Shown: positions 1 to 64,000 of the stretch, in pieces
Numbering within the stretch: position 1 is the stretch's first letter
Layout: each line of letters opens with the position of its first letter
NCBI GenBank assembly: GCA_040388415.1
Contig: JAZKBV010000002.1
Span: 63,383 to 127,382 of the forward strand
DNA from: Patescibacteria group bacterium
GTDB taxonomy: Bacteria > Patescibacteriota > Minisyncoccia > Phycocordibacterales > PALSA-1337
DNA: 64,000 bases
Reading direction: 5' to 3'
Notes under the pieces: generated by a model
Told to the model about the DNA's origin: nothing
The model's database searches: none
Seen by the model: the letters and a program-made list of their open reading frames with translations, nothing else
Position numbers and translations under genes: made by a program

Positions 1-177
1 GATGAAGTTCCTCACAAACTCTTGTTGAAGTCGCACAAACTGGTCATGCCTCTACTTGTTATTTACATCGATGCCGTCGACCCTGAAAGCGTTCGCGAGA
101 TCCTTCTCAAGTATATTGCCGAGACTGAACATCATGAACCATTTTTGAAGCACGTTCTCGAAGGCCTTGGTTTCTAA
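1..177 (+). CDS. hypothetical protein, C-terminal fragment (5' end outside window)
   Basis: Frame is open from the window edge to TAA at 175-177 (...KHVLEGLGF*). Convergent with truB. No recognisable motif. Confidence 0.3.
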   Translation, partial: DEVPHKLLLKSHKLVMPLLVIYIDAVDPESVREILLKYIAETEHHEPFLKHVLEGLGF

Positions 178-196
178 TATAAATATTATTCACAGA

Positions 197-991
197 CTAT
201 TGGAGAGTAAAATCTCCAATTTTTGTACGCTTGATGCTCCAAGCCAATGCTCGCATACCGAATGATTCGCCAAGCTTTTCTGCAAGCGTTCTCATGTAGG
301 CGCCTGAAGATGCGTGTACTTTTAATTTTATTATTTGAAATTGTCCTCGCGTTTCTACCTCATCTTGAAGTAACTGTTTCCACAAACTAAGTATCTCTTC
401 CTGTCTGAAATCCCCTTTCACTTTTGAAATGCGCCCGATCGCAGTCTCAACTAATTCGTGCTTTGAAATTTCATACATACCGAGAAAGTCGATTGAATAA
501 ATCTCGATTTCTTTTTCTGGCATTTCAATATCATTAAAATTCCCTCCTCCAAGAGCTACTTCACGAGCGTGCATGAATAAAGGTTTACCGTCAACCGGCT
601 TTGAAGAGTACGCGGGATATTTTTCTAGGCGCTTACCGACGAGAAGTTTTAACTTTTCCTGAATGACTTGTTCTGAAAACTGCGAAGGAATTTTATCATT
701 TGATATTAGATCATCATTGACCCGTTTTATTTTTCCAAGCACATCCCCTGTATCACTACTTATCCCCAATAGAACTTCGATTTCGTATTCCTTATCGAGT
801 CCCAAATACTGCTCTTTCTTTTTACATTCGTCACCAACAAGGATGAGGAGAAGGCCTTCCGCCATAGGATCGAGGCGTCCGGCGTATGTCATTGGCACTG
901 ACGCATCTATCCCCTGTTCACGACGAAGTTGCTCGAGAGCTTCGAGGGGTGTGGCACCGAGGGGTTTATTAACGAGAAAATAATGTGGCAT
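197..991 (-). CDS. truB: tRNA pseudouridine(55) synthase TruB
   Basis: 264-aa ORF with the TruB catalytic region (YAGRLDPMAEGLLLILVG) and a PUA-like C-terminus. ATG start at 989-991. Confidence 0.9.
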   Translation of the reverse strand: MPHYFLVNKPLGATPLEALEQLRREQGIDASVPMTYAGRLDPMAEGLLLILVGDECKKKEQYLGLDKEYEIEVLLGISSDTGDVLGKIKRVNDDLISNDKIPSQFSEQVIQEKLKLLVGKRLEKYPAYSSKPVDGKPLFMHAREVALGGGNFNDIEMPEKEIEIYSIDFLGMYEISKHELVETAIGRISKVKGDFRQEEILSLWKQLLQDEVETRGQFQIIKLKVHASSGAYMRTLAEKLGESFGMRALAWSIKRTKIGDFTLQ

Positions 992-1131
992 GAGCTCATT
1001 GTTGCATATTCTCCGGAATCGGTCACAGGTCTCGGCTTGCTATTCGTTTTGTTTTGGTGCCCACAGCTTTTTTTCTGCTGAAAAAGGCCGCGGGCCCACC
1101 TCGCGCCGTCGCGCTCCGGTCGGCACCATTT

Positions 1132-1159
1132 AAAAAAAGCGAAGTGATTCGCTTTTTTT
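1132..1159. terminator. rho-independent terminator hairpin (bidirectional)
   Basis: aaaaaaaGCGAAgtgaTTCGCttttttt: perfect 5-bp GC stem extended by an A7/T7 run. Lies directly 3' of the minus-strand tRNA region. Confidence 0.6.
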
Positions 1160-1162
1160 AAA

Positions 1163-1190
1163 TGGTGCCCCCGGTAGGAATCGAAGCTTA
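1163..1190 (-). other. tRNA-like 3'-terminal fragment (T-arm, acceptor 3' strand and CCA), a duplicate of the 3' end of the adjacent tRNA-Arg
   Basis: A 21-nt identity (gtgcccccggtaggaatcgaa) with the 3' end of the tRNA at 1318-1389, plus an encoded CCA. I could not find a 5' acceptor strand complementary to CGGGGGC nearby, so it does not fold as a complete tRNA. Confidence 0.45.
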
Positions 1191-1317
1191 CAGCTTCAGT
1201 ACAGGTCTCGTATGGTGCTCACTTCGTTCCGCTCCATATACTCGACCTTTTCGATTCCTACACGCAAAGCACGCAGGTGCTTTGCTCGGGTTCAAAAAAC
1301 TCACTTCGTTCGTTTTG

Positions 1318-1389
1318 TGCCCCCGGTAGGAATCGAACCTACATTGCAAGATCCGCAATCTTGCGTCCTATCCATTGAACGACGAGGGC
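1318..1389 (-). tRNA. tRNA-Arg, anticodon GCG by my reading; CCA not encoded
   Basis: Manual cloverleaf: acceptor GCCCTCG/CGGGGGC, T-arm GTAGG-TTCGATT-CCTAC, anticodon stem CAAGA/TCTTG with loop TTGCGGA. Followed by CAA rather than CCA. Confidence 0.75.
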
Positions 1390-1433
1390 AGTTGAAATAC
1401 GATACCACACCTTTACCAAAATACAAAAGAAAA

Positions 1434-1460
1434 ACCGCCTGGTGAGATTCACGAGGCGGT
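1434..1460 (-). terminator. rho-independent terminator of rpsT
   Basis: ACCGCCT ... AGGCGGT 7-bp stem followed on the minus strand by a U-run (A-run on the plus strand at 1427-1433). Confidence 0.6.
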
Positions 1461-1470
1461 TTTCTCGAAG

Positions 1471-1734
1471 CTATGCAATCTTCGCGAGCGCCGCCATCAC
1501 ACGAGACTTGGTACGTGATGAAGCGTTCACTTTGATAAAACCAGTCTTGACTGCCTTATCGAGAGCCTGATAGATGACAGGGACAAGCTTTGCTGCTGCA
1601 ACCTTATCCTTTGCGAGGACGAGCTTACGGAATGCTTTGACGTTCTTTTCAATATCTGACTTGCGGCGGAGATTGAAAACACGCTTCTTTTTTGAAGCAC
1701 GGAGGGCCTTTTTAGCTGAAGATGTAATTGCCAT
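1471..1734 (-). CDS. rpsT: 30S ribosomal protein S20
   Basis: 87 aa, Lys/Ala-rich: MAITSSAKKALRASKKKRVFNLRRKS... Typical S20 N-terminus and length. Confidence 0.9.
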   Translation of the reverse strand: MAITSSAKKALRASKKKRVFNLRRKSDIEKNVKAFRKLVLAKDKVAAAKLVPVIYQALDKAVKTGFIKVNASSRTKSRVMAALAKIA

Positions 1735-1806
1735 ATGATTTAAATGTCCTTGAAAGGTAACATATCACTTAAAAAATGGCAAGAAACTACCGCCAAAAAG
1801 CGTAGA

Positions 1807-1815
1807 TGCTATAAT
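1807..1815 (+). promoter_or_regulatory. extended -10 promoter element (TGcTATAAT) positioned for a leaderless ruvA mRNA
   Basis: TGCTATAAT, then ctaccc, then ATG at 1822. The spacing would put the transcription start at or next to the start codon. No Shine-Dalgarno sequence. Confidence 0.35.
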
Positions 1816-1821
1816 CTACCC

Positions 1822-2400
1822 ATGATCGCTACCCTACGCGGACAAGTCACCGAACTCGGCAATCGCTATGCTGTCGTTGAAATAGCTAATATCGGCTATA
1901 AAGTATTTCTGACTGATGATTCTATTCATTCATTGAAAGTAGGCACTGAGACATTCCTCTCTATATACAATGTCATTCGTGAAGATGCCAATGACCTCTA
2001 CGGATTCGTATCACGAAAAGAACGTGACTTCTTTGAGCTTCTCATCAGTATCTCTGGTATCGGCCCCAAGAGTGCACTCAATATCATGTCCCTCGTTTCG
2101 AGCGACACTCTCGTTTCCGCTATCCGCAGTGGCTCAACTTCGCATCTCGTGAAGGTTTCAGGTATCGGTCGCAAGACAGCTGAAAAGATCGTGCTCGAAC
2201 TCAAAGACAAGCTTGCTCCATTTGCAGTCAGCCATGACAGTGAATACTCCGCTGAGATCTCAAGTGATATGGATGCCGTCGAAGCCCTCATGGCACTTGG
2301 CTTCAGTGCAGATGAAAGTCGCGAGGCACTCAAGAAGATAGATAAGAGCATCTCGGCGACAGGCGCCAAGGTAAAGGCGGCGTTGAAGATGCTTTCTTAA
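1822..2400 (+). CDS. ruvA: Holliday junction DNA helicase subunit RuvA
   Basis: MIATLRGQVTELG... matches the RuvA N-terminus (MIGxLxG). Helix-hairpin-helix region GIGPKSALNI and GIGRKTAEKIV. The tracked ORF starts at 1744; an internal ATG at 1822 is preferred. Confidence 0.85.
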   Translation: MIATLRGQVTELGNRYAVVEIANIGYKVFLTDDSIHSLKVGTETFLSIYNVIREDANDLYGFVSRKERDFFELLISISGIGPKSALNIMSLVSSDTLVSAIRSGSTSHLVKVSGIGRKTAEKIVLELKDKLAPFAVSHDSEYSAEISSDMDAVEALMALGFSADESREALKKIDKSISATGAKVKAALKMLS

Positions 2401-2429
2401 AAACCATCTAAATATGCTAGAGTAGACTC

Positions 2430-3701
2430 ATGCTCGATTCATTCCTCGCCAAAACTCGCAATTGGATCCCTACCTCCATCTTCCGTATCGCTAATCCGCT
2501 CTATCACCGCTCGCTCGCTTTCATCGCTGCCTGCATATACCGCTTCCCTTCTCGCCACATCAAAGTCATCGCTGTCACTGGTACCAAAGGCAAAAGCTCA
2601 ACAGTTGAGATCTTGAATGCGATCCTCGAAGAGGCTGGCTACAAAACTGCATTAACCAATACTATCCGCTTCAAAATCGGTGGTGCCACATCGGACAATC
2701 TCTACAAGATGAGCATGCCTGGACGTTTCTTCATGCAAAAATTTTTGCGCGACGCCGTAAACCATAAATGTGATTATGCCATCCTCGAAATGACCTCTCA
2801 AGGTGCTATCACCTATCGTCATCTCTTCATCGACATGGATGCATTTGTCTTCACCAATATCTCTCCTGAACATATCGAAGCTCACGGCTCATACGAGCAC
2901 TATTTGAATGCAAAAATATCTATCGCACGCCGTCTCGGCCTTTCAGGTAAAAAAAATCGCGTGATGATAGCTAATGGCGACGACAAGGAAGTCGAGAAAT
3001 TCCTTGCCTGCGATGCTGACCAGAAGATGCGCTTCCATATATCAGATGTCAAACCGTATGAGATACAGAAAGAAGGCCTCCGTTTTACTTTGAACGCAAA
3101 AACCGTTTCATCACAGCTCTCTGGACTTTTCAATCTCTATAATATCCTCGCGGCAATAACCGCAGCGCAGAGCCAGGGCATTTCACATGACATCATCGTG
3201 CGCGCTGTCGAACGATTCAATGGCATAAAGGGTCGCGTCGAACTGATCGATGCGGGGCAAGATTTCAAAGTGGTCGTCGACTATGCCCACACCCCAGACT
3301 CACTCGAAAAGGTATATCAAGTCTTCCAATCATCGCGCAATATCTGCATCCTCGGTGGAACAGGAGGTGGACGCGACACATGGAAACGTACAGAGATGGG
3401 ACGTATTGCTGACGAATACTGCGACGAGGTTATCTTGACCGATGAAGACCCGTATGATGAGGATCCAGAAAGCATTGTGCACGATGTCGCCAAAGGCATG
3501 GCACACCCTCCAACTATTATTATGGACCGTCGTCTCGCTATCAGAGAAGGCATCAAGCGCGCGCAGACAGGCGACGTAGTCATCATCACCGGCAAAGGAA
3601 CTGACCCTTATATCATGGGTCCTCAAGGCACAAAAACACCATGGAGTGATTCAAAAATTGCTCGGGAAGAAATAGAGAAAGTACTTGCGGCAACTAACTA
3701 G
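2430..3701 (+). CDS. murE: Mur ligase family protein, MurE-like (UDP-MurNAc-tripeptide synthetase)
   Basis: P-loop VIAVTGTKGKSST, DYAHTPDSLEKV and a C-terminal VILTDEDPYDEDPESI region resembling the MurE DNPR/amino-acid-binding segment. The N-terminal domain appears shortened. Confidence 0.6.
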   Translation: MLDSFLAKTRNWIPTSIFRIANPLYHRSLAFIAACIYRFPSRHIKVIAVTGTKGKSSTVEILNAILEEAGYKTALTNTIRFKIGGATSDNLYKMSMPGRFFMQKFLRDAVNHKCDYAILEMTSQGAITYRHLFIDMDAFVFTNISPEHIEAHGSYEHYLNAKISIARRLGLSGKKNRVMIANGDDKEVEKFLACDADQKMRFHISDVKPYEIQKEGLRFTLNAKTVSSQLSGLFNLYNILAAITAAQSQGISHDIIVRAVERFNGIKGRVELIDAGQDFKVVVDYAHTPDSLEKVYQVFQSSRNICILGGTGGGRDTWKRTEMGRIADEYCDEVILTDEDPYDEDPESIVHDVAKGMAHPPTIIMDRRLAIREGIKRAQTGDVVIITGKGTDPYIMGPQGTKTPWSDSKIAREEIEKVLAATN

Positions 3702-4990
3702 ATCGTACTCACACCGAAATTTGTATTGAGCACTTCAAGCGTCTTTTGTCCCATGATGCTATTTTCACCGGTGATGCCATATTTTTTCTGAAATGACTGG
3801 AGGGCTTGTTGTGTGCAGGGGCCAAGCTTCCCTGTGCGCGGACAATCAGTCAGACCTTTTGTAGCTGGCGGATATTCACCATCAACGAGAAGCGCTGACT
3901 GAAGCGCGAATACATCGACATTCTGTGCATTCTTTTCTGAGACTATTTTTTTCCATGAGTGAGGCAGAGCGACAGTGTCGTAGAGACGACTCACTGACGC
4001 AGTATCATCACTCACGCCGAAGAAATCCTGCAGGCCGAGATATGTTTGAAATGCGAGATCCTTGAGCGCAAGGTCACGCGTCGTCGCATTGAGAAACTGA
4101 GGCTCGTATATATATCCGTACTCTATCAACATGCTTGCCGCATCAGATGTGTCATGCGCGCCAAGTGCAATAAGGTCAGGATCTTCGATGATGCCAGTAG
4201 ACTCTCCTGAGAGATCGCTGACTGGATTGTATTTAATGAGACGCTTAAAGACTGTCTCTGCTATGCCCTTACTCGTCGTACTATTGGCGTACTGATGCTC
4301 AGGAATATATATCGCGAACCCCGTATGGTCACCGGGCGTGCGGCTACCGTGACCTGGCGCATCATTGAAATGTATATGCACCATGATATCTATGTCGTTT
4401 TCATTCGCCCATTTGCTGATGCCGTAGAGACGGTACGCTACATTATCCGGCGCCTTATTATGATAGACCGTAGTTACCGGAACTGTCGCTTGGCCGACAG
4501 AGATACGATGGACCATATCTTCCGCTGAGGCTTTTTGCCAATCGATGATGTCCTGCCAATTATTTTTAAAATAATCAGCAAATGGCTCCGACCATTCATT
4601 TCCATCTCGGGTAACAAATACTTCATAATGAGTATTCGATTTCAGATAAGTCGCTAGATCTTGCGCAAGTTCTCTATTCATATCGCGCTCCTTAAGTGCG
4701 CCATATTCTGCCCCACCATAATTCGGCTCATGGCCTGGAACAATCAATATGCGAACCTTGTCATATATTCGATGAGTACTCACTTCTGCGAGCGGTATGA
4801 TCGGTGGTGAATAACGAGACTTGAGATCCAAGATCGTCTTTGGATTGTGACTCAAGACGACAGCAGCCAACTGGTCGGTGGCGCGCGAAAAAAGTTCGGC
4901 GATATACTCAGTTTCCTTCCCAAAGTGAGAGGCAACGGCCGGAATACCGAAGAGCATCAATGCAAAAATAGTGACAAGGTAGTACTTCAC
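3698..4990 (-). CDS. N-acetylmuramoyl-L-alanine amidase (Amidase_3) with C-terminal peptidoglycan-binding domain; signal peptide
   Basis: ILIVPGHEPNYGGAEY...VFVTRD...IHFNDAPGHGSRTPG is an Amidase_3-like zinc-binding pattern. The C-terminal ...KKYGITGENSIMGQKTLEVL is PG_binding_1-like. GTG start. Confidence 0.8.
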   Translation of the reverse strand: MKYYLVTIFALMLFGIPAVASHFGKETEYIAELFSRATDQLAAVVLSHNPKTILDLKSRYSPPIIPLAEVSTHRIYDKVRILIVPGHEPNYGGAEYGALKERDMNRELAQDLATYLKSNTHYEVFVTRDGNEWSEPFADYFKNNWQDIIDWQKASAEDMVHRISVGQATVPVTTVYHNKAPDNVAYRLYGISKWANENDIDIMVHIHFNDAPGHGSRTPGDHTGFAIYIPEHQYANSTTSKGIAETVFKRLIKYNPVSDLSGESTGIIEDPDLIALGAHDTSDAASMLIEYGYIYEPQFLNATTRDLALKDLAFQTYLGLQDFFGVSDDTASVSRLYDTVALPHSWKKIVSEKNAQNVDVFALQSALLVDGEYPPATKGLTDCPRTGKLGPCTQQALQSFQKKYGITGENSIMGQKTLEVLNTNFGVSTI

Positions 4991-5046
4991 GCAGATATTA
5001 TAACTTATTTTTTACCTGTGCTCTTGCGCCTTGTGCACTTTATACT

Positions 5047-5052
5047 TACTAT
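5047..5052 (+). promoter_or_regulatory. -10 box (TACTAT) 6 nt upstream of the mutM ATG (leaderless pattern)
   Basis: tactat, then gcccat, then ATG at 5059. Confidence 0.3.
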
Positions 5053-5058
5053 GCCCAT

Positions 5059-6018
5059 ATGCCTGAACTACCAGAAGTACAAACGACCGTTACCGGACTG
5101 AACCGAACTATTGCCGGACTGCATATCACGGATGTGTGGACTGACTACAACAGCCCGTATTTTGCCGGATCAAAAACCATCAAGGATCCAGTGTATTTCA
5201 AACAATTTAAAAAGGAGGTGCTTGGTAGAAAGGTCATTTCTGTCACCCGTCGAGCAAAGAATATACTGATCCACTTAGAGTCAAGTCAGAAAAAAGAAGC
5301 GGTGTCGACCATCCTTATCCACATGAAAATGACTGGGCATATCATCATCGGACGATATGTATTTGATGGAAAAAAGAAAAAGGACCCTTGGACGCCCGCG
5401 CCCAATGAACGAAAAGCACTTCATGACCCTTTCAATCGCTTCATTCATTTTGTCATTACTTTTTCTAATAAAAAACAGCTCGTTCTCTCTGATATGAGAA
5501 AATTCGGTAAAGTGGCATTGATCAATGATTCAGAACACCTAAAAGACCTTGGACCAGAGCCACTCGATACGAGCTTCACCTATACCCTTTTCAAAGAGCG
5601 CCTCAACAAAAAAACAGTGGGAAAAATAAAGACGGTGCTTATGGATCAAAGTATAATTTCGGGCGTGGGCAACATATATAGCGACGAAGCGCTCTGGCGC
5701 GCGGGCATCCATCCAGAGGAACGTGTCAAAAATATTTCTGATGAATTATTAAAAAAACTATACACAGCGACGCAAGCAGTACTTGAGAAAGGAATTGATT
5801 TTGGTGGAGACTCAATGTCTGATTATAGGAACATCGACGGCGAACGTGGAAAATTCCAAGAACAACACCAAGCCTATAGAAAAACGGGTAAACCATGCCT
5901 CAAAAAGATTGACGGTAAAATCTGCACGGGGATCATTCAAAGAAAAGTCGTCGGCGGACGAAGTGCTCATTTTTGCACTGTTCATCAGAGATTGCAGACT
6001 GTAAACGCGAAAAACTAA
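5059..6018 (+). CDS. mutM: formamidopyrimidine-DNA glycosylase (Fpg/MutM)
   Basis: The MPELPEVQTTV N-terminus has the catalytic Pro2 and Glu3. C-terminal zinc finger CLKK...CTG...CTVHQ. Confidence 0.9.
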   Translation: MPELPEVQTTVTGLNRTIAGLHITDVWTDYNSPYFAGSKTIKDPVYFKQFKKEVLGRKVISVTRRAKNILIHLESSQKKEAVSTILIHMKMTGHIIIGRYVFDGKKKKDPWTPAPNERKALHDPFNRFIHFVITFSNKKQLVLSDMRKFGKVALINDSEHLKDLGPEPLDTSFTYTLFKERLNKKTVGKIKTVLMDQSIISGVGNIYSDEALWRAGIHPEERVKNISDELLKKLYTATQAVLEKGIDFGGDSMSDYRNIDGERGKFQEQHQAYRKTGKPCLKKIDGKICTGIIQRKVVGGRSAHFCTVHQRLQTVNAKN

Positions 6019-6524
6019 TTTACATCGAGCAGTCGATAAAGGAATATACCTGCGGATACTGACACATTGAGAGATTCTTTTTTACCTTGAAGAGGTATCT
6101 CAGCGATAACGTCTACCAAATCCAACAATGGCTTTGATACTCCTTCAACTTCATTGCCGAGAATGATGACGACTTTATTTTTTGAAGATGATGCGAGGCT
6201 GATCTGCTTATAGTCGAGCGACTGTGGCGACTGCTCGAGCGCGACAATCTTTGCTCCAGCTTTTTTGAGCTTATTCACAAGGGTAACACCGTCATCGATC
6301 AGTTCCCAAGGCACATGCTCTTCTGCGCCCAAAGCGACTTTTGCAAAATCTGGGCGCTTGTTACCGAAACGGTCATGTGGCGTCGGGGTCGTTCCGACAC
6401 AATATATCTTTGAAATACCGAGCGTCTCAGCAGTTCTAAAAATAGAGCCGACATTATGGACACTACGGATATTATCGAGTAACAAATATGCCTCTCGCCT
6501 TTTCTGCTTGTTTTCTGCTATCAT
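6015..6524 (-). CDS. SpoU/TrmH-family RNA 2'-O-methyltransferase
   Basis: SPOUT motifs LLLDNIRSVHNVGSIFRTAE, IILGNEVEGVS and LNVSVSAGIFLYRL. Internal ATG preferred as start. Confidence 0.75.
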   Translation of the reverse strand: MIAENKQKRREAYLLLDNIRSVHNVGSIFRTAETLGISKIYCVGTTPTPHDRFGNKRPDFAKVALGAEEHVPWELIDDGVTLVNKLKKAGAKIVALEQSPQSLDYKQISLASSSKNKVVIILGNEVEGVSKPLLDLVDVIAEIPLQGKKESLNVSVSAGIFLYRLLDVN

Positions 6525-6560
6525 TACTCTACAGTAACGTAACCTAACCATAACATCAAC

Positions 6561-6929
6561 ATGCTTTCCCTCTTCCCTTCACTGCTCGCGTATGAACAAG
6601 TCGGCCCACTCATCATCCGTCTCGTCCTCGGTATCACCCTTCTTTATTTCGGTTATGAAAAATTGATTAAAAAAGGCACAAGCTCCGGCAGTAACGCAAA
6701 AGGATACGGGGCGGTCGAAGTCATCATCGCGCTCTTCCTCATCATTGGTCTCTTCACCCAGCTCGCTGCCCTCCTCAATGCAGTCATCCTCATCATCAAA
6801 CTGAGCTTCAAGGCGCGTGACGGAAAACTACTCAATGATGGCATCAACTACTATGTCCTCCTCTTGGCTATGGCTATCGCCGTCATCTTTATGGGACCAG
6901 GACTTTTTGCATATGATTTGCATATTTAA
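6561..6929 (+). CDS. DoxX-family membrane protein
   Basis: 122 aa with 3-4 TM helices. The N-terminus LIIRLVLGITLLYFGYEKL is DoxX-like. Confidence 0.65.
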   Translation: MLSLFPSLLAYEQVGPLIIRLVLGITLLYFGYEKLIKKGTSSGSNAKGYGAVEVIIALFLIIGLFTQLAALLNAVILIIKLSFKARDGKLLNDGINYYVLLLAMAIAVIFMGPGLFAYDLHI

Positions 6930-7040
6930 GGATTTCTAAGTATAGTTTGCATTGTCTTTGTATTTGAAATTCTGGTCAAAAATTTCTCCTGGCTCCGCCA
7001 TCAGAAATCTTTTGATCCGAATTTTGTAAAATCAAAATTC

Positions 7041-7113
7041 GCGCCCATAGCTCAGTCGGTAGAGCAACTCCCTTTTAAGGAGTGGGTCGTTGGTTCGATT
7101 CCAACTGGGCGCA
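7041..7113 (+). tRNA. tRNA-Lys (anticodon TTT); CCA not encoded
   Basis: Acceptor GCGCCCA/TGGGCGC, anticodon stem ACTCC/GGAGT with loop CTTTTAA, T-arm GTTGG-TTCGATT-CCAAC. Confidence 0.85.
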
Positions 7114-7167
7114 CAGCAAAACAAAATCTGCCCAACCACAAATCCTACCCGGTGCTATACTTAGAGC

Positions 7168-7440
7168 ATGAGAACCTATGTTTTCTTTCTCCTAATGCTT
7201 GCGGGCTGTGTCGCCTTGGCCTACTACCAAGACAAGTGGTTGCCACAGGTGATCGATTTTACTTTTCAAAAAAGCACACCAACAAAAAATGCTGACGATG
7301 CTGATCGCGCCCTCTATGAAAAATACAAATCATTTATCTACACCGAACCATATGAAGAATGCTACGTGCGTTGCGCCCAAGATGGTTTTGAAGCTTTCAA
7401 GTTTTGCGCGGTTTCAAATAAGTGTGCATCCATAAAATAG
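7168..7440 (+). CDS. small Cys-containing secreted/lipoprotein-like hypothetical protein
   Basis: 90 aa with an N-terminal hydrophobic segment and LAGC lipobox-like motif, and 4 Cys. Confidence 0.45.
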   Translation: MRTYVFFLLMLAGCVALAYYQDKWLPQVIDFTFQKSTPTKNADDADRALYEKYKSFIYTEPYEECYVRCAQDGFEAFKFCAVSNKCASIK

Positions 7441-7507
7441 ATACCACTCCAATAAAAAATCCGGATCGCACTGTGGTGCAATCCGGAGGTGAACGAGAGC
7501 TTGAGAG

Positions 7508-8149
7508 CTATTTTGAAGCAAGAGGAGCAGTTGGTTGCTGTTCGGAAACCACATAAGAGACAATCTCTCCAGAACGCGCCGACTCGTGGGTCAGAGCTTG
7601 CTGGGTGTAAATGTCCGACAACCTCTTTGCGATGAGCATCGGAGGGTCAATGGTAATGAGTTTGTCTGTTTGAATGACCTTCTTTCCCACATCCAAACGC
7701 TGAACTGCAATCAACTGATAATTCACCAGCTTATTTTTAGGCAACGTACCAGAGACTATGTTTCTTCCGGACATTTGGTCCGTGTTGGCGTATCCCCTGT
7801 AGATCCAACCCTCGACCGACCCCACATTCACGTAGCTTCCACCGATCAGCTGCCACACATGGGCAGTAAAATACATGCCTCGGTAGCCCCACGGATCGAC
7901 TGAGCAGTCTTCGTTCCTGACTGAAACAAACGTGAGATGCTCAAGCTCATTACTGGTCGGCAATGGATCCTTGAACATTTGATACTGTCCGGTATTATGA
8001 TCATCGAGATATGTTGCTTTGTACGTATCCACGATGCCGTATCGTTTAACGTTTAGGCGAATGTCCGTAAGATATGCGCCCCATGCGACATAAAGTATCA
8101 CTGCGATAACCACAGACCACGCAAAGGTCTTAAAAAGAATTTTTTTCAT
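7508..8149 (-). CDS. hypothetical membrane-anchored protein
   Basis: 213 aa with an N-terminal TM helix (FAWSVVIAVILYVAWGAY). No recognisable catalytic motif. Confidence 0.5.
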   Translation of the reverse strand: MKKILFKTFAWSVVIAVILYVAWGAYLTDIRLNVKRYGIVDTYKATYLDDHNTGQYQMFKDPLPTSNELEHLTFVSVRNEDCSVDPWGYRGMYFTAHVWQLIGGSYVNVGSVEGWIYRGYANTDQMSGRNIVSGTLPKNKLVNYQLIAVQRLDVGKKVIQTDKLITIDPPMLIAKRLSDIYTQQALTHESARSGEIVSYVVSEQQPTAPLASK

Positions 8150-8364
8150 TTGAACTGTCCTTTCTGTTGGTTTGTTGTTTGTTTATATTGTCAAATTCGT
8201 TTTATATAATAGCACTTATTAATATATAAGTCAATGTTCTTCTGAGAAGTTTTTTTGACAATACGTATATACGTGTGCTAGGTTTTGAACGAATGAGCTA
8301 CTGGGTCACAAGCGTTTTGTGCCCTTAAACCATAGCCCCTAGTACAGTCCACTGACAAAACCAT

Positions 8365-9384
8365 ATGAAAAAAACCATACTGCTCGGTATTGTGTTGCTT
8401 GGCGCAACGCTTATCTCACACGCCCAAATGCCGCCTGGTCCCATCGGAACGAATACCTATGTTCCTGAGCCCCCACCAACCCACGGTCTCTACGTCACTG
8501 GCTTTTCAACGCCGGAAGGCAAACTGCCTTGGGGACGCTACATCTTTCCGGGTGGTGATCCAAACATGACCAACTTCATTGGTGCGCCGCAAGGGTTCGT
8601 TCGCAATTGGACCAGCGACACTACGATCACGCCGGGCGACGTCTTTGCCGTCGGCATGCCGTTCTCGTCAACCAACATCAGCACCAATTACATCTGCATG
8701 ATCGCAACCGTTTGGAAGACAGTTACGAATGATCAGACAGGCGTAACCTCGATAATAAGCAGAAGTGCAACCAACCACATGCGGGCCGGTGGCATCATAA
8801 CCGTGTTCAGGGTTGGGGTTACCAATGTTACGGAAATCATCCCCACGGAGTTAGGGATGATTCGTCCACGAAGCCTGATGCTGACGACCAACTATGATGT
8901 CCCCTATTTTGAAGGACCGACAAATTCTGAACAGATACTGGACGACATCGCACGCAGGTCGTTTGAACCTCCACCGTTTCCGTTTCCGCCGGAATTCTAT
9001 CCCCCCGGTTATCCGAAACCGGATCCGGAGTTATACCAACCTACGTTCAATGATGGGCCGATGATCAAGGTTGATCCGGGGCACCCAACTTTTGACCCGC
9101 TCATTGTCCAGAAAAATCGGTTCCACATCCTGTCGGACGAAACGAGTTTGTCTGACCAGTTTGTAACATCCTTTACCTGCACCAACATATTGGGAGAACC
9201 AGGCTGTCTCTACCATCTTCAGATGAGACATACCCTGGATGATTCATCGTCTTGGGCAGATGTGACGAACAGCGCGGTATGGCTCAATGCTGATGGCTGG
9301 GGCCAACTCAGCATAAGCATTACCAACGACTGTGGCGACCAATCTTACTTCAGGCTCAAGAGTCACGCTTCAGAGCCCGAGTAA
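8365..9384 (+). CDS. hypothetical secreted protein (signal peptide, Pro-rich segments)
   Basis: MKKTILLGIVLLGATLISHAQ signal peptide. PPFPFPPEFYPPGYPKPDPE proline-rich stretch. Followed by a strong terminator. Confidence 0.55.
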   Translation: MKKTILLGIVLLGATLISHAQMPPGPIGTNTYVPEPPPTHGLYVTGFSTPEGKLPWGRYIFPGGDPNMTNFIGAPQGFVRNWTSDTTITPGDVFAVGMPFSSTNISTNYICMIATVWKTVTNDQTGVTSIISRSATNHMRAGGIITVFRVGVTNVTEIIPTELGMIRPRSLMLTTNYDVPYFEGPTNSEQILDDIARRSFEPPPFPFPPEFYPPGYPKPDPELYQPTFNDGPMIKVDPGHPTFDPLIVQKNRFHILSDETSLSDQFVTSFTCTNILGEPGCLYHLQMRHTLDDSSSWADVTNSAVWLNADGWGQLSISITNDCGDQSYFRLKSHASEPE

Positions 9385-9404
9385 TTCGGTATTCCAATCT
9401 TCAC

Positions 9405-9436
9405 AACCCTCGACTTCACCGTCGAGGGTTTTTTAT
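9405..9436 (+). terminator. rho-independent terminator
   Basis: AACCCTCGAC-ttcacc-GTCGAGGGTT followed by TTTTTT. Confidence 0.7.
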
Positions 9437-9458
9437 TATTCAATAATCTATCTGCTTT

Positions 9459-10148
9459 TTATTTCTTCAGCCCCAACATCAACCTTTCCGTACCAAGTTC
9501 GGTGTCCACCAACCCCCTATGTCCGTCGTGATATATTTTGATCAAATCACCAGCCAAGCTACCGAGCTCTTCTGTTGAATAGTTACTTGTACTCTTCGCC
9601 ACGATCATCGACTTTATCTTCCAGAAAAGTACGCCGATAATGCTTTCTGCTTCCAATCCGCTATCAACTGCCTGTCTATATATAGTCCATGATTTGAGGG
9701 CATTTCTCGACGCAACCGCATCTGCTAAAGCAAAAATATTGAACTCACTAGCGCCGGCATTTTTCCCTCCGAACTTCTGACTACCAATTCCTAACTCTCC
9801 TGTCTCAACAACCTTCTCCGCATGCTTCTCGACTGCTTTTTTGAGCTCCGCATTCAACTTCGCCTCAAGGAGAATAAAAATATTCGCTGACTCATTCATT
9901 ACTTGGATCAGGTCTGGCAACGATTCTTTTGCCTCCCCTTTTTCGGTGACTCTATTTAAGAAAAGAATATATTTATTTGAGAATAAACCTTGCCCCCCAA
10001 CATTTTCTTCGATAACAGAAGTGCTCCAGTTATCAGCTTCGACTTCAATGTATGTGGCATCAGGTCTTTTTGCGCGCAGAGAGTTCGCGAGGGTACGCGC
10101 TTTTTCGAGAGACTTTGTAATATCTGATCCGTGATAGACGTAGAGCAT
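9459..10148 (-). CDS. holA: DNA polymerase III delta subunit (HolA)-like
   Basis: N-terminus LYVYHGSD...LFSNKYILFL and C-terminal FALADAVASRNALKSWTIYRQAVDSGLEAESIIGVLFWKIKSM resemble HolA domains. Shorter than E. coli HolA. Confidence 0.5.
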   Translation of the reverse strand: MLYVYHGSDITKSLEKARTLANSLRAKRPDATYIEVEADNWSTSVIEENVGGQGLFSNKYILFLNRVTEKGEAKESLPDLIQVMNESANIFILLEAKLNAELKKAVEKHAEKVVETGELGIGSQKFGGKNAGASEFNIFALADAVASRNALKSWTIYRQAVDSGLEAESIIGVLFWKIKSMIVAKSTSNYSTEELGSLAGDLIKIYHDGHRGLVDTELGTERLMLGLKK

Positions 10149-10174
10149 GCTTGTAGTATATGCCAGTCGTGGGT

Positions 10175-10205
10175 AATAAAAAAGCCACCAGATGAATCTG
10201 GTGGC
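10175..10205 (-). terminator. rho-independent terminator (hairpin GCCACCAGA/TCTGGTGGC with adjacent A/T runs)
   Basis: A perfect 9-bp stem. The A-run on the plus side gives a U-tail for the minus-strand gene that ends at 10221. Confidence 0.55.
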
Positions 10206-10220
10206 GCTGAATTTTTTTGA

Positions 10221-10514
10221 TTAAAACCTTTGTAAGGTTCCCCTGATTAAGCTGTGATAATTGTAATTTGAAACATTAATCACGTATTCTCCCGTAGCGA
10301 GGGTGACTACGCCGACCAAGTTATCATCAATCCTGCACTGACAACGATTGACACTGAAATACTCCAGGATGAGAGATTTCACAAATGCTGTGGGAAGCTC
10401 ACACTTGTAATGTCTAATCTCGAAATCAAAACTTTCAGGCGGCATATCCCACTCGCTTAATAGTTTCGTTGACAGCCTGTCGGCGAGAAACTGCCCTAAA
10501 GTTGGGGTTTCCAT
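10221..10514 (-). CDS. hypothetical protein
   Basis: 97-aa ORF flanked by terminators. No motif recognised. Confidence 0.4.
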   Translation of the reverse strand: METPTLGQFLADRLSTKLLSEWDMPPESFDFEIRHYKCELPTAFVKSLILEYFSVNRCQCRIDDNLVGVVTLATGEYVINVSNYNYHSLIRGTLQRF

Positions 10515-10604
10515 GATTATTCCTTTTGTTTGTATGATGTAGATACACCAATTTTTTAGATCTGACTTATCTACATAAAAACATTCTAGGCAAAATTTGT
10601 CAAC

Positions 10605-12980
10605 CTATTTCAACTCCCCCCAACTATCCCCTATCGCCGCCTGCGCAGTGAGCACAACCCCATGCGTCTCCTTCGGATCCATGACTGTTTGCATGATACG
10701 AGTAATCTCTTTTGAGATCTCTTCTGCTTTCTCTTCACGGATCTCACAGACAAGTTCATCGTGCACTTGGAGCAACAGGTAGACATCATTTCCCCAGCCT
10801 TTTTCCTTTATATATGCATCTATCTTGATCATGGCCAGCTTGATAACGTCAGCCTCAGTCCCTTGAATCGGTGCATTGATGGCCATACGCTCAGCAGCTG
10901 CGCGGACAAATGGTATCTTGGACTTTATCCCTTCAAAATAACGGCGACGTCCATAAAATGTTTCAGTGTACCCACGACGAGCGGTTTCAGCTTTGACTGC
11001 ATCGAGATATGAGGCGAGAGTAGAAAACGTAGCGAAGTATTCATTCAAAAATATCTGTGCTTCTTCACGTGTTGAGCCGAGGTTTTGTTTGAGAGCAATG
11101 ACTCCCATGCCATAGATGATACCGAAGTTGATCACCTTCGCCCGGCGTCGCATCTCAGACGTCACGTCTTTTGGATCCACTTTGAAAACTGACGCGGCAA
11201 CGGCTGTGTGAACATCCTCTCCTTTTTTGAAGATATCTATGAGCTTCTGGTCGCCTGACAAAAATGCAGCGATGCGCAATTCCATCTGCGAATAGTCGAA
11301 TGAAACGAGTTTAAACCCTTTTTCAGCAATGAATGCATAACGGATATTTTTACCGAGCTCAGTTTTGATAGGGATATTCTGGAGCCCCGGATCCTGCGAA
11401 GCCATGCGACCAGTCGTAGAACCGGACAATATAAAATGAGTGTGCAGGCGGTCATTATCATCGAGGAGTGGCGGGATAGCATCAATATAGGTACCGAGCA
11501 ATTTTGATATCTCACGATACTCGAAGATGAATGGAATGATCGGATGCATATCGCGCATCTTTTCAAGCTCAGATTCTTTGGTTGAACGCGCGCCACCTTC
11601 GGTTTTCTTGGCATTCTTTGGCTTCAAACCGAGTTTGTCAAAAAGAATTTCTCCTAACTGTTTTGGCGAAGCAATATTGAATTCAACTCCTGCCTCACGC
11701 CAAATATTCTTCTCAAGCTCAGAAAGAGTTGCGTGGTACTTCTTTGAAAGATCTGCAAGCAATTTTCTATTGATGCGCACGCCTTTCTTTTCCATAGCGT
11801 GGACTATAGGAATAAGCGGCAATTCAATGCTCTCATACACCTTACGCAATCCCCTTTTATCCATCTCAGCGAAAATAATATTTGTTGCCTCTTTGAAATT
11901 CTCTACGCGAGCAAAAGCATATATATCCTCGAGCGTTGGGTTGGTGATATTTGAAGTGACTACCCACAACGCCAATGCAGTTTTTTCGAGCTCGAGCTGA
12001 TCAATGACCTCCTTCGGCTTTTCTATTTCATCAAATAACTGACTTGGCTTGCCATTCACTGCTTTTTCCAAACGTGGCAACAATGTTCTGAACTCCAAAT
12101 TTGTCCAAAATTCACCGACCTTTTTTATATCCAAATCTTCTTTAAATGTTTTCTCAGGCACTACGAACTGTATCGGCGCGTCTCGACGGATAGTAGCGAG
12201 CATCTTACTGAACTCGGCCTCCTCCTTATTATCTTTGAGCAGTTGTATCAAGCGTGGCGTCATGCCGGCTTTGGTAAAAGCTTTTTCATTGCCCTTTTCG
12301 AGCTCTTTGTACATATCTTCGATCGTGCCAAAAGCGGTAATAAGTGCAGTACCGCTCTTTTCCCCGATGCCTCTAATACCAGGAATATTATCTGATGGAT
12401 CACCACGAAGTCCTTTGTAATCAGGTATGAGTAGTGGACCAAAACCAAAGCGCTCTTTGACAGCTTCTTCGTCATACATAATGGTGTCTTTGATGCCCTT
12501 CTTCAAGGTATACACCTTCACATCGGTGCCGTCGATGAGTTGCATGGTGTCCATATCGCCGGATGCGATGATAACTTCGAGCTTGCCTTCTCCTTTCTCC
12601 TTTCTCCTTTCTTCATGCTTCACCTGCTCAACAATCGTCCCGATAATGTCATCCGCCTCGAACCCTTCTTTACTGTAAATAGGAATATTAAGCGCCTTGA
12701 ATACATCCTGTGAGCGATTGATCTGTATGATGAGGTCATCATCAGTCTTTTGACGACCGGCTTTGTACTCCTTATATATCTCATGGCGGTATGTCGGGCC
12801 TTTGAGGTCGTAACATGCGACGATATAGTCAGGCTTTAGATCCTCGATGATCTTGATGAGCATGGTCGAGAGACCGTAGAGTGCACCCGTTGGCTCCCCT
12901 TTCGATGTCGCGAAATCAGGTAGCGCATGATATGCACGGTGGAGGATAGCGTGAGAATCGAGAAGAATGAGTCGTTTCAT
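10605..12980 (-). CDS. polA: DNA polymerase I (5'-3' exonuclease + polymerase domains)
   Basis: FEN-like N-terminus and polymerase motifs: RRRAKVINFGIIYGMG (motif B) and LLLQVHDELVCEI (motif C). Confidence 0.9.
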   Translation of the reverse strand: MKRLILLDSHAILHRAYHALPDFATSKGEPTGALYGLSTMLIKIIEDLKPDYIVACYDLKGPTYRHEIYKEYKAGRQKTDDDLIIQINRSQDVFKALNIPIYSKEGFEADDIIGTIVEQVKHEERRKEKGEGKLEVIIASGDMDTMQLIDGTDVKVYTLKKGIKDTIMYDEEAVKERFGFGPLLIPDYKGLRGDPSDNIPGIRGIGEKSGTALITAFGTIEDMYKELEKGNEKAFTKAGMTPRLIQLLKDNKEEAEFSKMLATIRRDAPIQFVVPEKTFKEDLDIKKVGEFWTNLEFRTLLPRLEKAVNGKPSQLFDEIEKPKEVIDQLELEKTALALWVVTSNITNPTLEDIYAFARVENFKEATNIIFAEMDKRGLRKVYESIELPLIPIVHAMEKKGVRINRKLLADLSKKYHATLSELEKNIWREAGVEFNIASPKQLGEILFDKLGLKPKNAKKTEGGARSTKESELEKMRDMHPIIPFIFEYREISKLLGTYIDAIPPLLDDNDRLHTHFILSGSTTGRMASQDPGLQNIPIKTELGKNIRYAFIAEKGFKLVSFDYSQMELRIAAFLSGDQKLIDIFKKGEDVHTAVAASVFKVDPKDVTSEMRRRAKVINFGIIYGMGVIALKQNLGSTREEAQIFLNEYFATFSTLASYLDAVKAETARRGYTETFYGRRRYFEGIKSKIPFVRAAAERMAINAPIQGTEADVIKLAMIKIDAYIKEKGWGNDVYLLLQVHDELVCEIREEKAEEISKEITRIMQTVMDPKETHGVVLTAQAAIGDSWGELK

Positions 12981-13096
12981 GGCTCAATTGTACACTACCC
13001 CGCTTCTTATCAACAGGTTGACTCAATTTATCTATAATATTTGGTATACTTATAGCATATTCGGTTAATATTTTAATTATTTCTAATTATAAACAC

Positions 13097-13801
13097 ATGA
13101 AACTCACTCGCACCTCAGTACTTGCTGCATCGAGCCTCCTTATTGGAGGGTTGATAGGCGCATCTACATTAGTAGCTCTCGCTGGATGGGATGCCCCAAA
13201 AAGTACTCCACCAAACTGTGTCACTGATCCAAACAATGCAAGTTACCAGGATGGATGTGTGACACCTATAAATGTTGGCTCGGCTTCACAGTCAAAAACC
13301 GGCCTCTTTGGTCTTGGACATTTCCAATTTGTTCCACCTGGCATGCCGACTTCAGGTATCACAGGAAAAGTTCTCACTGCTGTCGACGACTACGGAACAG
13401 TTGGTTGGGGATCACCGAGCGCAAGCGGTCCTGTCTTTATCACACCAGTCACCGTAGCAACCGTGCCTTCAAACACCGTTGTTGGTTGGACTACAGTTTC
13501 CCTTTCGGGCCGTGGCATACCATCAACTGCTTCAGCACTGATCCTCCAGGTCAACGGAAACTTCTTCTGTGACGGCGGATGTAGCAACCTTCCAGCAAAG
13601 ATTGAAATGCGCACTGCCACTGGCGGAACCACCTACTCACTCTACTCTCTTGGTGATACTGGAAACTCGACCGCTATCACAGCCATGACAAGTCAGGGTA
13701 TGTATCCATTTTCAGCCGGAAGTATGAGCTTTGACTATCAAGTACCTGTTCAATTCAAAAAGGGTGGTGCGACGATATCTATCGTCGGTTACATGAGATA
13801 A
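13097..13801 (+). CDS. hypothetical secreted protein
   Basis: N-terminal hydrophobic signal (VLAASSLLIGGLIGASTLVALA), then a Gly/Thr/Ser-rich domain with paired Cys. Confidence 0.5.
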   Translation: MKLTRTSVLAASSLLIGGLIGASTLVALAGWDAPKSTPPNCVTDPNNASYQDGCVTPINVGSASQSKTGLFGLGHFQFVPPGMPTSGITGKVLTAVDDYGTVGWGSPSASGPVFITPVTVATVPSNTVVGWTTVSLSGRGIPSTASALILQVNGNFFCDGGCSNLPAKIEMRTATGGTTYSLYSLGDTGNSTAITAMTSQGMYPFSAGSMSFDYQVPVQFKKGGATISIVGYMR

Positions 13802-13808
13802 TCAAACT

Positions 13809-14294
13809 CTATTTTATTGAAATGTGATGGACCCCATCGCTCGCCTCAAAAGCGAGCGATGTGTCTTTATGAAATGATTGTAAGCCGACATTCTCAGGCC
13901 ATTCAATCAAAATCAAATTGTCCCTATCTGCAAGGAGCTTCTCCCATTCGAGCACCTGAAGCTGTTCTGTACCCTCGAGACGATACGCATCAATATGTAT
14001 CAGTTTCCTCCAAGGAACGTCAACGTGTCTGGCTTTTTGATCATTGGTCATTGTTACTTGGTCATTGATTTCATATATTTTCATAATGACGAACGTTGGG
14101 CTCGTAACATGATCGGTGATCCCCAATACTTCAGCGACGCTCTTTGTAAAAGCGGTCTTCCCTGCGCCGAGGTGTCCTGAGAGACCAACAATGAGCGCGC
14201 CGTTATGATTCGCATATGTATTTGAAATAGAGACGAGCCAGTTCTTGGCTATCTGTTTGGTCTCATTGAGAGAATGTGAAGCTAATGTTTTCAT
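13809..14294 (-). CDS. tsaE: tRNA threonylcarbamoyladenosine biosynthesis protein TsaE (YjeE-like P-loop ATPase)
   Basis: GLSGHLGAGKTAFTK Walker A and VTSPTFVIMKIYE, characteristic of TsaE. Confidence 0.8.
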   Translation of the reverse strand: MKTLASHSLNETKQIAKNWLVSISNTYANHNGALIVGLSGHLGAGKTAFTKSVAEVLGITDHVTSPTFVIMKIYEINDQVTMTNDQKARHVDVPWRKLIHIDAYRLEGTEQLQVLEWEKLLADRDNLILIEWPENVGLQSFHKDTSLAFEASDGVHHISIK

Positions 14295-14402
14295 GGGTTC
14301 ATACTAGCAAGGGTGAACCTCGAGGTCTACTTTTCATATAAAAAAACCGGCCACTCCTTTCTTTCGAAAGGGTGACCGGTAGGGTTGGCGGGACTAAATG
14401 TT

Positions 14403-14930
14403 TCAATCAGGCACGTATCCGGGCTGCTTGACGCCATTGGCATCAGGTTGCCACTCAACATGCTCGTTCGCGTGATGTGGGAAGTAAATGACTTTTCCGT
14501 TGGGATCAGTGTAGAGATCCATGTTATTTTCTCGTGCCCACTTGGCAGTGACTTCTGCTTGGGACATTTGAATCGTTTGGACGTTGTCCTGGGCAACGAA
14601 CGGCGGCGAATCGGTTACCACATCGGCATTCACGTTGATGGTGAGAATTTTACTGATGCTTTCGCCAGCAACTTCAGGCCCGAACAGGCACAACTTCTTG
14701 AGCAACGAGAGGCCGCCGGCGTTCACCTTGTGCGTCGTCTCTTTATGTGTCTCAACGATGCCCACCGCTTGCCCATTCGTAGCATTCATGGTCATGCCTG
14801 GAGCGTATACCATGCCGTAGTTCCGCGTCATATCAGCAGTGCTTTGGTTTTCCACCGTAAGCGAGCCGCATCCGACACCAAACAATGCCAGACTCACCAG
14901 AGCCAAGCCAACCAACAATTTAGTTTTCAT
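14403..14930 (-). CDS. hypothetical lipoprotein
   Basis: MKTKLLVGLALVSLALFGVGCGS is a signal peptide plus lipobox. The tracked ORF starts at TTG (14948); the ATG at 14930 is preferred. Confidence 0.5.
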   Translation of the reverse strand: MKTKLLVGLALVSLALFGVGCGSLTVENQSTADMTRNYGMVYAPGMTMNATNGQAVGIVETHKETTHKVNAGGLSLLKKLCLFGPEVAGESISKILTINVNADVVTDSPPFVAQDNVQTIQMSQAEVTAKWARENNMDLYTDPNGKVIYFPHHANEHVEWQPDANGVKQPGYVPD

Positions 14931-15122
14931 AGTTTTTTCAAGCTGCAATTCTGTGAAATCATACTTCTAGCGACAGGCTAGTATACAATCCCACGGGTTT
15001 ACGTTTGGTAGTATTATATCAGATAATAGGATATTGTCAATACCTTTGATTTCCCCTCTTTTGAGGCCTTATCATGGCTGTGAATAGCGGTTTTTCTGCT
15101 ATACTTATTGAAAAGAAAAACA

Positions 15123-16796
15123 ATGACTATTCAATTTGACGAAGACAAGCAGAAACAGCATATAGATAATCTTCACCACCAAGAGGAAGAAGACTTGGTG
15201 CAGATATTGTCTGCAAAGTACGGCGTAGAATATGTAAATCTGGTAAATACGCCCGTAAGCGCTGATGCCTTACGTTTGATCGATGAGAAAATAGCACGCA
15301 TTACTCTTGTAGCAGGCTTTGCTCTCATAAACAAAAAAATCAAGATCGCTGCCCGTAATCCGACTGACCCGCGTCTACAAGATATCATCGCCGACCTCAC
15401 TCAACAGGGATACCAGCCTGAAATCTACATCACCTCTACTCTCGGCCTTGAGAAAGCATGGAAAACATACAAGGACCTTTCTTTTGCCTATGAAAGTCGT
15501 GCTGGATCGCTCGAAATATCGAGCAAAGAAATCACTGAGATCATCAACCAAGCAAAGAGCTTGCCTACCATCATCTCTATCCTGCAAAACACTATGGCAG
15601 CAAAAAAGAGCTACCGCGTTTCGCGCATCTTGGAGACATTGGTTGCCGGTGCGCTCGCCGTCAATGCTTCTGACCTCCACCTCGAACCAGAGGAAGACTA
15701 TGTACTCATCCGCTATCGTCTCGACGGCGTGCTCCAGGAAGTCATTCGTATCGACAATGAGACTTATGGCCTGCTCCTTTCACGCATCAAGCTCATTTCA
15801 GGCATGAAGCTCAATATGAAGAAAGACTCGCAAGACGGACGTTTCAGTATCCGCCTCGAACTAGGTGATATCGAAGTTCGTGTCTCAGTTTTGCCTGGCG
15901 CATACAATGAGTCAGTGGTTATGCGTATCCTCAACCCTACATCTATCCAAGTATCGCTTGAGAGTATGGGTATCAATCCAAAACTGCTTAACATTCTTCT
16001 CGAAGAGATCAATCGTCCTGACGGCATGATACTCACGACGGGTCCGACTGGTTCCGGTAAGACAACGACCCTCTATTCATTCCTCCAAAAAGTCCATAAT
16101 CCAGGCGTGAAAATCATCACTCTCGAAGACCCGATCGAGTATCACCTCCCAGGTATCGTGCAAACTCAAGTGAATGATAAGGGATATACGTTCGCTGAAG
16201 GCCTTCGTGCAGCTGTTCGTCAGGATCCAGACATCATCATGATCGGTGAAATCCGTGATGGCGAGACTGCAAACATCGCCATCAACTCGGCGCTCACTGG
16301 TCACCTCGTGTTCTCAACATTGCATACGAACGACGCTGCAGGCACATTCCCCCGCCTGATTGATCTCGGGGCAAACCCAAGCATCATTCCCTCTGCTATC
16401 CGCGTCTCTATGGCACAGCGTCTCGTTCGTCGACTCTGTCAGGTATGTAAAAAAGAGGCGCTTGTTGAGGGTGCCAATCAAAATGAAATCGAAACAACTG
16501 TTAATGGTATTGAAGACAAATCAGTAATACCAGCTGATCGCTCAAAGATGTGGGCACCAGTCGGTTGTGATAAATGTAACCACACAGGTTATAAAGGACG
16601 TATCGGTATATATGAAGCGATTTTGATGAATAAGGCAGTTGAACTTGCTGTACAGAGAAGCTCGAGCGACCGTGAGATATGGGAAGCAGCAAAAGGCCAG
16701 GGTATTCTGACCATGAAACAGGATGGTGTATTAAAAGTATTAAATGGCACCACTTCCCTCGAAGAGCTCGAACGCGTCATTACATTGACTGACTAG
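15123..16796 (+). CDS. pilB: type IV pilus assembly / type II secretion ATPase, PilB/GspE family
   Basis: Walker A GPTGSGKTTTLYS, His box LTGHLVFSTLHTNDAAG, C-terminal tetracysteine CQVCKK...CDKCNHTGYKGR. T2SSE_N-like N-domain. Tracked TTG start at 15108; the ATG at 15123 is preferred. Confidence 0.85.
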   Translation: MTIQFDEDKQKQHIDNLHHQEEEDLVQILSAKYGVEYVNLVNTPVSADALRLIDEKIARITLVAGFALINKKIKIAARNPTDPRLQDIIADLTQQGYQPEIYITSTLGLEKAWKTYKDLSFAYESRAGSLEISSKEITEIINQAKSLPTIISILQNTMAAKKSYRVSRILETLVAGALAVNASDLHLEPEEDYVLIRYRLDGVLQEVIRIDNETYGLLLSRIKLISGMKLNMKKDSQDGRFSIRLELGDIEVRVSVLPGAYNESVVMRILNPTSIQVSLESMGINPKLLNILLEEINRPDGMILTTGPTGSGKTTTLYSFLQKVHNPGVKIITLEDPIEYHLPGIVQTQVNDKGYTFAEGLRAAVRQDPDIIMIGEIRDGETANIAINSALTGHLVFSTLHTNDAAGTFPRLIDLGANPSIIPSAIRVSMAQRLVRRLCQVCKKEALVEGANQNEIETTVNGIEDKSVIPADRSKMWAPVGCDKCNHTGYKGRIGIYEAILMNKAVELAVQRSSSDREIWEAAKGQGILTMKQDGVLKVLNGTTSLEELERVITLTD

Positions 16797-16907
16797 TTGT
16801 AGGTACGCTTATTTGTTAAAACAGACAAAAATAAGCACTGTCAATTGCTTTTTTCCTGTGTATAGCGCTAGGATTGAAAACAGGTAGATAGACCGATGAA
16901 GTAGTAG

Positions 16908-17083
16908 ATTCTACTCATTCGAACACGTAAATCTCTAAGCAAAATCTTGTCTCGTGATGAGTCAAGCGAGGTAGAGTTCCGAGGATAATTGCAGTACACG
17001 ATACCGAAGTATGTAACCAAAATGTCCTTAGCACTATACCCAAACCTGGGAAGGCCATTGCTTAGAGATTTATGGGCTCGAAT
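16908..17083. other. intergenic element closed by a long-range inverted repeat (candidate structured ncRNA or MITE)
   Basis: A perfect 14-nt inverted repeat aaatctctaagcaa (16923-16936) / ttgcttagagattt (17058-17071). It is extended by ttcga/tcgaa across a 5x5 internal loop and encloses ~120 nt with local hairpins. Confidence 0.3.
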
Positions 17084-17135
17084 ATAAACCTGTGTAAATT
17101 CGACTTCTCCATAACACTAGCATATAACTATTTAA

Positions 17136-18146
17136 ATGTCAAGTACCCCTCACAACTCCCCTGTAGATGACAAAGATGTGGGTTTTTTGGATCAAACCCT
17201 CCGCCCTTCACGATGGGACGAATATATCGGTCAAAAAAACATAAAGGATAACCTCCATATCCTTCTCACAGCCGCAAAAGAGCGCTCTCACCCGCCTGAA
17301 CACATCCTGTTCTACGGTCCTCCAGGATTGGGTAAGACGACTCTCGCGCATCTGATCGCCAAAGAAAGCGGCGCTCAAATGAAAGTGACTTCTGGTCCTG
17401 CAATTTTAAAAGTCGGTGATCTCGCTTCGATACTCACCAACCTGTCTGCAGGAGATATTCTTTTTATTGACGAAATACATAGACTCAACAAAGCTATAGA
17501 AGAGGTCCTATACCCTGCTATGGAGTCCGGGGTATTAGATATTATCATAGGCAAAGGCCCTTCGGCAAGGACCATCCAGCTCGACCTCCCTGCTTTCACT
17601 ATGATAGCCGCAACTACCCGTATCGCTATGATTTCAAGCCCTCTACGTAGCCGTTTCTCAGGAGGTGTTTTCAAGCTCGAATTTTATACAAATGAAGAGA
17701 TCGGCCAGATCATCAAGAGGTCAGCGAAGATTCTCGGTATCACCATCCATGATGATGCGGTTCGGGAGATTGCGGTACGTTCACGATTTACTCCACGTAC
17801 TGCCAACTATCACCTCAAGCGATGTCGTGATTTTGCTCAGATAAATAAAACTGACCTCGATAAAACGTCGGTACAAAAAGCACTCGATATGCTTGGTGTC
17901 GATATTCTCGGACTGACTGCTGCTGACCGAGAGATTCTCAAAGTTATCATTCACAAGTTCAGCGGAGGTCCTGTTGGCTTGAATACTATCGCTGCTGCCC
18001 TTTCAGAGGAGCAGGCAACTATTGAGGAGGTGTATGAGCCGTATCTGATACAACTTGGTTTGCTGGAGCGTACGTCGCGAGGGCGCATTGCGACGGATAA
18101 GGCGTATGTGCACTTAGGGGAGAAAGGGTACGCGAAGTTGATTTAA
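17136..18146 (+). CDS. ruvB: Holliday junction DNA helicase RuvB
   Basis: LRPSRWDEYIGQ..., Walker A GPPGLGKTTLA, and a RuvB winged-helix C-terminus. Confidence 0.92.
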   Translation: MSSTPHNSPVDDKDVGFLDQTLRPSRWDEYIGQKNIKDNLHILLTAAKERSHPPEHILFYGPPGLGKTTLAHLIAKESGAQMKVTSGPAILKVGDLASILTNLSAGDILFIDEIHRLNKAIEEVLYPAMESGVLDIIIGKGPSARTIQLDLPAFTMIAATTRIAMISSPLRSRFSGGVFKLEFYTNEEIGQIIKRSAKILGITIHDDAVREIAVRSRFTPRTANYHLKRCRDFAQINKTDLDKTSVQKALDMLGVDILGLTAADREILKVIIHKFSGGPVGLNTIAAALSEEQATIEEVYEPYLIQLGLLERTSRGRIATDKAYVHLGEKGYAKLI

Positions 18147-18160
18147 TTGAATAAAATTAT

Positions 18161-18334
18161 ATGAAAAAATACTTATTTAGTGGACTATTCCTAATTATAT
18201 TAAGTTTAGTCGTTTATTTTGGTATTAATTGTTATGGGGAATGTTCCAATCTCAACATCGTCAAAGGCACATTGTTTTTATTGGGTATGATTGCAGGAAT
18301 TATCCTCTGTGTACTATCATTATATAAAAGATAA
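18161..18334 (+). CDS. possible small membrane protein (57 aa, two predicted TM helices); below the ORF-track size cutoff
   Basis: ATG...TAA frame MKKYLFSGLFLIILSLVVYFGINCYGECSNLNIVKGTLFLLGMIAGIILCVLSLYKR. Fills the ruvB-yebC gap. AT-rich codon usage like its neighbours. Confidence 0.3.
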   Translation: MKKYLFSGLFLIILSLVVYFGINCYGECSNLNIVKGTLFLLGMIAGIILCVLSLYKR

Positions 18335-18347
18335 AATATAAACTACC

Positions 18348-18878
18348 ATGTCAGGTCACAATAAATACTCAAAGATAAAGCATATCAAAGCTAAAAACGA
18401 CGCTCAAAAGAGCAAGAACTTTGGCAAGCTCGTCCGCCTCATCACGGTAGAAGCAAAGAAGGCTCACGGTATCCTCACCTCCCCTGGCCTTATGGCTGCT
18501 GTCGAAAAAGCACGCGGCGAGAACATGCCGAACGATACGATTGACCGTGCTATCAAGAAGGCAACAACTGACAACAGCGCTGAGATGGAATCGATCATCT
18601 ATGAGACCTATGGTCCTGGTGGCATCGCCATACTCATCGAAGCCCTGACAGACAATAGAAATAAAGCTGCGCAAGAGATCAAACATATCCTTTCATTGAA
18701 TGGTTTCGAGCTCGCCTCCCCCGGTAGCGCTTCATGGGCTTTCAAAAAAGAAGCTGGTAAATGGATCGCGACGACAACTATGCCTCTCGAGGATGCTGAT
18801 ATCGAAGTCCTTACAAAACTTGTAGAAGAACTAGAAAATAATGATGAAGTGCAGGAGGTGTTCACGAATGCGGAATAG
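18348..18878 (+). CDS. yebC: YebC/PmpR-family transcriptional regulator (short form, 176 aa)
   Basis: MSGHNKYSKIKHIKAKNDAQKSK...KLVRLITVEAKKA...ENMPNDTIDRAIKK matches YebC domain 1. The C-terminal ...NDEVQEVFTNAE matches the YebC end. Confidence 0.75.
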   Translation: MSGHNKYSKIKHIKAKNDAQKSKNFGKLVRLITVEAKKAHGILTSPGLMAAVEKARGENMPNDTIDRAIKKATTDNSAEMESIIYETYGPGGIAILIEALTDNRNKAAQEIKHILSLNGFELASPGSASWAFKKEAGKWIATTTMPLEDADIEVLTKLVEELENNDEVQEVFTNAE

Positions 18879-18884
18879 AGGGTT

Positions 18885-18893
18885 TGCTATACT
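18885..18893 (+). promoter_or_regulatory. extended -10 element (TGcTATACT) 6 nt upstream of the ruvC ATG (leaderless pattern)
   Basis: tgctatact, then tacctc, then ATG at 18900. Confidence 0.35.
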
Positions 18894-18899
18894 TACCTC

Positions 18900-19385
18900 A
18901 TGATCATCCTCGGCATCGACCCCGGCTACGACCGTCTCGGCATAGCTATCATAGAAAAACCTGTTAAAGGAAAGGAGGTACTTATTTACTCTAGCTGCTT
19001 CACCACTTCCCCAAAAGACTCCATCTATGATCGTCTAAAAGCTATTGGCGGAGAAATTTCTAAAATCATAGAAACATATAAACCTGACGCACTTGCCATT
19101 GAAACTCTTTTTATTACAAAAAATCAAAAGACTGCCATGCGTGTCTCAGAAGCACGTGGCATCATCATATATGAAGGGTTACAGAAAGATATTCCGATAT
19201 TTGAATATAGTCCAATGGAAATCAAAATGGCTATAACGAGCGACGGCACCAGCGACAAAGAGCGTGTGACGCGCATGGTTCACATGCTCGTAACTGTCCC
19301 GAAAAAGGTTGCTCTTGACGATGAATATGATGCGATTGCTGTTGCTTTGACCCATTCTGCCTGCGCAAAACGCACTGATAAATAA
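18900..19385 (+). CDS. ruvC: crossover junction endodeoxyribonuclease RuvC
   Basis: MIILGIDPGYDRLGIAII with catalytic Asp. 161 aa. Confidence 0.88.
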   Translation: MIILGIDPGYDRLGIAIIEKPVKGKEVLIYSSCFTTSPKDSIYDRLKAIGGEISKIIETYKPDALAIETLFITKNQKTAMRVSEARGIIIYEGLQKDIPIFEYSPMEIKMAITSDGTSDKERVTRMVHMLVTVPKKVALDDEYDAIAVALTHSACAKRTDK

Positions 19386-19508
19386 CCCTACTTTACTTTT
19401 CCACAGGTCATATTATTTGCAAAAATATATCTACTTTGCTACAAATGAGGACACGATGAATTTGGCCCGAAAGAACATGTGTACTTATCAATAAAAATTT
19501 TGAATTGT

Positions 19509-19808
19509 ATGGCGAGTAAAAAAGTAACAAAAGCAGTAAAAAAGAGTGCTACAAAAGCTTCAAAAAAAGAAGTGGCCCCTGTCATACCAGACGTCGAAGA
19601 AAACGACGAGGAAGCTGATGCTGTATCGCTAAAAAGCAAAACTGCAAAACCTCTCGATGTCGACCCGGCTGACATTTTGCCTGAAGTTGATGAAAAGGTA
19701 GTAGATGAAGAGAATCCTCTTCATGTCCTTGAGGACGAAGAATCTGAGGATGCTATCAGTCTAGATTCTGAAGACCTTAATCCTTTTGGTGACAAGTGGG
19801 AGGAATAA
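19509..19808 (+). CDS. hypothetical highly acidic protein with Lys-rich N-terminus
   Basis: MASKKVTKAVKKSATKASKKE, then a D/E-rich tail ending NPFGDKWEE. Sits immediately upstream of PBP1A. Confidence 0.4.
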   Translation: MASKKVTKAVKKSATKASKKEVAPVIPDVEENDEEADAVSLKSKTAKPLDVDPADILPEVDEKVVDEENPLHVLEDEESEDAISLDSEDLNPFGDKWEE

Positions 19809-19883
19809 AATGGTACAATACGTATCGTGACCCATCGCTCTCATATTGGTAAAAAATACAAGAAACATATACGTCATATAAAG

Positions 19884-22373
19884 ATGGCAGTGGTGATCTC
19901 GCTATCTGCTCTTTTTATACTTGTCGGCTGCGCCGCGCTCTGGATGGCGAACTTACATATGCCTGACCTCAACTCTTTTGAGACCAGAAAAGTGATTGAG
20001 TCGACCAAAATATACGATCGTACTGGCACGATCCTTCTATACGACACTGGGGCAAATGCGAAGCGCACTATCGTCTCTCTCGACCAGATAGCGCCGAATA
20101 TTCAGAAAGCGACAATCGCTATCGAGGACTCGAATTTTTACAGCAACATCGGCATAGAACCGACTTCTATCATCCGTGCAGTGTTAGCGAACCTTGCTAC
20201 AGGTAGTTATGGACAAGGGGCATCTACTATCACCCAGCAGGTCGTCAAAAACGCCCTCCTCACTCAAGAGAAGACTATCTCGCGCAAGCTTGAAGAATGG
20301 ATCCTGTCCATAAAGCTCACACGCATCTTGAGCAAGGACAAGATTCTCGAAGCATATCTCAATGAAACGCCTTATGGCGGCACAGTGTACGGGGTCGAAG
20401 AAGCAACTCAGACCTTTTTTGGTAAACAGGCTAAGGATATCACTTTGGCAGAAGCTGCCTATATAGCAGCCATTCCTCAAGCACCGACCTATTTTTCACC
20501 TTATGGTACCCATAGAAAAGAGCTTGATACGCGACAAAAGCTCGTGCTCAGCCGCATGAAGGATCTAGGTATGATCACTGACACTGAATATTCATCGGCA
20601 ATCAAAGAACAAGTTACTTTTTTGAGTAAAAATTCTCAAAGCATCCGTGCTCCTCATTTTGTAATGTCAGTATTGGATTATTTGACTCAAAAATATGGTG
20701 ATGATGCGGTGACGGGGGGTGGCCTCAAAGTCGTAACAACGCTTGATTTTGACATGCAGCAAAAAGCTGAGGACACTATCGGCCGCTTCGCTCCTACATT
20801 GCAGTCAAATTTCAACGCAAGCAATACAGCCTTAGTCGCCATCGACCCAAAGACAGGTGATATTTTGACTATGGTTGGTTCGAGAAATTATTTTGATGCT
20901 TCGATAGATGGAAACTTCAATATCGCTCTTGCAAAGCGACAGCCTGGATCGACATTCAAACCGTTCGTATATGCGACGCTGTTCGAAAAGGGATACACTC
21001 CTGATACGGTTTTGTTCGATACGCCCACCGAATTCTCTTCTGAGTGCACACCTGACAGCAAGCCAAAAAATCCTTCGGCCGATGCAACTAAAACATGCTA
21101 CTCGCCAAAAGAATATGACAATAGTTACCCTGGTCCAATGACCATACGTGAGGCGCTCCCGCATTCTCGCAATATCCCTGCGGTACAGGCGCTCTATCTC
21201 GCAGGATTGAACGATTCGATCAAGACAGCGACTGATATGGGCATCACCAGTCTCAATGAACCTGATCGTTACGGCCTCACACTCGTTCTTGGTGGTGGTG
21301 AAGTTAGTCTCCTCGACCTTACAAGCGCATATGGCGTATTCGCAAACGATGGTGTGCGCAATCAATATCGTTCTATCCTTGAAGTTGATGATGGTAAAGG
21401 TGTTGTGTTAGAGCAAGCAGCTTCAAACCCTTCCCAAGTCATCCCAGCTGAGATAGCACGCGAGATAAATGATGTCCTTTCAAGTACAAAAAATCGTATG
21501 ACGAGTCTTGTGCCTATCACTGATACAGTTGGACGCACCGTTGCCATAAAAACTGGTACCACTAACGACTACCGTGATGTGTGGACGCTTGGTTATACTC
21601 CAAACCTCGTCGTCGGGGCATGGGCTGGTAACAATGATAACCACCCAATGAATGATGCTATATCAGCGCTCATCATCACTCCTGTCTGGGGTGCATTCAT
21701 GTCGCAGGTAGCAAAAGATTTCCCTCCTGAAGAATTCAAAGCGCCCCAACCAGTTCCTACTGATATCAAACCTGTTTTGCGGGGCGTATGGCAAGGTGGC
21801 GTATCGTATTTCGTCGATACTGTTTCTGGAAAAGTAGCGACTCAGTATACTCCTGATGAGACAAAGAAGGAGATCGTATTTCCGAGCGTGCACTCGATAC
21901 TGCAGTGGGTCGATAAAACTAATCCCCTAGGCCCTGTGCCTGCTCACCCTGAACAAGATTCACAGTATGCAAACTGGGAATATGCTACCCGTAAATGGTT
22001 CGACCAATGGAAATTGAGCAACCCAACATTCAAGGAGACCACAAACTACACTATCCCTTCTGACACTGATCCGATTCACACACCAGACAAGCTTCCACAC
22101 GTCTCTGTGAGCTCCCCTGCTCAAGATACCGTCATCGATGCGTCGAAGCTCCTTACGATCAGCCTCCAAGAATCCGGTGCATACCCTATCCAGAAGTCTG
22201 AGGTATATCTCAACGGCAAATATGTCTTGACTAATACAAGTAATCCATTGAATGTAAGCTTCGTCCCAGCTGACGTCGGCGGTCTCTCGACTAACAACAC
22301 GATCACTATCACTCTCTACGATACAGTGTTTAACCAAGCTCAAGCTACTTTTGACTTCACGACAACTCAGTAA
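19884..22373 (+). CDS. mrcA: class A penicillin-binding protein (PBP1A; glycosyltransferase + transpeptidase)
   Basis: GT51 motifs AIEDSNFYSNIG and GASTITQQVVKN. Transpeptidase STFKPF (SxxK), SRN and KTGTT. N-terminal TM anchor. Tracked GTG start at 19827; the ATG at 19884 is preferred. Confidence 0.9.
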   Translation: MAVVISLSALFILVGCAALWMANLHMPDLNSFETRKVIESTKIYDRTGTILLYDTGANAKRTIVSLDQIAPNIQKATIAIEDSNFYSNIGIEPTSIIRAVLANLATGSYGQGASTITQQVVKNALLTQEKTISRKLEEWILSIKLTRILSKDKILEAYLNETPYGGTVYGVEEATQTFFGKQAKDITLAEAAYIAAIPQAPTYFSPYGTHRKELDTRQKLVLSRMKDLGMITDTEYSSAIKEQVTFLSKNSQSIRAPHFVMSVLDYLTQKYGDDAVTGGGLKVVTTLDFDMQQKAEDTIGRFAPTLQSNFNASNTALVAIDPKTGDILTMVGSRNYFDASIDGNFNIALAKRQPGSTFKPFVYATLFEKGYTPDTVLFDTPTEFSSECTPDSKPKNPSADATKTCYSPKEYDNSYPGPMTIREALPHSRNIPAVQALYLAGLNDSIKTATDMGITSLNEPDRYGLTLVLGGGEVSLLDLTSAYGVFANDGVRNQYRSILEVDDGKGVVLEQAASNPSQVIPAEIAREINDVLSSTKNRMTSLVPITDTVGRTVAIKTGTTNDYRDVWTLGYTPNLVVGAWAGNNDNHPMNDAISALIITPVWGAFMSQVAKDFPPEEFKAPQPVPTDIKPVLRGVWQGGVSYFVDTVSGKVATQYTPDETKKEIVFPSVHSILQWVDKTNPLGPVPAHPEQDSQYANWEYATRKWFDQWKLSNPTFKETTNYTIPSDTDPIHTPDKLPHVSVSSPAQDTVIDASKLLTISLQESGAYPIQKSEVYLNGKYVLTNTSNPLNVSFVPADVGGLSTNNTITITLYDTVFNQAQATFDFTTTQ

Positions 22374-22375
22374 AA

Positions 22376-22636
22376 CTACCTGATATCGGTGATTTTTTGC
22401 TCGGTTTGTAAACCATTCGCTTTATCAACGATCTTCTTTTTATGTATGAAAATGGCCGAGCGGGCGCTATGAGAAATACTTTTCAATGTCACGACGCCAG
22501 TCTTTAAACTGATTGACCCTATCGGTATATCTATATCAACAAATTCTTTGATGGCGGACTGCACAGAGGCTCGTAGGCTTATTTCTTTTGCCTGCATACT
22601 ACCGATACGCTTGAAGAATTCGCTGATGTTCTTCAT
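22376..22636 (-). CDS. DUF721/DciA-like small protein
   Basis: 86 aa immediately downstream of dnaN. The pattern ...LRASVQSAIKEFVDI...VVTLKSISHSARSAIFIHKKKIV resembles DUF721 proteins found next to dnaN. Confidence 0.4.
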   Translation of the reverse strand: MKNISEFFKRIGSMQAKEISLRASVQSAIKEFVDIDIPIGSISLKTGVVTLKSISHSARSAIFIHKKKIVDKANGLQTEQKITDIR

Positions 22637-22658
22637 ATATTGATATGGAACTACTGTA

Positions 22659-23765
22659 TTAGCGGTTCATAGGCATCACTAAATACATGAATGTGCCGTC
22701 ACCTGAGGCTGGACGAATAACCATAGGCTTATTGAGACCACCGAGCTGGAAAGAAACACTGTCAGCATCGATGGACTGGAAACAATCAGCGATATATTTG
22801 CCATTAAAATTGATCTCAAGCTTATCACCTGTCATAGAAGCATCGACTTTTGTTGCATTTTCGCCGATATCAGCATTTTTTGTCTGAATCTCGAAACCAG
22901 CACCCTTTGGGTCGAGGATAAATTTTACTTGATTGAATTTATCAGTAAACACATTTGAAACCTTGAGTGCATTAATAACATCTTGTTTGAGAGTGATCGC
23001 TTCGGTGCTATACCCTTTTGGAATAATCTGCTTATAATCAGGAAATGTGCCATCAACTATACGAGATGCGAGATATACCCCTTGAGCTTCAAATGAAATA
23101 AGATTTTTATTTGAATGCATCTCTACGTCACCGCCCACATCTTCTAATATACGAATAATGTCACTGATATTTTTAAAAGGAATGAGAATATCTTGAAAAT
23201 CTATATCTGTGCCGACTTTTACTTTTTTCTCAGCCAAACGGAAAGAGTCTGTTGCTGCAAAAGTGATAAATTCATTGTTCTTATACACATACACACTTGA
23301 AAGCTCTGGTTTTACACTTGAGATCGATGCGCTATACCAGACTGATTTGAGGCCTTTAATGAAGACTTCTGATGAGATAGTCACCTTTTGTCCTTCACTT
23401 ACACGAGGAATTGATGGAAAATCTTCTGCGGGCACGGTTTTTATGGTCACTTTTGAACGAGCTGATGAAATATTAAGATTTCCTGAAACAAGCTCCATTT
23501 TTACCGTTCCATCTTGATCATTTAACTGGGAAACAAAAGATGATATGGTCTGAGCGGGTATAGCAACTGTTCCTGTTGTGTCCGACTTTGCTGGAATAGA
23601 GATTTCAAGACCAACATCAAGATTCGTCGCTTTGATGTGGAGTGTATTTTTTCCTATTTCAAACAATAGACATGAGAGGACAGGAAGTGTTGCGTTCTTA
23701 CGCGCGATCTTCTCTGATAACCCGATCATTCTTTTGAATTGTGATAGATGTAATTCGATTTTCAT
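22659..23765 (-). CDS. dnaN: DNA polymerase III beta subunit (sliding clamp)
   Basis: 368 aa with a three-domain clamp architecture. N-terminus MKIELHLSQFKRMIGLSEKIA...LPVLSCLLFE. Confidence 0.9.
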   Translation of the reverse strand: MKIELHLSQFKRMIGLSEKIARKNATLPVLSCLLFEIGKNTLHIKATNLDVGLEISIPAKSDTTGTVAIPAQTISSFVSQLNDQDGTVKMELVSGNLNISSARSKVTIKTVPAEDFPSIPRVSEGQKVTISSEVFIKGLKSVWYSASISSVKPELSSVYVYKNNEFITFAATDSFRLAEKKVKVGTDIDFQDILIPFKNISDIIRILEDVGGDVEMHSNKNLISFEAQGVYLASRIVDGTFPDYKQIIPKGYSTEAITLKQDVINALKVSNVFTDKFNQVKFILDPKGAGFEIQTKNADIGENATKVDASMTGDKLEINFNGKYIADCFQSIDADSVSFQLGGLNKPMVIRPASGDGTFMYLVMPMNR

Positions 23766-23964
23766 ATAAAACAGTTTATTGCTATTAGTCTTGTGGATAT
23801 GGGGAAAAGTTTTTAGATAGTCTGGTTGAGCTTTATTTTTTAATTTCTATTTTTTATTTCTGTGGGTATCCTTGTGCAACTTCTAACTCCAAACCTTTAA
23901 CTCCAAACTTCTTCCCAACTTCTCCCTACCCTATTCCTACTTTATCCGATACTTATCAACAGGT
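23766..23964. promoter_or_regulatory. candidate oriC segment (dnaA-dnaN intergenic; degenerate DnaA boxes plus AT-rich DUE)
   Basis: TGTGGATAT (23791), TGTGGGTAT (23862), TTATCCGAT (23942) and TTATCAACA (23952), plus the AT-rich tract ctttattttttaatttctattttttatttc. Confidence 0.45.
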
Positions 23965-25311
23965 TTATAACATAGTTCTTAGCTGAGAAATTTCTTGTGC
24001 CAATAACGGGTTGCCTTTCACATCCTCCTTTATCTTTTCGTATGAGTGAATAACGGTAGTATGGTCTCGACCACCCATTTTATCCCCAATCGAAGGAAAT
24101 GAGATATTAAAATCTTCACGGAGGATATACATAGCTACTTGGCGTGGCTTAACCACCTCCTTTCTGCGAGTTTTGTTGTATATACTCTCTTCTTCGATGT
24201 TATAGAAATCAGATACGATCTTTACCACCTCCTTCACAGAAATATTTTTCTTTGGCTTAGCATTATTCTTGAGGAGATACTTGATCTCATTCAAATTCAA
24301 ATCTCTATTCTTGAGTTGTATCTGACAAGCGATGACATTGATGATACCTTCGATCTCGCGAATATTGTCCTCAATTTCTGATGCAAGAAACTCCACGATC
24401 TCATCAGATAGGTTGATGTTATGTATACGAGACTTGGCACGTACGATCGCGGTGCGTGACTCATGGTCAGGTTCAGGTATATCAACAGTCATACCTACCC
24501 CAAATCTACCTCTAATACGATCCTCGAGTCCTGGAATAACGTTTGGATGGCGATCTGAGGAGAATACAAGCTGGCGGCCAGTGTCATGGAAGGTATTAAA
24601 GAGGTGAAAGAGTTCCTCCTGAAACTTTTCTTTACCTGAGAAGAACTGTACATCATCCATAATGACCACATCATACTTGCGGTACTTTTCTTTGAACTGC
24701 TGAGTCTTGTTTTCTTGGAATGAATTCAATAAATCAGACCCAAATTTCTCTGAAGTAAGGTAGAATACTTTTTTATTTGGGTGGAGGCGCTTAATCTGGT
24801 TCCCTATCGCTTGGATGAGGTGTGTTTTTCCACGACCAGGTGATCCATAAATGAAGAGTGGGTTGTATGTCTGCCCAGGATTCTTGATGACTGTCTGCGA
24901 GGCTGCGTGAGCGAGCTCATTGAACGGTCCAATGACGAAGTTTTCGAAGGTATAGCGCGGATTGAGGTTATCCTCTTTGTTGATATAGAAGTCTTGAAGA
25001 GGCATAGCCATCGTTGGAGATGAGATAGGCTTCTTTTGAGCCGCTTCCTTGCTACGATCACCGTCCTTGATGATGACATAATCAAGCGCGCGGACGTTTT
25101 CGTTGATTTGACGAAGTATTTTAAGGATAGAATTGTGACATTTCTTTGAAAGCCACTCACGCGTGAACTCATTTGGCACTCCAAGGAAGACAACACCCTC
25201 ATTTTCCTTCACTATCTTGGTTGTTGAGAGCCATGTCGTGTAGTTTGCAGCAGAAACAATACCCTTTATCTCTATGAGAGCAGTTTGCCAGATTTGAGAA
25301 TAGTCATTCAT
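23965..25311 (-). CDS. dnaA: chromosomal replication initiator protein DnaA
   Basis: AAA+ Walker A GSPGRGKTHLIQAIGN, Walker B VVIMDDVQF, sensor region, and the C-terminal DNA-binding helix KPRQVAMYILRE...IGDKMGGRDHTTVIHSYEKI. Confidence 0.93.
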   Translation of the reverse strand: MNDYSQIWQTALIEIKGIVSAANYTTWLSTTKIVKENEGVVFLGVPNEFTREWLSKKCHNSILKILRQINENVRALDYVIIKDGDRSKEAAQKKPISSPTMAMPLQDFYINKEDNLNPRYTFENFVIGPFNELAHAASQTVIKNPGQTYNPLFIYGSPGRGKTHLIQAIGNQIKRLHPNKKVFYLTSEKFGSDLLNSFQENKTQQFKEKYRKYDVVIMDDVQFFSGKEKFQEELFHLFNTFHDTGRQLVFSSDRHPNVIPGLEDRIRGRFGVGMTVDIPEPDHESRTAIVRAKSRIHNINLSDEIVEFLASEIEDNIREIEGIINVIACQIQLKNRDLNLNEIKYLLKNNAKPKKNISVKEVVKIVSDFYNIEEESIYNKTRRKEVVKPRQVAMYILREDFNISFPSIGDKMGGRDHTTVIHSYEKIKEDVKGNPLLAQEISQLRTML

Positions 25312-25477
25312 AGGTGTATATAGGTAATGAGTAATAGAGGTTTAAGTAGCTATAAGTATATACTTGTTTATAAGTTTGCAAACTTGTGGAGAGCTTATAA
25401 ATATGTTGATAAGTTGGGGACAGTAAATAAGAACACAGATTATGTGTTTCAGGCTTGCGAAATAGTAGATTTTCATC

Positions 25478-25483
25478 TATAGT
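25478..25483 (+). promoter_or_regulatory. -10 box (TATAGT) 7 nt upstream of the rpmH ATG (leaderless pattern)
   Basis: tatagt, then gttacct, then ATG at 25491. Confidence 0.3.
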
Positions 25484-25490
25484 GTTACCT

Positions 25491-25640
25491 ATGTCATTTA
25501 CATATCAACCAAACAAGCGCAAGCGCGCAAAGGCACACGGTTTTCGTATGCGCATGAAAACTCCTACAGGACGAAAAGTTCTCGCTAAACGTCGTGCAAA
25601 AGGACGTGCGAAGCTCACTGTTAGCAAGAAACGCGTTTAG
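25491..25640 (+). CDS. rpmH: 50S ribosomal protein L34
   Basis: [44 protein letters not shown] is the L34 consensus. The tracked ORF starts upstream at 25455. Confidence 0.88.
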
Positions 25641-25654
25641 TTTATATTTTCAAT

Positions 25655-26017
25655 ATGCTTAAAAGCATTCATAGGCTCTCCACAAAGCAGTTTATGGAAG
25701 TCATGGAAAAAGGGAAAATCGCAACCTCTCCCCTTTTTGTTGTGCGTATATTGGAAAGGAAGTTGGGAGTTGGAAGTTTGAAGCAAGGGGAAGGCTCACA
25801 AATCTCTGCAGTAGCACCAAAAAAAGTTGCATCGACGGCGGTGTTGAGAAATAGGGTGCGTCGGCAGATTTATGAGGCTGTAAGACCGCTCAGAGCCACC
25901 CTTCTGCCTGCGACAGCAATCATCATCTTTGCAAAAAATGAAGCCTTGAAAACAAATCTAAGGTCTATGACCTCAGATCTCAAGCAACTTTTCGTTAAAG
26001 CGAAAATTAGTGTATAG
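25655..26017 (+). CDS. rnpA: ribonuclease P protein component
   Basis: 120 aa basic protein directly downstream of rpmH. Contains the RNR-like motif AVLRNRVRRQIYEA. Confidence 0.8.
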   Translation: MLKSIHRLSTKQFMEVMEKGKIATSPLFVVRILERKLGVGSLKQGEGSQISAVAPKKVASTAVLRNRVRRQIYEAVRPLRATLLPATAIIIFAKNEALKTNLRSMTSDLKQLFVKAKISV

Positions 26018-26018
26018 T
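26011..26018 (+). promoter_or_regulatory. extended -10 element (TGtATAGT) 7 nt upstream of the yidC ATG (leaderless pattern)
   Basis: tgtatagt, then tagccgt, then ATG at 26026. Confidence 0.3.
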
Positions 26019-26025
26019 TAGCCGT

Positions 26026-26781
26026 ATGTACAATACATTTATATTTAAACCCCTTTATAACGGGCTCGTTGCTATCATGGATCTGTTGCCATGGATCGAT
26101 GTGGGCATTGCGGTCATCCTCTTTACTATTATTGTCCGCCTCATCATCTTTCCTCTCTCAAAGAACGCCCTGTTGACTCAGGTAAAAATGAAAGAAGTGG
26201 AGCCCGAAGTGAACAAAGTAAAGGCAGAATATGCCAATGATCGCCAGGCACAAGGCCTCAAGGTTATGGAACTATACAAATCAAAAGGCATCAAGCCCTT
26301 TTCTGGCGTTCTGCTCCTCATAGTTCAGCTCCCTATCCTTCTTGCGCTCATCTCTGTTTTCTATAAGATCATACCAACGATTGACCCGAACCTTCTTTAT
26401 AGTTTTGTTCATGTTCCTGTGATTAAACCGTTTCTACTTGGGCTAGATTTGACCAAGCCAAACATAATTCTTTCTCTGGTTACAGGCATCATCCAGTTTT
26501 TTCAGATGCATTATTCTATCGCTTCACGCCAACACCGAGAAATGGTGGCAAAAAATGACGGTAAACTTCCCACAGCAACAGATTTTTCATCGAATATGGC
26601 AAATACCATGAATACACAGATGAAATTCCTTCTTCCTATTATTGCCTTTGCTTCAACATACTGGCTCATTCCAGTAAAATTCCCTCAGGCAGCATCGATC
26701 ATTGCCATTTATTGGTCTATTAGCTCCCTCTTTACTCTTGGTCAGGAGTTATACATCAGAAAAAAGCATCTGACCAAATAA
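26026..26781 (+). CDS. yidC: membrane protein insertase YidC (short, Gram-positive-type)
   Basis: 251 aa in the rpmH-rnpA-yidC arrangement. FIFKPLYNGLVAIMDLL...ILFTIIVRLIIFPL and multiple TM helices typical of YidC/Oxa1. Confidence 0.85.
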   Translation: MYNTFIFKPLYNGLVAIMDLLPWIDVGIAVILFTIIVRLIIFPLSKNALLTQVKMKEVEPEVNKVKAEYANDRQAQGLKVMELYKSKGIKPFSGVLLLIVQLPILLALISVFYKIIPTIDPNLLYSFVHVPVIKPFLLGLDLTKPNIILSLVTGIIQFFQMHYSIASRQHREMVAKNDGKLPTATDFSSNMANTMNTQMKFLLPIIAFASTYWLIPVKFPQAASIIAIYWSISSLFTLGQELYIRKKHLTK

Positions 26782-26802
26782 GGCAAAATGGTGTAAACAA
26801 AA

Positions 26803-26838
26803 AACCGCACATCCCCTAAGTGTAGATGCGGTTTTTTG
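26803..26838. terminator. bidirectional rho-independent terminator between yidC and the convergent cluster
   Basis: ACCGCA(C)ATC ... GATGCGGT hairpin with an A-run upstream and a T-run downstream. Confidence 0.55.
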
Positions 26839-26839
26839 T

Positions 26840-28105
26840 TTACTTTGTTCCGGCAACAAGATCGTACGACCAGAACGAAAGATTTCTTTTATTCATGAAA
26901 TACAGGAAGTTATCTTTGTCATCCAAGCCAAGGTTAAAGGCGTCTATACTTGTTTTTGCTTCTTCAAATACTGATGATATGAGATGGACTTCGCCGGTCG
27001 AAGCATTTACTTCCCATATCTTATCGATTGTTGAAAGCGTTCCTTTATACCAATCGTCAGGATATGTACCAGGAACAGGCTGATATGGTACGGCACAATA
27101 GACTATGTTTTTGTAGAAGTTGCCCCAGACACATTTGTCAGCGAGCGTATGAATGACCGCATCGTTCCCTGTAGATGAAGCGATCGTGTAGATGCTAGTG
27201 AGGACATCGTTGCCATTTCCAGCTACTGAAAGGATGGCGTATTTTGCATCGTGGCTGATACGAGCAGAAAGGCCAGGTAATGGTCCAATAATTTTTTTCC
27301 ATGTGCCAGTTTTTGGATTAACAAAATAGAGGTAGCCGTTTTGAGCTGCTGAGCCTTTTGTTGTGATAGCGATTGTATTTTCTTCTGGCCACTCAACATT
27401 CACTTCGGTTATAGGGGTTGTGAAGATTTGTGTCGCTGATCCACCGCCGAGAGGAGCAGTGTAACCGACACCTCGGCCATCTTTAATGATAAAGAAGAAT
27501 ACCTTATCTTTCTTCGGTGACGCTGCGAACGTAGTGATGCCTTCAGGGAGGCCTTTGCCACGAAGCTCATATGGCGTAGCTGATGTGGTGGTTGTAGCAT
27601 GTGGTATAAGCGTCGCAAAGACCGTCGAGATCGTGTCATTATCATCTCCGAGAATGGAACCTATGAAGCCAGATATGTTTTTATTCCATGCACTTTCGTA
27701 TGTGCGTGGAAGGAGCGTGTTTGAAAGCGTGCTAATGGTCAAAGTGTCACCTTGGGCTTCGAGAACATTACCTCTGCCACGGTCAACCCAATGAACGAGC
27801 GTAGTGCTCGCAGTCGTCGATGCGCCGTAACCACCGATAGGTGTCGCACTCAAGAGGCGCAATGTAGGTATTTTGACTTCAACAGGATTGTTGTTTGAAG
27901 GTGTTGTGTCAGTGTTGTCAGTACTGCCCTGCTGTGTGTTTCCAGGTCTTCCAAAAGGATTAAAACCCGAGTTTGATGAATCGGTACCATTGTTCTGGTT
28001 TGTTGTTGGCTTGTTGATGAAGAAATACCAAAAGGCAGCCAAAGCGACGATGACAAGAAGGATGAGGGTGATTATGAGGCCGAGGTGAGATTTACGTTGT
28101 TCCAT
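26840..28105 (-). CDS. hypothetical membrane-anchored secreted protein, beta-propeller-like repeats (last gene of the T4SS-like cluster)
   Basis: N-terminal TM segment, S/T/N-rich linker, then repeated DG..G/W motifs (DGRGVGYT, AKYAILSVAGNGND, FLYFMNK..LSFWSYD) reminiscent of PD40/WD40 blades. Confidence 0.45.
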   Translation of the reverse strand: MEQRKSHLGLIITLILLVIVALAAFWYFFINKPTTNQNNGTDSSNSGFNPFGRPGNTQQGSTDNTDTTPSNNNPVEVKIPTLRLLSATPIGGYGASTTASTTLVHWVDRGRGNVLEAQGDTLTISTLSNTLLPRTYESAWNKNISGFIGSILGDDNDTISTVFATLIPHATTTTSATPYELRGKGLPEGITTFAASPKKDKVFFFIIKDGRGVGYTAPLGGGSATQIFTTPITEVNVEWPEENTIAITTKGSAAQNGYLYFVNPKTGTWKKIIGPLPGLSARISHDAKYAILSVAGNGNDVLTSIYTIASSTGNDAVIHTLADKCVWGNFYKNIVYCAVPYQPVPGTYPDDWYKGTLSTIDKIWEVNASTGEVHLISSVFEEAKTSIDAFNLGLDDKDNFLYFMNKRNLSFWSYDLVAGTK

Positions 28106-28106
28106 G

Positions 28107-29426
28107 TTATTTGTCGCCGAGTTGGTTGATAATCGATTGAGATTGTTTCTGGAGAATAGTATTTATGTCAGAATTCTGTATCTTTGCGCTCGAAACCAGA
28201 TCTTGTATATTGGATATAACTTTTTTTACCTGTGCGGAGTTCTGCGCATTAAGCTCGTTTGTCATTGTTTGGTTTAGTCCTTGAGCTACAACCAATCCAC
28301 CAACCGCTCCTCCAACTGCACCCTTTGCACCTCCATTTGTACCACCAACAATGGCGCCAGCCGCCGTGAAAAAATCAGTATTAAATGTGGTAATTGTATT
28401 GACCAGCTCGCTGAAATAAGGACTTGTATTGAGAGTGGCAAGCTCGTTATTTATAGCTACCATTGTACCTGCATATCTGCTGTAGTCGATGACTCTGTTT
28501 GCGGCGTCAGGCTGACCAAGGTCTTTTAGCTGGGCAATGGCTGTTTTCATCTGTTCATTTATTGCTCCCTGGCTTATAGAAGTACAATCATCGCTTGTTT
28601 TCTGGCTTACTGCTCCTGTATTGAGGCATTTTTCAATCTGAACAGTCATGAGTCCTACTGCCTGTTTTGCTACAATTTCACCCTTGGTAGAGTTTTCTTT
28701 ATCGAGTATTGAAAGAAGCTTGTTACAAAGTTCTTCGTTGCTTACGCTTAAATAGTCGCCATCCTCACATCTAAGCTCTGCCTGGTCTGGACTTATAGCG
28801 TCGGAAGAAAGATTTAGTTGATTGTATATGCTTTGTTTCTCCTGTTCATAATCAGCTAGAGCCTTTTTGTCAGCCGCAATCTCATCGAGGATGCTATTCA
28901 CTTGAGCTTTATAAATTGAACCTTGCTGCGCAGATAATAATGAAAGCTGTATGTCATTGAGCCACGTATTAATATTGTTCGTCGGATGGATATTCAATGG
29001 CGCTACCAATGTCGAAGGTATATTCACAAAGCGTGGATCAATCGTTCTCAAGATAAGATATGAAGATAAGATAAGTAGCAGGCCGTATATAGCATTTTTA
29101 ATCTTGTCCAAACCTTCTGACTTGCTATTCACTGCATCAGCGGTCATGTACTGGAATCCGCCAAATGTGATCATGAAAACTGCAGCAACTGCACCCATGG
29201 CAATCAAAAGGTTAAAGGCGTATTTGATATACGAGTCGAAATTGACGTTTGTTGCGAGCTGGAGGTTGCTCGAGGTGACATCAGGGAGTGGTGCCAAAGG
29301 AGTGTATGAATCCTGAACAGAAGTAAAAACATTGCCCGCAGCTGTTGCAACGATAGGGGCTACGCCCATTGCTGAAACAAGAAATATAAATGCAATAGTC
29401 GTGTATTTTAAGTGCTGTAATTTCAT
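28107..29426 (-). CDS. hypothetical protein with signal peptide, two N-terminal hydrophobic helices (pilin/VirB2-like topology) and a long extracellular domain
   Basis: MKLQHLKYTTIAFIFLVSAMGVAPIVATAAG, then TM helices YAFNLLIAMGAVAAVFMITFGG and IYGLLLILSSYLIL. The C-terminus is Gly-rich. 1-nt spacing to flanking genes. Confidence 0.45.
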   Translation of the reverse strand: MKLQHLKYTTIAFIFLVSAMGVAPIVATAAGNVFTSVQDSYTPLAPLPDVTSSNLQLATNVNFDSYIKYAFNLLIAMGAVAAVFMITFGGFQYMTADAVNSKSEGLDKIKNAIYGLLLILSSYLILRTIDPRFVNIPSTLVAPLNIHPTNNINTWLNDIQLSLLSAQQGSIYKAQVNSILDEIAADKKALADYEQEKQSIYNQLNLSSDAISPDQAELRCEDGDYLSVSNEELCNKLLSILDKENSTKGEIVAKQAVGLMTVQIEKCLNTGAVSQKTSDDCTSISQGAINEQMKTAIAQLKDLGQPDAANRVIDYSRYAGTMVAINNELATLNTSPYFSELVNTITTFNTDFFTAAGAIVGGTNGGAKGAVGGAVGGLVVAQGLNQTMTNELNAQNSAQVKKVISNIQDLVSSAKIQNSDINTILQKQSQSIINQLGDK

Positions 29427-29430
29427 AATA

Positions 29431-30492
29431 TTATAAAGTTATTGGTGTTGATGGCGAAGTATCAGAGTCAGCTGCATCAAAGGATACGTTGAAGCTGTTG
29501 TCGGCGCTCTGGAGGATATTGTTCACTCCCCTCACCCCGAGCTCGATATGCGATGTGCCCGATGTGCCATCAGGAGTGCGAAGAACAATCGACCTGCTTG
29601 AAGCGAGTTCATCGTGTTCGAGGCCGTTGATCATCCAGTCTATGGTGAGATCATTACTGATATTGCTTGAGAAGTTAAAGCCGAAAAGCGAAGCAAATGC
29701 TTGGACCTCTTTTTGACTGCCTATCTTCACAGAGTTGCTGATTGCGGTATTGAAGAATGGTCCATAAACAGGGTCATTTTTGTAGAACGTGATCAAGGGC
29801 GATGTTGCACTGATGGCAATCAAGCTCTGCGCTTGGGCAGAACCATCGCGCGTGCTTGCGGTGACGATCAGATAATACGGTCGTGGCACGAGCTTCCCTT
29901 GCAACAGTATCGATTGTTTTCCAAATCCCGACTGGTCTTGAAGGGCTGTGCCGTCATCTTTTTTCCATTGGTATACCAGAGTTGCTGGGTCGTACTCTAC
30001 TCCAGCTGAGTTTGCCAAATGTGGCACGGCGATAACTCTGACGGTATTTTGAAATACGAGAGGAACTTTACCTTTGAAAAAGGGTGGAGTGTAGCCATCA
30101 GTTTCGATTATCAGATCCATAGATCCAGATCCAATCGTGATGGTATTGTTATAACGAATACCATTTGCAGTCACTGCGGTGATAGCAACAGTAATTTTTT
30201 TACCGAGATTTGGCGCTTTCACGTCAAGCGAGATTGCCCCGATACCCTTCTGAACTTGTTTACCATCGACAGTCCAGACGATAGTTGCTGAATTGATATC
30301 AAATGTGTAGCTCTGAGCTTTTATGGTCATAGTTTGACCAGGAACTGGGTTGTCAGTTGAAGGTGTGAGCACGATAGCCGTCGCGTTTTCAGGCAGGCCC
30401 TGAGCCTGTGTAACTGAAGAAATACCCAAAGACAGACAAGCAAGAAGCACTACAATACCATATCTATAATTTACAAAACGAGAAAATTTCAT
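29431..30492 (-). CDS. hypothetical secreted protein with three tandem Ig-like/beta-sandwich repeats
   Basis: Signal peptide, then a repeated motif (IVWTVDGKQVQKG / LVYQWKKDDGTALQ / LTIDWMINGLEHDE) every ~100 aa. Tracked GTG start at 30519; the ATG at 30492 is preferred. Confidence 0.45.
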   Translation of the reverse strand: MKFSRFVNYRYGIVVLLACLSLGISSVTQAQGLPENATAIVLTPSTDNPVPGQTMTIKAQSYTFDINSATIVWTVDGKQVQKGIGAISLDVKAPNLGKKITVAITAVTANGIRYNNTITIGSGSMDLIIETDGYTPPFFKGKVPLVFQNTVRVIAVPHLANSAGVEYDPATLVYQWKKDDGTALQDQSGFGKQSILLQGKLVPRPYYLIVTASTRDGSAQAQSLIAISATSPLITFYKNDPVYGPFFNTAISNSVKIGSQKEVQAFASLFGFNFSSNISNDLTIDWMINGLEHDELASSRSIVLRTPDGTSGTSHIELGVRGVNNILQSADNSFNVSFDAADSDTSPSTPITL

Positions 30493-30534
30493 TACGTATA
30501 TTGTATCAATATTGCGCACTGATTGCGATGGGGG

Positions 30535-31278
30535 TTATTCACGCCTATTAAGTACTTCCATCTCAATATCCCTCACATGATCTCTTCCGGGTATAACTTC
30601 CTCCGGATCGATGGATTCAACCCGTCTTTGTGCGTCCGCAATATACCTATTTTCTGCCTCTACAGCAATTGTTCTTCTCACACCATCTTCATCCATTGGA
30701 TGAGATGCATACTTACGCCCCATAGCCTCAGCAATCTCCATGTCGTTCATTTGATTTGTTTTTGTCTGATTTTTTCCTATACCTACTGCCACACGGACAC
30801 CATTTGTATTTAATGGGCCAGCATTATAGTTTATTACCCTACCCTTGCCCCCAGATGAGCCAGTTCCTGAAGTCGTATTGGGAATGTATGAGTTTCCGGT
30901 TTGAGTTTCAGGTAAGCGTACACGGTTATTATTCACTGGTGAGTTCGTACCCCTCCCTTTCAAAGGTATCTTGAAGCCCGTTTTGTCCTCTATACGTGAC
31001 ATAACGACTATAGCAATTGCAGCAGCAAGTATAGTTGGAAATTCTTGTATACCTGGTATCAATTCTGCGATAAATGAAATCAATTCAACGCCAAGACGTC
31101 TTGCATTTATGAGCCCCAGACCTTTTTTCCAAAGATAAAGGCTTGCACAAAGCCAAAAAACTGGGCTAACAAAGTCACCAGTTATTGGAATGAAAGTAAT
31201 TAAATCAGCAAAACCTGCTACGGCTAAAAACTTAAATATGGCACCATTATCTAAATGATACTGCGGTTTTTCCTTCAT
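30535..31278 (-). CDS. hypothetical membrane protein (2-3 TM helices, soluble C-terminal domain)
   Basis: FLAVAGFADLITFIPITGDFVSPVFWLCASLYLW and ILAAAIAIVVM hydrophobic helices. Directly downstream of the VirB4-like gene. Confidence 0.45.
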   Translation of the reverse strand: MKEKPQYHLDNGAIFKFLAVAGFADLITFIPITGDFVSPVFWLCASLYLWKKGLGLINARRLGVELISFIAELIPGIQEFPTILAAAIAIVVMSRIEDKTGFKIPLKGRGTNSPVNNNRVRLPETQTGNSYIPNTTSGTGSSGGKGRVINYNAGPLNTNGVRVAVGIGKNQTKTNQMNDMEIAEAMGRKYASHPMDEDGVRRTIAVEAENRYIADAQRRVESIDPEEVIPGRDHVRDIEMEVLNRRE

Positions 31279-31299
31279 GTAGCTATTATATCACTCCTA

Positions 31300-33114
31300 T
31301 TACTGCCCTGTCTGTTCAAGCTGTCTCTTTGATTCTTTTATGTTTAATACTTGTTGAGGATTTGTGGTGATGATTTGATCCTCTGTATATGAGCCGATGA
31401 CCTTGATGGCGACGTGCTTGAGGCCGACAAAGAAGATACCCTCCCCCACATCTGATTCGAGCAAGAGATATTTTTCTTCATCAGTGAGATTGAACACTTT
31501 TTGAACGTGATCAATAACCGTTGGCGATTGCTTGAGGAGCATTTGGATAGATGAGTTCGTCACAATTGGCATACCATAGGGCGAGTTCAAGAAATCGTCC
31601 ACGTCCTGAGTGATCGTTGAAAGACCGAGGAAATATTTACGTCCACGTTTTGCCAAACCGAATAGGAATGAAGCCGTATCTTCTGATTTCATCATCCACC
31701 ATGCCTCATCGATCACGAGCAGGCGCTTTTTGAGCTCTTTGCGGACAGCATTCCAGATATAGTGAGTGACGAGATACATAGCCACTGGTTTGAGTTCATC
31801 TTCCATATCACGGAGCGAGAAGACGATGAATTTTTTATTGATATCGACGTTCGATGGGCGGTTGATGAATCCTGACCAGGTTCCTTTTGTATATTTTGAG
31901 AGGCGTTGCACGAGTGAGTCCGCCCCATCCATACCTGCAAGCACAAGCTCAAAGTCTGACAAGAGCGGTGCCTCTACATTTCTAAAATCAGAATCAGGCG
32001 TGATATCTTTGAGCGCGTATGTCTCAGTGATAGCACGATCGATGATCGCGTCTTCTTCTTGTGAGAGCCCGCCCAACATGATGCGGAAGAGGCCGACAAG
32101 GTTAATGATGTTTGAACGAAGAACATCTGATGCAGATTCGTCTTCGCGAGGGATAGGAAGATCGAATGGGTTGATATGGTGCTCAGAGTTGAGCGAGATA
32201 TTGAAGTACTTCCCTCCAGTGGCCTCGGCCATATACTCGTATTCTTTTTCTGGGTCGATGACGATGACATCGACATCGAACATGAGCGTACGGAGGATTT
32301 CGAGCTTGGTCGTGTATGATTTTCCTGCACCGGCAGTGGCAAATGTTACCGAGTTATAGTTTTCTAATGAAAAACGGTCAAAAAGAACGAGTGAAGAGTT
32401 GTGTCTATTGATGCCATACAAAATTCCCTTGTTAGATGTGAGGTCAAAAGAAACAAATGGAAAAAGGCTTGAAAGCGGCGATGAATTGAGCTTTGAATGA
32501 ACACCAAGCTGGTCATCAGCTATAGGAATAACGCTCTTGAAACCTTGTTCTTGCTGGAAAAGAGCAGGCTTAAGGTATACAAGCTTTGCTTCAAGGATGG
32601 ATTTGATCTCAGATTCGAGCTTATCAAGCTCATTTTCATTATCAGCGAATATGGTGATGTATACGCCTACATCAAAAAGGTGTTCCTGTGCCTGCATAAG
32701 TTGATCACGAAGCTGTTCGAGGTCTTGGTAGGCTGTATCGAGCGCTGGGTCACGAACAAGCCCTTTGTCCTCCCTTCTTGAGATCTGACTTTGTACTTCA
32801 GCAACCTTCTTTTGGAAGTGACGGAGTATCTTTGCAGTATCAACAGGATGAATGAAGATGGAAATATCAAAAACCTTGTCCAAGTTGATGATCGGTGCGA
32901 ACCAACTTTCCTCGAGGAAGCGCGGATAAGAGATGACAAAAAGCGTACGACCAACTTTTTCACCAAGGTTAAGTTCTTTCGGGCTGATCTTGAGCGCAGA
33001 AGGAGCGATGACGTCTTTGAGTTCGAGCACACCTGCTTGATAGATCTCTTCGGGGAGGATAGAGACGATCGGAGCTTCTTGTTTTTTACCGAATAAATTT
33101 GAAAATATAGACAT
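31300..33114 (-). CDS. VirB4/TraC/CagE-family type IV secretion ATPase (C-terminal ATPase portion)
   Basis: Walker A TFATAGAGKSYTTK, Walker B with the VirB4-typical DEAW (LLVIDEAWWMMK), and the upstream segment VGRTLFVISYPRFLEESWFAPII, which is VirB4-like. Confidence 0.75.
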   Translation of the reverse strand: MSIFSNLFGKKQEAPIVSILPEEIYQAGVLELKDVIAPSALKISPKELNLGEKVGRTLFVISYPRFLEESWFAPIINLDKVFDISIFIHPVDTAKILRHFQKKVAEVQSQISRREDKGLVRDPALDTAYQDLEQLRDQLMQAQEHLFDVGVYITIFADNENELDKLESEIKSILEAKLVYLKPALFQQEQGFKSVIPIADDQLGVHSKLNSSPLSSLFPFVSFDLTSNKGILYGINRHNSSLVLFDRFSLENYNSVTFATAGAGKSYTTKLEILRTLMFDVDVIVIDPEKEYEYMAEATGGKYFNISLNSEHHINPFDLPIPREDESASDVLRSNIINLVGLFRIMLGGLSQEEDAIIDRAITETYALKDITPDSDFRNVEAPLLSDFELVLAGMDGADSLVQRLSKYTKGTWSGFINRPSNVDINKKFIVFSLRDMEDELKPVAMYLVTHYIWNAVRKELKKRLLVIDEAWWMMKSEDTASFLFGLAKRGRKYFLGLSTITQDVDDFLNSPYGMPIVTNSSIQMLLKQSPTVIDHVQKVFNLTDEEKYLLLESDVGEGIFFVGLKHVAIKVIGSYTEDQIITTNPQQVLNIKESKRQLEQTGQ

Positions 33115-33118
33115 AAGA

Positions 33119-33763
33119 TTATGTTATCTGAATCGGCTTCTCCGTTTCCCCTGGATTAAAGATCTTGTAGAACAATTCTACCACTTCTTCGGTGCCAAGT
33201 TCTGCCGCGCGGATGCCACAGCGAACGAGCCCCTGTTCTACTACAGCGACACGCTGCTCCAACTGGCTTCTGTACTCTGTAAACTGTGCGTCTGACGAGG
33301 CAGTTTTCTGTTCAGCAGTCTTATTTTTGCCCGGCATCATGTTGCTGATAGGGTTTTTGCTTGCGGTGAGAATAGGTGGATCATAAGGTACGACCACAAA
33401 GAAGCTCTTTGACATGATATTGGTGCTTTCGACGAATGATCGTACGAATTCGATATACTCACGAACCTGTATTTTCATAAGGTCAGTGGTCTGTTCTTTG
33501 TAGCGATCTTCAAGGAGAGCAATATATGGCCGTATATCGAGTTTTTTCGACTGTGCGAATATTTGTATTGAGAAATCGAGCGAGTTCAAAAAGTTTTGGA
33601 ATTCGGAAAGAATCGCATTTTGTTCGTCGCCAGATTTCAAGGCAAAGTTAAGAGAAGTGGCCAGTACTACCGACCTCATTGCCCCGCTTCTGAGTATGAC
33701 GATACCGTCTCGGATTTCCTGAATCGGTATGAATTCCTGAGTTGTTGATTGTTTAGCAGCCAT
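33119..33763 (-). CDS. probable VirB4 N-terminal domain encoded as a separate ORF
   Basis: 214 aa, ending 4 nt before the ATG of the ATPase ORF. 214 + 604 aa is about the length of Gram-positive VirB4 homologues (~800 aa). FIPIQEIRDGIVILRSGAMRSVVLATSLNFALKSGDEQNAILSEFQNFL resembles VirB4 N-termini, recalled from memory. Confidence 0.4.
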   Translation of the reverse strand: MAAKQSTTQEFIPIQEIRDGIVILRSGAMRSVVLATSLNFALKSGDEQNAILSEFQNFLNSLDFSIQIFAQSKKLDIRPYIALLEDRYKEQTTDLMKIQVREYIEFVRSFVESTNIMSKSFFVVVPYDPPILTASKNPISNMMPGKNKTAEQKTASSDAQFTEYRSQLEQRVAVVEQGLVRCGIRAAELGTEEVVELFYKIFNPGETEKPIQIT

Positions 33764-34197
33764 TATTTTTGTCTCTTATTGGAATAAATGCTTTCTTTGA
33801 TATCCAAACTCCAGGCCAAGTCTTTGAGCTTACTGTCTGCTATCTTCGGTACCATGACCGATGCATAGTTTTTTGCTTCACGAACAGCCTCGGCAGTATC
33901 TTTTGGTCGAGGCTTCTCTTCTTTTTTCCAAATATACAGTTTATCGGTAAAGTAATATTTAAATGCTGACTCGACTACATTGATGAATGGCCTGTTGTTT
34001 ATCCTGTAGAAAGCAAAAGCTGTAGATATGGCCATGATAGCGACGATAGGTATAAGAGAGAAGATGAGATTGTTTATGAATATATACACTACAAAGGATA
34101 AACCAGCGCCGCCGGCCATAAAGATGAACTGCTTCAAGGTGAGTGGCCCGAAGATCTTATCCTCAACCTCGATGAATTGGGGAACTTGAAAACGCAT
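33763..34197 (-). CDS. PrgI-family (VirB3-like) small membrane protein
   Basis: 144 aa. MRFQVPQFIEVEDKIFGPLTLKQFIFMAGGAGLSFVVYIFI plus a second TM helix matches the PrgI/VirB3 pattern (VP..., then FGgLTlrQ, then two TM). Stop overlaps the next start (TAATG). Confidence 0.55.
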   Translation of the reverse strand: MRFQVPQFIEVEDKIFGPLTLKQFIFMAGGAGLSFVVYIFINNLIFSLIPIVAIMAISTAFAFYRINNRPFINVVESAFKYYFTDKLYIWKKEEKPRPKDTAEAVREAKNYASVMVPKIADSKLKDLAWSLDIKESIYSNKRQK

Positions 34198-34247
34198 TAC
34201 TCCTATTATACATTAGATTTACCGTACAATGGCTGTAGATATCTCGC

Positions 34248-34865
34248 TTACGCAACAGGTTCACGGTACAGATCTGGCCCTCTTGGTTTCTTTGGCATGA
34301 TAGGCGGCGCTTTCTGGGGACTTGTCGTTTTTTGCTCACTCTTCTTTTCAATTGAAACCATAGGTCCAGCCAAGAGATGATCAACCATTGTCACAGGATT
34401 CTCTATACCAGCAATGAGCTCATCGTGACTTTCGATAGGCTGTGCGGTCTGGTCAATGCCATTGCTTCCCTGCTCTGGTTCTACCGTAAAATCACCCGCG
34501 TGTTCAAGGTCAGAGACAGAGCTAGCGTTTGACGCTTTCTCAATATTTTCTTGAGTCGAACGCATAAGCGTTTTTATTTTACTGAAGATATCTTTATTGA
34601 TGTCGTCAGCTAGGGCCGTGGCAGTTTTGACTGGTACTCCTGCGCTATTTGCAAAATTACCCACAAAGCTACTTGAAGGAGATAGTCCGAGCATGATGAG
34701 ACCCACTTGATCGACAAGCTCACCTTCCTGGTCGAGCATTAGGTTATATTTCTTTGAGATTGCAATGAGACCGTCATGAACATCAGTAGACGTGATAGCA
34801 TCCTGCACTCCTTTTGGCAGTTGTTCAAATTTTGCTTGTATTTCTTCTGAAGTGAATTGACGCAT
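34248..34865 (-). CDS. hypothetical soluble protein of the T4SS-like cluster
   Basis: 205 aa, acidic, no TM helices. In-operon position between the VirB6-like and PrgI-like genes. Confidence 0.4.
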   Translation of the reverse strand: MRQFTSEEIQAKFEQLPKGVQDAITSTDVHDGLIAISKKYNLMLDQEGELVDQVGLIMLGLSPSSSFVGNFANSAGVPVKTATALADDINKDIFSKIKTLMRSTQENIEKASNASSVSDLEHAGDFTVEPEQGSNGIDQTAQPIESHDELIAGIENPVTMVDHLLAGPMVSIEKKSEQKTTSPQKAPPIMPKKPRGPDLYREPVA

Positions 34866-34870
34866 AATGA

Positions 34871-37096
34871 TTATTTTTTAGCTCCTCCTTCTGGTTTTGG
34901 TGAACCACCTTTACTTTCTCCACCACCTTGTGCTTTGAGACCTTCAACAGAATTTTTTAGATCATCAAACTCCTCTTTTTCAACTTGTGCCTTAGCTGCG
35001 TCTATATCCATCTGCGCCTGCGCCTTAGCTTTTTCATTAGCAGTCATTTTATTGCTTATCGCCGCTATAGCATCCGTTCTTTCTTTTTCAATAGCTTCTT
35101 TTTGTACCTTGATCCCATTCAACTTTTCTTGAGCTGCTGATAGGGATTGGGTAAGTGGAACAGTCGATGTGCGGTTAGCGGGCATTTTTGCGGCATTCGC
35201 AACTTCAGTAGACTTTATTTGCTCATTGATCTTGCTAATTTCAAGCTCGATATTCTTCTCCTCCTTCTCTACATCACTTAGTTGTTTATTTGCTTTCTCA
35301 GTTGCGTCTTCACGTTCTTTTTTGAAAGCAATCTCATTAGTGACGTATGTACTCATATTTGTTTTTGCAGTTTCCCCAGTTTTTTTCTTTGTTTTCGCCT
35401 CTGCAACATCATCCGCCTTCTTTGTCATAGCAAAACCAGCTTGCTGTGACCCACGTGATCTCATCAATTTTGCTAGGATGCTTACATCTGAAGTAGTGAG
35501 TGCATCGCGATGAGTCTTTTGTAGTTGTTCCGCTGCGGATACAGCTGACTTGTACGCTGCCGCATCTTTTTCTTTAGCAGCATCTAGGACTGCTCTATAT
35601 GAGGCGTCCGAGTAAGATGCGCGATTTCGTGCTACTGTATCAGCATTACGAGTAAAGTCCTCACGGCTGACAGTGCCAATAGCCTTATTCCTCTTCTCCG
35701 TATCTTCTTTTTCAGTTTTGGTGTAACTGTCGTATTGCTTAGCAACTTTACCAATATTTTTGGTTACTAAACGCCCAATAGTTGGATTCGTTGCTTCAAA
35801 TTTGCGCATCGTACTGCTGTTATTGGCACGAGATGCTCCCCAACTAAGCGTATTTCTCTTGGTAAAGTTGCCAACTCCCTTCCATAGGCCTTTCGCACCA
35901 AACTTATCCGCATTGATCCAGTCTGAAGCAACGCCACCCATCGACATGGCTGTCACAAGTGGAATGTTGAGCAAGAAGATGATGAAGAAATCATTGATAG
36001 CAAGAACGATATAGTTCATCGGTATGAATGAGAGAGACGTCCCTGATCCTGAGAATGCGTTACCGCTCGGGTTAGTAAATACCGTGCTTGCGGTCAGTAT
36101 GCGGAGCGCCGCATATAAGAGGAGCAGATATACCGGCATAAATATAAGCTGAGCATTGAGCTGAGTGGTGAATGTCTTTGCCTTGTCTTGCAGTTGCGGT
36201 ATGACCCATGAGGCGAACCAAATAGGAGAAAATGCCAAGAGGAGTACCAAAACTATAAAACGGACGATAAAAGCAAGCGCGGCAATGAGGAAAGAAAGGC
36301 CGATCGTAAACATGATGATTGTGCCTACAACGCCCTGGATGAGGATCTCCAGCGGTTTTGCATCTGCCGGAGCATTCGCATCTGTAGGTCCGCCTGAGTT
36401 ATATATGCTTTGTGGGCTGAGATAGGTCAGGAATATGTCAGATATGCCACCTACGTTTCCTTTGAACATCTGTGAGGTGATGACACAGGTGTTCACTCTG
36501 CCGATGCTCTGGCCATCCTTCGGCTGACAGTCTTTTGCAGTCTGCGCGTCTATCACTGCGGGCGTAGAAGAAGAGTTCACGACGATACCTCGATACAATG
36601 TCAAAGAAACGATATTCGACGCGTCGATGAGAAGGCTGGTGATGAAGAAACTGAAGTTGATGAGGATGCCGACAATAACAACGTTCTTTATGAGGTTACC
36701 AGGACTACCAAGCGTTTTTGAGCTTTGTCCGAGAATCATCAAAAATGACGCATACAAGAGCATGAATATGATGAACATGCCCGATATGTCGCGTATCGTT
36801 TGCCATACTATATATACGCCCTGAGTGCTATCGACGAAATCTTTGATCTGGAGTGTGAGCGTAATGGACACATTCAGAAGCGCACCGGTGAGGGTAACCC
36901 ACAATGACATGAGCATCAATGCAGTATTGGATATCCATGCCGCTACTTCAGCCAGAATTGAGTTCAAGCTCAAGCCGAAGAGCGAGACGATATCGCCTGC
37001 CCCAACATCAGCGCGCGCCACAGACAAGGAAATAACCCATCCAGTGACCGGAAGTACAAAGAATCGTGTGAAGTTGGATAGGTAGCGTTTGATCAT
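34871..37096 (-). CDS. large polytopic membrane protein (VirB6/TrbL-like) with ~300-aa K/E/A-rich coiled-coil C-terminal tail
   Basis: 741 aa with at least 8 hydrophobic helices in the first 450 aa, then a low-complexity charged tail (KKADDVAEAKTKKK...EKEEKNIELEISKINEQIK...). Topology and cluster position are consistent with a VirB6 analogue. Confidence 0.45.
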   Translation of the reverse strand: MIKRYLSNFTRFFVLPVTGWVISLSVARADVGAGDIVSLFGLSLNSILAEVAAWISNTALMLMSLWVTLTGALLNVSITLTLQIKDFVDSTQGVYIVWQTIRDISGMFIIFMLLYASFLMILGQSSKTLGSPGNLIKNVVIVGILINFSFFITSLLIDASNIVSLTLYRGIVVNSSSTPAVIDAQTAKDCQPKDGQSIGRVNTCVITSQMFKGNVGGISDIFLTYLSPQSIYNSGGPTDANAPADAKPLEILIQGVVGTIIMFTIGLSFLIAALAFIVRFIVLVLLLAFSPIWFASWVIPQLQDKAKTFTTQLNAQLIFMPVYLLLLYAALRILTASTVFTNPSGNAFSGSGTSLSFIPMNYIVLAINDFFIIFLLNIPLVTAMSMGGVASDWINADKFGAKGLWKGVGNFTKRNTLSWGASRANNSSTMRKFEATNPTIGRLVTKNIGKVAKQYDSYTKTEKEDTEKRNKAIGTVSREDFTRNADTVARNRASYSDASYRAVLDAAKEKDAAAYKSAVSAAEQLQKTHRDALTTSDVSILAKLMRSRGSQQAGFAMTKKADDVAEAKTKKKTGETAKTNMSTYVTNEIAFKKEREDATEKANKQLSDVEKEEKNIELEISKINEQIKSTEVANAAKMPANRTSTVPLTQSLSAAQEKLNGIKVQKEAIEKERTDAIAAISNKMTANEKAKAQAQMDIDAAKAQVEKEEFDDLKNSVEGLKAQGGGESKGGSPKPEGGAKK

Positions 37097-37105
37097 GAAG
37101 TATTA

Positions 37106-38830
37106 CTATTCCCCACCGAGCGCGTAACACTGGTTCAAAAGAGCTTTTGCGCTCGTTTCATAAGGACCGGCGACGCCTTGCGCATTCTGTACCTCGTTCT
37201 TAAGTTCAGTCTTATTGATTACTGGTGAGTTATTTGAGAGTGTCTGTTGAAGAGCTACACTAGCTGCTTGGAGATCTTCTGGACTACTTAATTCAGTCAT
37301 GCTATCTGCATCAGAATTGATTGAGTCAAGAGCGCTTTGTGCTGCGCTAAGCTTGTCAGCATAAGGCTTTTTGGCCAACTGGAGGCTTGTATCCGTATGT
37401 GCAATCGATGTGAGGAGAGCTGCAAGCGCATCACCGTTTGCCACTGAATCATAATGTATAGCATCGGCGCATCTTTTTGCCTCGGCAAGATCGTTTGTTG
37501 CTGTGGTGAATGCATCAACCGCCTGCTGGTGATAACTGATTTCTTCCTGAGCATTTTTTTGATATGTTGCAAGCGCCGCCTGAACGTTTTGCGCATCATT
37601 TGCGTATGTGCTCGTAGCATTCGCTTTATCTGAAACCGCCTGAATGAATGATTGTGTCTGTCCTGAAGGTCGTGAGCTGACAGTTGCAAGGCCTGTTTGA
37701 AGGACTTGATTGACAAGTTGACCGATCAAAGCGTCTACGATTTCGTTGATAGAGTCAGCCAAATTGAGCTGATCAACTCCTGAACCAAGAACTTTTTCGA
37801 GCTGACCGTTGATGACTGATCCCGGGGTTTTTGTTTCGCATGATTTGTATGCTCCAGCCGAGGTTGGACTTTGAGATATCGATCCTTGTCCTGAGTTTTG
37901 GTAGGCCATGACTGCCTGTGGTGAGGCTTTTCCTGTATTGAGACCCGTCTGACTTGCCAAACTGGTATTATCAGTCAAAAATCCAGTACCGCTATATATT
38001 TGTCCGGGGCTCTGGTTAGCAAAAGAGCTTTTTGTGCCGGCGATATTGTTGACCTGTGCAGATGCCTCTGCAACACTTTGCACTTGTGCCGCACTTACTT
38101 CTTTACATTCTTGCCATGACAAGAAACCGCTTCCTTGAACAAGTTCCTGCTGCTTCGCGGATTGTTTTTGTCCAGTGCGTTGCAACAAATCGCTATGAGC
38201 TTTCAGGTATGCACCAGAGATATTGTTTGTTGGTCTGCTGACTTCTATGAATGCGGGCCAGCCACCTTGTTTGAAGTCGCCCTTCATGAAGCCTCCGATA
38301 GATGCTCCGTCCACAGTTGAGTGTTTTACATTATTGATAACTGAGCTGAGTGTGCAGGTATATTTTTCAACTTGACCATACCCTGCTTGTCCCAAGGCGA
38401 GCGAAAGTCTGACATCGATATTGAACGGCGAACAAAGCCCTGAAAGGATGCCTGTGTTGGCGATGAAATCACCAGTGATCTGGTCACCTAAATCGGAGAA
38501 GAAACCGGCCGGATTTGTCAGGAACGAGGGGCTACCGCTGAAGCCGGAGTTGATCCACTGAACGACGCTTGCGGTGATGCGCTGAACGATCATTTTTGCG
38601 ATATGCCATGCGAGGCCGTCGAGGACCCAGTTTTTAATTCTCTCCAACCAATTATTGGCAGTGTTTTGTAGCTCTGTCGGGCTCACGTTTCCTTCAATAG
38701 TGATAAGACCATTTAAAACCACAACAGGAATAGCGTGAGCTTGCTTTGGTTGAATATTAATTCCACCAAAAATAATGCTAATCATTACTAGTCCAAGTAC
38801 TATTTTTCTTTTTGATGAAAATATATTCAT
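37106..38830 (-). CDS. hypothetical secreted protein (signal peptide, Ala/Gln/Ser-rich)
   Basis: MNIFSSKRKIVLGLVMISIIFGGINIQPKQAHA signal peptide, then 540 aa with low-complexity A/Q/S-rich segments. Second gene of the cluster. Confidence 0.45.
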   Translation of the reverse strand: MNIFSSKRKIVLGLVMISIIFGGINIQPKQAHAIPVVVLNGLITIEGNVSPTELQNTANNWLERIKNWVLDGLAWHIAKMIVQRITASVVQWINSGFSGSPSFLTNPAGFFSDLGDQITGDFIANTGILSGLCSPFNIDVRLSLALGQAGYGQVEKYTCTLSSVINNVKHSTVDGASIGGFMKGDFKQGGWPAFIEVSRPTNNISGAYLKAHSDLLQRTGQKQSAKQQELVQGSGFLSWQECKEVSAAQVQSVAEASAQVNNIAGTKSSFANQSPGQIYSGTGFLTDNTSLASQTGLNTGKASPQAVMAYQNSGQGSISQSPTSAGAYKSCETKTPGSVINGQLEKVLGSGVDQLNLADSINEIVDALIGQLVNQVLQTGLATVSSRPSGQTQSFIQAVSDKANATSTYANDAQNVQAALATYQKNAQEEISYHQQAVDAFTTATNDLAEAKRCADAIHYDSVANGDALAALLTSIAHTDTSLQLAKKPYADKLSAAQSALDSINSDADSMTELSSPEDLQAASVALQQTLSNNSPVINKTELKNEVQNAQGVAGPYETSAKALLNQCYALGGE

Positions 38831-38834
38831 ACTA

Positions 38835-39767
38835 TTATTGAGGTTTTATTAATGAGAAAAATGAGCCGGGCTCAGTTTGGGTAAAAGTTACGCCGTTTGT
38901 ACTGAAATAACTATTCATGCTCATAAACGTCGACAAAATACTGCTTTGCGTCGTTCCATAGTTGCTCAGTGATACTATCGACTGCATCGGGTCGCCTTCT
39001 ATGTTTCGGAGCGCTTGAGATATTGATGCCATTTTATTTATTGAGTTAATGAGATCTATGTGATTCTGAACAAGCGGTTGAGGCACTTGTGTCGATATGA
39101 GCAACTGCGCTACTTTTTTGTACGCTGCAGTAACGGCGTCTATCTGACTGAGCAGCGTCAGATCATTTTTATCAAAAGCATTATATGCCAAATCAGCCGC
39201 GTTCTTCTTTGGGCCATAGGTGATAATGATGCTCCCGACCGTATTGCCATATATATGGAGCGTATTAGCATCAGTTGTGCCTAGTACAGAAATATCTTTT
39301 GCAGTATATATTTTTACTGCAGATGATTCGACCTGCGCGTTCGCGAGCGTTTGGTCAATCACTCCCTGGACAAGCTGTTTGTTGCCATCGAGATTATTTT
39401 GTTTGAGTTCGATGTAGCGTGCAAAGAAATCACGGCCAACTTTGTCAGTGAGCGTGAGAGGTGTATCCGATGCTGTTGAACCATTTGAAGCTTTGCCTAT
39501 AGAAGTATTTGAGCCATTTACATCAAAAAACTGCTTTTTCCAGTCGGTACTGCTTGATATGATCAAGTTTTGGTTAGTGTCATCTGCTTGAACCGCAATA
39601 TCTGCGCGAGGCTGAGGAGCGGGTTGCCAGTAGGTATATGCAGTTGTCGCACCCACGGCCAATATGCACACAATGGCAATAGTGAGAGTCTGTTTGTGCG
39701 GGTAGTATTTTGCCATGCTACGTTTAATTATAGCAGAGAAAACCTTAATATTCTGTGGATAAACCAC
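38835..39767 (-). CDS. hypothetical membrane-anchored protein (first gene of the T4SS-like cluster; GTG start)
   Basis: 310 aa with TM helix TLTIAIVCILAVGATTAYTYW. Starts 6 nt after the rsmA stop. The start codon region overlaps a perfect TTATCCACA 9-mer. Confidence 0.4.
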   Translation of the reverse strand: MVYPQNIKVFSAIIKRSMAKYYPHKQTLTIAIVCILAVGATTAYTYWQPAPQPRADIAVQADDTNQNLIISSSTDWKKQFFDVNGSNTSIGKASNGSTASDTPLTLTDKVGRDFFARYIELKQNNLDGNKQLVQGVIDQTLANAQVESSAVKIYTAKDISVLGTTDANTLHIYGNTVGSIIITYGPKKNAADLAYNAFDKNDLTLLSQIDAVTAAYKKVAQLLISTQVPQPLVQNHIDLINSINKMASISQALRNIEGDPMQSIVSLSNYGTTQSSILSTFMSMNSYFSTNGVTFTQTEPGSFFSLIKPQ

Positions 39768-39773
39768 GATACT

Positions 39774-40628
39774 CTATGAATGTATCTGACGCTCGATGTC
39801 TAACCAATTTTGTGGAGTGAGATCCTCTGCGCGAACCTTGTCATCAAGTCCAATTTGTTTCCAAATACGATCAATGTCCTCTTTTGCGAGCACAACCTCG
39901 AGGTTTCTTTTTAAGACTTTTCTTTTGTGTGCAAAACCTGCTTTTACTATCGTAAAAAACTGAGTGATAGCTAGTGGGTTAATATTTAATGCTTCTTTGA
40001 ATGCGTCGGCAGAGATATTTTCAATAGAAAGGATGGCTGAGTCGACCGTTGGAGGTGGGGTGAACGCTCCTGGAGGTACCTTGGCAATCATTTTTGGCGT
40101 GCCAAACACTTTGACTGATATAGAAAGGATGCTTTCCTTGCTCTTCCCTGTTGATTGTTCAGGTCGAGCGATGATTCTGTCCGCGACTTCTTTTTGAACA
40201 AGCAAAACCATTTTTTGTGGACGCGGTTCGTGCTCGAGGAATTTTTCGAGGATTGCGCCAGTAATGTAGTACGGAATATTGGCGATGAGGGAGTAAGAAG
40301 AAGGGGGCAAGAAGAAAGAAGAAAGAAGTGAAGAGTCAAAAGTCAAAAGATTTTCATCCAAGATATCGCCATGAATGAGTTTGAGGTGGCCCGACGAGAT
40401 CTCAGCAGCAAATTTTTCTTTGAGCAAACTGATGGCACGGTCATCTTTTTCTACTGCAATCACTAGTGCTCCGGACTTAAGGAGTTCAGTTGTCAAAATA
40501 CCTGTTCCAGGGCCTATCTCAAGGATATTTTGGCCAGCGACAATGTTTCCAGCAGCAATGATTTGATCCAACACATGTTTAGAGTTGAGGAAATGCTGGC
40601 CAAGGGATTTTTTCGCAAATAGTCTCAT
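39774..40628 (-). CDS. rsmA: 16S rRNA (adenine1518/1519-N6)-dimethyltransferase RsmA/KsgA
   Basis: LGQHFLNSKHVLDQII...ILEIGPGTGILTTELL SAM-binding motif, and NIPYYITGAI. Confidence 0.88.
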   Translation of the reverse strand: MRLFAKKSLGQHFLNSKHVLDQIIAAGNIVAGQNILEIGPGTGILTTELLKSGALVIAVEKDDRAISLLKEKFAAEISSGHLKLIHGDILDENLLTFDSSLLSSFFLPPSSYSLIANIPYYITGAILEKFLEHEPRPQKMVLLVQKEVADRIIARPEQSTGKSKESILSISVKVFGTPKMIAKVPPGAFTPPPTVDSAILSIENISADAFKEALNINPLAITQFFTIVKAGFAHKRKVLKRNLEVVLAKEDIDRIWKQIGLDDKVRAEDLTPQNWLDIERQIHS

Positions 40629-40662
40629 GAGCCAATACTAGCATGCAGGTTTACCTAGTGCA

Positions 40663-42624
40663 TCAGAAATCTATGAATAATGCTTTTGCGCCACTCGGTT
40701 TTTCTGGAGGCGCTTGGTCTTCGATCAGATCCTTCTTGATGTCGTCGATAAATTCCGAAGGCAGACTGACTCGTTGGGTGCCGTATATCGTGCGAAGCAT
40801 GGTGTAGCTAAAGTACACTTTTTTTCTCGCGCGCGTGATCGCTACATAGAATAATCTCCTCTCCTCTTCTTCCCCTGCTTTATCTATGTCAGCTTCATCC
40901 ATGCGCTTGAAAGGAAAAAGATCTTGTTCGAGTCCCGCGATGCATACATGGTCAAACTCCAAGCCCTTTGAAGCGTGCACAGTCATGAGTCGCACGGCGT
41001 CACGATCTTCCGTGAGTTCATCTTGATCGCTTGCGAGAGCTGCATTGCTCAAAAAGTCCTCGATGCCTACTGTGTCATATTGCGCAGCTACCGAAACAAG
41101 TTCACGGATGTTCAAGAGGCGTTCCTCATCCTCTGCGTCACCTTGTCTAAGCGCTTGTTCCATACCAGTTTCTTGGATTATGAACTTAATAGCTTCAGAA
41201 GGCTTCTTTTCCTCTATTTCTTTTTTGATATCGTCGAGCAGTTTCCAAAATTGTGAAACTTTTATGCGCGTTCCTGCGGGCAACTCGTTTTCTTTACCTG
41301 AAACTACTTTTGCCACGGTGACTTTACCGATGCCACGCACAGGTACATTGATGATGCGCGCAATATCGCCGGCACTATCGCGATTGAGGGCTGCTTTGAC
41401 GTATGAGAGGACATCCTTTACCTCTTTTCGTTCAAAGAATCGCACGCCGACGAGCTGGTACGGGATATTCTTTTTTATAAAAGCTTCTTCGAGCGCGCGT
41501 GACTGAAAATTGGCTCTGTAGAGCACCGCTATCTCTTTTGGCGATGTTCCCTTGGCTATGAGTTCGCGAGCTACATCAGCGATGGCACGTGCCTCTTCGT
41601 TCTCAGTATATGAAACGATGAGCGTAATTTTTTCACCATGATCATTGTCAGTATAGAGCGTCTTTTTCTTGCGCATAACGTTCTTTTCAATGACATTGTT
41701 TGCCGCTGCAAGGATTGTTTTGGTCGAACGGTAGTTCTTTTCAAGCGTGATGACCGCTGCCATCGGGTAATCCTTCTCAAAATTGAGGATATTTTCTATC
41801 GTTGCACCACGCCAGCTATAGATATTTTGATCCGCATCACCCACAACACAAATATTGTTCACTGGAGTTACATCCCCTGTTGCCGGATCAATAATACTCG
41901 CATCAGCAAGATATTTTGCGATGCGGTACTGCACTTTGTTTGTATCTTGGTATTCATCTATGTGCACATATTTCCACACATGCTGATAATGTTTGCGTAT
42001 AGCAGGATATTTTTCGAGAAGCTGTGCAGTTTTTGCGAGAAGGTCATCGAAGTCGAGAGATTTTTCTTTAGCAAGAATCGCGTCATATTTTTCCCAGACA
42101 TTTGCGACTGTTTCTTGCATAAAATCTTTTGCTGCATCGAGATATTCGAGCCGAGTGAAGCCATCACCTTTGGCACGAGATATCATGTTGAGCACGGTGC
42201 CAGGGTCAACCTTTTTTGGATCGATCGAGCACTGTGTCATAGCATCTTTTATCGCGCGACGAGAGTCGCTTCGGTCGTAGATAGTAAAATGTCTGGTCAA
42301 ACCGAGCACGGAAGCATTTTCACGGATGATATGCACGCCAAGCGAGTGGAATGTACTCATAAACGGTCGTTCATTCATCGATATCGGTCTGTTGATGCTA
42401 TTTTCTTGGGCTATGAGAGCATTTACACGTTCACGCATCTCTTTTGCAGCTTTATTGGTGAAGGTGATAGCAAGAATGCTGTGTGGAGGTACTCCTCTTT
42501 TAATCAAATTGAGAATACGATGGGTGATGACACCTGTTTTTCCTGCTCCTGCACCCGCAATAATGAGCACGGGACCTTCAGTCGTGTTCACTGCGCGCTG
42601 TTGTTCTGAGTTGAGAGTGGTCAT
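40663..42624 (-). CDS. pcrA: ATP-dependent DNA helicase, UvrD/PcrA/Rep family
   Basis: LNSEQQRAVNTTEGPVLIIAGAGAGKTGVITHRI (motifs I/Ia), DEYQDTN (motif II), and VGDADQNIYSWRGA (motif III). Confidence 0.88.
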   Translation of the reverse strand: MTTLNSEQQRAVNTTEGPVLIIAGAGAGKTGVITHRILNLIKRGVPPHSILAITFTNKAAKEMRERVNALIAQENSINRPISMNERPFMSTFHSLGVHIIRENASVLGLTRHFTIYDRSDSRRAIKDAMTQCSIDPKKVDPGTVLNMISRAKGDGFTRLEYLDAAKDFMQETVANVWEKYDAILAKEKSLDFDDLLAKTAQLLEKYPAIRKHYQHVWKYVHIDEYQDTNKVQYRIAKYLADASIIDPATGDVTPVNNICVVGDADQNIYSWRGATIENILNFEKDYPMAAVITLEKNYRSTKTILAAANNVIEKNVMRKKKTLYTDNDHGEKITLIVSYTENEEARAIADVARELIAKGTSPKEIAVLYRANFQSRALEEAFIKKNIPYQLVGVRFFERKEVKDVLSYVKAALNRDSAGDIARIINVPVRGIGKVTVAKVVSGKENELPAGTRIKVSQFWKLLDDIKKEIEEKKPSEAIKFIIQETGMEQALRQGDAEDEERLLNIRELVSVAAQYDTVGIEDFLSNAALASDQDELTEDRDAVRLMTVHASKGLEFDHVCIAGLEQDLFPFKRMDEADIDKAGEEEERRLFYVAITRARKKVYFSYTMLRTIYGTQRVSLPSEFIDDIKKDLIEDQAPPEKPSGAKALFIDF

Positions 42625-42839
42625 GAGAGGTACATAGTAACACGAGGTTGGAGCTAAGAGCTAAGAAAGAAAAATTTCTAATAATGCAAGACATATTTAT
42701 TGACTCATTGGCAAATAGAATGTCTGTGTATATGTTTGATTGACATTAGTTCCCTGCCTGCTACTCTAGGTAGGTGCTCCTCGAGGCATATCGTTATATC
42801 TGGCTCTATTGAGCCATTTATTATCTACTGAAGTTTGGG

Positions 42840-44039
42840 ATGAGCTCAAAAAATAGAATACGGATATATTGCCTAAATTCTATTTTTATTATGAAATTTT
42901 TTCTTAAAAATAAAAATCAAAAATCAAGTCTCACAAAGGATATCACTATGTCATTGGTGATATTTGTTGCCATTATTGTGACACCTCTCGCTTACTCAGA
43001 GACTGCTCAAGCCAGTCTATTTTCTTTTGTTGCCCACATGATCGGTACAGGAGAAGTTTCTGCCGATACGCAGTCTCTCTCTGACTCATCTTCGACCAAC
43101 TCACAGAATATGCCCTTGCTTCAAGCAGCAGCGAACCCGAACCCAAATTCTGCTGTGTGCAATGAAACTATGCCGGTGAACGGTAGTATTTTGGATCCAA
43201 ATATAGTTGGTACCTGTGATACGGTAAACACGCAAATCAGTACATATATCGTTAACCCGGGCGACACAATATCGACGGTTGCACAGATGTTCCATGTTTC
43301 AACTAACACTATCCTTTGGGCAAACAATCTGACCAGCAGAAGCGTCCTCAAATCAGGGCAGACCCTCGTCATTCTTCCCATAACCGGTATTACGTATACA
43401 GTTAAAAAAGGAGATACGCTTCAAGGTATCGCAAAGAAATATGGCGGCGATCACCCAGTCGATACTCTTGCTGATATCCTCGATTACAACGACATAACCC
43501 AGACTACTGCTCTTTTGGCAGGACAGAGTATCATTATTCCTTCAGCAGAAATATCTGCAAATGATGTTGCGCAGACAGTTCCTCGCCGAGGATCAGTATC
43601 AGTTGGCGCTGAGCCGTTGCTAGATAATATAAAGAACCTACCAACATATTTAAGTTGCAGTGCGCCAACCGCAGGATGCGTATTTCTACGACCTATACAA
43701 GGAGGCCATATTAGTCAGGGATTGCATGGTCATAATGGTGTCGATCTCGCTGCTCCGGTCGGTACGCCAATCGTCGCCTCAGCAGGAGGAACTGTCATCA
43801 TCAGTCGCATCAATGGTGGGTGGAACGGTGGCTACGGAAATTTTGTCGTTATCTCGCATAGTAATGGCACACAGACGCTCTATTCACATATGCAATCGAA
43901 AACTGTTGTTACGGCTGGTCAGCACGTGAACCAAGGCGACCTTGTTGGATATATCGGCATGACCGGTCATACTACCGGTCCGCATGTCCACTTTGAGATT
44001 CGTGGAGCAAAAAATCTTTTTTGGGATCCGGCCATATAA
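42840..44039 (+). CDS. LysM-domain M23 family metallopeptidase (peptidoglycan hydrolase)
   Basis: Two LysM repeats (TYIVNPGDTISTVAQMF..., TYTVKKGDTLQGIAKKYG...). M23 motifs HNGVDLAAPVGTPIVA and GYIGMTGHTTGPHVHFEI. The signal/anchor helix starts near 42948. Confidence 0.85.
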   Translation: MSSKNRIRIYCLNSIFIMKFFLKNKNQKSSLTKDITMSLVIFVAIIVTPLAYSETAQASLFSFVAHMIGTGEVSADTQSLSDSSSTNSQNMPLLQAAANPNPNSAVCNETMPVNGSILDPNIVGTCDTVNTQISTYIVNPGDTISTVAQMFHVSTNTILWANNLTSRSVLKSGQTLVILPITGITYTVKKGDTLQGIAKKYGGDHPVDTLADILDYNDITQTTALLAGQSIIIPSAEISANDVAQTVPRRGSVSVGAEPLLDNIKNLPTYLSCSAPTAGCVFLRPIQGGHISQGLHGHNGVDLAAPVGTPIVASAGGTVIISRINGGWNGGYGNFVVISHSNGTQTLYSHMQSKTVVTAGQHVNQGDLVGYIGMTGHTTGPHVHFEIRGAKNLFWDPAI

Positions 44040-44041
44040 CT

Positions 44042-45598
44042 TTAATACATTTTTTGTCTGTATTGGATAGCTTCGAGCACATGCTTCTTTTGAATATGAG
44101 TTGATTTATCTAAATCAGCTATTGTGCGAGCGACTTTGATGACCGAATGAAATGCTCGACCAGATAGCTCCATTTTTTCAGCTGTCATTGTCAGTATATC
44201 TTTTACATCAAGTGCAATAAGAGCATATTTCTCTATATCCCCTGCGCCCATCTCACTATTAAAATATTTCATATTTTTTTCAGGAAGAGCCTCAAATCGA
44301 CCGGCTTGAATTTTCCGAGCAGCGATGATCCTTTGTTGTATGTCTACGCTTTTTTCTGACTCATTTTGCATTAAGGATAGTTTTTCATAGTCGATTTTAT
44401 GCACATGTATCCATATATCGATACGATCAAGGATCGGTCCAGATATTTTTTTCTGGTATTGCTGAATGCTTTTGAGCGAACAGGTGCAGCCATTGTCTCT
44501 CCCTCTGCCACATCTGCATGGATTCATCGAGGCGATGAGGATGGATTGTGCAGGAAAAGTCGCTGATCCGCGTGCTCGAGCTACTGTAGCAACTCGATCC
44601 TCGAGCGGTTGTCTCAGGCCCTCGATGACACGCTGCTCAAATTCAGGAAATTCATCCAAAAATAGTATGCCTCTATGGGCCAATGTTATCTCTCCTGGAT
44701 GAGGTATGGTGCCACCACCTAGGATCGATACTACTGAAGATGTATGATGCGGAGATCTAAAGGGAGGCTCTGTGATGAGGCCTTTGTTCAATAACTTAGC
44801 AAGAGAATAAATGCTTGTGACCTCGATTGCTTGATCATAGGTGAGCGGCGGTATGATAGATACAGCGCTTTGTGCGAGCATCGTTTTCCCTGTTCCTGGT
44901 GGTCCGTAGAGCACTATGTTGTGGCAACCAGCGATAGCGATTTCGAGCGCTCGTTTGGCGGTCTCATTTCCTTTGATAAATGCCATGTCGCGCAAGTGGA
45001 GCACGTCTCTATTTGAAGCTAATCCTACGGACACCGCCGAGCATAAAACTGTCTGTGGTTCGACAGAATCTATCTTTTTTGTTCGACTGAGATGGTCGAG
45101 CACTGCTTTTAATGTTGAGGCAGGATATATGATGATGTTCTGGGCCAAGCGAGCCTCGTCACTATTTTCCTGTGGAATAAATGCCGTAGTGAAACCATGC
45201 TTTTGTGCTTCAATAAGGAGCGGAAGTAGTCCATGGACAGGACGGATGCCTCCCTCAAGCGTCAACTCGCCCAGAAACAATATGTCTTCATATTCAAAAT
45301 CGATATCACCTGAAGCTTTGAGATACGCGAGCGCCATAGCCAAGTCAAAAGACGTTCCCTCTTTTCGTATATCAGCGGGCGCCAGTGAAATAACCACTTT
45401 TTGATTTTTTTGTTTTGGTGAGACATAGCCGGTATTCTTTATCGCTGCAGATATGCGGTCTTTAGCCTCAGCAACTGAACGGTCACCGAGTCCGACAATT
45501 GAAAAAGAATGGAGGCCGTTAGATATGTCGACCTCAACAGTGATAACTTCCATTTGTAGACCGGAAATATGGCCACTACGTGTTTTTGCAATGCTCAT
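44042..45598 (-). CDS. comM: Mg-chelatase-like AAA+ ATPase ComM/YifB family
   Basis: N-terminal Lon-protease-like S5 domain, Walker A VLYGPPGTGKTML, and a ChlI/MCM-type box. Internal ATG (MSIAKTRSG) preferred. Confidence 0.85.
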   Translation of the reverse strand: MSIAKTRSGHISGLQMEVITVEVDISNGLHSFSIVGLGDRSVAEAKDRISAAIKNTGYVSPKQKNQKVVISLAPADIRKEGTSFDLAMALAYLKASGDIDFEYEDILFLGELTLEGGIRPVHGLLPLLIEAQKHGFTTAFIPQENSDEARLAQNIIIYPASTLKAVLDHLSRTKKIDSVEPQTVLCSAVSVGLASNRDVLHLRDMAFIKGNETAKRALEIAIAGCHNIVLYGPPGTGKTMLAQSAVSIIPPLTYDQAIEVTSIYSLAKLLNKGLITEPPFRSPHHTSSVVSILGGGTIPHPGEITLAHRGILFLDEFPEFEQRVIEGLRQPLEDRVATVARARGSATFPAQSILIASMNPCRCGRGRDNGCTCSLKSIQQYQKKISGPILDRIDIWIHVHKIDYEKLSLMQNESEKSVDIQQRIIAARKIQAGRFEALPEKNMKYFNSEMGAGDIEKYALIALDVKDILTMTAEKMELSGRAFHSVIKVARTIADLDKSTHIQKKHVLEAIQYRQKMY

Positions 45599-45644
45599 GA
45601 ACACGATTATATACAATCGTGTTCAAAAACTAATCAAAAAAGTC

Positions 45645-45684
45645 TCAAAAAATGATAAAGAAAATCGCCCCCGATGAGCGATTT
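45645..45684 (-). terminator. rho-independent terminator downstream of dksA-like gene
   Basis: On the minus strand: AAAATCGC-tcatcggggg-GCGATTTT followed by CTTTATCATTTTTT. Confidence 0.5.
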
Positions 45685-45696
45685 TCTAGAGTCTTC

Positions 45697-46059
45697 TTAG
45701 TGTTTATGTTTTATAGATATACGTGCGCTTGGGTTTGCTTCGAGGCGTTCAATCTCGATAGGTTTTCCGCATGTTTCGCATGTACCGTATGTTCCTTTTT
45801 CAATGCGTTCGAGAGCAGACTTTACCTCACTGAGCTGACCTTCAAGTTTGTTGGCAATGCCAGCATTGTCTTCGAGTTCCTCAAATTTATCAGCCATTTC
45901 ATTGTCATCGGCAGTATCAACTTTCATGTCACCAGTCGTCACTTCCCAACCACCTGGGGCACTTGGGCTCTTTTGACCAATACCGTTCAGTTCTTCCTCA
46001 AGCTGATTGAATTCGGCCTGGAGAAGCTTCTTAAATTTTTCGGTGTCTCTTTTATTCAT
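45697..46059 (-). CDS. DksA/TraR-family C4-type zinc-finger protein
   Basis: C-terminal GTYGTCETCGKPIEIERLEANPSARISIKHK. N-terminal coiled-coil region. Confidence 0.7.
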   Translation of the reverse strand: MNKRDTEKFKKLLQAEFNQLEEELNGIGQKSPSAPGGWEVTTGDMKVDTADDNEMADKFEELEDNAGIANKLEGQLSEVKSALERIEKGTYGTCETCGKPIEIERLEANPSARISIKHKH

Positions 46060-46071
46060 GATGGCTCAATA

Positions 46072-47076
46072 CTACCGCACAAAGGCCTTTTGTTCAAGGC
46101 GGTCCAAAACGGCGCCAAGGGTCGATTCTGAGCCAGTTATAATGAGCTTTGAATTGTCGATAAATGAGTATAGGAAGAGAACTGTATCGTTTGTTATGAA
46201 TTCGCGGACGTCCTTGTTGCGTAGGATACGATCAGTGAATGAGCCGTGGACTACAGTATATAGTGAAGCGTCTTTATAGAAATATTGCTTCAAGTCATCT
46301 GCCATGACATTTTCCCACTGAAGCATGCCTGAAAATGCATTTTGGAAATAGTCGACTGTTGCGATGATGAATACGTCTTTATTGCCCTGTTTATCAGCAT
46401 AAACGCCGAGCATCCAGTTGTTCGCAAGTGCCCTCAACAGTACGTCTGGGGCAGTGATATCCATTGTAGATGCTATTGTAGGTCCGCTTACACGGAATCG
46501 TTGTCCATCCGTGCTTTTAACGAGGATTATTTCTTTTATCGTATCATCTGCTTGTGGCTTTGCGATCTCGTCTCTAATCGCATTTATGATTGCAGTCGGA
46601 CTCATTGAATCAGTTGAAATGGTGATTCGAGAATCAACTGGTACGATCGACGTGGGCACAGGTGCTTGAACCTGCGTTTTTGTGCCACTGGTCGCGAGAG
46701 GGCTGATGCTGTAGAAATAATACGCGCCTCCGATTCCTCCACCTATCAAAATAATGCCAGCGAGAGCAATAAGAGTTTTTTTGACCGTTTGTGTATGGTC
46801 AGCTTTATATTCTATTGATTCTGCTGACTCCCCAAGGTTATTTTGACCCGTGCTTTTCTTTTGTTCAGCAAGAGCAATGGTGGCCGTTGATATTTTCTTG
46901 TGTGCAAGAACGTCCGCCACATCGCTTTCGTATGTGCGTAGAGCCTTTTGAGGGGTTTCTGTGACGTGTGGAGGATGCGCAGGTTCAGGCGAATTTGAAG
47001 TTGGCCCAATATCTTGGCCTGTTTGTACAGGAAAATCCTGTGGTGCTAAAGAAGGATTTTGATTCTCTTCGTTCAT
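46072..47076 (-). CDS. hypothetical bitopic membrane protein
   Basis: Pro/Gln-rich cytoplasmic N-terminus, one TM helix (LIALAGIILIGGGIGGAYYFY), and a ~200-aa extracytoplasmic domain. Confidence 0.45.
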   Translation of the reverse strand: MNEENQNPSLAPQDFPVQTGQDIGPTSNSPEPAHPPHVTETPQKALRTYESDVADVLAHKKISTATIALAEQKKSTGQNNLGESAESIEYKADHTQTVKKTLIALAGIILIGGGIGGAYYFYSISPLATSGTKTQVQAPVPTSIVPVDSRITISTDSMSPTAIINAIRDEIAKPQADDTIKEIILVKSTDGQRFRVSGPTIASTMDITAPDVLLRALANNWMLGVYADKQGNKDVFIIATVDYFQNAFSGMLQWENVMADDLKQYFYKDASLYTVVHGSFTDRILRNKDVREFITNDTVLFLYSFIDNSKLIITGSESTLGAVLDRLEQKAFVR

Positions 47077-47094
47077 GTTAGCTCTATTATAGCC

Positions 47095-49293
47095 TTAAAA
47101 TCTTTTTTTGTATTCAGGCTTTGGTGGTCGTGGCATCTCTTCTCTCTTGGTGAATTTGTTTGGGTCTGCCTGCTTGATGGAAAGGTTGATTCTACCCTTT
47201 TCGTCAACTTCTTTGACGACAACAGGTACTTTATCGCCTTCTTTTATATATGTTTCGACACGTTCGACACGGAATGGAGCTATCTCTGAGACGTGGACGA
47301 GGCCTTCTGAGTTCGGTCCTATCTTTACGAATGCGCCAAAGTCCATGAGTCGTGTCACTTCCCCATCAAAACGCTCGCCTGGCTTATATTCACGCGTCAT
47401 ACCGTAAATAATATCCTTGGCCTTTTGTGCTGTTTCATTTTTTCCTGTGATAAATATAGAGCCGTCATCTTCTATAGTTATATCTTCTACCTGAGTTGAA
47501 TCTTTGATCTCATTGATTGTCTTTCCGCCAGAACCGATAACAAGACCTATTTGATCGGGCTTGATCTTCATAACGATTATTTCAGGCGCATTTGGATTGA
47601 TCTTCGCTCTCGGTACAGCAATAGCCTTTTCGATAACATCAAGGATTGTGAAACGTGCATTTTTTGCTTTTTCAAAAGCTTCAGCGAGTATTTTCAAAGG
47701 GATACCGCCAACTTTCACATCCATTTGTACGGCGGTGATACCGGCGCGCGTGCCTGCCACCTTGAAATCCATATCGCCATGATGATCTTCTGGCCCCTGA
47801 ATGTCAGTGAGCACTTTGTACTCATAGTTCTTGGCGCCGAAAAGTTTACCGATGACTCCTGGCTTTGCTTCACGCATCATGAGACCGCTTGCAATACCAG
47901 CGACTGGAGCTTTGATGGGAACTCCTGCATCCATAAGCGCAAGAGTTGAGCCACAGACTGAACCCATTGAGGTTGAGCCATTTGAAGCCATCGCTTCTGA
48001 AACGATACGGATAGTATATGGAAATATATCTTTTGCAGGAATTACCGGTACCAAAGCTTTTTCAGCGAGAGCGCCGTGACCGATCATGCGACGGTTCGTA
48101 CTGCCGACACGACCTGTTTCACCAGTTGAGAATGGTGGAAAGTTGTAATGGTGCATGAAACGCTTGTTTGCCTCTGCTGCCATACCGTCTATGACGAGTG
48201 CATCGCCAGGACTACCTAATGTAAGGGCAGAAAGGATATGTGTGCCTCCGCGATAAAATATTCCAGAACCGTGCAACATAGGTGAAATACCACCCGCTTG
48301 TGCAAAGAGGGGGCGAACTTGGTCAACGGTGCGTCCATCAGCACGTTTTCCGTTATCAATCGCCTCCGCATGCAACAGTTCATTAACCGCTTCTTCAAAA
48401 ACTTCTTGAGCCATAGCTTTATTGCCTTTATGTTTCACATCTTCGCTACAAAATTTCTCCGCAAAGAGTGCTGACCAGATAGCATTGATCTCATTGATAC
48501 GATTGTGGCCAGGAGTACCGCTCATGATGTATTCAGCAAGCTTCGGTTTTATTTCGGTATCAAAAAGCTCAACTGTGCCAGGAGTTGGTTCAGGCAATTT
48601 GACTTCAGTTTTTGGTTTGCCAATCTCTGCGATGATCTGCTTTTGCCATGTTTGAATCTTTTCAATCTCTGCACTTGCTCGTTCCAAAGCTTCGTTGAGT
48701 AGATCCTCACCGACTTCATGACTCGCCACTTCTATCATATTGATCATGCCGTCTTTACCACATGCCACAAGCTCGAGGTCTATTTTTGCTTCATCGCGCG
48801 CTGCATAATCTGGGTTGATAAACCAGTGGTGATCTTTTGCTATACGAACAGCCGAAGCGGGTCCATTCCATGGGATACGTGAAACACTGAGGGCTAGTGA
48901 AGCAGCGATGACTGAGAGTACATCTGGATCATCTTGATCGATAGAGAGTGTAGTGACGATGACTTGGACCTCGTTGCGGATTTTCTGATTGAACAGAGGG
49001 CGGATAGTACGGTCAACGATACGACCAGAGAGGATGGCTTCAGTTGAAGGCTTTCCTTCTCGACGGACGAAGCGTGAGCCAAGGATGCGGCCAGTGGCGT
49101 AAAAACGTTCCTCAAAATCAACGGTGAGTGGAAAAAAGTCACCATCTCTCATGTCCCCCATGACTGCTGTGGCGAGGACTGCGGTATTTCCGTAACGGAC
49201 GATGACCGAACCGTCTGCCTGGTCCGCGAGGTCGTTGAATTCTGCTGATAATATCTTGCCGCCGATCTCGAGAGAGTATTGTTTTGAAATCAT
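47095..49293 (-). CDS. pnp: polyribonucleotide nucleotidyltransferase (PNPase)
   Basis: 732 aa with two RNase PH-like domains, then KH and S1 domains (…ERFDGEVTRLMDFGAFVKIGPNSEGLVHVSEI…). Confidence 0.93.
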   Translation of the reverse strand: MISKQYSLEIGGKILSAEFNDLADQADGSVIVRYGNTAVLATAVMGDMRDGDFFPLTVDFEERFYATGRILGSRFVRREGKPSTEAILSGRIVDRTIRPLFNQKIRNEVQVIVTTLSIDQDDPDVLSVIAASLALSVSRIPWNGPASAVRIAKDHHWFINPDYAARDEAKIDLELVACGKDGMINMIEVASHEVGEDLLNEALERASAEIEKIQTWQKQIIAEIGKPKTEVKLPEPTPGTVELFDTEIKPKLAEYIMSGTPGHNRINEINAIWSALFAEKFCSEDVKHKGNKAMAQEVFEEAVNELLHAEAIDNGKRADGRTVDQVRPLFAQAGGISPMLHGSGIFYRGGTHILSALTLGSPGDALVIDGMAAEANKRFMHHYNFPPFSTGETGRVGSTNRRMIGHGALAEKALVPVIPAKDIFPYTIRIVSEAMASNGSTSMGSVCGSTLALMDAGVPIKAPVAGIASGLMMREAKPGVIGKLFGAKNYEYKVLTDIQGPEDHHGDMDFKVAGTRAGITAVQMDVKVGGIPLKILAEAFEKAKNARFTILDVIEKAIAVPRAKINPNAPEIIVMKIKPDQIGLVIGSGGKTINEIKDSTQVEDITIEDDGSIFITGKNETAQKAKDIIYGMTREYKPGERFDGEVTRLMDFGAFVKIGPNSEGLVHVSEIAPFRVERVETYIKEGDKVPVVVKEVDEKGRINLSIKQADPNKFTKREEMPRPPKPEYKKRF

Positions 49294-49356
49294 AGTAATT
49301 ATAATGTAGCAAGAAAAGAGGTGTAGCGCATCTATAGATGTGATAGCATATTCATT

Positions 49357-49854
49357 ATGAATACAAAGAAAGTGCTCGGAGTTGATATTGGCAACGTTAT
49401 TATAAATAACCGTCTCAATGATCCTGAAGTCAATGAAGTTGATGAGGCTGTTTACGCCGCTTTTCCTCCGTCGGAGGGCGTATTTGAGGCATTGAAGATT
49501 TTAAATGATTATTTTGATGGCGAGGTTTATCTGATCTCAAAATGTACTGAGTGGGCACAAATACAAATTTTGGCATGGCTCGCTACGCATGATTTTTATA
49601 ATAAAACAGGCATTAAACCAGAACATGTTAATTTTGTGAGAAAACGCAACGAAAAAGATGCCGTCTGTATAAAATTAGGGGTTACGCATTTTGTCGATGA
49701 TCGTCTGGAAGTCTTGGGTTATATGGTCGAATCAACACCAAACCTCATTTTGTTTCAACCAGATCAAGTGGAGATGGAGGAATTTAAACAGTTTTTGCCC
49801 CACGTCACTGTCACCAATAACTGGAACGAGGTTGTGAAACAGATTATTAAATAA
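49357..49854 (+). CDS. hypothetical protein; weak resemblance to NT5C-type HAD-like nucleotidases or RNase-H-fold (YqgF-like) proteins
   Basis: N-terminal VLGVDIGNVII (hhGxDxG-like), VYLISKCTEW, and HFVDDRLEVL. The HAD motif I is degenerate (DIG instead of DxD). Assignment uncertain. Confidence 0.35.
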   Translation: MNTKKVLGVDIGNVIINNRLNDPEVNEVDEAVYAAFPPSEGVFEALKILNDYFDGEVYLISKCTEWAQIQILAWLATHDFYNKTGIKPEHVNFVRKRNEKDAVCIKLGVTHFVDDRLEVLGYMVESTPNLILFQPDQVEMEEFKQFLPHVTVTNNWNEVVKQIIK

Positions 49855-49864
49855 TTTTGAGACA

Positions 49865-50773
49865 ATGAAAGCAGAATCACAGCCAGTGTATGACGTGCTC
49901 CCCCAAGAAAATAACTTGGTGGAAAAATATCACCCAAAATTTCTTGCTTGTGGCGGGGATCATTTGGTTTATGAAATTCCTGAGCACCCTGATGTTGTCG
50001 TCAAAGCATCAACATTCAGGATTAAAGATATTTTGGTGGATAATGCCGAGCATGGTGTTCCGCTCGACTCACTTTCAGATGGTATGAGAGAGTTTGTCGG
50101 TACTGAATTGAAAGAAAAAGACGAACAGTCGAGAAATTTGAGAAATTATTTTGGTAATGAACATACGCTGGCAGAGCGACGTTTTCTTATGAAAGTTCCT
50201 GTAACAGGAGAAATAGTAGCTGACATTTTCAAAGATGACTGGAAAGGGCGAGTGCCACCAGAAGATTCTTTAAATATGAATGAAGCCTGGTCATCTGTTA
50301 CTGTTCAACAGCGTGCAGAGGCCATCAATGATCCAAAGCATCTAAGTCTCAATTTCGAAGGGTTTCTCGAGGAAGATAAATATGATGATACGGCTATACA
50401 GCATATTCTTACTTTGTCTGAAAACAACCCTGCTCTCAGGGACTCTCTAAAAGAATTTGTTAGTAAGGCAGTTTCATATGCCAATGAAACAGGAAATATT
50501 CTTGCTATGGCCGGAAAGGATAACATTATCTTCTATAAGGATCCTGAAAATGGTGAGAAATGGAATTATTTGCTCGTTGACGCACTTTCTATCCACAATG
50601 AACCCGTCTTCAAGGTCGCGCAGGAAATCTCATTGAAGATAATAAATGGTGAGAAAATAACTCCGCATGAGCAGACACTTTTGATGAAAGCCCTAAATTT
50701 CACGAGGACAATAAATAATATTGCGTCTGCACTCGGTATGAGTGAGCATTTGGGTTTACAGACAGAGTTGTAA
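49865..50773 (+). CDS. hypothetical protein with protein-kinase-like fold features
   Basis: Gly-rich loop plus Lys (FLACGGDHLVYEIPEHPDVVVKAS). Putative catalytic segment ILAMAGKDNIIFYK. Putative metal-binding WNYLLVDALS. Atypical order of catalytic residues. Confidence 0.35.
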   Translation: MKAESQPVYDVLPQENNLVEKYHPKFLACGGDHLVYEIPEHPDVVVKASTFRIKDILVDNAEHGVPLDSLSDGMREFVGTELKEKDEQSRNLRNYFGNEHTLAERRFLMKVPVTGEIVADIFKDDWKGRVPPEDSLNMNEAWSSVTVQQRAEAINDPKHLSLNFEGFLEEDKYDDTAIQHILTLSENNPALRDSLKEFVSKAVSYANETGNILAMAGKDNIIFYKDPENGEKWNYLLVDALSIHNEPVFKVAQEISLKIINGEKITPHEQTLLMKALNFTRTINNIASALGMSEHLGLQTEL

Positions 50774-50779
50774 TTTTAC

Positions 50780-51304
50780 TTACAAAGAGAACCCAATCTT
50801 CTCTTTAGGCTTCTTCTCCTCAACGGTCAGATGTTTCAGTACGTTGAATATCTCATAAATGTGCTTATCGTACTTTCTTTCCATTTGTTCAACTTTTTCT
50901 GCAAGTTTCTTATTTTCAGCCAGTATTTCACGAAGTTTTGTGAAGGTACGAATGATCTGGATATTGACTTGGATCGCGTGCGGGCTTTTGAGAACGCTCG
51001 AAAGCATAGCGACACCTTGTTCAGTGAAAACGGTAGGTGAATACTTGATATTCTCACCTCTTTTCAAGGTCACAATTTGTGACCTTGGACGTTGCTGATA
51101 GTAAAGAATAGTTTCTTGTGGAGATAATTTAAACATAAAATCTCCAGGGAATCTTTCAAGATTTCTTTTGACTGCTTGATTTAAGACTTTCGTTTCTACC
51201 CCATATAGCTCAGCAAGGTCTCTATCAATTAGTACTTTTTTACCCCGGATAAAAAATATCTTACTAAGCACAGTCTCATTTGGAATCGTTACTAATATAT
51301 TCAT
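50780..51304 (-). CDS. ORF6N (KilA-N-related) DNA-binding domain protein
   Basis: The N-terminal ...KVLIDRDLAELYGVETKVLNQAVKRNLERFPGDFMFKLS matches the ORF6N domain commonly found in phage anti-repressor-like proteins. C-terminal coiled coil. Confidence 0.6.
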   Translation of the reverse strand: MNILVTIPNETVLSKIFFIRGKKVLIDRDLAELYGVETKVLNQAVKRNLERFPGDFMFKLSPQETILYYQQRPRSQIVTLKRGENIKYSPTVFTEQGVAMLSSVLKSPHAIQVNIQIIRTFTKLREILAENKKLAEKVEQMERKYDKHIYEIFNVLKHLTVEEKKPKEKIGFSL

Positions 51305-51587
51305 TATTTTTTTGTGTATTATTCGGTAATGATTTTTTACCTTTTATTTTAATAGCTCCAGTTTTTATTCTTGTCCTCTTATTTACTTTTATCGCACTTT
51401 CGTTCTCTGGTGGTGTTACATCAATAAACTTCGCACCCATCGATTCAAATTGCTTGACAAAGAACCAGTGTATCGGAGGTATGACCTCATTACATGATCT
51501 GCAGATGTATGTAGATTCGTCTACAACTATTGGATTCTTACAATCATGCCAACAACCAGACTTGTTGGTCTTTGTATTTTTACCCAT
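51276..51587 (-). CDS. hypothetical small Cys4 zinc-ribbon protein
   Basis: CWHDC...CRSC motif, with a Lys-rich C-terminus. Overlaps the ORF6N gene start by 29 nt. An antisense ORF 51280-51591 (+) is considered spurious. Confidence 0.35.
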   Translation of the reverse strand: MGKNTKTNKSGCWHDCKNPIVVDESTYICRSCNEVIPPIHWFFVKQFESMGAKFIDVTPPENESAIKVNKRTRIKTGAIKIKGKKSLPNNTQKNNEYISNDSK

Positions 51588-51783
51588 ATAAATTTTTAGT
51601 TAACTAACAATTAATAAATCATCCCGATTTCCCTCTTCCTGCAAAATAGATCGCCATACGGCTTATCCGTACCATTGCGTAATGTAATAATTGTACCAAA
51701 CAAAAAAATCTCGAGAACTTCCGTTCTGAGATTTTCTGTTTTCTAGTAGCGTAATTTTTAGAAATTAGACAGTAAGAAATTCT

Positions 51784-52317
51784 CTATTGATTCCCTCTCC
51801 TGTTCCCTCCTGACCTGAGCAAATATTTTGCTGGTTCCTCGTCGAGATCCATGAAATGGTCTGCGACTTCAATGAGTTTTGATGATGTAGATTTGCCGAA
51901 TGAAACGACTTCTACCTGACACCCTTGGTTCATCTGGAGATATTCGACGAGCGGACAGAAGTCCCCGTCTCCGGTGAGGAGAATGACTGAGTCGAGCTTT
52001 GGAGCGAGTTTGACGGCGTCGATAGCGAGACCGACGTCCCAATCAGCCTTCTTTGCGCCAGAACTGAAGATCTGTAGGTCTTTGACCTTTGTCTCGATAC
52101 CTACTTTGGTGAGAGCGTCAAAGAAACCGGTTTCATCACCTGATTCTGTTGATATAACGTACGCGACTGCGCGAACGAGTTTGCGGCCGTCGAGAGCATC
52201 TTTGACGATGGCCCCGAAATTGACCTTTGAGTGGTAAAGATTTTTACCGCTGTGATAGAGATTTTGTGCATCGATATAGATACCGACGCGTTGTTCTTTG
52301 TGTTTGATTATAGACAT
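51784..52317 (-). CDS. NYN-domain (LabA-like, PIN-like) protein
   Basis: VGIYIDAQNLYHS..., AVAYV, and VILLTGDGDFCPLVEYLQ match the NYN/LabA fold with acidic residues. Confidence 0.75.
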   Translation of the reverse strand: MSIIKHKEQRVGIYIDAQNLYHSGKNLYHSKVNFGAIVKDALDGRKLVRAVAYVISTESGDETGFFDALTKVGIETKVKDLQIFSSGAKKADWDVGLAIDAVKLAPKLDSVILLTGDGDFCPLVEYLQMNQGCQVEVVSFGKSTSSKLIEVADHFMDLDEEPAKYLLRSGGNRRGNQ

Positions 52318-52390
52318 AAAAAATGTGAGTTAACTAAATTTGTATTAAAAAGGTTATTGATTTGTAAATGACCTTACTACGCTAAGTATA

Positions 52391-52416
52391 AACGAAAATT
52401 GGCTTGTCGCCAATTT
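52391..52416 (-). terminator. putative terminator downstream of rpsO
   Basis: AATTGGC-ttgtc-GCCAATT perfect 7-bp hairpin with a short U-run on the minus strand. Confidence 0.4.
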
Positions 52417-52422
52417 GTCAGA

Positions 52423-52689
52423 CTATTTCTTGAGATCCAACTTCTTGATGATAGTTGCGTAACGCTTTGGGTTACTTTTCTTCAAATAGACGAGGTGAGA
52501 CTGGCGATCAGCAACCATACCGAGGAGACCACGGCGTGAGTGGTTGTCTTTCTTGTGCTTACGGAGGTGTGAAGTAAGCTCATCAATGCGCTTGGTCAAA
52601 ATAGCGACCTGAACTTCAGGAGAACCTGTGTCCTTGTCGTGAATTGCTGTTTCTTTGATGATTTTGGTCTTTTGACGTGTGCTTAACAT
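52423..52689 (-). CDS. rpsO: 30S ribosomal protein S15
   Basis: 88 aa: ...GSPEVQVAILTKRIDELTSHLRKHKKDNHSRRGLLGMVADRQSHLVYLKK..., the S15 consensus. Confidence 0.9.
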   Translation of the reverse strand: MLSTRQKTKIIKETAIHDKDTGSPEVQVAILTKRIDELTSHLRKHKKDNHSRRGLLGMVADRQSHLVYLKKSNPKRYATIIKKLDLKK

Positions 52690-52828
52690 AGTTGAAACAT
52701 CATAGCATGAACCGTGGAGAGGTGCAAGTTTCTTATTAAAATATGGTTTAAGTCGTTTTTGAATATAGTAAAACCCGATTCACACTTATTACAACCACTC
52801 AGTGCGTTGTTCGTGTGAATCGGGTTAC

Positions 52829-53110
52829 AAGGGCTGGCCGCCGGCGGTTAATGCGGAATATGATTGCCGGTGATGGGCGCGCCGTTGTTGGGGCCGGAAT
52901 TTTTCTCGGAGTGCGTGTTGAGGTTAACAGGCGGGTCGTGGGTCTTCATGGCTTATAGCCCTTTCTTTGGATGTGACGCAAGCAAGGCCTGCGAGCGTCG
53001 TCGTTTACCGCATGCTTTTTACAGCATGGAATAATCCTGATGGTCAGACCTGTCCCTAGCATGGACGAGAGGTTCCTCAAAGATCATTCGCTGTGTATCA
53101 TAGCACACCC
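52829..53110. other. GC-rich (~55-60%) non-coding segment with long-range complementarity; candidate structured RNA or foreign DNA remnant
   Basis: Composition contrasts sharply with the ~40% GC flanks. AAGGGCT (52829-35) pairs with AGCCCTT (52957-63). Local hairpins (catgctttttacagcatg; palindromes gccggc and ggcgcgcc). A flanking 14-bp perfect hairpin at 52763-52827. No ORF of 60 aa or more on either strand. Confidence 0.3.
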
Positions 53111-53168
53111 ACAATATTTGTCAAGTATTCTAAAATATGTCTTGATTTTGTAGCTTAAAATCCGTGCA

Positions 53169-53177
53169 TGCTACAAT
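53169..53177 (+). promoter_or_regulatory. extended -10 element (TGcTACAAT) 6 nt upstream of the xerD ATG (leaderless pattern)
   Basis: tgctacaat, then ataccc, then ATG at 53184. Nearly identical in architecture to the ruvA promoter (tgctataat ctaccc ATG). Confidence 0.35.
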
Positions 53178-53183
53178 ATACCC

Positions 53184-54107
53184 ATGTCGCACAATCTCAG
53201 AGACCTGAAACAGCAATTCCTCGAATATATTGAGATAGAACGCGGTCGCTCCGTCAAAACCGTTGAGAACTATGATCGTTACCTCACTCGCTTCCTCAAC
53301 TATTCAAAGGCAAAGTCACCAAGCGATATCACTGAAAATGTTATTCGCGAGTTCCGTCTGTGGCTCAATCGTCAGCCAGCCAGTGAAAATAGCAGATCGA
53401 CCGCTACGCTCAAGAAGAAAACGCAGAACTACTACCTCATTTCCTTGCGTGCCTTCCTCAAGTATCTTGCAAAGCGTGGAGTTAAGGCTGTTTCACCCGA
53501 ATATATTGAGCTCGCCAAAGTTGGCGATCGTCATCTCGACCTCATAACCAAAGAAGAGCTCTCTCGCCTGCTCAAGTCGACTGACGGTGATGATTTGAGG
53601 TCTATGCGTGACAAAGCTATCCTCGAAACACTCTTTTCTACTGGTCTGCGTGTATCTGAGCTCTGTTCCCTCTCTCGTGATATCGACCTGTCGAGTGATG
53701 AACTCTCTGTTCGTGGTAAAGGTGAAAAGATCCGCGTGGTTTTCATGTCAGATGAAGCAAAACGCTCCATCAAGCGCTATTTGGATAAGCGTCCTGATAT
53801 TGACGGTGCCCTTTTTGTGAAGATCTCTGGTGAAGAACGAAAAATGAAAGAAGAGGATCTCGGGCTCTCAACGCGTCAGATAGAGAGAATCATCAAGCAT
53901 TACGCTATCAAAGCGGGTATTTCAAAAAAAGTGACACCCCACGTCATTCGCCATATGTTTGCCACTGACCTTCTGGGTAATGGTGCTGACCTCCGTTCAG
54001 TACAGATGTTGCTTGGTCACTCCAATATTTCAACGACACAGATTTATACGCACGTGACGGATAGTGAGCTGAAACGAGTACATAAGCAGTTTCATAATAA
54101 GAAGTAA
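53184..54107 (+). CDS. xerD: tyrosine recombinase XerC/XerD family
   Basis: Phage-integrase N-terminal SAM-like domain (FLEYIEIERGRSVKTVENYDRYL), catalytic R...HxxR...Y: ...HVIRHMFATDLL...LLGHSNISTTQIYTHV. Confidence 0.85.
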   Translation: MSHNLRDLKQQFLEYIEIERGRSVKTVENYDRYLTRFLNYSKAKSPSDITENVIREFRLWLNRQPASENSRSTATLKKKTQNYYLISLRAFLKYLAKRGVKAVSPEYIELAKVGDRHLDLITKEELSRLLKSTDGDDLRSMRDKAILETLFSTGLRVSELCSLSRDIDLSSDELSVRGKGEKIRVVFMSDEAKRSIKRYLDKRPDIDGALFVKISGEERKMKEEDLGLSTRQIERIIKHYAIKAGISKKVTPHVIRHMFATDLLGNGADLRSVQMLLGHSNISTTQIYTHVTDSELKRVHKQFHNKK

Positions 54108-54132
54108 TTTAGTTATTGACAATAGCATATCT

Positions 54133-54351
54133 TTGTGCTATCATTATATGTGGATGAAAGCATATGTTCGACCCCGAAACGGTTCCGATATTACATCGGA
54201 AATAACATTAGAACCTATTGATCCAAGAAGTGTTCGTTGGGATCAGTGGTTTCAGGATCTGTCACCGTCGCAGAGACAATATGTGCACGAGGAGCACGAT
54301 ATCTGCTATGGGCCCGATGCTGACGATCATGAAATCCCGGAATTGGCTTAA
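54133..54351 (+). CDS. hypothetical small protein
   Basis: 72-aa ORF between xerD and xth with a terminator downstream. No motif recognised. Confidence 0.3.
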   Translation: MCYHYMWMKAYVRPRNGSDITSEITLEPIDPRSVRWDQWFQDLSPSQRQYVHEEHDICYGPDADDHEIPELA

Positions 54352-54403
54352 TGGATAAACTCTTAACAAGAAAGGAAAATAAATATATGAAAGTCTCTGT
54401 TTA

Positions 54404-54436
54404 AACCGCGCCAACTCTGGTGCGGTTTCTTTTTTA
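54404..54436 (+). terminator. rho-independent terminator
   Basis: AACCGCGCCA-actc-TGGTGCGGTT followed by TCTTTTTT. Confidence 0.6.
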
Positions 54437-54477
54437 TGTAATTTCCCTTATTTCCCAATTCCCTCTATACTATCCCC

Positions 54478-55272
54478 ATGCGCATCATCTCATGGAATGT
54501 GAACGGACTCCGTGCCAATGTCAAAAAAGGTGGTTTTGACTGGCTTATGAACGAGTCAGCGGACATTTTCTGTGTCCAAGAGACAAAGTCACGTCCTGAC
54601 CAGCTCGATGCGGGAGTCACTGCCCCAGCCGGCTATCACGCCTATTTTGATCATTCAAAAGGACGTCAGGGCTACAGTGGTGTCGCTATTTGGACCAAGG
54701 TAAAGCCAGAAAAGGTTGATTATGGTCTCGGCAATCACGAATTGGATCAAGAAGGACGATTTTTAGCCCTCTATTTCCCTGCCGATGCCTTCAAGGAGAT
54801 TTCTCGTAAATTTGTCTTTATCAACATCTACTTCCCTAACGGTGGCGGTGGTCCAGAGCGTTTGGCCTACAAACTACGCTTCTACGATGAGTTTTTGAAA
54901 TACATCAAAGCGGCAAAGAAACGCGGATACGAAGTCATCTTCTGTGGCGACGTAAATACTGCCCATACTGCTATCGATCTTGCCCGCCCAAAAGAGAATG
55001 AAAAGAACACCGGCTTCCTCCCTATCGAGCGTGCCTGGATCGACCAAGTTATTGACGAAGGTTTTATAGACGTGTTCCGATATCTGAACCCAGATGCACG
55101 TGAAAAGTATAGCTATTGGGATCAAAAAACCTTTGCCCGAGAGCGTAATGTAGGCTGGCGTATCGACTACTTTTTTGCCACTCCGGGGGCTACCCGACTC
55201 GTGACAAAAGCACGAATTCTTGATCAAATAATGGGCTCAGACCATTGTCCACTAGATATTGTTATTGGATAA
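54478..55272 (+). CDS. xth: exodeoxyribonuclease III (Xth; AP endonuclease)
   Basis: MRIISWNVNGLRA...FCVQETK is the EEP family N-terminus. Matching C-terminal catalytic His and Asp (SDHCPL). Confidence 0.88.
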   Translation: MRIISWNVNGLRANVKKGGFDWLMNESADIFCVQETKSRPDQLDAGVTAPAGYHAYFDHSKGRQGYSGVAIWTKVKPEKVDYGLGNHELDQEGRFLALYFPADAFKEISRKFVFINIYFPNGGGGPERLAYKLRFYDEFLKYIKAAKKRGYEVIFCGDVNTAHTAIDLARPKENEKNTGFLPIERAWIDQVIDEGFIDVFRYLNPDAREKYSYWDQKTFARERNVGWRIDYFFATPGATRLVTKARILDQIMGSDHCPLDIVIG

Positions 55273-55863
55273 TTTTATCTATATATTAAAAGCTAGAAAG
55301 TAAAATTTTAATAAAATTGCCCTCAAAATGATGGCTTTTTAATGTGTGGTACAGCAATGTTTGGCCTATTGATTACTTACCCTGCCAGGTTCAATCGACA
55401 GGATTTTTAGGTATAAGAAAAGCGCATCATGCGCCTCGAAAAAGAGATGAAGCGATGTGCGCTTTTAAAGTTGAAGAATGCGATTTTTCGGGTCCACAGA
55501 CCAGAAGTGTTTCGGAGATCCTCCAAAACGATGAGACGTTGTCCAAACTGTTCCTAATGCCCATGAGAGCATTTTAATAGGTAACGGTGTGCAAGTTTTG
55601 CTTGAAAGTTTAGGTGCCCCCAATAAATGGAAGCTAATGTTTTTTGTTGAAACAAAATGCACCGTCATTCTGTCCTAAGCAACAGAAGGATACGCAATGT
55701 ATAGCATTCTTCAAAAGAGTTTTTTTGTAGCCTACCCAGCCACTATGATTTGAAAGAACAGATTCTTTTGTCTTAATACCTCGGATGACAAAATTTAATC
55801 TGGGATAATTATATTCGCATAAAGGACAAGTGTAAAGGACATACTGGGGATAACTCCACTATT

Positions 55864-57342
55864 TTAGGACACATGGTGTTTTCTCCTTATTTCTTCTATG
55901 TCTTTTTTATCTTCCTCTTCTTTCTTTTCCTTCCCAATCTCGCCAATTTCTTTTAATTTTTCATCAGAAAGCTGTGAAAGTTCTATCGCTTTCTTTTCTA
56001 AATATTCTACGGTGTTTAGTTTTGGATCTTCGATAACTTCATTGAAGAGGGCATGGAGAACGTGACCAATCTTTGCACTTGGTGGAATGTTACACACTTC
56101 CATGACTCTTTTACCATCAATCTTGAGCATGGCGAGTGAAATAGGGTCACGGAGGGCCTCTTCTATCATGGCGTGGTACTTACGCAGGCGATAGGGGTCT
56201 TCTTTTGGTCTACCGGTGCCTATACGGTCACAGATGCGTAGATTCATGAGCTCCCAGATGTTTTCACGTCCCACATTGACGATCATGCGCCTGACAGCAG
56301 ATAGGGTTATTTGCTCAGTATCAGAGAAAAACATGTGCCAACGTATGAGTTTAGTCACTTTTTCAATTGTTTTCACGGGAAACTTTAAACGAGTGAGTAT
56401 CTTACGTGTTTCACGTGAACCAATTACCTCATGACCATAGAAGGTGATTATGCCTGTTTCACGTGAAAGACCCTTTGTTTTAGGCTTAGAAATGTCATGA
56501 AATAGGGCAGAAAGGCGTATATCGAGGTCCCAACCCTTGTCTGCGGCATGTTGAAGACTACGCAAAAGGTGCTCCCAGACATCGAATGCATGTGCCTGAT
56601 TCTGTCCAACACCTATTGCAACCTGAAGTTCAGGGGCAATGTGATCCAAAAGCTTTGTTTCATTAAGTATCTCAATCCCTTTCTTTGGCTGGGGTGACAT
56701 AATAAGCTTGGCGAATTCATCACGGATACGCTCAGTCGATATGTCTTTGAGGTTCTTATTAAGGCTCTGTATAGCCTTGAAAGTCTCAGGTTCAATAGTA
56801 AAGTCGAGTTCTACAGACAAACGGACAGCGCGCATCATACGCAGAGCGTCCTCACCAAATCTAGCGCTAGGATCACCGACTGTTCTTATGATTTTGTCCT
56901 TTATATCGGACAATCCACCAAATAGGTCAACCATGTCTTTTATGGCACCACCTGAAAGGGAAAGGGCAATGGCGTTAATGGTGAAGTCACGTCTTTGAAG
57001 GTCGTCCTCAAGCTTATCACTGAACTTTACATGATCAGGGTGACGATGATCAGTGTAGTCTGACTCGAGGCGATATGGTGTAACTTCGACATTGCGGAGG
57101 GTAGGATCCTCAGTTGTTTCGTTTATGACGGCCACCGTGCCGTATATGTTTTCATAGACAGTTTTAGGGAAGAGGGCTTGTATCTGCTCTGGAGTGGCAT
57201 TTGTCGTGATATCCCAGTCTTTTGGGGCTCTACCGAGGAAAATATCACGCGCACAGCCACCCACGAGATAGGCTTGAAAGCCTGTTTTCTCAAGAGTTTC
57301 AACAACCGAGATTATTTCTACAGGAATAGGGGAGTTCTTCAT
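55864..57342 (-). CDS. cca: CCA-adding tRNA nucleotidyltransferase with HD domain
   Basis: LVGGCARDIFLGRAPKDWDITT is the pol-beta-like head domain. HD-domain residues follow (HDISKP). Confidence 0.85.
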   Translation of the reverse strand: MKNSPIPVEIISVVETLEKTGFQAYLVGGCARDIFLGRAPKDWDITTNATPEQIQALFPKTVYENIYGTVAVINETTEDPTLRNVEVTPYRLESDYTDHRHPDHVKFSDKLEDDLQRRDFTINAIALSLSGGAIKDMVDLFGGLSDIKDKIIRTVGDPSARFGEDALRMMRAVRLSVELDFTIEPETFKAIQSLNKNLKDISTERIRDEFAKLIMSPQPKKGIEILNETKLLDHIAPELQVAIGVGQNQAHAFDVWEHLLRSLQHAADKGWDLDIRLSALFHDISKPKTKGLSRETGIITFYGHEVIGSRETRKILTRLKFPVKTIEKVTKLIRWHMFFSDTEQITLSAVRRMIVNVGRENIWELMNLRICDRIGTGRPKEDPYRLRKYHAMIEEALRDPISLAMLKIDGKRVMEVCNIPPSAKIGHVLHALFNEVIEDPKLNTVEYLEKKAIELSQLSDEKLKEIGEIGKEKKEEEDKKDIEEIRRKHHVS

Positions 57343-57435
57343 GGTTTAAGTGATTTACTTGCTTGTCTGGTCGAAAATTTCTTTAGGCTACGCCAAAAGA
57401 AATCTTTCGATCCAAATTTTGCAGTGCAAAATTTG

Positions 57436-57507
57436 TGCACCCGGAGGGACTCGAACCCCCAAAGACAGTTCCGAAGACTGTTGTGATATCCATTTCACCA
57501 CGGGTGC
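57436..57507 (-). tRNA. tRNA-Arg (anticodon TCG); CCA not encoded
   Basis: Acceptor GCACCCG/CGGGTGC, anticodon stem ACAGT/ACTGT with loop CTTCGGA, T-arm GGGGG-TTCGAGT-CCCTC. Confidence 0.8.
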
Positions 57508-57585
57508 GCTGGTAATAACGTGATAGTAGCACAGAAGTTTTGATTTTAATAATGAATCATGTATACTGGTTTTGTTCGATTTTCT

Positions 57586-57656
57586 GCGGGTATAGTTTAA
57601 TGGTAGGACGCGTCCTTGCCAAGGACGAGTTGGGAGTTCGATTCTCCCTACCCGCA
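57586..57656 (+). tRNA. tRNA-Gly (anticodon GCC); CCA not encoded
   Basis: Acceptor GCGGGTA/TACCCGC, anticodon stem CGTCC/GGACG with loop TTGCCAA, T-arm GGGAG-TTCGATT-CTCCC. A short D-loop gives 71 nt. Confidence 0.8.
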
Positions 57657-57692
57657 CTACGAATACGAGGTTATTACAAAAGTTTAGAGGGA

Positions 57693-57718
57693 AACGAGTC
57701 ACATGTGTGACTCGTTTG
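57693..57718 (+). terminator. possible terminator hairpin after tRNA-Gly
   Basis: AAACGAGTCACA-tg-TGTGACTCGTTT perfect palindrome followed by TTT. Confidence 0.35.
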
Positions 57719-57827
57719 GGAGAATCGAAAAGGCTGAGTATATCGCACGGAGCGAAGCGAGTACGATACGAAGCCTGTACTGCGCTCGTAGAGCGAGATT
57801 CTCCGTTATTAGCCAGCCCTCTTGTCC

Positions 57828-57961
57828 TTATCCACGAGTCCTTTTATTTAATGGCTCAAAATATGGAGTTTCACGTGAAAACTGTGGATAACTATGGGGA
57901 ATGTGTTCATAAAAGACAGATAAAACGGCTTAAAATCGTAAATTTCACCCATTTATCCACG
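57828..57961. promoter_or_regulatory. cluster of three near-consensus DnaA boxes in an AT-rich intergenic region
   Basis: TTATCCACG (57828-36), TGTGGATAA (57883-91; a perfect consensus box on the minus strand), and TTATCCACG (57953-61), all within 134 bp. Surrounding AT-rich tracts. Lies upstream of yraN. Confidence 0.45.
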
Positions 57962-58063
57962 TCTTTGATTCGGCACAGCCTTGTTAAGCCATTTATAAAT
58001 ATCACTCATTTAAAAGTCAGTTGAAACGTGTGATAACTTATTAAGTTCTTGCTTTTGCGCCAC

Positions 58064-58438
58064 ATGATCAATAAAAAAGAAAAAGGGAATACGGGTGAAG
58101 AAATTGCCTGCCAGTTTTTGAGAAAAAACGGCTTCATTATTGTTGATAGAAATTATTATAAAAAATGGGGCGAGTTGGATATTGTTGCCAAGAAGGGGAA
58201 TGCATTGCATTTTTTTGAAGTAAAAAGCGTCACAAGAAGTTTTGTCTCAGAGTCTTTTAGACCGGAAGAAAATGTGACGCCATTCAAAGTAAAGCAATTG
58301 CGCAAAATCATACAAACCTATCTCACCGATAAAGGTTCAGGGCTAGATGCTGAGTTCAGTTTTCATATCCTCTGTGTGTTTATGGATGAAAAAACGCGTT
58401 TGGCCCGCGTTCAATGGATAAAGAATGTTATTTTATAA
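58064..58438 (+). CDS. yraN: YraN-family (UPF0102) predicted endonuclease
   Basis: GNTGEEIACQFLRKNGFIIVDRNYYKKWGELDIVAKKGNALHFFEVKS is the YraN consensus (GxxGE..A...L...G..I..RN.R...GEIDIVA). Tracked TTG start at 58049. Confidence 0.7.
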   Translation: MINKKEKGNTGEEIACQFLRKNGFIIVDRNYYKKWGELDIVAKKGNALHFFEVKSVTRSFVSESFRPEENVTPFKVKQLRKIIQTYLTDKGSGLDAEFSFHILCVFMDEKTRLARVQWIKNVIL

Positions 58439-58494
58439 AGATATATGCTAGGATATTTGGACGCTAGCAGGCAGTAAATTGAATTTGTACATAA

Positions 58495-58567
58495 CGGAGC
58501 GTGGTGTAACGGCTAACATCCCTCTTTTGGGAAGAGGTGACTCCGGGTTCGAATCCCGGCGCTCCGA
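58495..58567 (+). tRNA. tRNA-Pro (anticodon TGG); CCA not encoded
   Basis: C1-G72 acceptor CGGAGCG/CGCTCCG, typical of tRNA-Pro. Anticodon stem CCTCT/AGAGG with loop TTTGGGA. T-arm CCGGG-TTCGAAT-CCCGG. Confidence 0.8.
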
Positions 58568-58578
58568 CACTTAATATT

Positions 58579-59034
58579 ATGAACCAAGATAAACCGGGTT
58601 TCATTAAAAAAACAATAGTATTCTTCGATAAGCTCGAGGATAAGGTCCGCGGACATTTGAGTCGCTATCCTATCCTCTATACTCTTATCGGAGGTGTAGC
58701 GATCGTTCTTTTCTGGCGTGGAGTATGGCACACGGCTGATATTCTTCAGGGTCAGGGAGGTTTGCTCGGCTTTATTTTCTATGAGCCGGTCAATCTCGTT
58801 ATAACGGCGGTAATTTTGCTCATGACTGGTTTGTTCGTATCATACTTTATTGGTGACACTATCCTCATCAGCGGTATTCGTCGTCAGAAAAAGGTAACAG
58901 ATAAAACTGAGAAGGATGTCAAAGAAGAAGAGGAGGAATTGAACAAGATTCGCTCAACGATCAGTGAGATGAAAAAAGAAGTCGATGAGATAAAGGATAT
59001 CGTTGTTGAGGAACACAAGGCGCATCATCAGTAA
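58579..59034 (+). CDS. hypothetical membrane protein (two TM helices, Glu/Lys-rich coiled-coil C-terminus)
   Basis: ATG 12 nt after tRNA-Pro. ILYTLIGGVAIVLFWRGVW and LVITAVILLMTGLFVSYFIG helices. The tracked ORF starts at GTG inside the tRNA. Confidence 0.5.
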   Translation: MNQDKPGFIKKTIVFFDKLEDKVRGHLSRYPILYTLIGGVAIVLFWRGVWHTADILQGQGGLLGFIFYEPVNLVITAVILLMTGLFVSYFIGDTILISGIRRQKKVTDKTEKDVKEEEEELNKIRSTISEMKKEVDEIKDIVVEEHKAHHQ

Positions 59035-59088
59035 GATGTACGTGTGTCAATTTTCAAATTGATGATAATCTGCTAGGATAGGACAACT

Positions 59089-59162
59089 GCGGGACTAGTT
59101 AAGTGGTATAACAACAGTTTTCCAAACTGTGGTTGGGAGTTCGATTCTCCCGTCCCGCACCA
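59089..59162 (+). tRNA. tRNA-Gly (anticodon TCC) with encoded CCA
   Basis: Acceptor GCGGGAC/GTCCCGC, anticodon stem ACAGT/ACTGT with loop TTTCCAA, T-arm GGGAG-TTCGATT-CTCCC. Ends ...GCACCA immediately followed by ATG. Confidence 0.8.
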
Positions 59163-60737
59163 ATGAAAATATTTTACGGCATTGTGTCGTTTTTGGCTGG
59201 ATTCTCTATCATGACGGTTGAGCTCATCTCATCCAGAATCGTTGCCCCTTTGATCGGTAACTCGGTGTTCACGTGGACATCAGTGATCGGCGTCACACTC
59301 CTCGGTCTTTCAGTAGGGAGCTGGTTCGGCGGTAAGTTGGCTGATATTGCAGAAGAAAAAAAATGGCACCATGCTCTGCCCACCGTATTTATTGTCTCCG
59401 CATTTTTCGTATCAGTCATCCCTGGTCTCGCACATGGATTTGCACATGTTCTTGATTCGTCCGTATCAATAGAGTGGTTGAATGTCATTCTTGCCATGGG
59501 ATTGTTTTTTCTTCCAGCAACAGCGATTGGTATGATCCAGCCAATGATATTAAAGAAATTTGCGATTGATTTCACGAAAATAGGGAAGGAGTACGGTTCA
59601 CTCTCAGCCTTGTGGTCACTAGGTAGTATCATTGGTGTTTTCTTAACTGGTTTCGTATTCATTTCAACTATCGGTAGCAGTGAGACTATATATACTGTTG
59701 CGGGTCTTTTGTTGCTCGTAGGGTTGGTGTTGATCGTAATCGTATATCGCAGTGAACGAAAGGATTTTTCCAGTAAAAAGATAATCGGCCTTGTCCTATT
59801 TCTTGGAGTGCTGAGCGTATCATCTGTGTACGCAGAAAATCATACAAAATCAATCTCAGTTGCTCTGTATGATAAAGAGACTGACTATTTCCATGTTCGC
59901 GTATTAGATAAGTATCTCAATGGCTTTGGCGATTCAAGGCTGTTATTTCTTGATTTTGATTCTCATAGCATTGATTCAAAGCAGATCAGTGCCATTTTTT
60001 ATCCTGAAATGTACCCCGTCTTCAAATTTCTCAAAAAAGATCTTTCAAGCACGGTCTTCATAGGAGCAGGAGCGTATACGATGCCGAAGTCATTCAAAAA
60101 AGCCTATGCAAGCAGCACAGTATCAGTCATTGAGCTTGATCCTGCGGTTGAGCAGATCGGAAAAGATTATTTCAATCTCGGTGACTACGATATAAAAACA
60201 ATTGCCGGTGATGCGCGTCTGACCATCAGTCGTTCCACAAAAAAATACGATCTTATTTTCAATGATGCATTCAATTCGTTCATATCAGTTCCTTGGTATT
60301 TGATAACAAAGGAGTGGGACCTGCAGGCCAAGAGCAAACTGAACCCAGGAGGCATATACGCAGTTAACTTCATCGGTTCACTGAAAGGCGATAAATCTCT
60401 CTTCACTCAAAGCGTCACATCTACATTCGCTGAAGTGTTTCCTAATTACTACATTTTTACTTTCGGCACTGATCCAACAGGAATACAAAACATAGTTCTT
60501 GTCGGCATCAATGGTGATGCGCCGGTGGCAGAAGAAAAGCTTAAAGATCTTCTTGTGAAAGATAAGACAGCCCCAGGCCACGTATTTTTGGCAGATCGAT
60601 TATTTGTCGGTGATAAGTCATTTTTGCAAAGCAGTGATGTCTTGACCGATGATTTTGCGCCAACTGAAAAGCTCATGAAGCCGATCGTAGAATCATATTT
60701 CCCTGAATACCTAGAATGGGTCAAGACGACATGGTAG
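59163..60737 (+). CDS. fused polytopic membrane domain + spermidine synthase-like (class I SAM methyltransferase fold) protein
   Basis: N-terminal ~200 aa with 6 or more TM helices. C-terminal VFIGAGAYTMPKSF...VIELDPAV...GDARL...YDLIFNDAFNSFISVPWYLITKEW...GGIYAVNF matches spermidine synthase/aminopropyltransferase motifs. The start codon abuts the tRNA-Gly CCA. Confidence 0.7.
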   Translation: MKIFYGIVSFLAGFSIMTVELISSRIVAPLIGNSVFTWTSVIGVTLLGLSVGSWFGGKLADIAEEKKWHHALPTVFIVSAFFVSVIPGLAHGFAHVLDSSVSIEWLNVILAMGLFFLPATAIGMIQPMILKKFAIDFTKIGKEYGSLSALWSLGSIIGVFLTGFVFISTIGSSETIYTVAGLLLLVGLVLIVIVYRSERKDFSSKKIIGLVLFLGVLSVSSVYAENHTKSISVALYDKETDYFHVRVLDKYLNGFGDSRLLFLDFDSHSIDSKQISAIFYPEMYPVFKFLKKDLSSTVFIGAGAYTMPKSFKKAYASSTVSVIELDPAVEQIGKDYFNLGDYDIKTIAGDARLTISRSTKKYDLIFNDAFNSFISVPWYLITKEWDLQAKSKLNPGGIYAVNFIGSLKGDKSLFTQSVTSTFAEVFPNYYIFTFGTDPTGIQNIVLVGINGDAPVAEEKLKDLLVKDKTAPGHVFLADRLFVGDKSFLQSSDVLTDDFAPTEKLMKPIVESYFPEYLEWVKTTW

Positions 60738-60780
60738 TATGAAACTAAGATTTAGTTTTACTAAGTAATCACGCATAATT

Positions 60781-61350
60781 ATGAAAAGACTTTTTATCGT
60801 TCATGGATGGGATGGAAGTTCAAAAGAACCTATGATTGCATGGGTAGGGAAAGTCGGCAGTGAGCTAGGTTTTGAAACAACAGTTCTCGATATGCCGAAC
60901 ACTGGCGTGCCGACAATAGATGCGTGGACAAAACATTTGGAGGACAATGTGTATTATGTTGATCAAGATACCTATTTTGTCGGTCATAGTCTCGGTTGCC
61001 AAGCCATCCTGCGCTATTTGGAGATGAATAAGGGGTCAACCTTGGGTGGAGTTGTGTTGATTGCGCCAGCATTTGTTATTGCTGATTTGGAGACTCAAGA
61101 AGATAAGGATATTGCTCGCCCATGGGTTGATAGGCCTATCGATTTCACTAGTATTCGAAATATGAACGGAAAGTTTGTGACGATATTTTCTGATAATGAT
61201 GCGTCGGTACCACTTGAAGCCAATAAAGAAATAATCGAAAAGGGTTTGGCGGGAAAGATTGTTGTTGAGCAAGGTAAAGGGCATTTTACACAAGAAGATG
61301 GAGTGACTGAATTACTTGTTGTGAAAGAGGTTTTGGAGGGGTGGAAGTAA
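60781..61350 (+). CDS. alpha/beta hydrolase, YdeN/RBBP9-like serine hydrolase family
   Basis: 189 aa. LFIVHGWDGS, a GHSLG nucleophile elbow, and C-terminal Asp/His candidates (FSDNDASVP, GKGHF). Confidence 0.65.
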   Translation: MKRLFIVHGWDGSSKEPMIAWVGKVGSELGFETTVLDMPNTGVPTIDAWTKHLEDNVYYVDQDTYFVGHSLGCQAILRYLEMNKGSTLGGVVLIAPAFVIADLETQEDKDIARPWVDRPIDFTSIRNMNGKFVTIFSDNDASVPLEANKEIIEKGLAGKIVVEQGKGHFTQEDGVTELLVVKEVLEGWK

Positions 61351-61383
61351 TATTCACTTAGAACTTTTAATCATATAAAACAA

Positions 61384-61408
61384 AAACCACCTATTAAGGT
61401 GGTTTTTG
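61384..61408. terminator. bidirectional rho-independent terminator
   Basis: AAACCACCT-atta-AGGTGGTTT with a flanking A-run and T-run. Lies between the convergent hydrolase and hup genes. Confidence 0.65.
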
Positions 61409-61470
61409 AATCTCTGTACAAGGGCCGATATTCCTTATAGTGGAGAAAGGGGAGTTAAATGGCCAGAAGC

Positions 61471-61743
61471 TTATTTAACTGCGTCCTTGAGAGCCTTTGC
61501 TGCGCGGAACTTTGGAACCTTCATAGCAGGGACCTTGATAGCCTCACCTGTACGAGGGTTACGAGCCTCACGAGCTGCACGCTGCTTGACTGAGAAGATG
61601 CCAAGACCTGCGATTGAGACCTCATCGCCCTTCTTGAGAGAGTCGATGATACTGTTAATCATAGTCTCAACAGCTTGCTCTGCCTGAACTTTCGTTCCGC
61701 CGAGGATACCGTGGACTGCCTCTACAATACTTGCTTTGTTCAT
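61471..61743 (-). CDS. hup: DNA-binding protein HU
   Basis: MNKASIVEAVHG...VSIAGLGIFSVKQRAAREARNPRTGEAIKVPAMKVPKFRAAKALKDAV is the HU/IHF family signature (GFGxF...RNPxTGE). Confidence 0.9.
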   Translation of the reverse strand: MNKASIVEAVHGILGGTKVQAEQAVETMINSIIDSLKKGDEVSIAGLGIFSVKQRAAREARNPRTGEAIKVPAMKVPKFRAAKALKDAVK

Positions 61744-61986
61744 ATTTATTGAATTTAGCTAATAATCTGGTCTCAACCCACCCGCTTAACGAGCGGATCG
61801 AGTCTAGGGCCATGGGTACATTATATAGTAAGCCATATTTTGGGCAATAGGGTAGGCAATATTGAAAATACTCGCAACTTATGGTTTAATTATGATTGTA
61901 TTCACGATGCGGACATAAAAAGGTGAGGCTAGACCTTCTTTTGTTACATTTTTTCTCATTAACAATTTAGTTATTTTTTCAAAAAA

Positions 61987-62436
61987 ATGAAAAAAATCCT
62001 AGTTATCTTGTTACCTGTGCTTTTTATTGCTTCGAGTGTGCATGCTTCTGTCACCATATCACCATTGGTTATATCGCAACCAAGTGATGTTATAACATTC
62101 ACTAATACTGATCCTGGTGTTGAGGCTTGGACGGGCTATAGTTCTGGCGTTTATTTTGACAGCAGTACAAATGCCGTTTTTAAGTTAGCGGTTTCATGTG
62201 CTGATGATGAAGGAACTATCCCAGCCGGTGCAGACCAATGTCTTTACAGTAATTCAACTGCTGCAGACGATATGCAGGGCATCAACCTTAACTTTTATGA
62301 TGTACCAGATTTTGATATATATGCAGATATCTGTTCTGGCGGAGAAAGCTCAGGAAGTGGCTGTACAGACGTGATTCGAAACGTATACGGCGATGAAGTC
62401 GTTTTTCTACCAATGGTAACCTACTCTGCTGAGTAG
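61987..62436 (+). CDS. hypothetical secreted protein
   Basis: MKKILVILLPVLFIASSVHA signal peptide. 149 aa, acidic, Cys-containing. Confidence 0.5.
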   Translation: MKKILVILLPVLFIASSVHASVTISPLVISQPSDVITFTNTDPGVEAWTGYSSGVYFDSSTNAVFKLAVSCADDEGTIPAGADQCLYSNSTAADDMQGINLNFYDVPDFDIYADICSGGESSGSGCTDVIRNVYGDEVVFLPMVTYSAE

Positions 62437-62507
62437 TATATGTGAGCGATGTGACAAACAACCGCCCTATCGGGTGGTTGTTTTATTTTTTATTGTATAC
62501 TTACTGC

Positions 62508-63086
62508 ATGAAATCAAAAATAACCCTATTTATCACTGGTGCGTCAGTCATGATTTTACAAATTATTGGTGTACGTATTCTGGCAACACAACTCGGCACA
62601 ACGGTTGCTGTATGGTCATGTATGATTGCGGTGACCATTACTGCGCTTGCCGTAGGGTATTATCTTGGTGGCTTCTACGCCGACAAAGGCGCACATCAAA
62701 AGACGAGAGCGTTATTTGTTGCTGGAGCGGGTATAGCTGTCTTGCTCATTATTCCATTGAAAGAGGTGGTTTTTATGATCGGTTCATCATGGCCGTATGG
62801 GGTACGCGCAACTATCGTTTCATTTTTGCTTTTTGTTGTCCCAACTGTTCTCCTTGCCATGACAACAACTTATACGACTCGTATGGAGCTCGACGTTGTT
62901 TCAAAGGCAGGTTCGAATAGTGGCACACTGTATGCTATATCAACGCTCGGCAGTATCGTTGGCGTCTTCGGTACGAGCTTTCTCCTCATTCCTTCTTTTG
63001 GTGTAGTGAGCATTCTGTGCGCTGTGGCCGGCACGCTTATTGTCACAGCGGTAGCTGGTTATCTTACATCGTCGGTATATCGATAA
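62508..63086 (+). CDS. polytopic membrane protein paralogous to the N-terminal domain of the fused spermidine-synthase-like gene
   Basis: ITLFITGASVMILQIIGVRILATQLGTTVAVWSCMIAVTITALAVGYYLGGFYADKGAHQK aligns with IVSFLAGFSIMTVELISSRIVAPLIGNSVFTWTSVIGVTLLGLSVGSWFGGKLADIAEEKK of 59163-60737. The tracked ORF starts at 62442. Confidence 0.5.
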   Translation: MKSKITLFITGASVMILQIIGVRILATQLGTTVAVWSCMIAVTITALAVGYYLGGFYADKGAHQKTRALFVAGAGIAVLLIIPLKEVVFMIGSSWPYGVRATIVSFLLFVVPTVLLAMTTTYTTRMELDVVSKAGSNSGTLYAISTLGSIVGVFGTSFLLIPSFGVVSILCAVAGTLIVTAVAGYLTSSVYR

Positions 63087-64000
63087 GTTTGTTGATGAAA
63101 TAATCAACAGGGGCAAAATCGTCAGTCAGGATAGGTGTTCCGGGCTCAAGGTGAGGTGTCCATTCATGCTTGAGCTGATCATTTATCTCTGGGTTGTCAT
63201 TTGGGAACGTACGAGGCGAATCAGTCGACTTGAAAGCGACGATAATGATGCTTTGGACTATCGTTTCATTTTTCGGGTCAGTCACACCATAGGCCTTTAA
63301 ATGAGGAAATACTTGAGAGAGTGTCTTGTACTCGGCTTGGAATGACTTTCCCATGGTTCCGCCAAGAGCAGAAGGGATATTGAATACGACAACGCCATTT
63401 GGATTCAAAATATCGTATAGTTTTTGTGCGGACTCCTTTGTGGAAAGCTGGAATGGCACTGAGTAGAAGCTTCTAAATGCATCCACATAAATGATGTCAT
63501 ATTTATTTTTGGTGTCATTGATATAGGTGCGTCCATCTTCGTGGTAAATATGCAGACGCGGATCGTCGACGATAAGGCCAAAGTATTTCTTTGCGAGCTC
63601 TGTTGTCATCGGATCAATCTCTACAACGTCGAGCTTCTGCATATTTTCATACCCATCAGTCTCAATAGGATCAAAACGATGATTGCAGTTGTCGCGATGA
63701 AGCATGACGTACACGGTTTCGCCGTTCTTTGGTGCGCGATCGAGCTTTACTTCGACGTCTTTGTTCGATCCAGCTATCTCGTCGCTATGTCCGATGATGC
63801 CACGAGGCTCATGTAGATAGTAGTTGCTGCTAATGACTTCTCCGGGTTTTCCATCCTCTTTTGTTTCGTGTACATGCACATATCCAGTTTCACAAGGCAT
63901 GCCAGTCTCATTGATCTCCGCTTTGTCTACAAGAACTTCTGCGTTAGGGACTTGGTTCTGGGCGTCGATAAAATTTTTAGTTCCTTCGATCTCAGCGCCG
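63064..64000 (-). CDS. spermidine synthase-like protein (5' end beyond window; frame open upstream of the first ATG)
   Basis: YDIIYVDAFRSFYSVPFQLSTKESAQKLYDILNPNGVVVFNI is paralogous to the C-terminal domain of 59163-60737. The reading frame stays open from 63901 to 64000, so the N-terminus likely lies outside the window. Confidence 0.6.
   Translation of the reverse strand, partial: GAEIEGTKNFIDAQNQVPNAEVLVDKAEINETGMPCETGYVHVHETKEDGKPGEVISSNYYLHEPRGIIGHSDEIAGSNKDVEVKLDRAPKNGETVYVMLHRDNCNHRFDPIETDGYENMQKLDVVEIDPMTTELAKKYFGLIVDDPRLHIYHEDGRTYINDTKNKYDIIYVDAFRSFYSVPFQLSTKESAQKLYDILNPNGVVVFNIPSALGGTMGKSFQAEYKTLSQVFPHLKAYGVTDPKNETIVQSIIIVAFKSTDSPRTFPNDNPEINDQLKHEWTPHLEPGTPILTDDFAPVDYFINKLIDIPTM

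Follow-up and report, generated by a model that had tools for sequence, protein, structure and literature searches.

The rpsO-xerD spacer and its features

In the window, by which we mean the whole 64,000-nt stretch of DNA that was analysed, the spacer between rpsO and xerD lies in a neighbourhood of pnp, ORF6N, NYN, rpsO, xer, exoIII and CCA enzyme genes. It contains a GC-rich island (52829-53110) with 54.3% GC, compared with 43.9% for the window, and the portion 52829-53000 reaches 58.7%. Only 0.33% of the window's 282-nt segments reach the GC content of the 282-nt island, and 0.02% of its 172-nt segments reach that of 52829-53000. A 401-nt segment (52740-53140) also folds better than its dinucleotide shuffles, with z = -4.5 on the plus strand and -3.7 on the minus strand, and 0 of 100 shuffles were equally good on either strand. 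The GC-rich structured island that a sequence-only reading had pointed out is thus real, ranking in the top 0.3% of the window for GC and folding better than shuffles. It most likely corresponds to a unit of approximately 320 nt (about 53090 to 52768) placed between the back-to-back promoters of xerD and rpsO, with the following features.

53097-53124, minus strand: putative mini-gene promoter; -35 TTGACA (53124-53119), 16-nt spacer, extended -10 TGnTATGAT (-10 hexamer 53102-53097)
53029-53090, minus strand: P1 domain; 5'-terminal helix of 53089-53080 with 53038-53029
53011-53028, minus strand: P2 hairpin (CAUGCU GUAAAA AGCAUG), six pairs
52975-52999, minus strand: P3 hairpin (GACGC..GCAG / UUGC..GCGUC), ten pairs
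52959-52964, minus strand: Shine-Dalgarno-like AAAGGG in an unpaired A-rich stretch, 9 nt upstream of the AUG
52848-52949, minus strand: sORF of 33 codons plus stop, MKTHDPPVNLNTHSEKNSGPNNGAPITGNHIPH (from the ORF listing and orthologues)
52827-52888, minus strand: P4, an interrupted GC-rich helix (RNAalifold, four type-A members); 5' arm 52888-52866 (codons 21-28), loop 52865-52846, 3' arm 52845-52827
52768-52826, minus strand: terminator-like hairpin; 14-bp perfect arms (52826-52813 / 52785-52772), inner stem, then UUUU-AC
52699-52727, minus strand: rpsO's own promoter; TTGCAC, 17 nt, TGC-TATGAT (TGCTATGAT), extended -10

The promoter scan gave the mini-gene promoter 11 of 12 consensus matches together with the TG extension, and the block TACTTGACAAATA...TGCTATGAT is kept in L001, L003, L007, L082, L087, L095, L124 and L129. 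Judging from the position of the -10 hexamer, the transcript would begin at about 53090 (CGAAUGAUC...). Inside the P1 helix lie a small hairpin and internal loops that are conserved (GAGGAACCUCUCGUC / CAGGUCUGACC); these loops are invariant in the subfamily of the window, while the interior of P1 differs between subfamilies. Among five leaders, changes on both sides were found at 6 of the 10 pairs of P1 and at 8 of the 10 pairs of P3. All six pairs of P2 are formed in the five leaders, with one both-sided change plus U-A/U-G variation. Over the leader as a whole 16 of 32 pairs changed on both sides, and 92.6% of cells in P1-P3 are paired compared with 28-41% when the partners are slid; none of these leader-helix measures was reached by any of 500 shuffles, the covariation sample being five leaders and four 3' halves only. 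In 12 of 15 family leaders, no more than 5 of 100 shuffles equal the long-range pairing of leader nucleotides 2-9. Since the G-U pairs in the leader helices would be A-C mismatches on the plus strand, the RNA strand is the minus strand. The leader is about 140 nt long and differs from that of L082 by indels of 1, 1, 2 and 4 nt, not in threes, which indicates that it is non-coding. A covariance model built from three leaders was too narrow, recovering only its seed sequences and L084 at E = 0.04.

P4 surrounds the end of the reading frame, with the stop codon (52850-52848) sitting in its loop. Pairing across the stop beats all but 1 of 100 shuffles in the window, and for approximately 11 of 17 members no more than 9 shuffles in 100 do as well. 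A GCC/GGC to ACC/GGU exchange can be seen by eye in the P4 of L097, yet RNAalifold puts the changes elsewhere. All four type-A members (the window, L007, L082 and L097) keep the terminator-like hairpin, their stems differing by several G-U changes and one exchange of A-U for U-A. Its U-tract is short (UUUU), and two of the U residues form the last stem pairs. A consensus terminator scan made no call on the hairpin because the loop exceeds 8 nt. This perfect 14-bp hairpin had been noted previously, and both its existence and the UUUU on the minus strand are confirmed; however, sequence self-matches place its arms at 52772-52785 and 52813-52826, and the span 52763-52827 given for it was inexact. 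A second pairing proposed at that time, AAGGGCT (52829-35) with AGCCCTT (52957-63), involves motifs that do lie at those coordinates, but it was left out of the structure because neither L082 nor L007, both homologues, retains it. Downstream, the rpsO ATG is located 9 nt past the -10 hexamer of its own promoter, so that the rpsO mRNA would be nearly leaderless. Whether or not a relative carries the insert, this promoter block is the same or nearly so, and it forms the downstream boundary of the mini-gene.

Rfam covariance models agree with the earlier by-eye impression that RNase P RNA, tmRNA, SRP RNA and riboswitches are not matched. The island gave no match at gathering score or at E<=10, and only tRNAs pass in the window; the best scores within 52650-53250 were SNORA51 (18.9 bits versus 50) and Spd-sr37 (15.8 versus 45). 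ARAGORN found no tmRNA, and Rfam searches of the homologous loci returned no match in the spacer. With helices kept by compensatory changes in relatives and no Rfam family, the suggestion of an undescribed structured RNA stands. A 6S-like RNA, also suggested, does not: there was no 6S match at E<=10, and instead of one extended, irregular hairpin (about 180 nt) opened by a large bubble at its centre, which was taken as the criterion, the structure consists of five separate helices (P1-P4 and the terminator) and a single-stranded Shine-Dalgarno/AUG region. With regard to riboswitches, P1 has covarying stems and, in the window's subfamily, invariant loops, and matches no known aptamer.

The 33-codon frame and its predicted peptide

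The 33-aa minus-strand sORF had been recognised in the sequence-only reading one base away from its exact position, which is 52949 to 52848 including the stop. Its GC-rich third positions were correctly noted, GC3 being 0.76 versus a mean of 0.45 (range 0.33-0.53) in 22 genes of the window. Contrary to what had been stated, the island has other frames as well, namely ORFs of 30-56 aa on both strands, which lack conservation among relatives. A 44-aa minus-strand ORF over the leader (52946-53080) is broken in L082 by indels of 1-2 nt, and 56-aa antisense ORFs on the plus strand have neither start nor end conserved.

Orthologues of the sORF were identified in L082 (36 aa), L007 (34 aa) and L097 (partial), with length differences that are multiples of 3; between the 33 codons of the window and the 36 of L082 there are in-frame indels of 3 and 6 nt. 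AUG opens the sORF in 21 of 21 family members, and in all 21 it stays open for 25-45 codons, compared with 1 to 82 for frame +2. Its end falls in or beside the P4 loop throughout the family. AAAGG or GGAG is found 4-9 nt upstream of the AUG in 16 of the 19 listed members, and the Shine-Dalgarno-like site is free, not sequestered, in predicted folds. In 97 spacers the N-terminal motif M[NKT]x0-3[SGDA]P[PS] occurs 19 times on the sORF strand and 0 times on the opposite strand. Within the first 7 codons the family conserves a Pro-Pro or Pro-Ser site, whose codons vary at third positions, and synonymous variation between the window and L082 is located at K2, P6, P7 and L10. The indels in threes, the AUG with its Shine-Dalgarno-like site, the stable length and the shared N-terminal motif together indicate that the sORF is translated.

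Apart from the N-terminal M[NK]x..P[PS] and the short motifs KNSG and NNGxPxTG / GAGTG, which are kept, the peptides are hypervariable, with a mean column identity of 25% in alignment A3. The conserved C-terminal codons coincide with helix P4. Third positions in the core of the type-A frame (GGC..AAC AAC GGC..ACC GGC) are invariant in four members, and therefore constraint acts there at the nucleotide level. The third-position argument for the sORF fits equally well an antisense frame that shares third positions with the sense frame; such a frame was rejected only because its ends are not conserved. In one variant, L125, whose sequence L127 and L128 share, a premature stop interrupts the sORF while the RNA downstream is intact.

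The peptide is hydrophilic and without a hydrophobic stretch. Tryptic peptides of the product would be THDPPVNLNTHSEK and NSGPNNGAPITGNHIPH. A phmmer search with the peptide against 1.8 billion representatives gave 0 matches, a profile built from 18 family peptides retrieved two proteins and no others, both from loci already in the family set, and Pfam, NCBIfam and PHROGs gave no match. No match was obtained from a metagenome scan with a degenerate codon pattern of the NSG..NNG.PITG core. The homologues P0135 and P0149 are labelled 'hypothetical protein' by IMG gene callers.

Several known peptide classes were compared. The C-terminal motif resembles LPXTG, reading APITG in the window, LPDTG in L082 and LPITG in L007, and its codons (..CACCGGC) form the inner arm of P4; a sortase signal was rejected on the grounds that a signal peptide is lacking and that the motif is followed by just 5-9 residues. 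A type I toxin was rejected as well, given the hydrophilic peptide and the lack of a convincing antisense promoter, the sole plus-strand candidate scoring 9 of 12. In comparison with RiPPs and bacteriocins, the family has a short conserved N-terminus and a variable remainder, and the neighbours at this locus include no modifying enzyme or transporter.

Distribution and variation among relatives

The mini-gene architecture was found in the rpsO-xer spacer of about 20 distinct relatives, comprising Paceibacterota MAGs and metagenome contigs. GTDB relatives L003, L007, L012, L025, L049, L054, L059 and L079 carry the unit, as do the contigs L082, L084, L087, L094, L095, L097, L099, L116, L119, L124, L125, L129 and L130, which were found via S15. 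A metagenome scan with the promoter and leader pattern yielded one contig. The majority of relatives are without the unit and have a spacer of 45-120 bp filled by the promoters of the two genes. Promoter, leader and sORF share this location in relatives spanning 66-99% identity in XerD; among fetched loci the leader motif is present only in the rpsO-xer spacer, and it occurs once in the window.

Relatives with identical S15 differ in the content of the spacer. L081 has none of these elements, the window and L082 have type A, L084 has type B with a micro-ORF module, and L001 has the micro-ORF module alone. L001 looks like an internal deletion derivative and not like the result of excision at defined sites. 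The micro-ORF, of 5-8 codons (MKPFT or MKxxKPFY), is found with a further conserved domain in many relatives.

Comparing the window with L082, the XerD proteins are 99% identical and the NYN and S15 proteins 100%, while identity at third codon positions is 74-75% for xer and NYN. Within the unit, identity is 91% in P1-P2, 95% in the stretch after the stop and 91% in the terminator, but only 61% in sORF codons 1-17 and 61% in P3 and the Shine-Dalgarno region. The peptide consequently changes faster than neighbouring synonymous sites in this pair.

A candidate mini-gene and competing explanations

We favour, with a probability of roughly 0.6, the reading that the island is a self-contained minus-strand gene with promoter, folded leader, 33-codon frame and terminator, belonging to an undescribed and fast-evolving family of ultra-small CPR bacteria. 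Its transcription start, 3' end and translation are all deduced from sequence. The 5'-terminal stem of P1 would shield the mRNA from 5'-end-dependent decay, as in the ompA or aprE leaders. Ribosomes would load at the open Shine-Dalgarno-like site and would have to melt P4 to reach the stop codon, and P4 with the terminator hairpin may give the RNA a stable 3' end, insulating rpsO at the same time. The product could be either the peptide or the act of translating through the Pro-Pro/Pro-Ser site into P4. If the peptide is functional, its divergence beyond that of neighbouring synonymous sites would make it a fast-evolving accessory peptide. The GC-rich third positions do not need a foreign origin: the sORF is indeed GC-rich, but the earlier description of it as foreign to this genome is not supported, because the frame is conserved within the unit and because RNA helices (P4) overlapping the frame account for the GC content of both the island and the third positions.

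It is unlikely that the island is a purely non-coding small RNA, its frame being incidental or yielding no functional product when translated. Within the unit conservation is highest in the leader, third positions are conserved in the 3' half of the frame where it forms P4, the peptide sequences are hypervariable with no protein family or homologue beyond the locus, and the L125 premature-stop variant retains the downstream RNA, all of which would suit such an RNA. However, it would leave without explanation the AUG in 21 of 21 members with a Shine-Dalgarno-like site 4-9 nt upstream in most, a frame that is always 25-45 codons long and ends in or by the P4 loop, indels in threes in the frame versus 1, 1, 2 and 4 nt in the leader, and the variable third positions of the Pro-Pro/Pro-Ser codons. 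More speculative, and rather improbable in our estimate, is that the spacer holds an undescribed translation-coupled riboregulator, or alternatively that the hypervariable peptide is a diversifying secreted factor of an episymbiont. In such a riboregulator the ribosome would pause at the early Pro-Pro and then melt the stop-codon helix, remodelling the RNA of about 300 nt, and the device would sense translational capacity beside the S15-NYN-PNPase genes. The unit is always directly upstream of rpsO and co-oriented with it, the U-tract of the terminator is short, and in the 5' domain the stems covary while the internal loops are invariant, a pattern common among RNAs that bind proteins; these observations would fit an element that regulates rpsO in cis as its leader or as an attenuator, such as a mimic of an S15-binding site, in which read-through of the hairpin tunes rpsO-NYN-pnp. 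We nevertheless consider this very unlikely, and the proposal of an rpsO leader in the sequence-only reading is not supported, since the hairpin with its U-tract and rpsO's own promoter intervene. The extended -10 promoter and near-leaderless start of rpsO are found in every relative including the unit-less majority, where this promoter suffices in a spacer of 45-120 bp, an internal rpsO AUG on a read-through RNA would be without a Shine-Dalgarno sequence, Rfam with its S15 leader families gave no match in 52650-53250 at E<=10, and the interior of P1 is not alike between subfamilies. The unit was also judged not to be an S15 leader from its lack of contiguity with the rpsO start and its absence where the spacer is 45-120 bp. 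A leader of xerD, the other possibility raised, is not supported, as the predicted transcript leads away from xerD.

We attach least weight to a horizontally acquired or mobile remnant, such as an integron-like cassette or a Xer-exploiting insertion beside the recombinase gene, which we regard as highly improbable. Presence, absence and module shuffling among relatives with identical S15, the adjoining tyrosine recombinase gene with a promoter firing away from it, and a GC content different from that of the genome would be in keeping with such an origin. Yet the unit has one copy per locus, always in the rpsO-xer spacer, its promoter and leader are orthologous across 66-99% XerD identity, and L001 resembles a deletion derivative, not a defined-site excision. 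The idea of a foreign or vector-derived remnant found no plasmid or phage BLAST match and is not supported, given the same locus architecture in relatives; three pattern scans of viral contigs gave nothing, or chance matches within coding DNA of phage contigs with 60-66% GC. By profile score the recombinase is not an integron integrase (TIGR02249, 126.8 bits versus a cutoff of 265), scoring 242 bits versus 220 with XerA_Arch (NF040815) and 246 with XerD. An integron array was rejected given this XerA/XerD type, the lack of attC-type sites and the restriction of the unit to this spacer, and insertion at a dif site or terminus was rejected given that the short spacers are wholly filled by the two promoters. 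The locus lies approximately 28 kb from dnaA-dnaN and the GC-skew minimum and is therefore not the terminus or dif region.

In kind, the mini-gene resembles known structured mRNAs that encode small proteins, among which it would be a new family. Dual-function sRNAs and small-protein mRNAs include RNAIII/hld of S. aureus, SR1/SR1P of B. subtilis and SgrS/SgrT of E. coli. The mini-gene would share with them a short transcript (about 300 nt) served by a dedicated promoter and terminator, extensive conserved structure and an embedded frame of at most 45 codons; it differs in that it has no sequence or Rfam relationship to any of them and in that part of its frame goes into a conserved helix enclosing the stop codon. 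Stem-loops at the 5' end stabilise mRNAs such as those with the ompA 5' UTR, the B. subtilis aprE leader and ermC, and the mini-gene likewise has a helix 1 nt from its predicted 5' end, covarying across subfamilies and followed by an exposed ribosome-binding site; the stabilising role of P1 is putative, and the invariant loops of the window's subfamily would suit a binding site equally well. The autoregulatory leaders of S15 are similar in being structured RNA directly upstream of and co-oriented with rpsO, whereas the mini-gene is cut off by a terminator-like hairpin and the rpsO promoter, is absent in most relatives and matches no model. Leader ORFs with proline codons are exemplified by mgtL and mgtP of Salmonella and by EF-P-dependent XPPX pauses. 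Here too a short ORF with a conserved Pro-Pro/Pro-Ser in its first 7 codons is joined to structured RNA, although the mini-gene has no downstream gene under control and its pausing is putative. Integron cassettes likewise are small variable modules that follow a fixed promoter directed away from the gene of a tyrosine recombinase, each ORF being followed by a palindromic GC-rich element; unlike them, the unit adjoins an XerA/XerD-like and not an IntI gene, has no attC-type sites or defined boundaries, and is never found elsewhere.

The mini-gene family has no Pfam, NCBIfam, PHROG or Rfam entry and is rarely picked up by gene callers. It would add an unannotated gene family to genomes of about 0.7-0.9 Mb, in which each retained accessory element is informative. 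The same bases appear to be constrained by a reading frame and by RNA helices, which would explain a foreign-looking island without horizontal transfer, and care should be taken with GC-rich intergenic ncRNA candidates, which may be structured mRNAs for small proteins. Because the locus is variable between relatives whose flanking proteins are 99-100% identical, it is a candidate for diversifying selection in CPR bacteria.

The spacer between rpsO and xerD

Record titles of its relatives place the source of the window among CPR bacteria, in the Paceibacterota/Taylorbacteria group. A 494-bp spacer separates the divergent rpsO and recombinase genes, and the GC-rich segment flagged by the sequence-only reading (52829-53110) is a third, separate unit lying between their promoters.

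52423-52689, minus strand: rpsO
52727-52699, minus strand: extended -10 promoter of rpsO
52772-52785 and 52813-52826: arms of the 14-bp hairpin
52949..52848, minus strand: 33-codon frame (sORF)
53124-53097, minus strand: promoter of the sORF unit
53184-54107, plus strand: tyrosine recombinase gene of the XerA/XerD type (xerD)

The segment had been described as GC-rich and structured, and both descriptions hold. GC content is 54.3% in 52829-53110 and 58.7% in 52829-53000 against 43.9% window-wide (top 0.33% and top 0.02% of equal-sized windows, respectively), and folding beats shuffles on both strands (z = -4.5 on the plus strand, -3.7 on the minus strand). The hairpin and the 33-codon frame were likewise found, and the observation as a whole is real and beyond chance.

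The minus-strand promoter consists of TTGACA, a 16-nt spacer and TG-n-TATGAT, and is near-consensus (11/12). From a start inferred at ~53090, the RNA would begin with a 140-nt leader and continue through AAAGGG, 9 nt, the AUG and a frame of 33 codons with its stop to the 14-bp hairpin and UUUU. The promoter of rpsO itself comes after this hairpin, 9 nt from the rpsO ATG, while xerD has an extended -10 (TGC-TACAAT) 6 nt before its ATG. Because these promoters sit so close to the start codons and neither gene has a Shine-Dalgarno (SD) sequence (window 52687-52727, 53169-53186), both mRNAs appear to lack a leader; the sORF, in contrast, comes with an SD and a long leader. Most likely, the segment is a strongly promoted mini-gene that stands on its own, with an mRNA folded nearly end to end, and the description that suits it best is a new family of structured small-protein mRNA. 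The earlier proposal of a structured RNA was half right.

Distribution and turnover among relatives

A genome-collection scan with the window recombinase gave 80 species-level relatives, and rpsO and xer are divergent neighbours in 72 of them. The spacer measures 45-153 bp in 43 and 241-1428 bp in 29, and short spacers, such as those of the homologous loci L002 and L081 (76 bp), are wholly occupied by the rpsO and xer promoters. More contigs were obtained through exact look-ups of S15 variants, and one more from a metagenome pattern scan. Comparison of these loci shows the anatomy of the unit and the conservation of that anatomy: the window architecture is common, on the same strand, to about 20 distinct spacers. 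These share a promoter block TACTTGACAA(A/T), a transcript start (C/A)GAAUGAUC and a folded leader; an SD (in most) and a frame of 25-45 codons follow, with high GC around the stop codon and then a hairpin. Loci L085 and L086 do not differ from the window, and its own type (type A, with the core NNGxPxTG) has its nearest versions in L082, L007 and a partial L097. Among the loci compared for it, the leader motif is confined to the rpsO-xer spacer, with one occurrence in the window. Relatives with identical S15 differ in what the spacer holds (nothing, type A, type B with a micro-ORF module, or that module alone), and the locus turns over quickly.

In the micro-ORF module, which is absent from the window, a 5-8-codon frame with a strong SD follows the sORF in many relatives. 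It was located in L001 (3701-3900), L084 (2290-2470) and L088 (1350-1500), and in the spacer upstream of rpsO in L094, L095, L099, L116, L119, L124 and L130. The products (MKPFT*, MRPFT*, MKPFYS*, MKTTKPFY*, MKKTKPFY*) are encoded with synonymous variation (AAA/AAG, CCA/CCT/CCC, TTT/TTC, ACT/ACG/ACC), and several relatives have, after them, a conserved ~75-nt region (GGUUGAGGUUGG...AACGAAACCAAAA...ACCCCAUUCCYARAAAAC) and then a terminator. The module had no Rfam match and looks like a conserved leader-peptide device.

Folding and selection on the unit

A leader consensus was built from five window-type leaders (window, L082, L129, L130 and L095) and contains three helices.

P1: 10 bp, closing a domain that begins at nt 2
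P2: 6 bp
P3: 10 bp

In this consensus 92.6% of cells are paired, a share that falls to 28-41% with partners shifted by 1-3 columns. Both partners have changed in 16 of 32 pairs, compared with 0-6 in the shifted controls, and none of 500 shuffles reached any of these measures. The many G-U pairs assign the RNA to the minus strand, since on the plus strand they would read as A-C mismatches. A 5'-terminal stem persists with other sequences in distant subfamilies (AUGACCUA/UAGGUCAU in L054, GUGACCUAU/AUAGGUCAC in L012), and long-range pairing of nt 2-9 exceeds shuffles of the downstream sequence (<=5/100) in 12 of 15 leaders.

A further helix, P4, lies in the 3' half, is common to four type-A members and pairs ACAA-CGGC..CCGGC, inside codons 21-28, with the post-stop GCCGG..GCC..UUGU, leaving the stop codon in its loop. 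By eye, GCC/GGC of the window arms corresponds to ACC/GGU in L097, while RNAalifold puts the changes elsewhere. The terminator hairpin comes directly after P4 and shows an A-U to U-A exchange. In most members a stop-spanning helix is predicted, above shuffles (<=9/100) in about 11 of 17. P4 accounts for conservation of the last third of the frame at every codon position and for the high GC3 of the sORF across the family (0.57-0.79); the GC-rich composition is a family trait rather than a sign of foreign origin. LPXTG-like strings in the peptides (APITG, LPDTG, LPITG) were considered as a sorting signal, yet they coincide with a P4 arm, the rest of the signal is absent, and we treat them as coincidental.

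L082 and the window encode nearly the same proteins (XerD 99%, NYN 100%, S15 100% identity), and third codon positions of xer and NYN, 74-75% identical, served as a yardstick.

Identity between the window and L082
P1-P2: 91%
P3 and SD region: 61%, with compensatory changes
sORF codons 1-17: 61%
Post-stop stretch: 95%
Terminator: 91%

The folded ends exceed the yardstick and are therefore under purifying selection, whereas the N-terminal half of the peptide, at 61%, changes faster than nearby synonymous sites. Flanking DNA (xer, NYN, rpsO) is ~83-91% identical between the window and L082/L083, with proteins at 99-100%, a pattern that indicates purifying selection of unusual strength on XerD, NYN and S15 in this clade.

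P1 would act as a protective stem at the 5' end, while P4 and the terminator hairpin could stabilise the 3' end and insulate rpsO. Ribosomes translating the sORF would need to open P4. The output may be the peptide, or the act of translating through an early Pro-Pro/Pro-Ser site and then a helix at the stop codon.

Alternative readings and neighbouring features

A purely non-coding RNA retains some probability, given that the peptide sequence is poorly conserved across the family and the frame of L125 has a premature stop. The third-position argument, moreover, equally fits an antisense frame whose third positions coincide with those of the sense frame, and that frame was ruled out only by its unconserved ends and its lack of promoter, SD and terminator. 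Against a non-coding RNA, indels between the window and L082 are of 1, 1, 2 and 4 nt in the leader and of 3 and 6 nt in the frame (33 vs 36 codons), start and stop codons keep their places, and the conserved K2, P6, P7 and L10 use differing synonymous codons. In all 21 members frame 0 stays open for 25-45 codons, while +1 closes immediately and +2 spans 1 to 82. The N-terminal pattern M-[N/K/T]-x(0-3)-[S/G/D/A]-P-[P/S] occurred 19 times on the sORF strand and never on the opposite strand of 97 distinct spacers, and IMG gene callers annotated two homologues as hypothetical proteins. A 44-codon ORF over the leader was rejected as not conserved, as were the antisense ORFs.

A leader or attenuator of rpsO is disfavoured, since rpsO has its own conserved promoter and leaderless start and the unit is absent from most relatives. 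We also disfavour a mobile or integron-like origin, since the unit is present as a single copy specific to this locus, the recombinase belongs to the Xer type, and BLAST against plasmid and phage collections gave no match. With dnaA/dnaN and the minimum of the GC skew ~28 kb away, the locus is no terminus or dif region.

The flagged segment matched no Rfam family at gathering score or E<=10, and ARAGORN found no tmRNA. Family peptides had no match in Pfam, NCBIfam or PHROGs, and none in a set of 1.8 billion protein representatives. When 18 of them were combined into a profile, it brought back two proteins only, both from loci already in the comparison set. Literature searches turned up no such elements in Patescibacteria. 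The small-protein mRNA would work like dual-function/small-protein RNAs with a 5' stabiliser stem, yet it belongs to no described family. Its interest is moderate, and lies in overlapping coding and structural constraints, in fast turnover between highly conserved housekeeping genes and in the CPR host.

Several neighbouring features were noted. In two close relatives (L088 1-960, L123 1-606) the called product of the Xer recombinase gene is 726 aa long, and Intein_splicing and LAGLIDADG domains separate its two Phage_integrase segments, so the housekeeping recombinase is interrupted by an intein. Beside xer in L084, an AdoCbl-II (cobalamin) riboswitch match (235-297; 38.3 bits vs gathering score 36.5), absent from the window, lies upstream of a DUF6580/ECF-type transporter gene. 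Clustered dnaN, dnaA, rnpA and yidC at window 22659-26781, with a change of GC-skew sign at ~22-24 kb, probably mark the replication origin region, ~28 kb from the xer-rpsO locus. A second variable spot lies nearby at window 49357-51590, where ~2.4 kb of extra genes separate NYN and pnp: two ORFs of 165 and 302 aa that lack a Pfam match, a gene for an ORF6N-domain protein on the minus strand (50780-51304) and an ORF of 103 aa. NYN directly adjoins pnp in L081-L083, and ORF6N, Bro-N or DUF3800 genes are present at this spot in other relatives.
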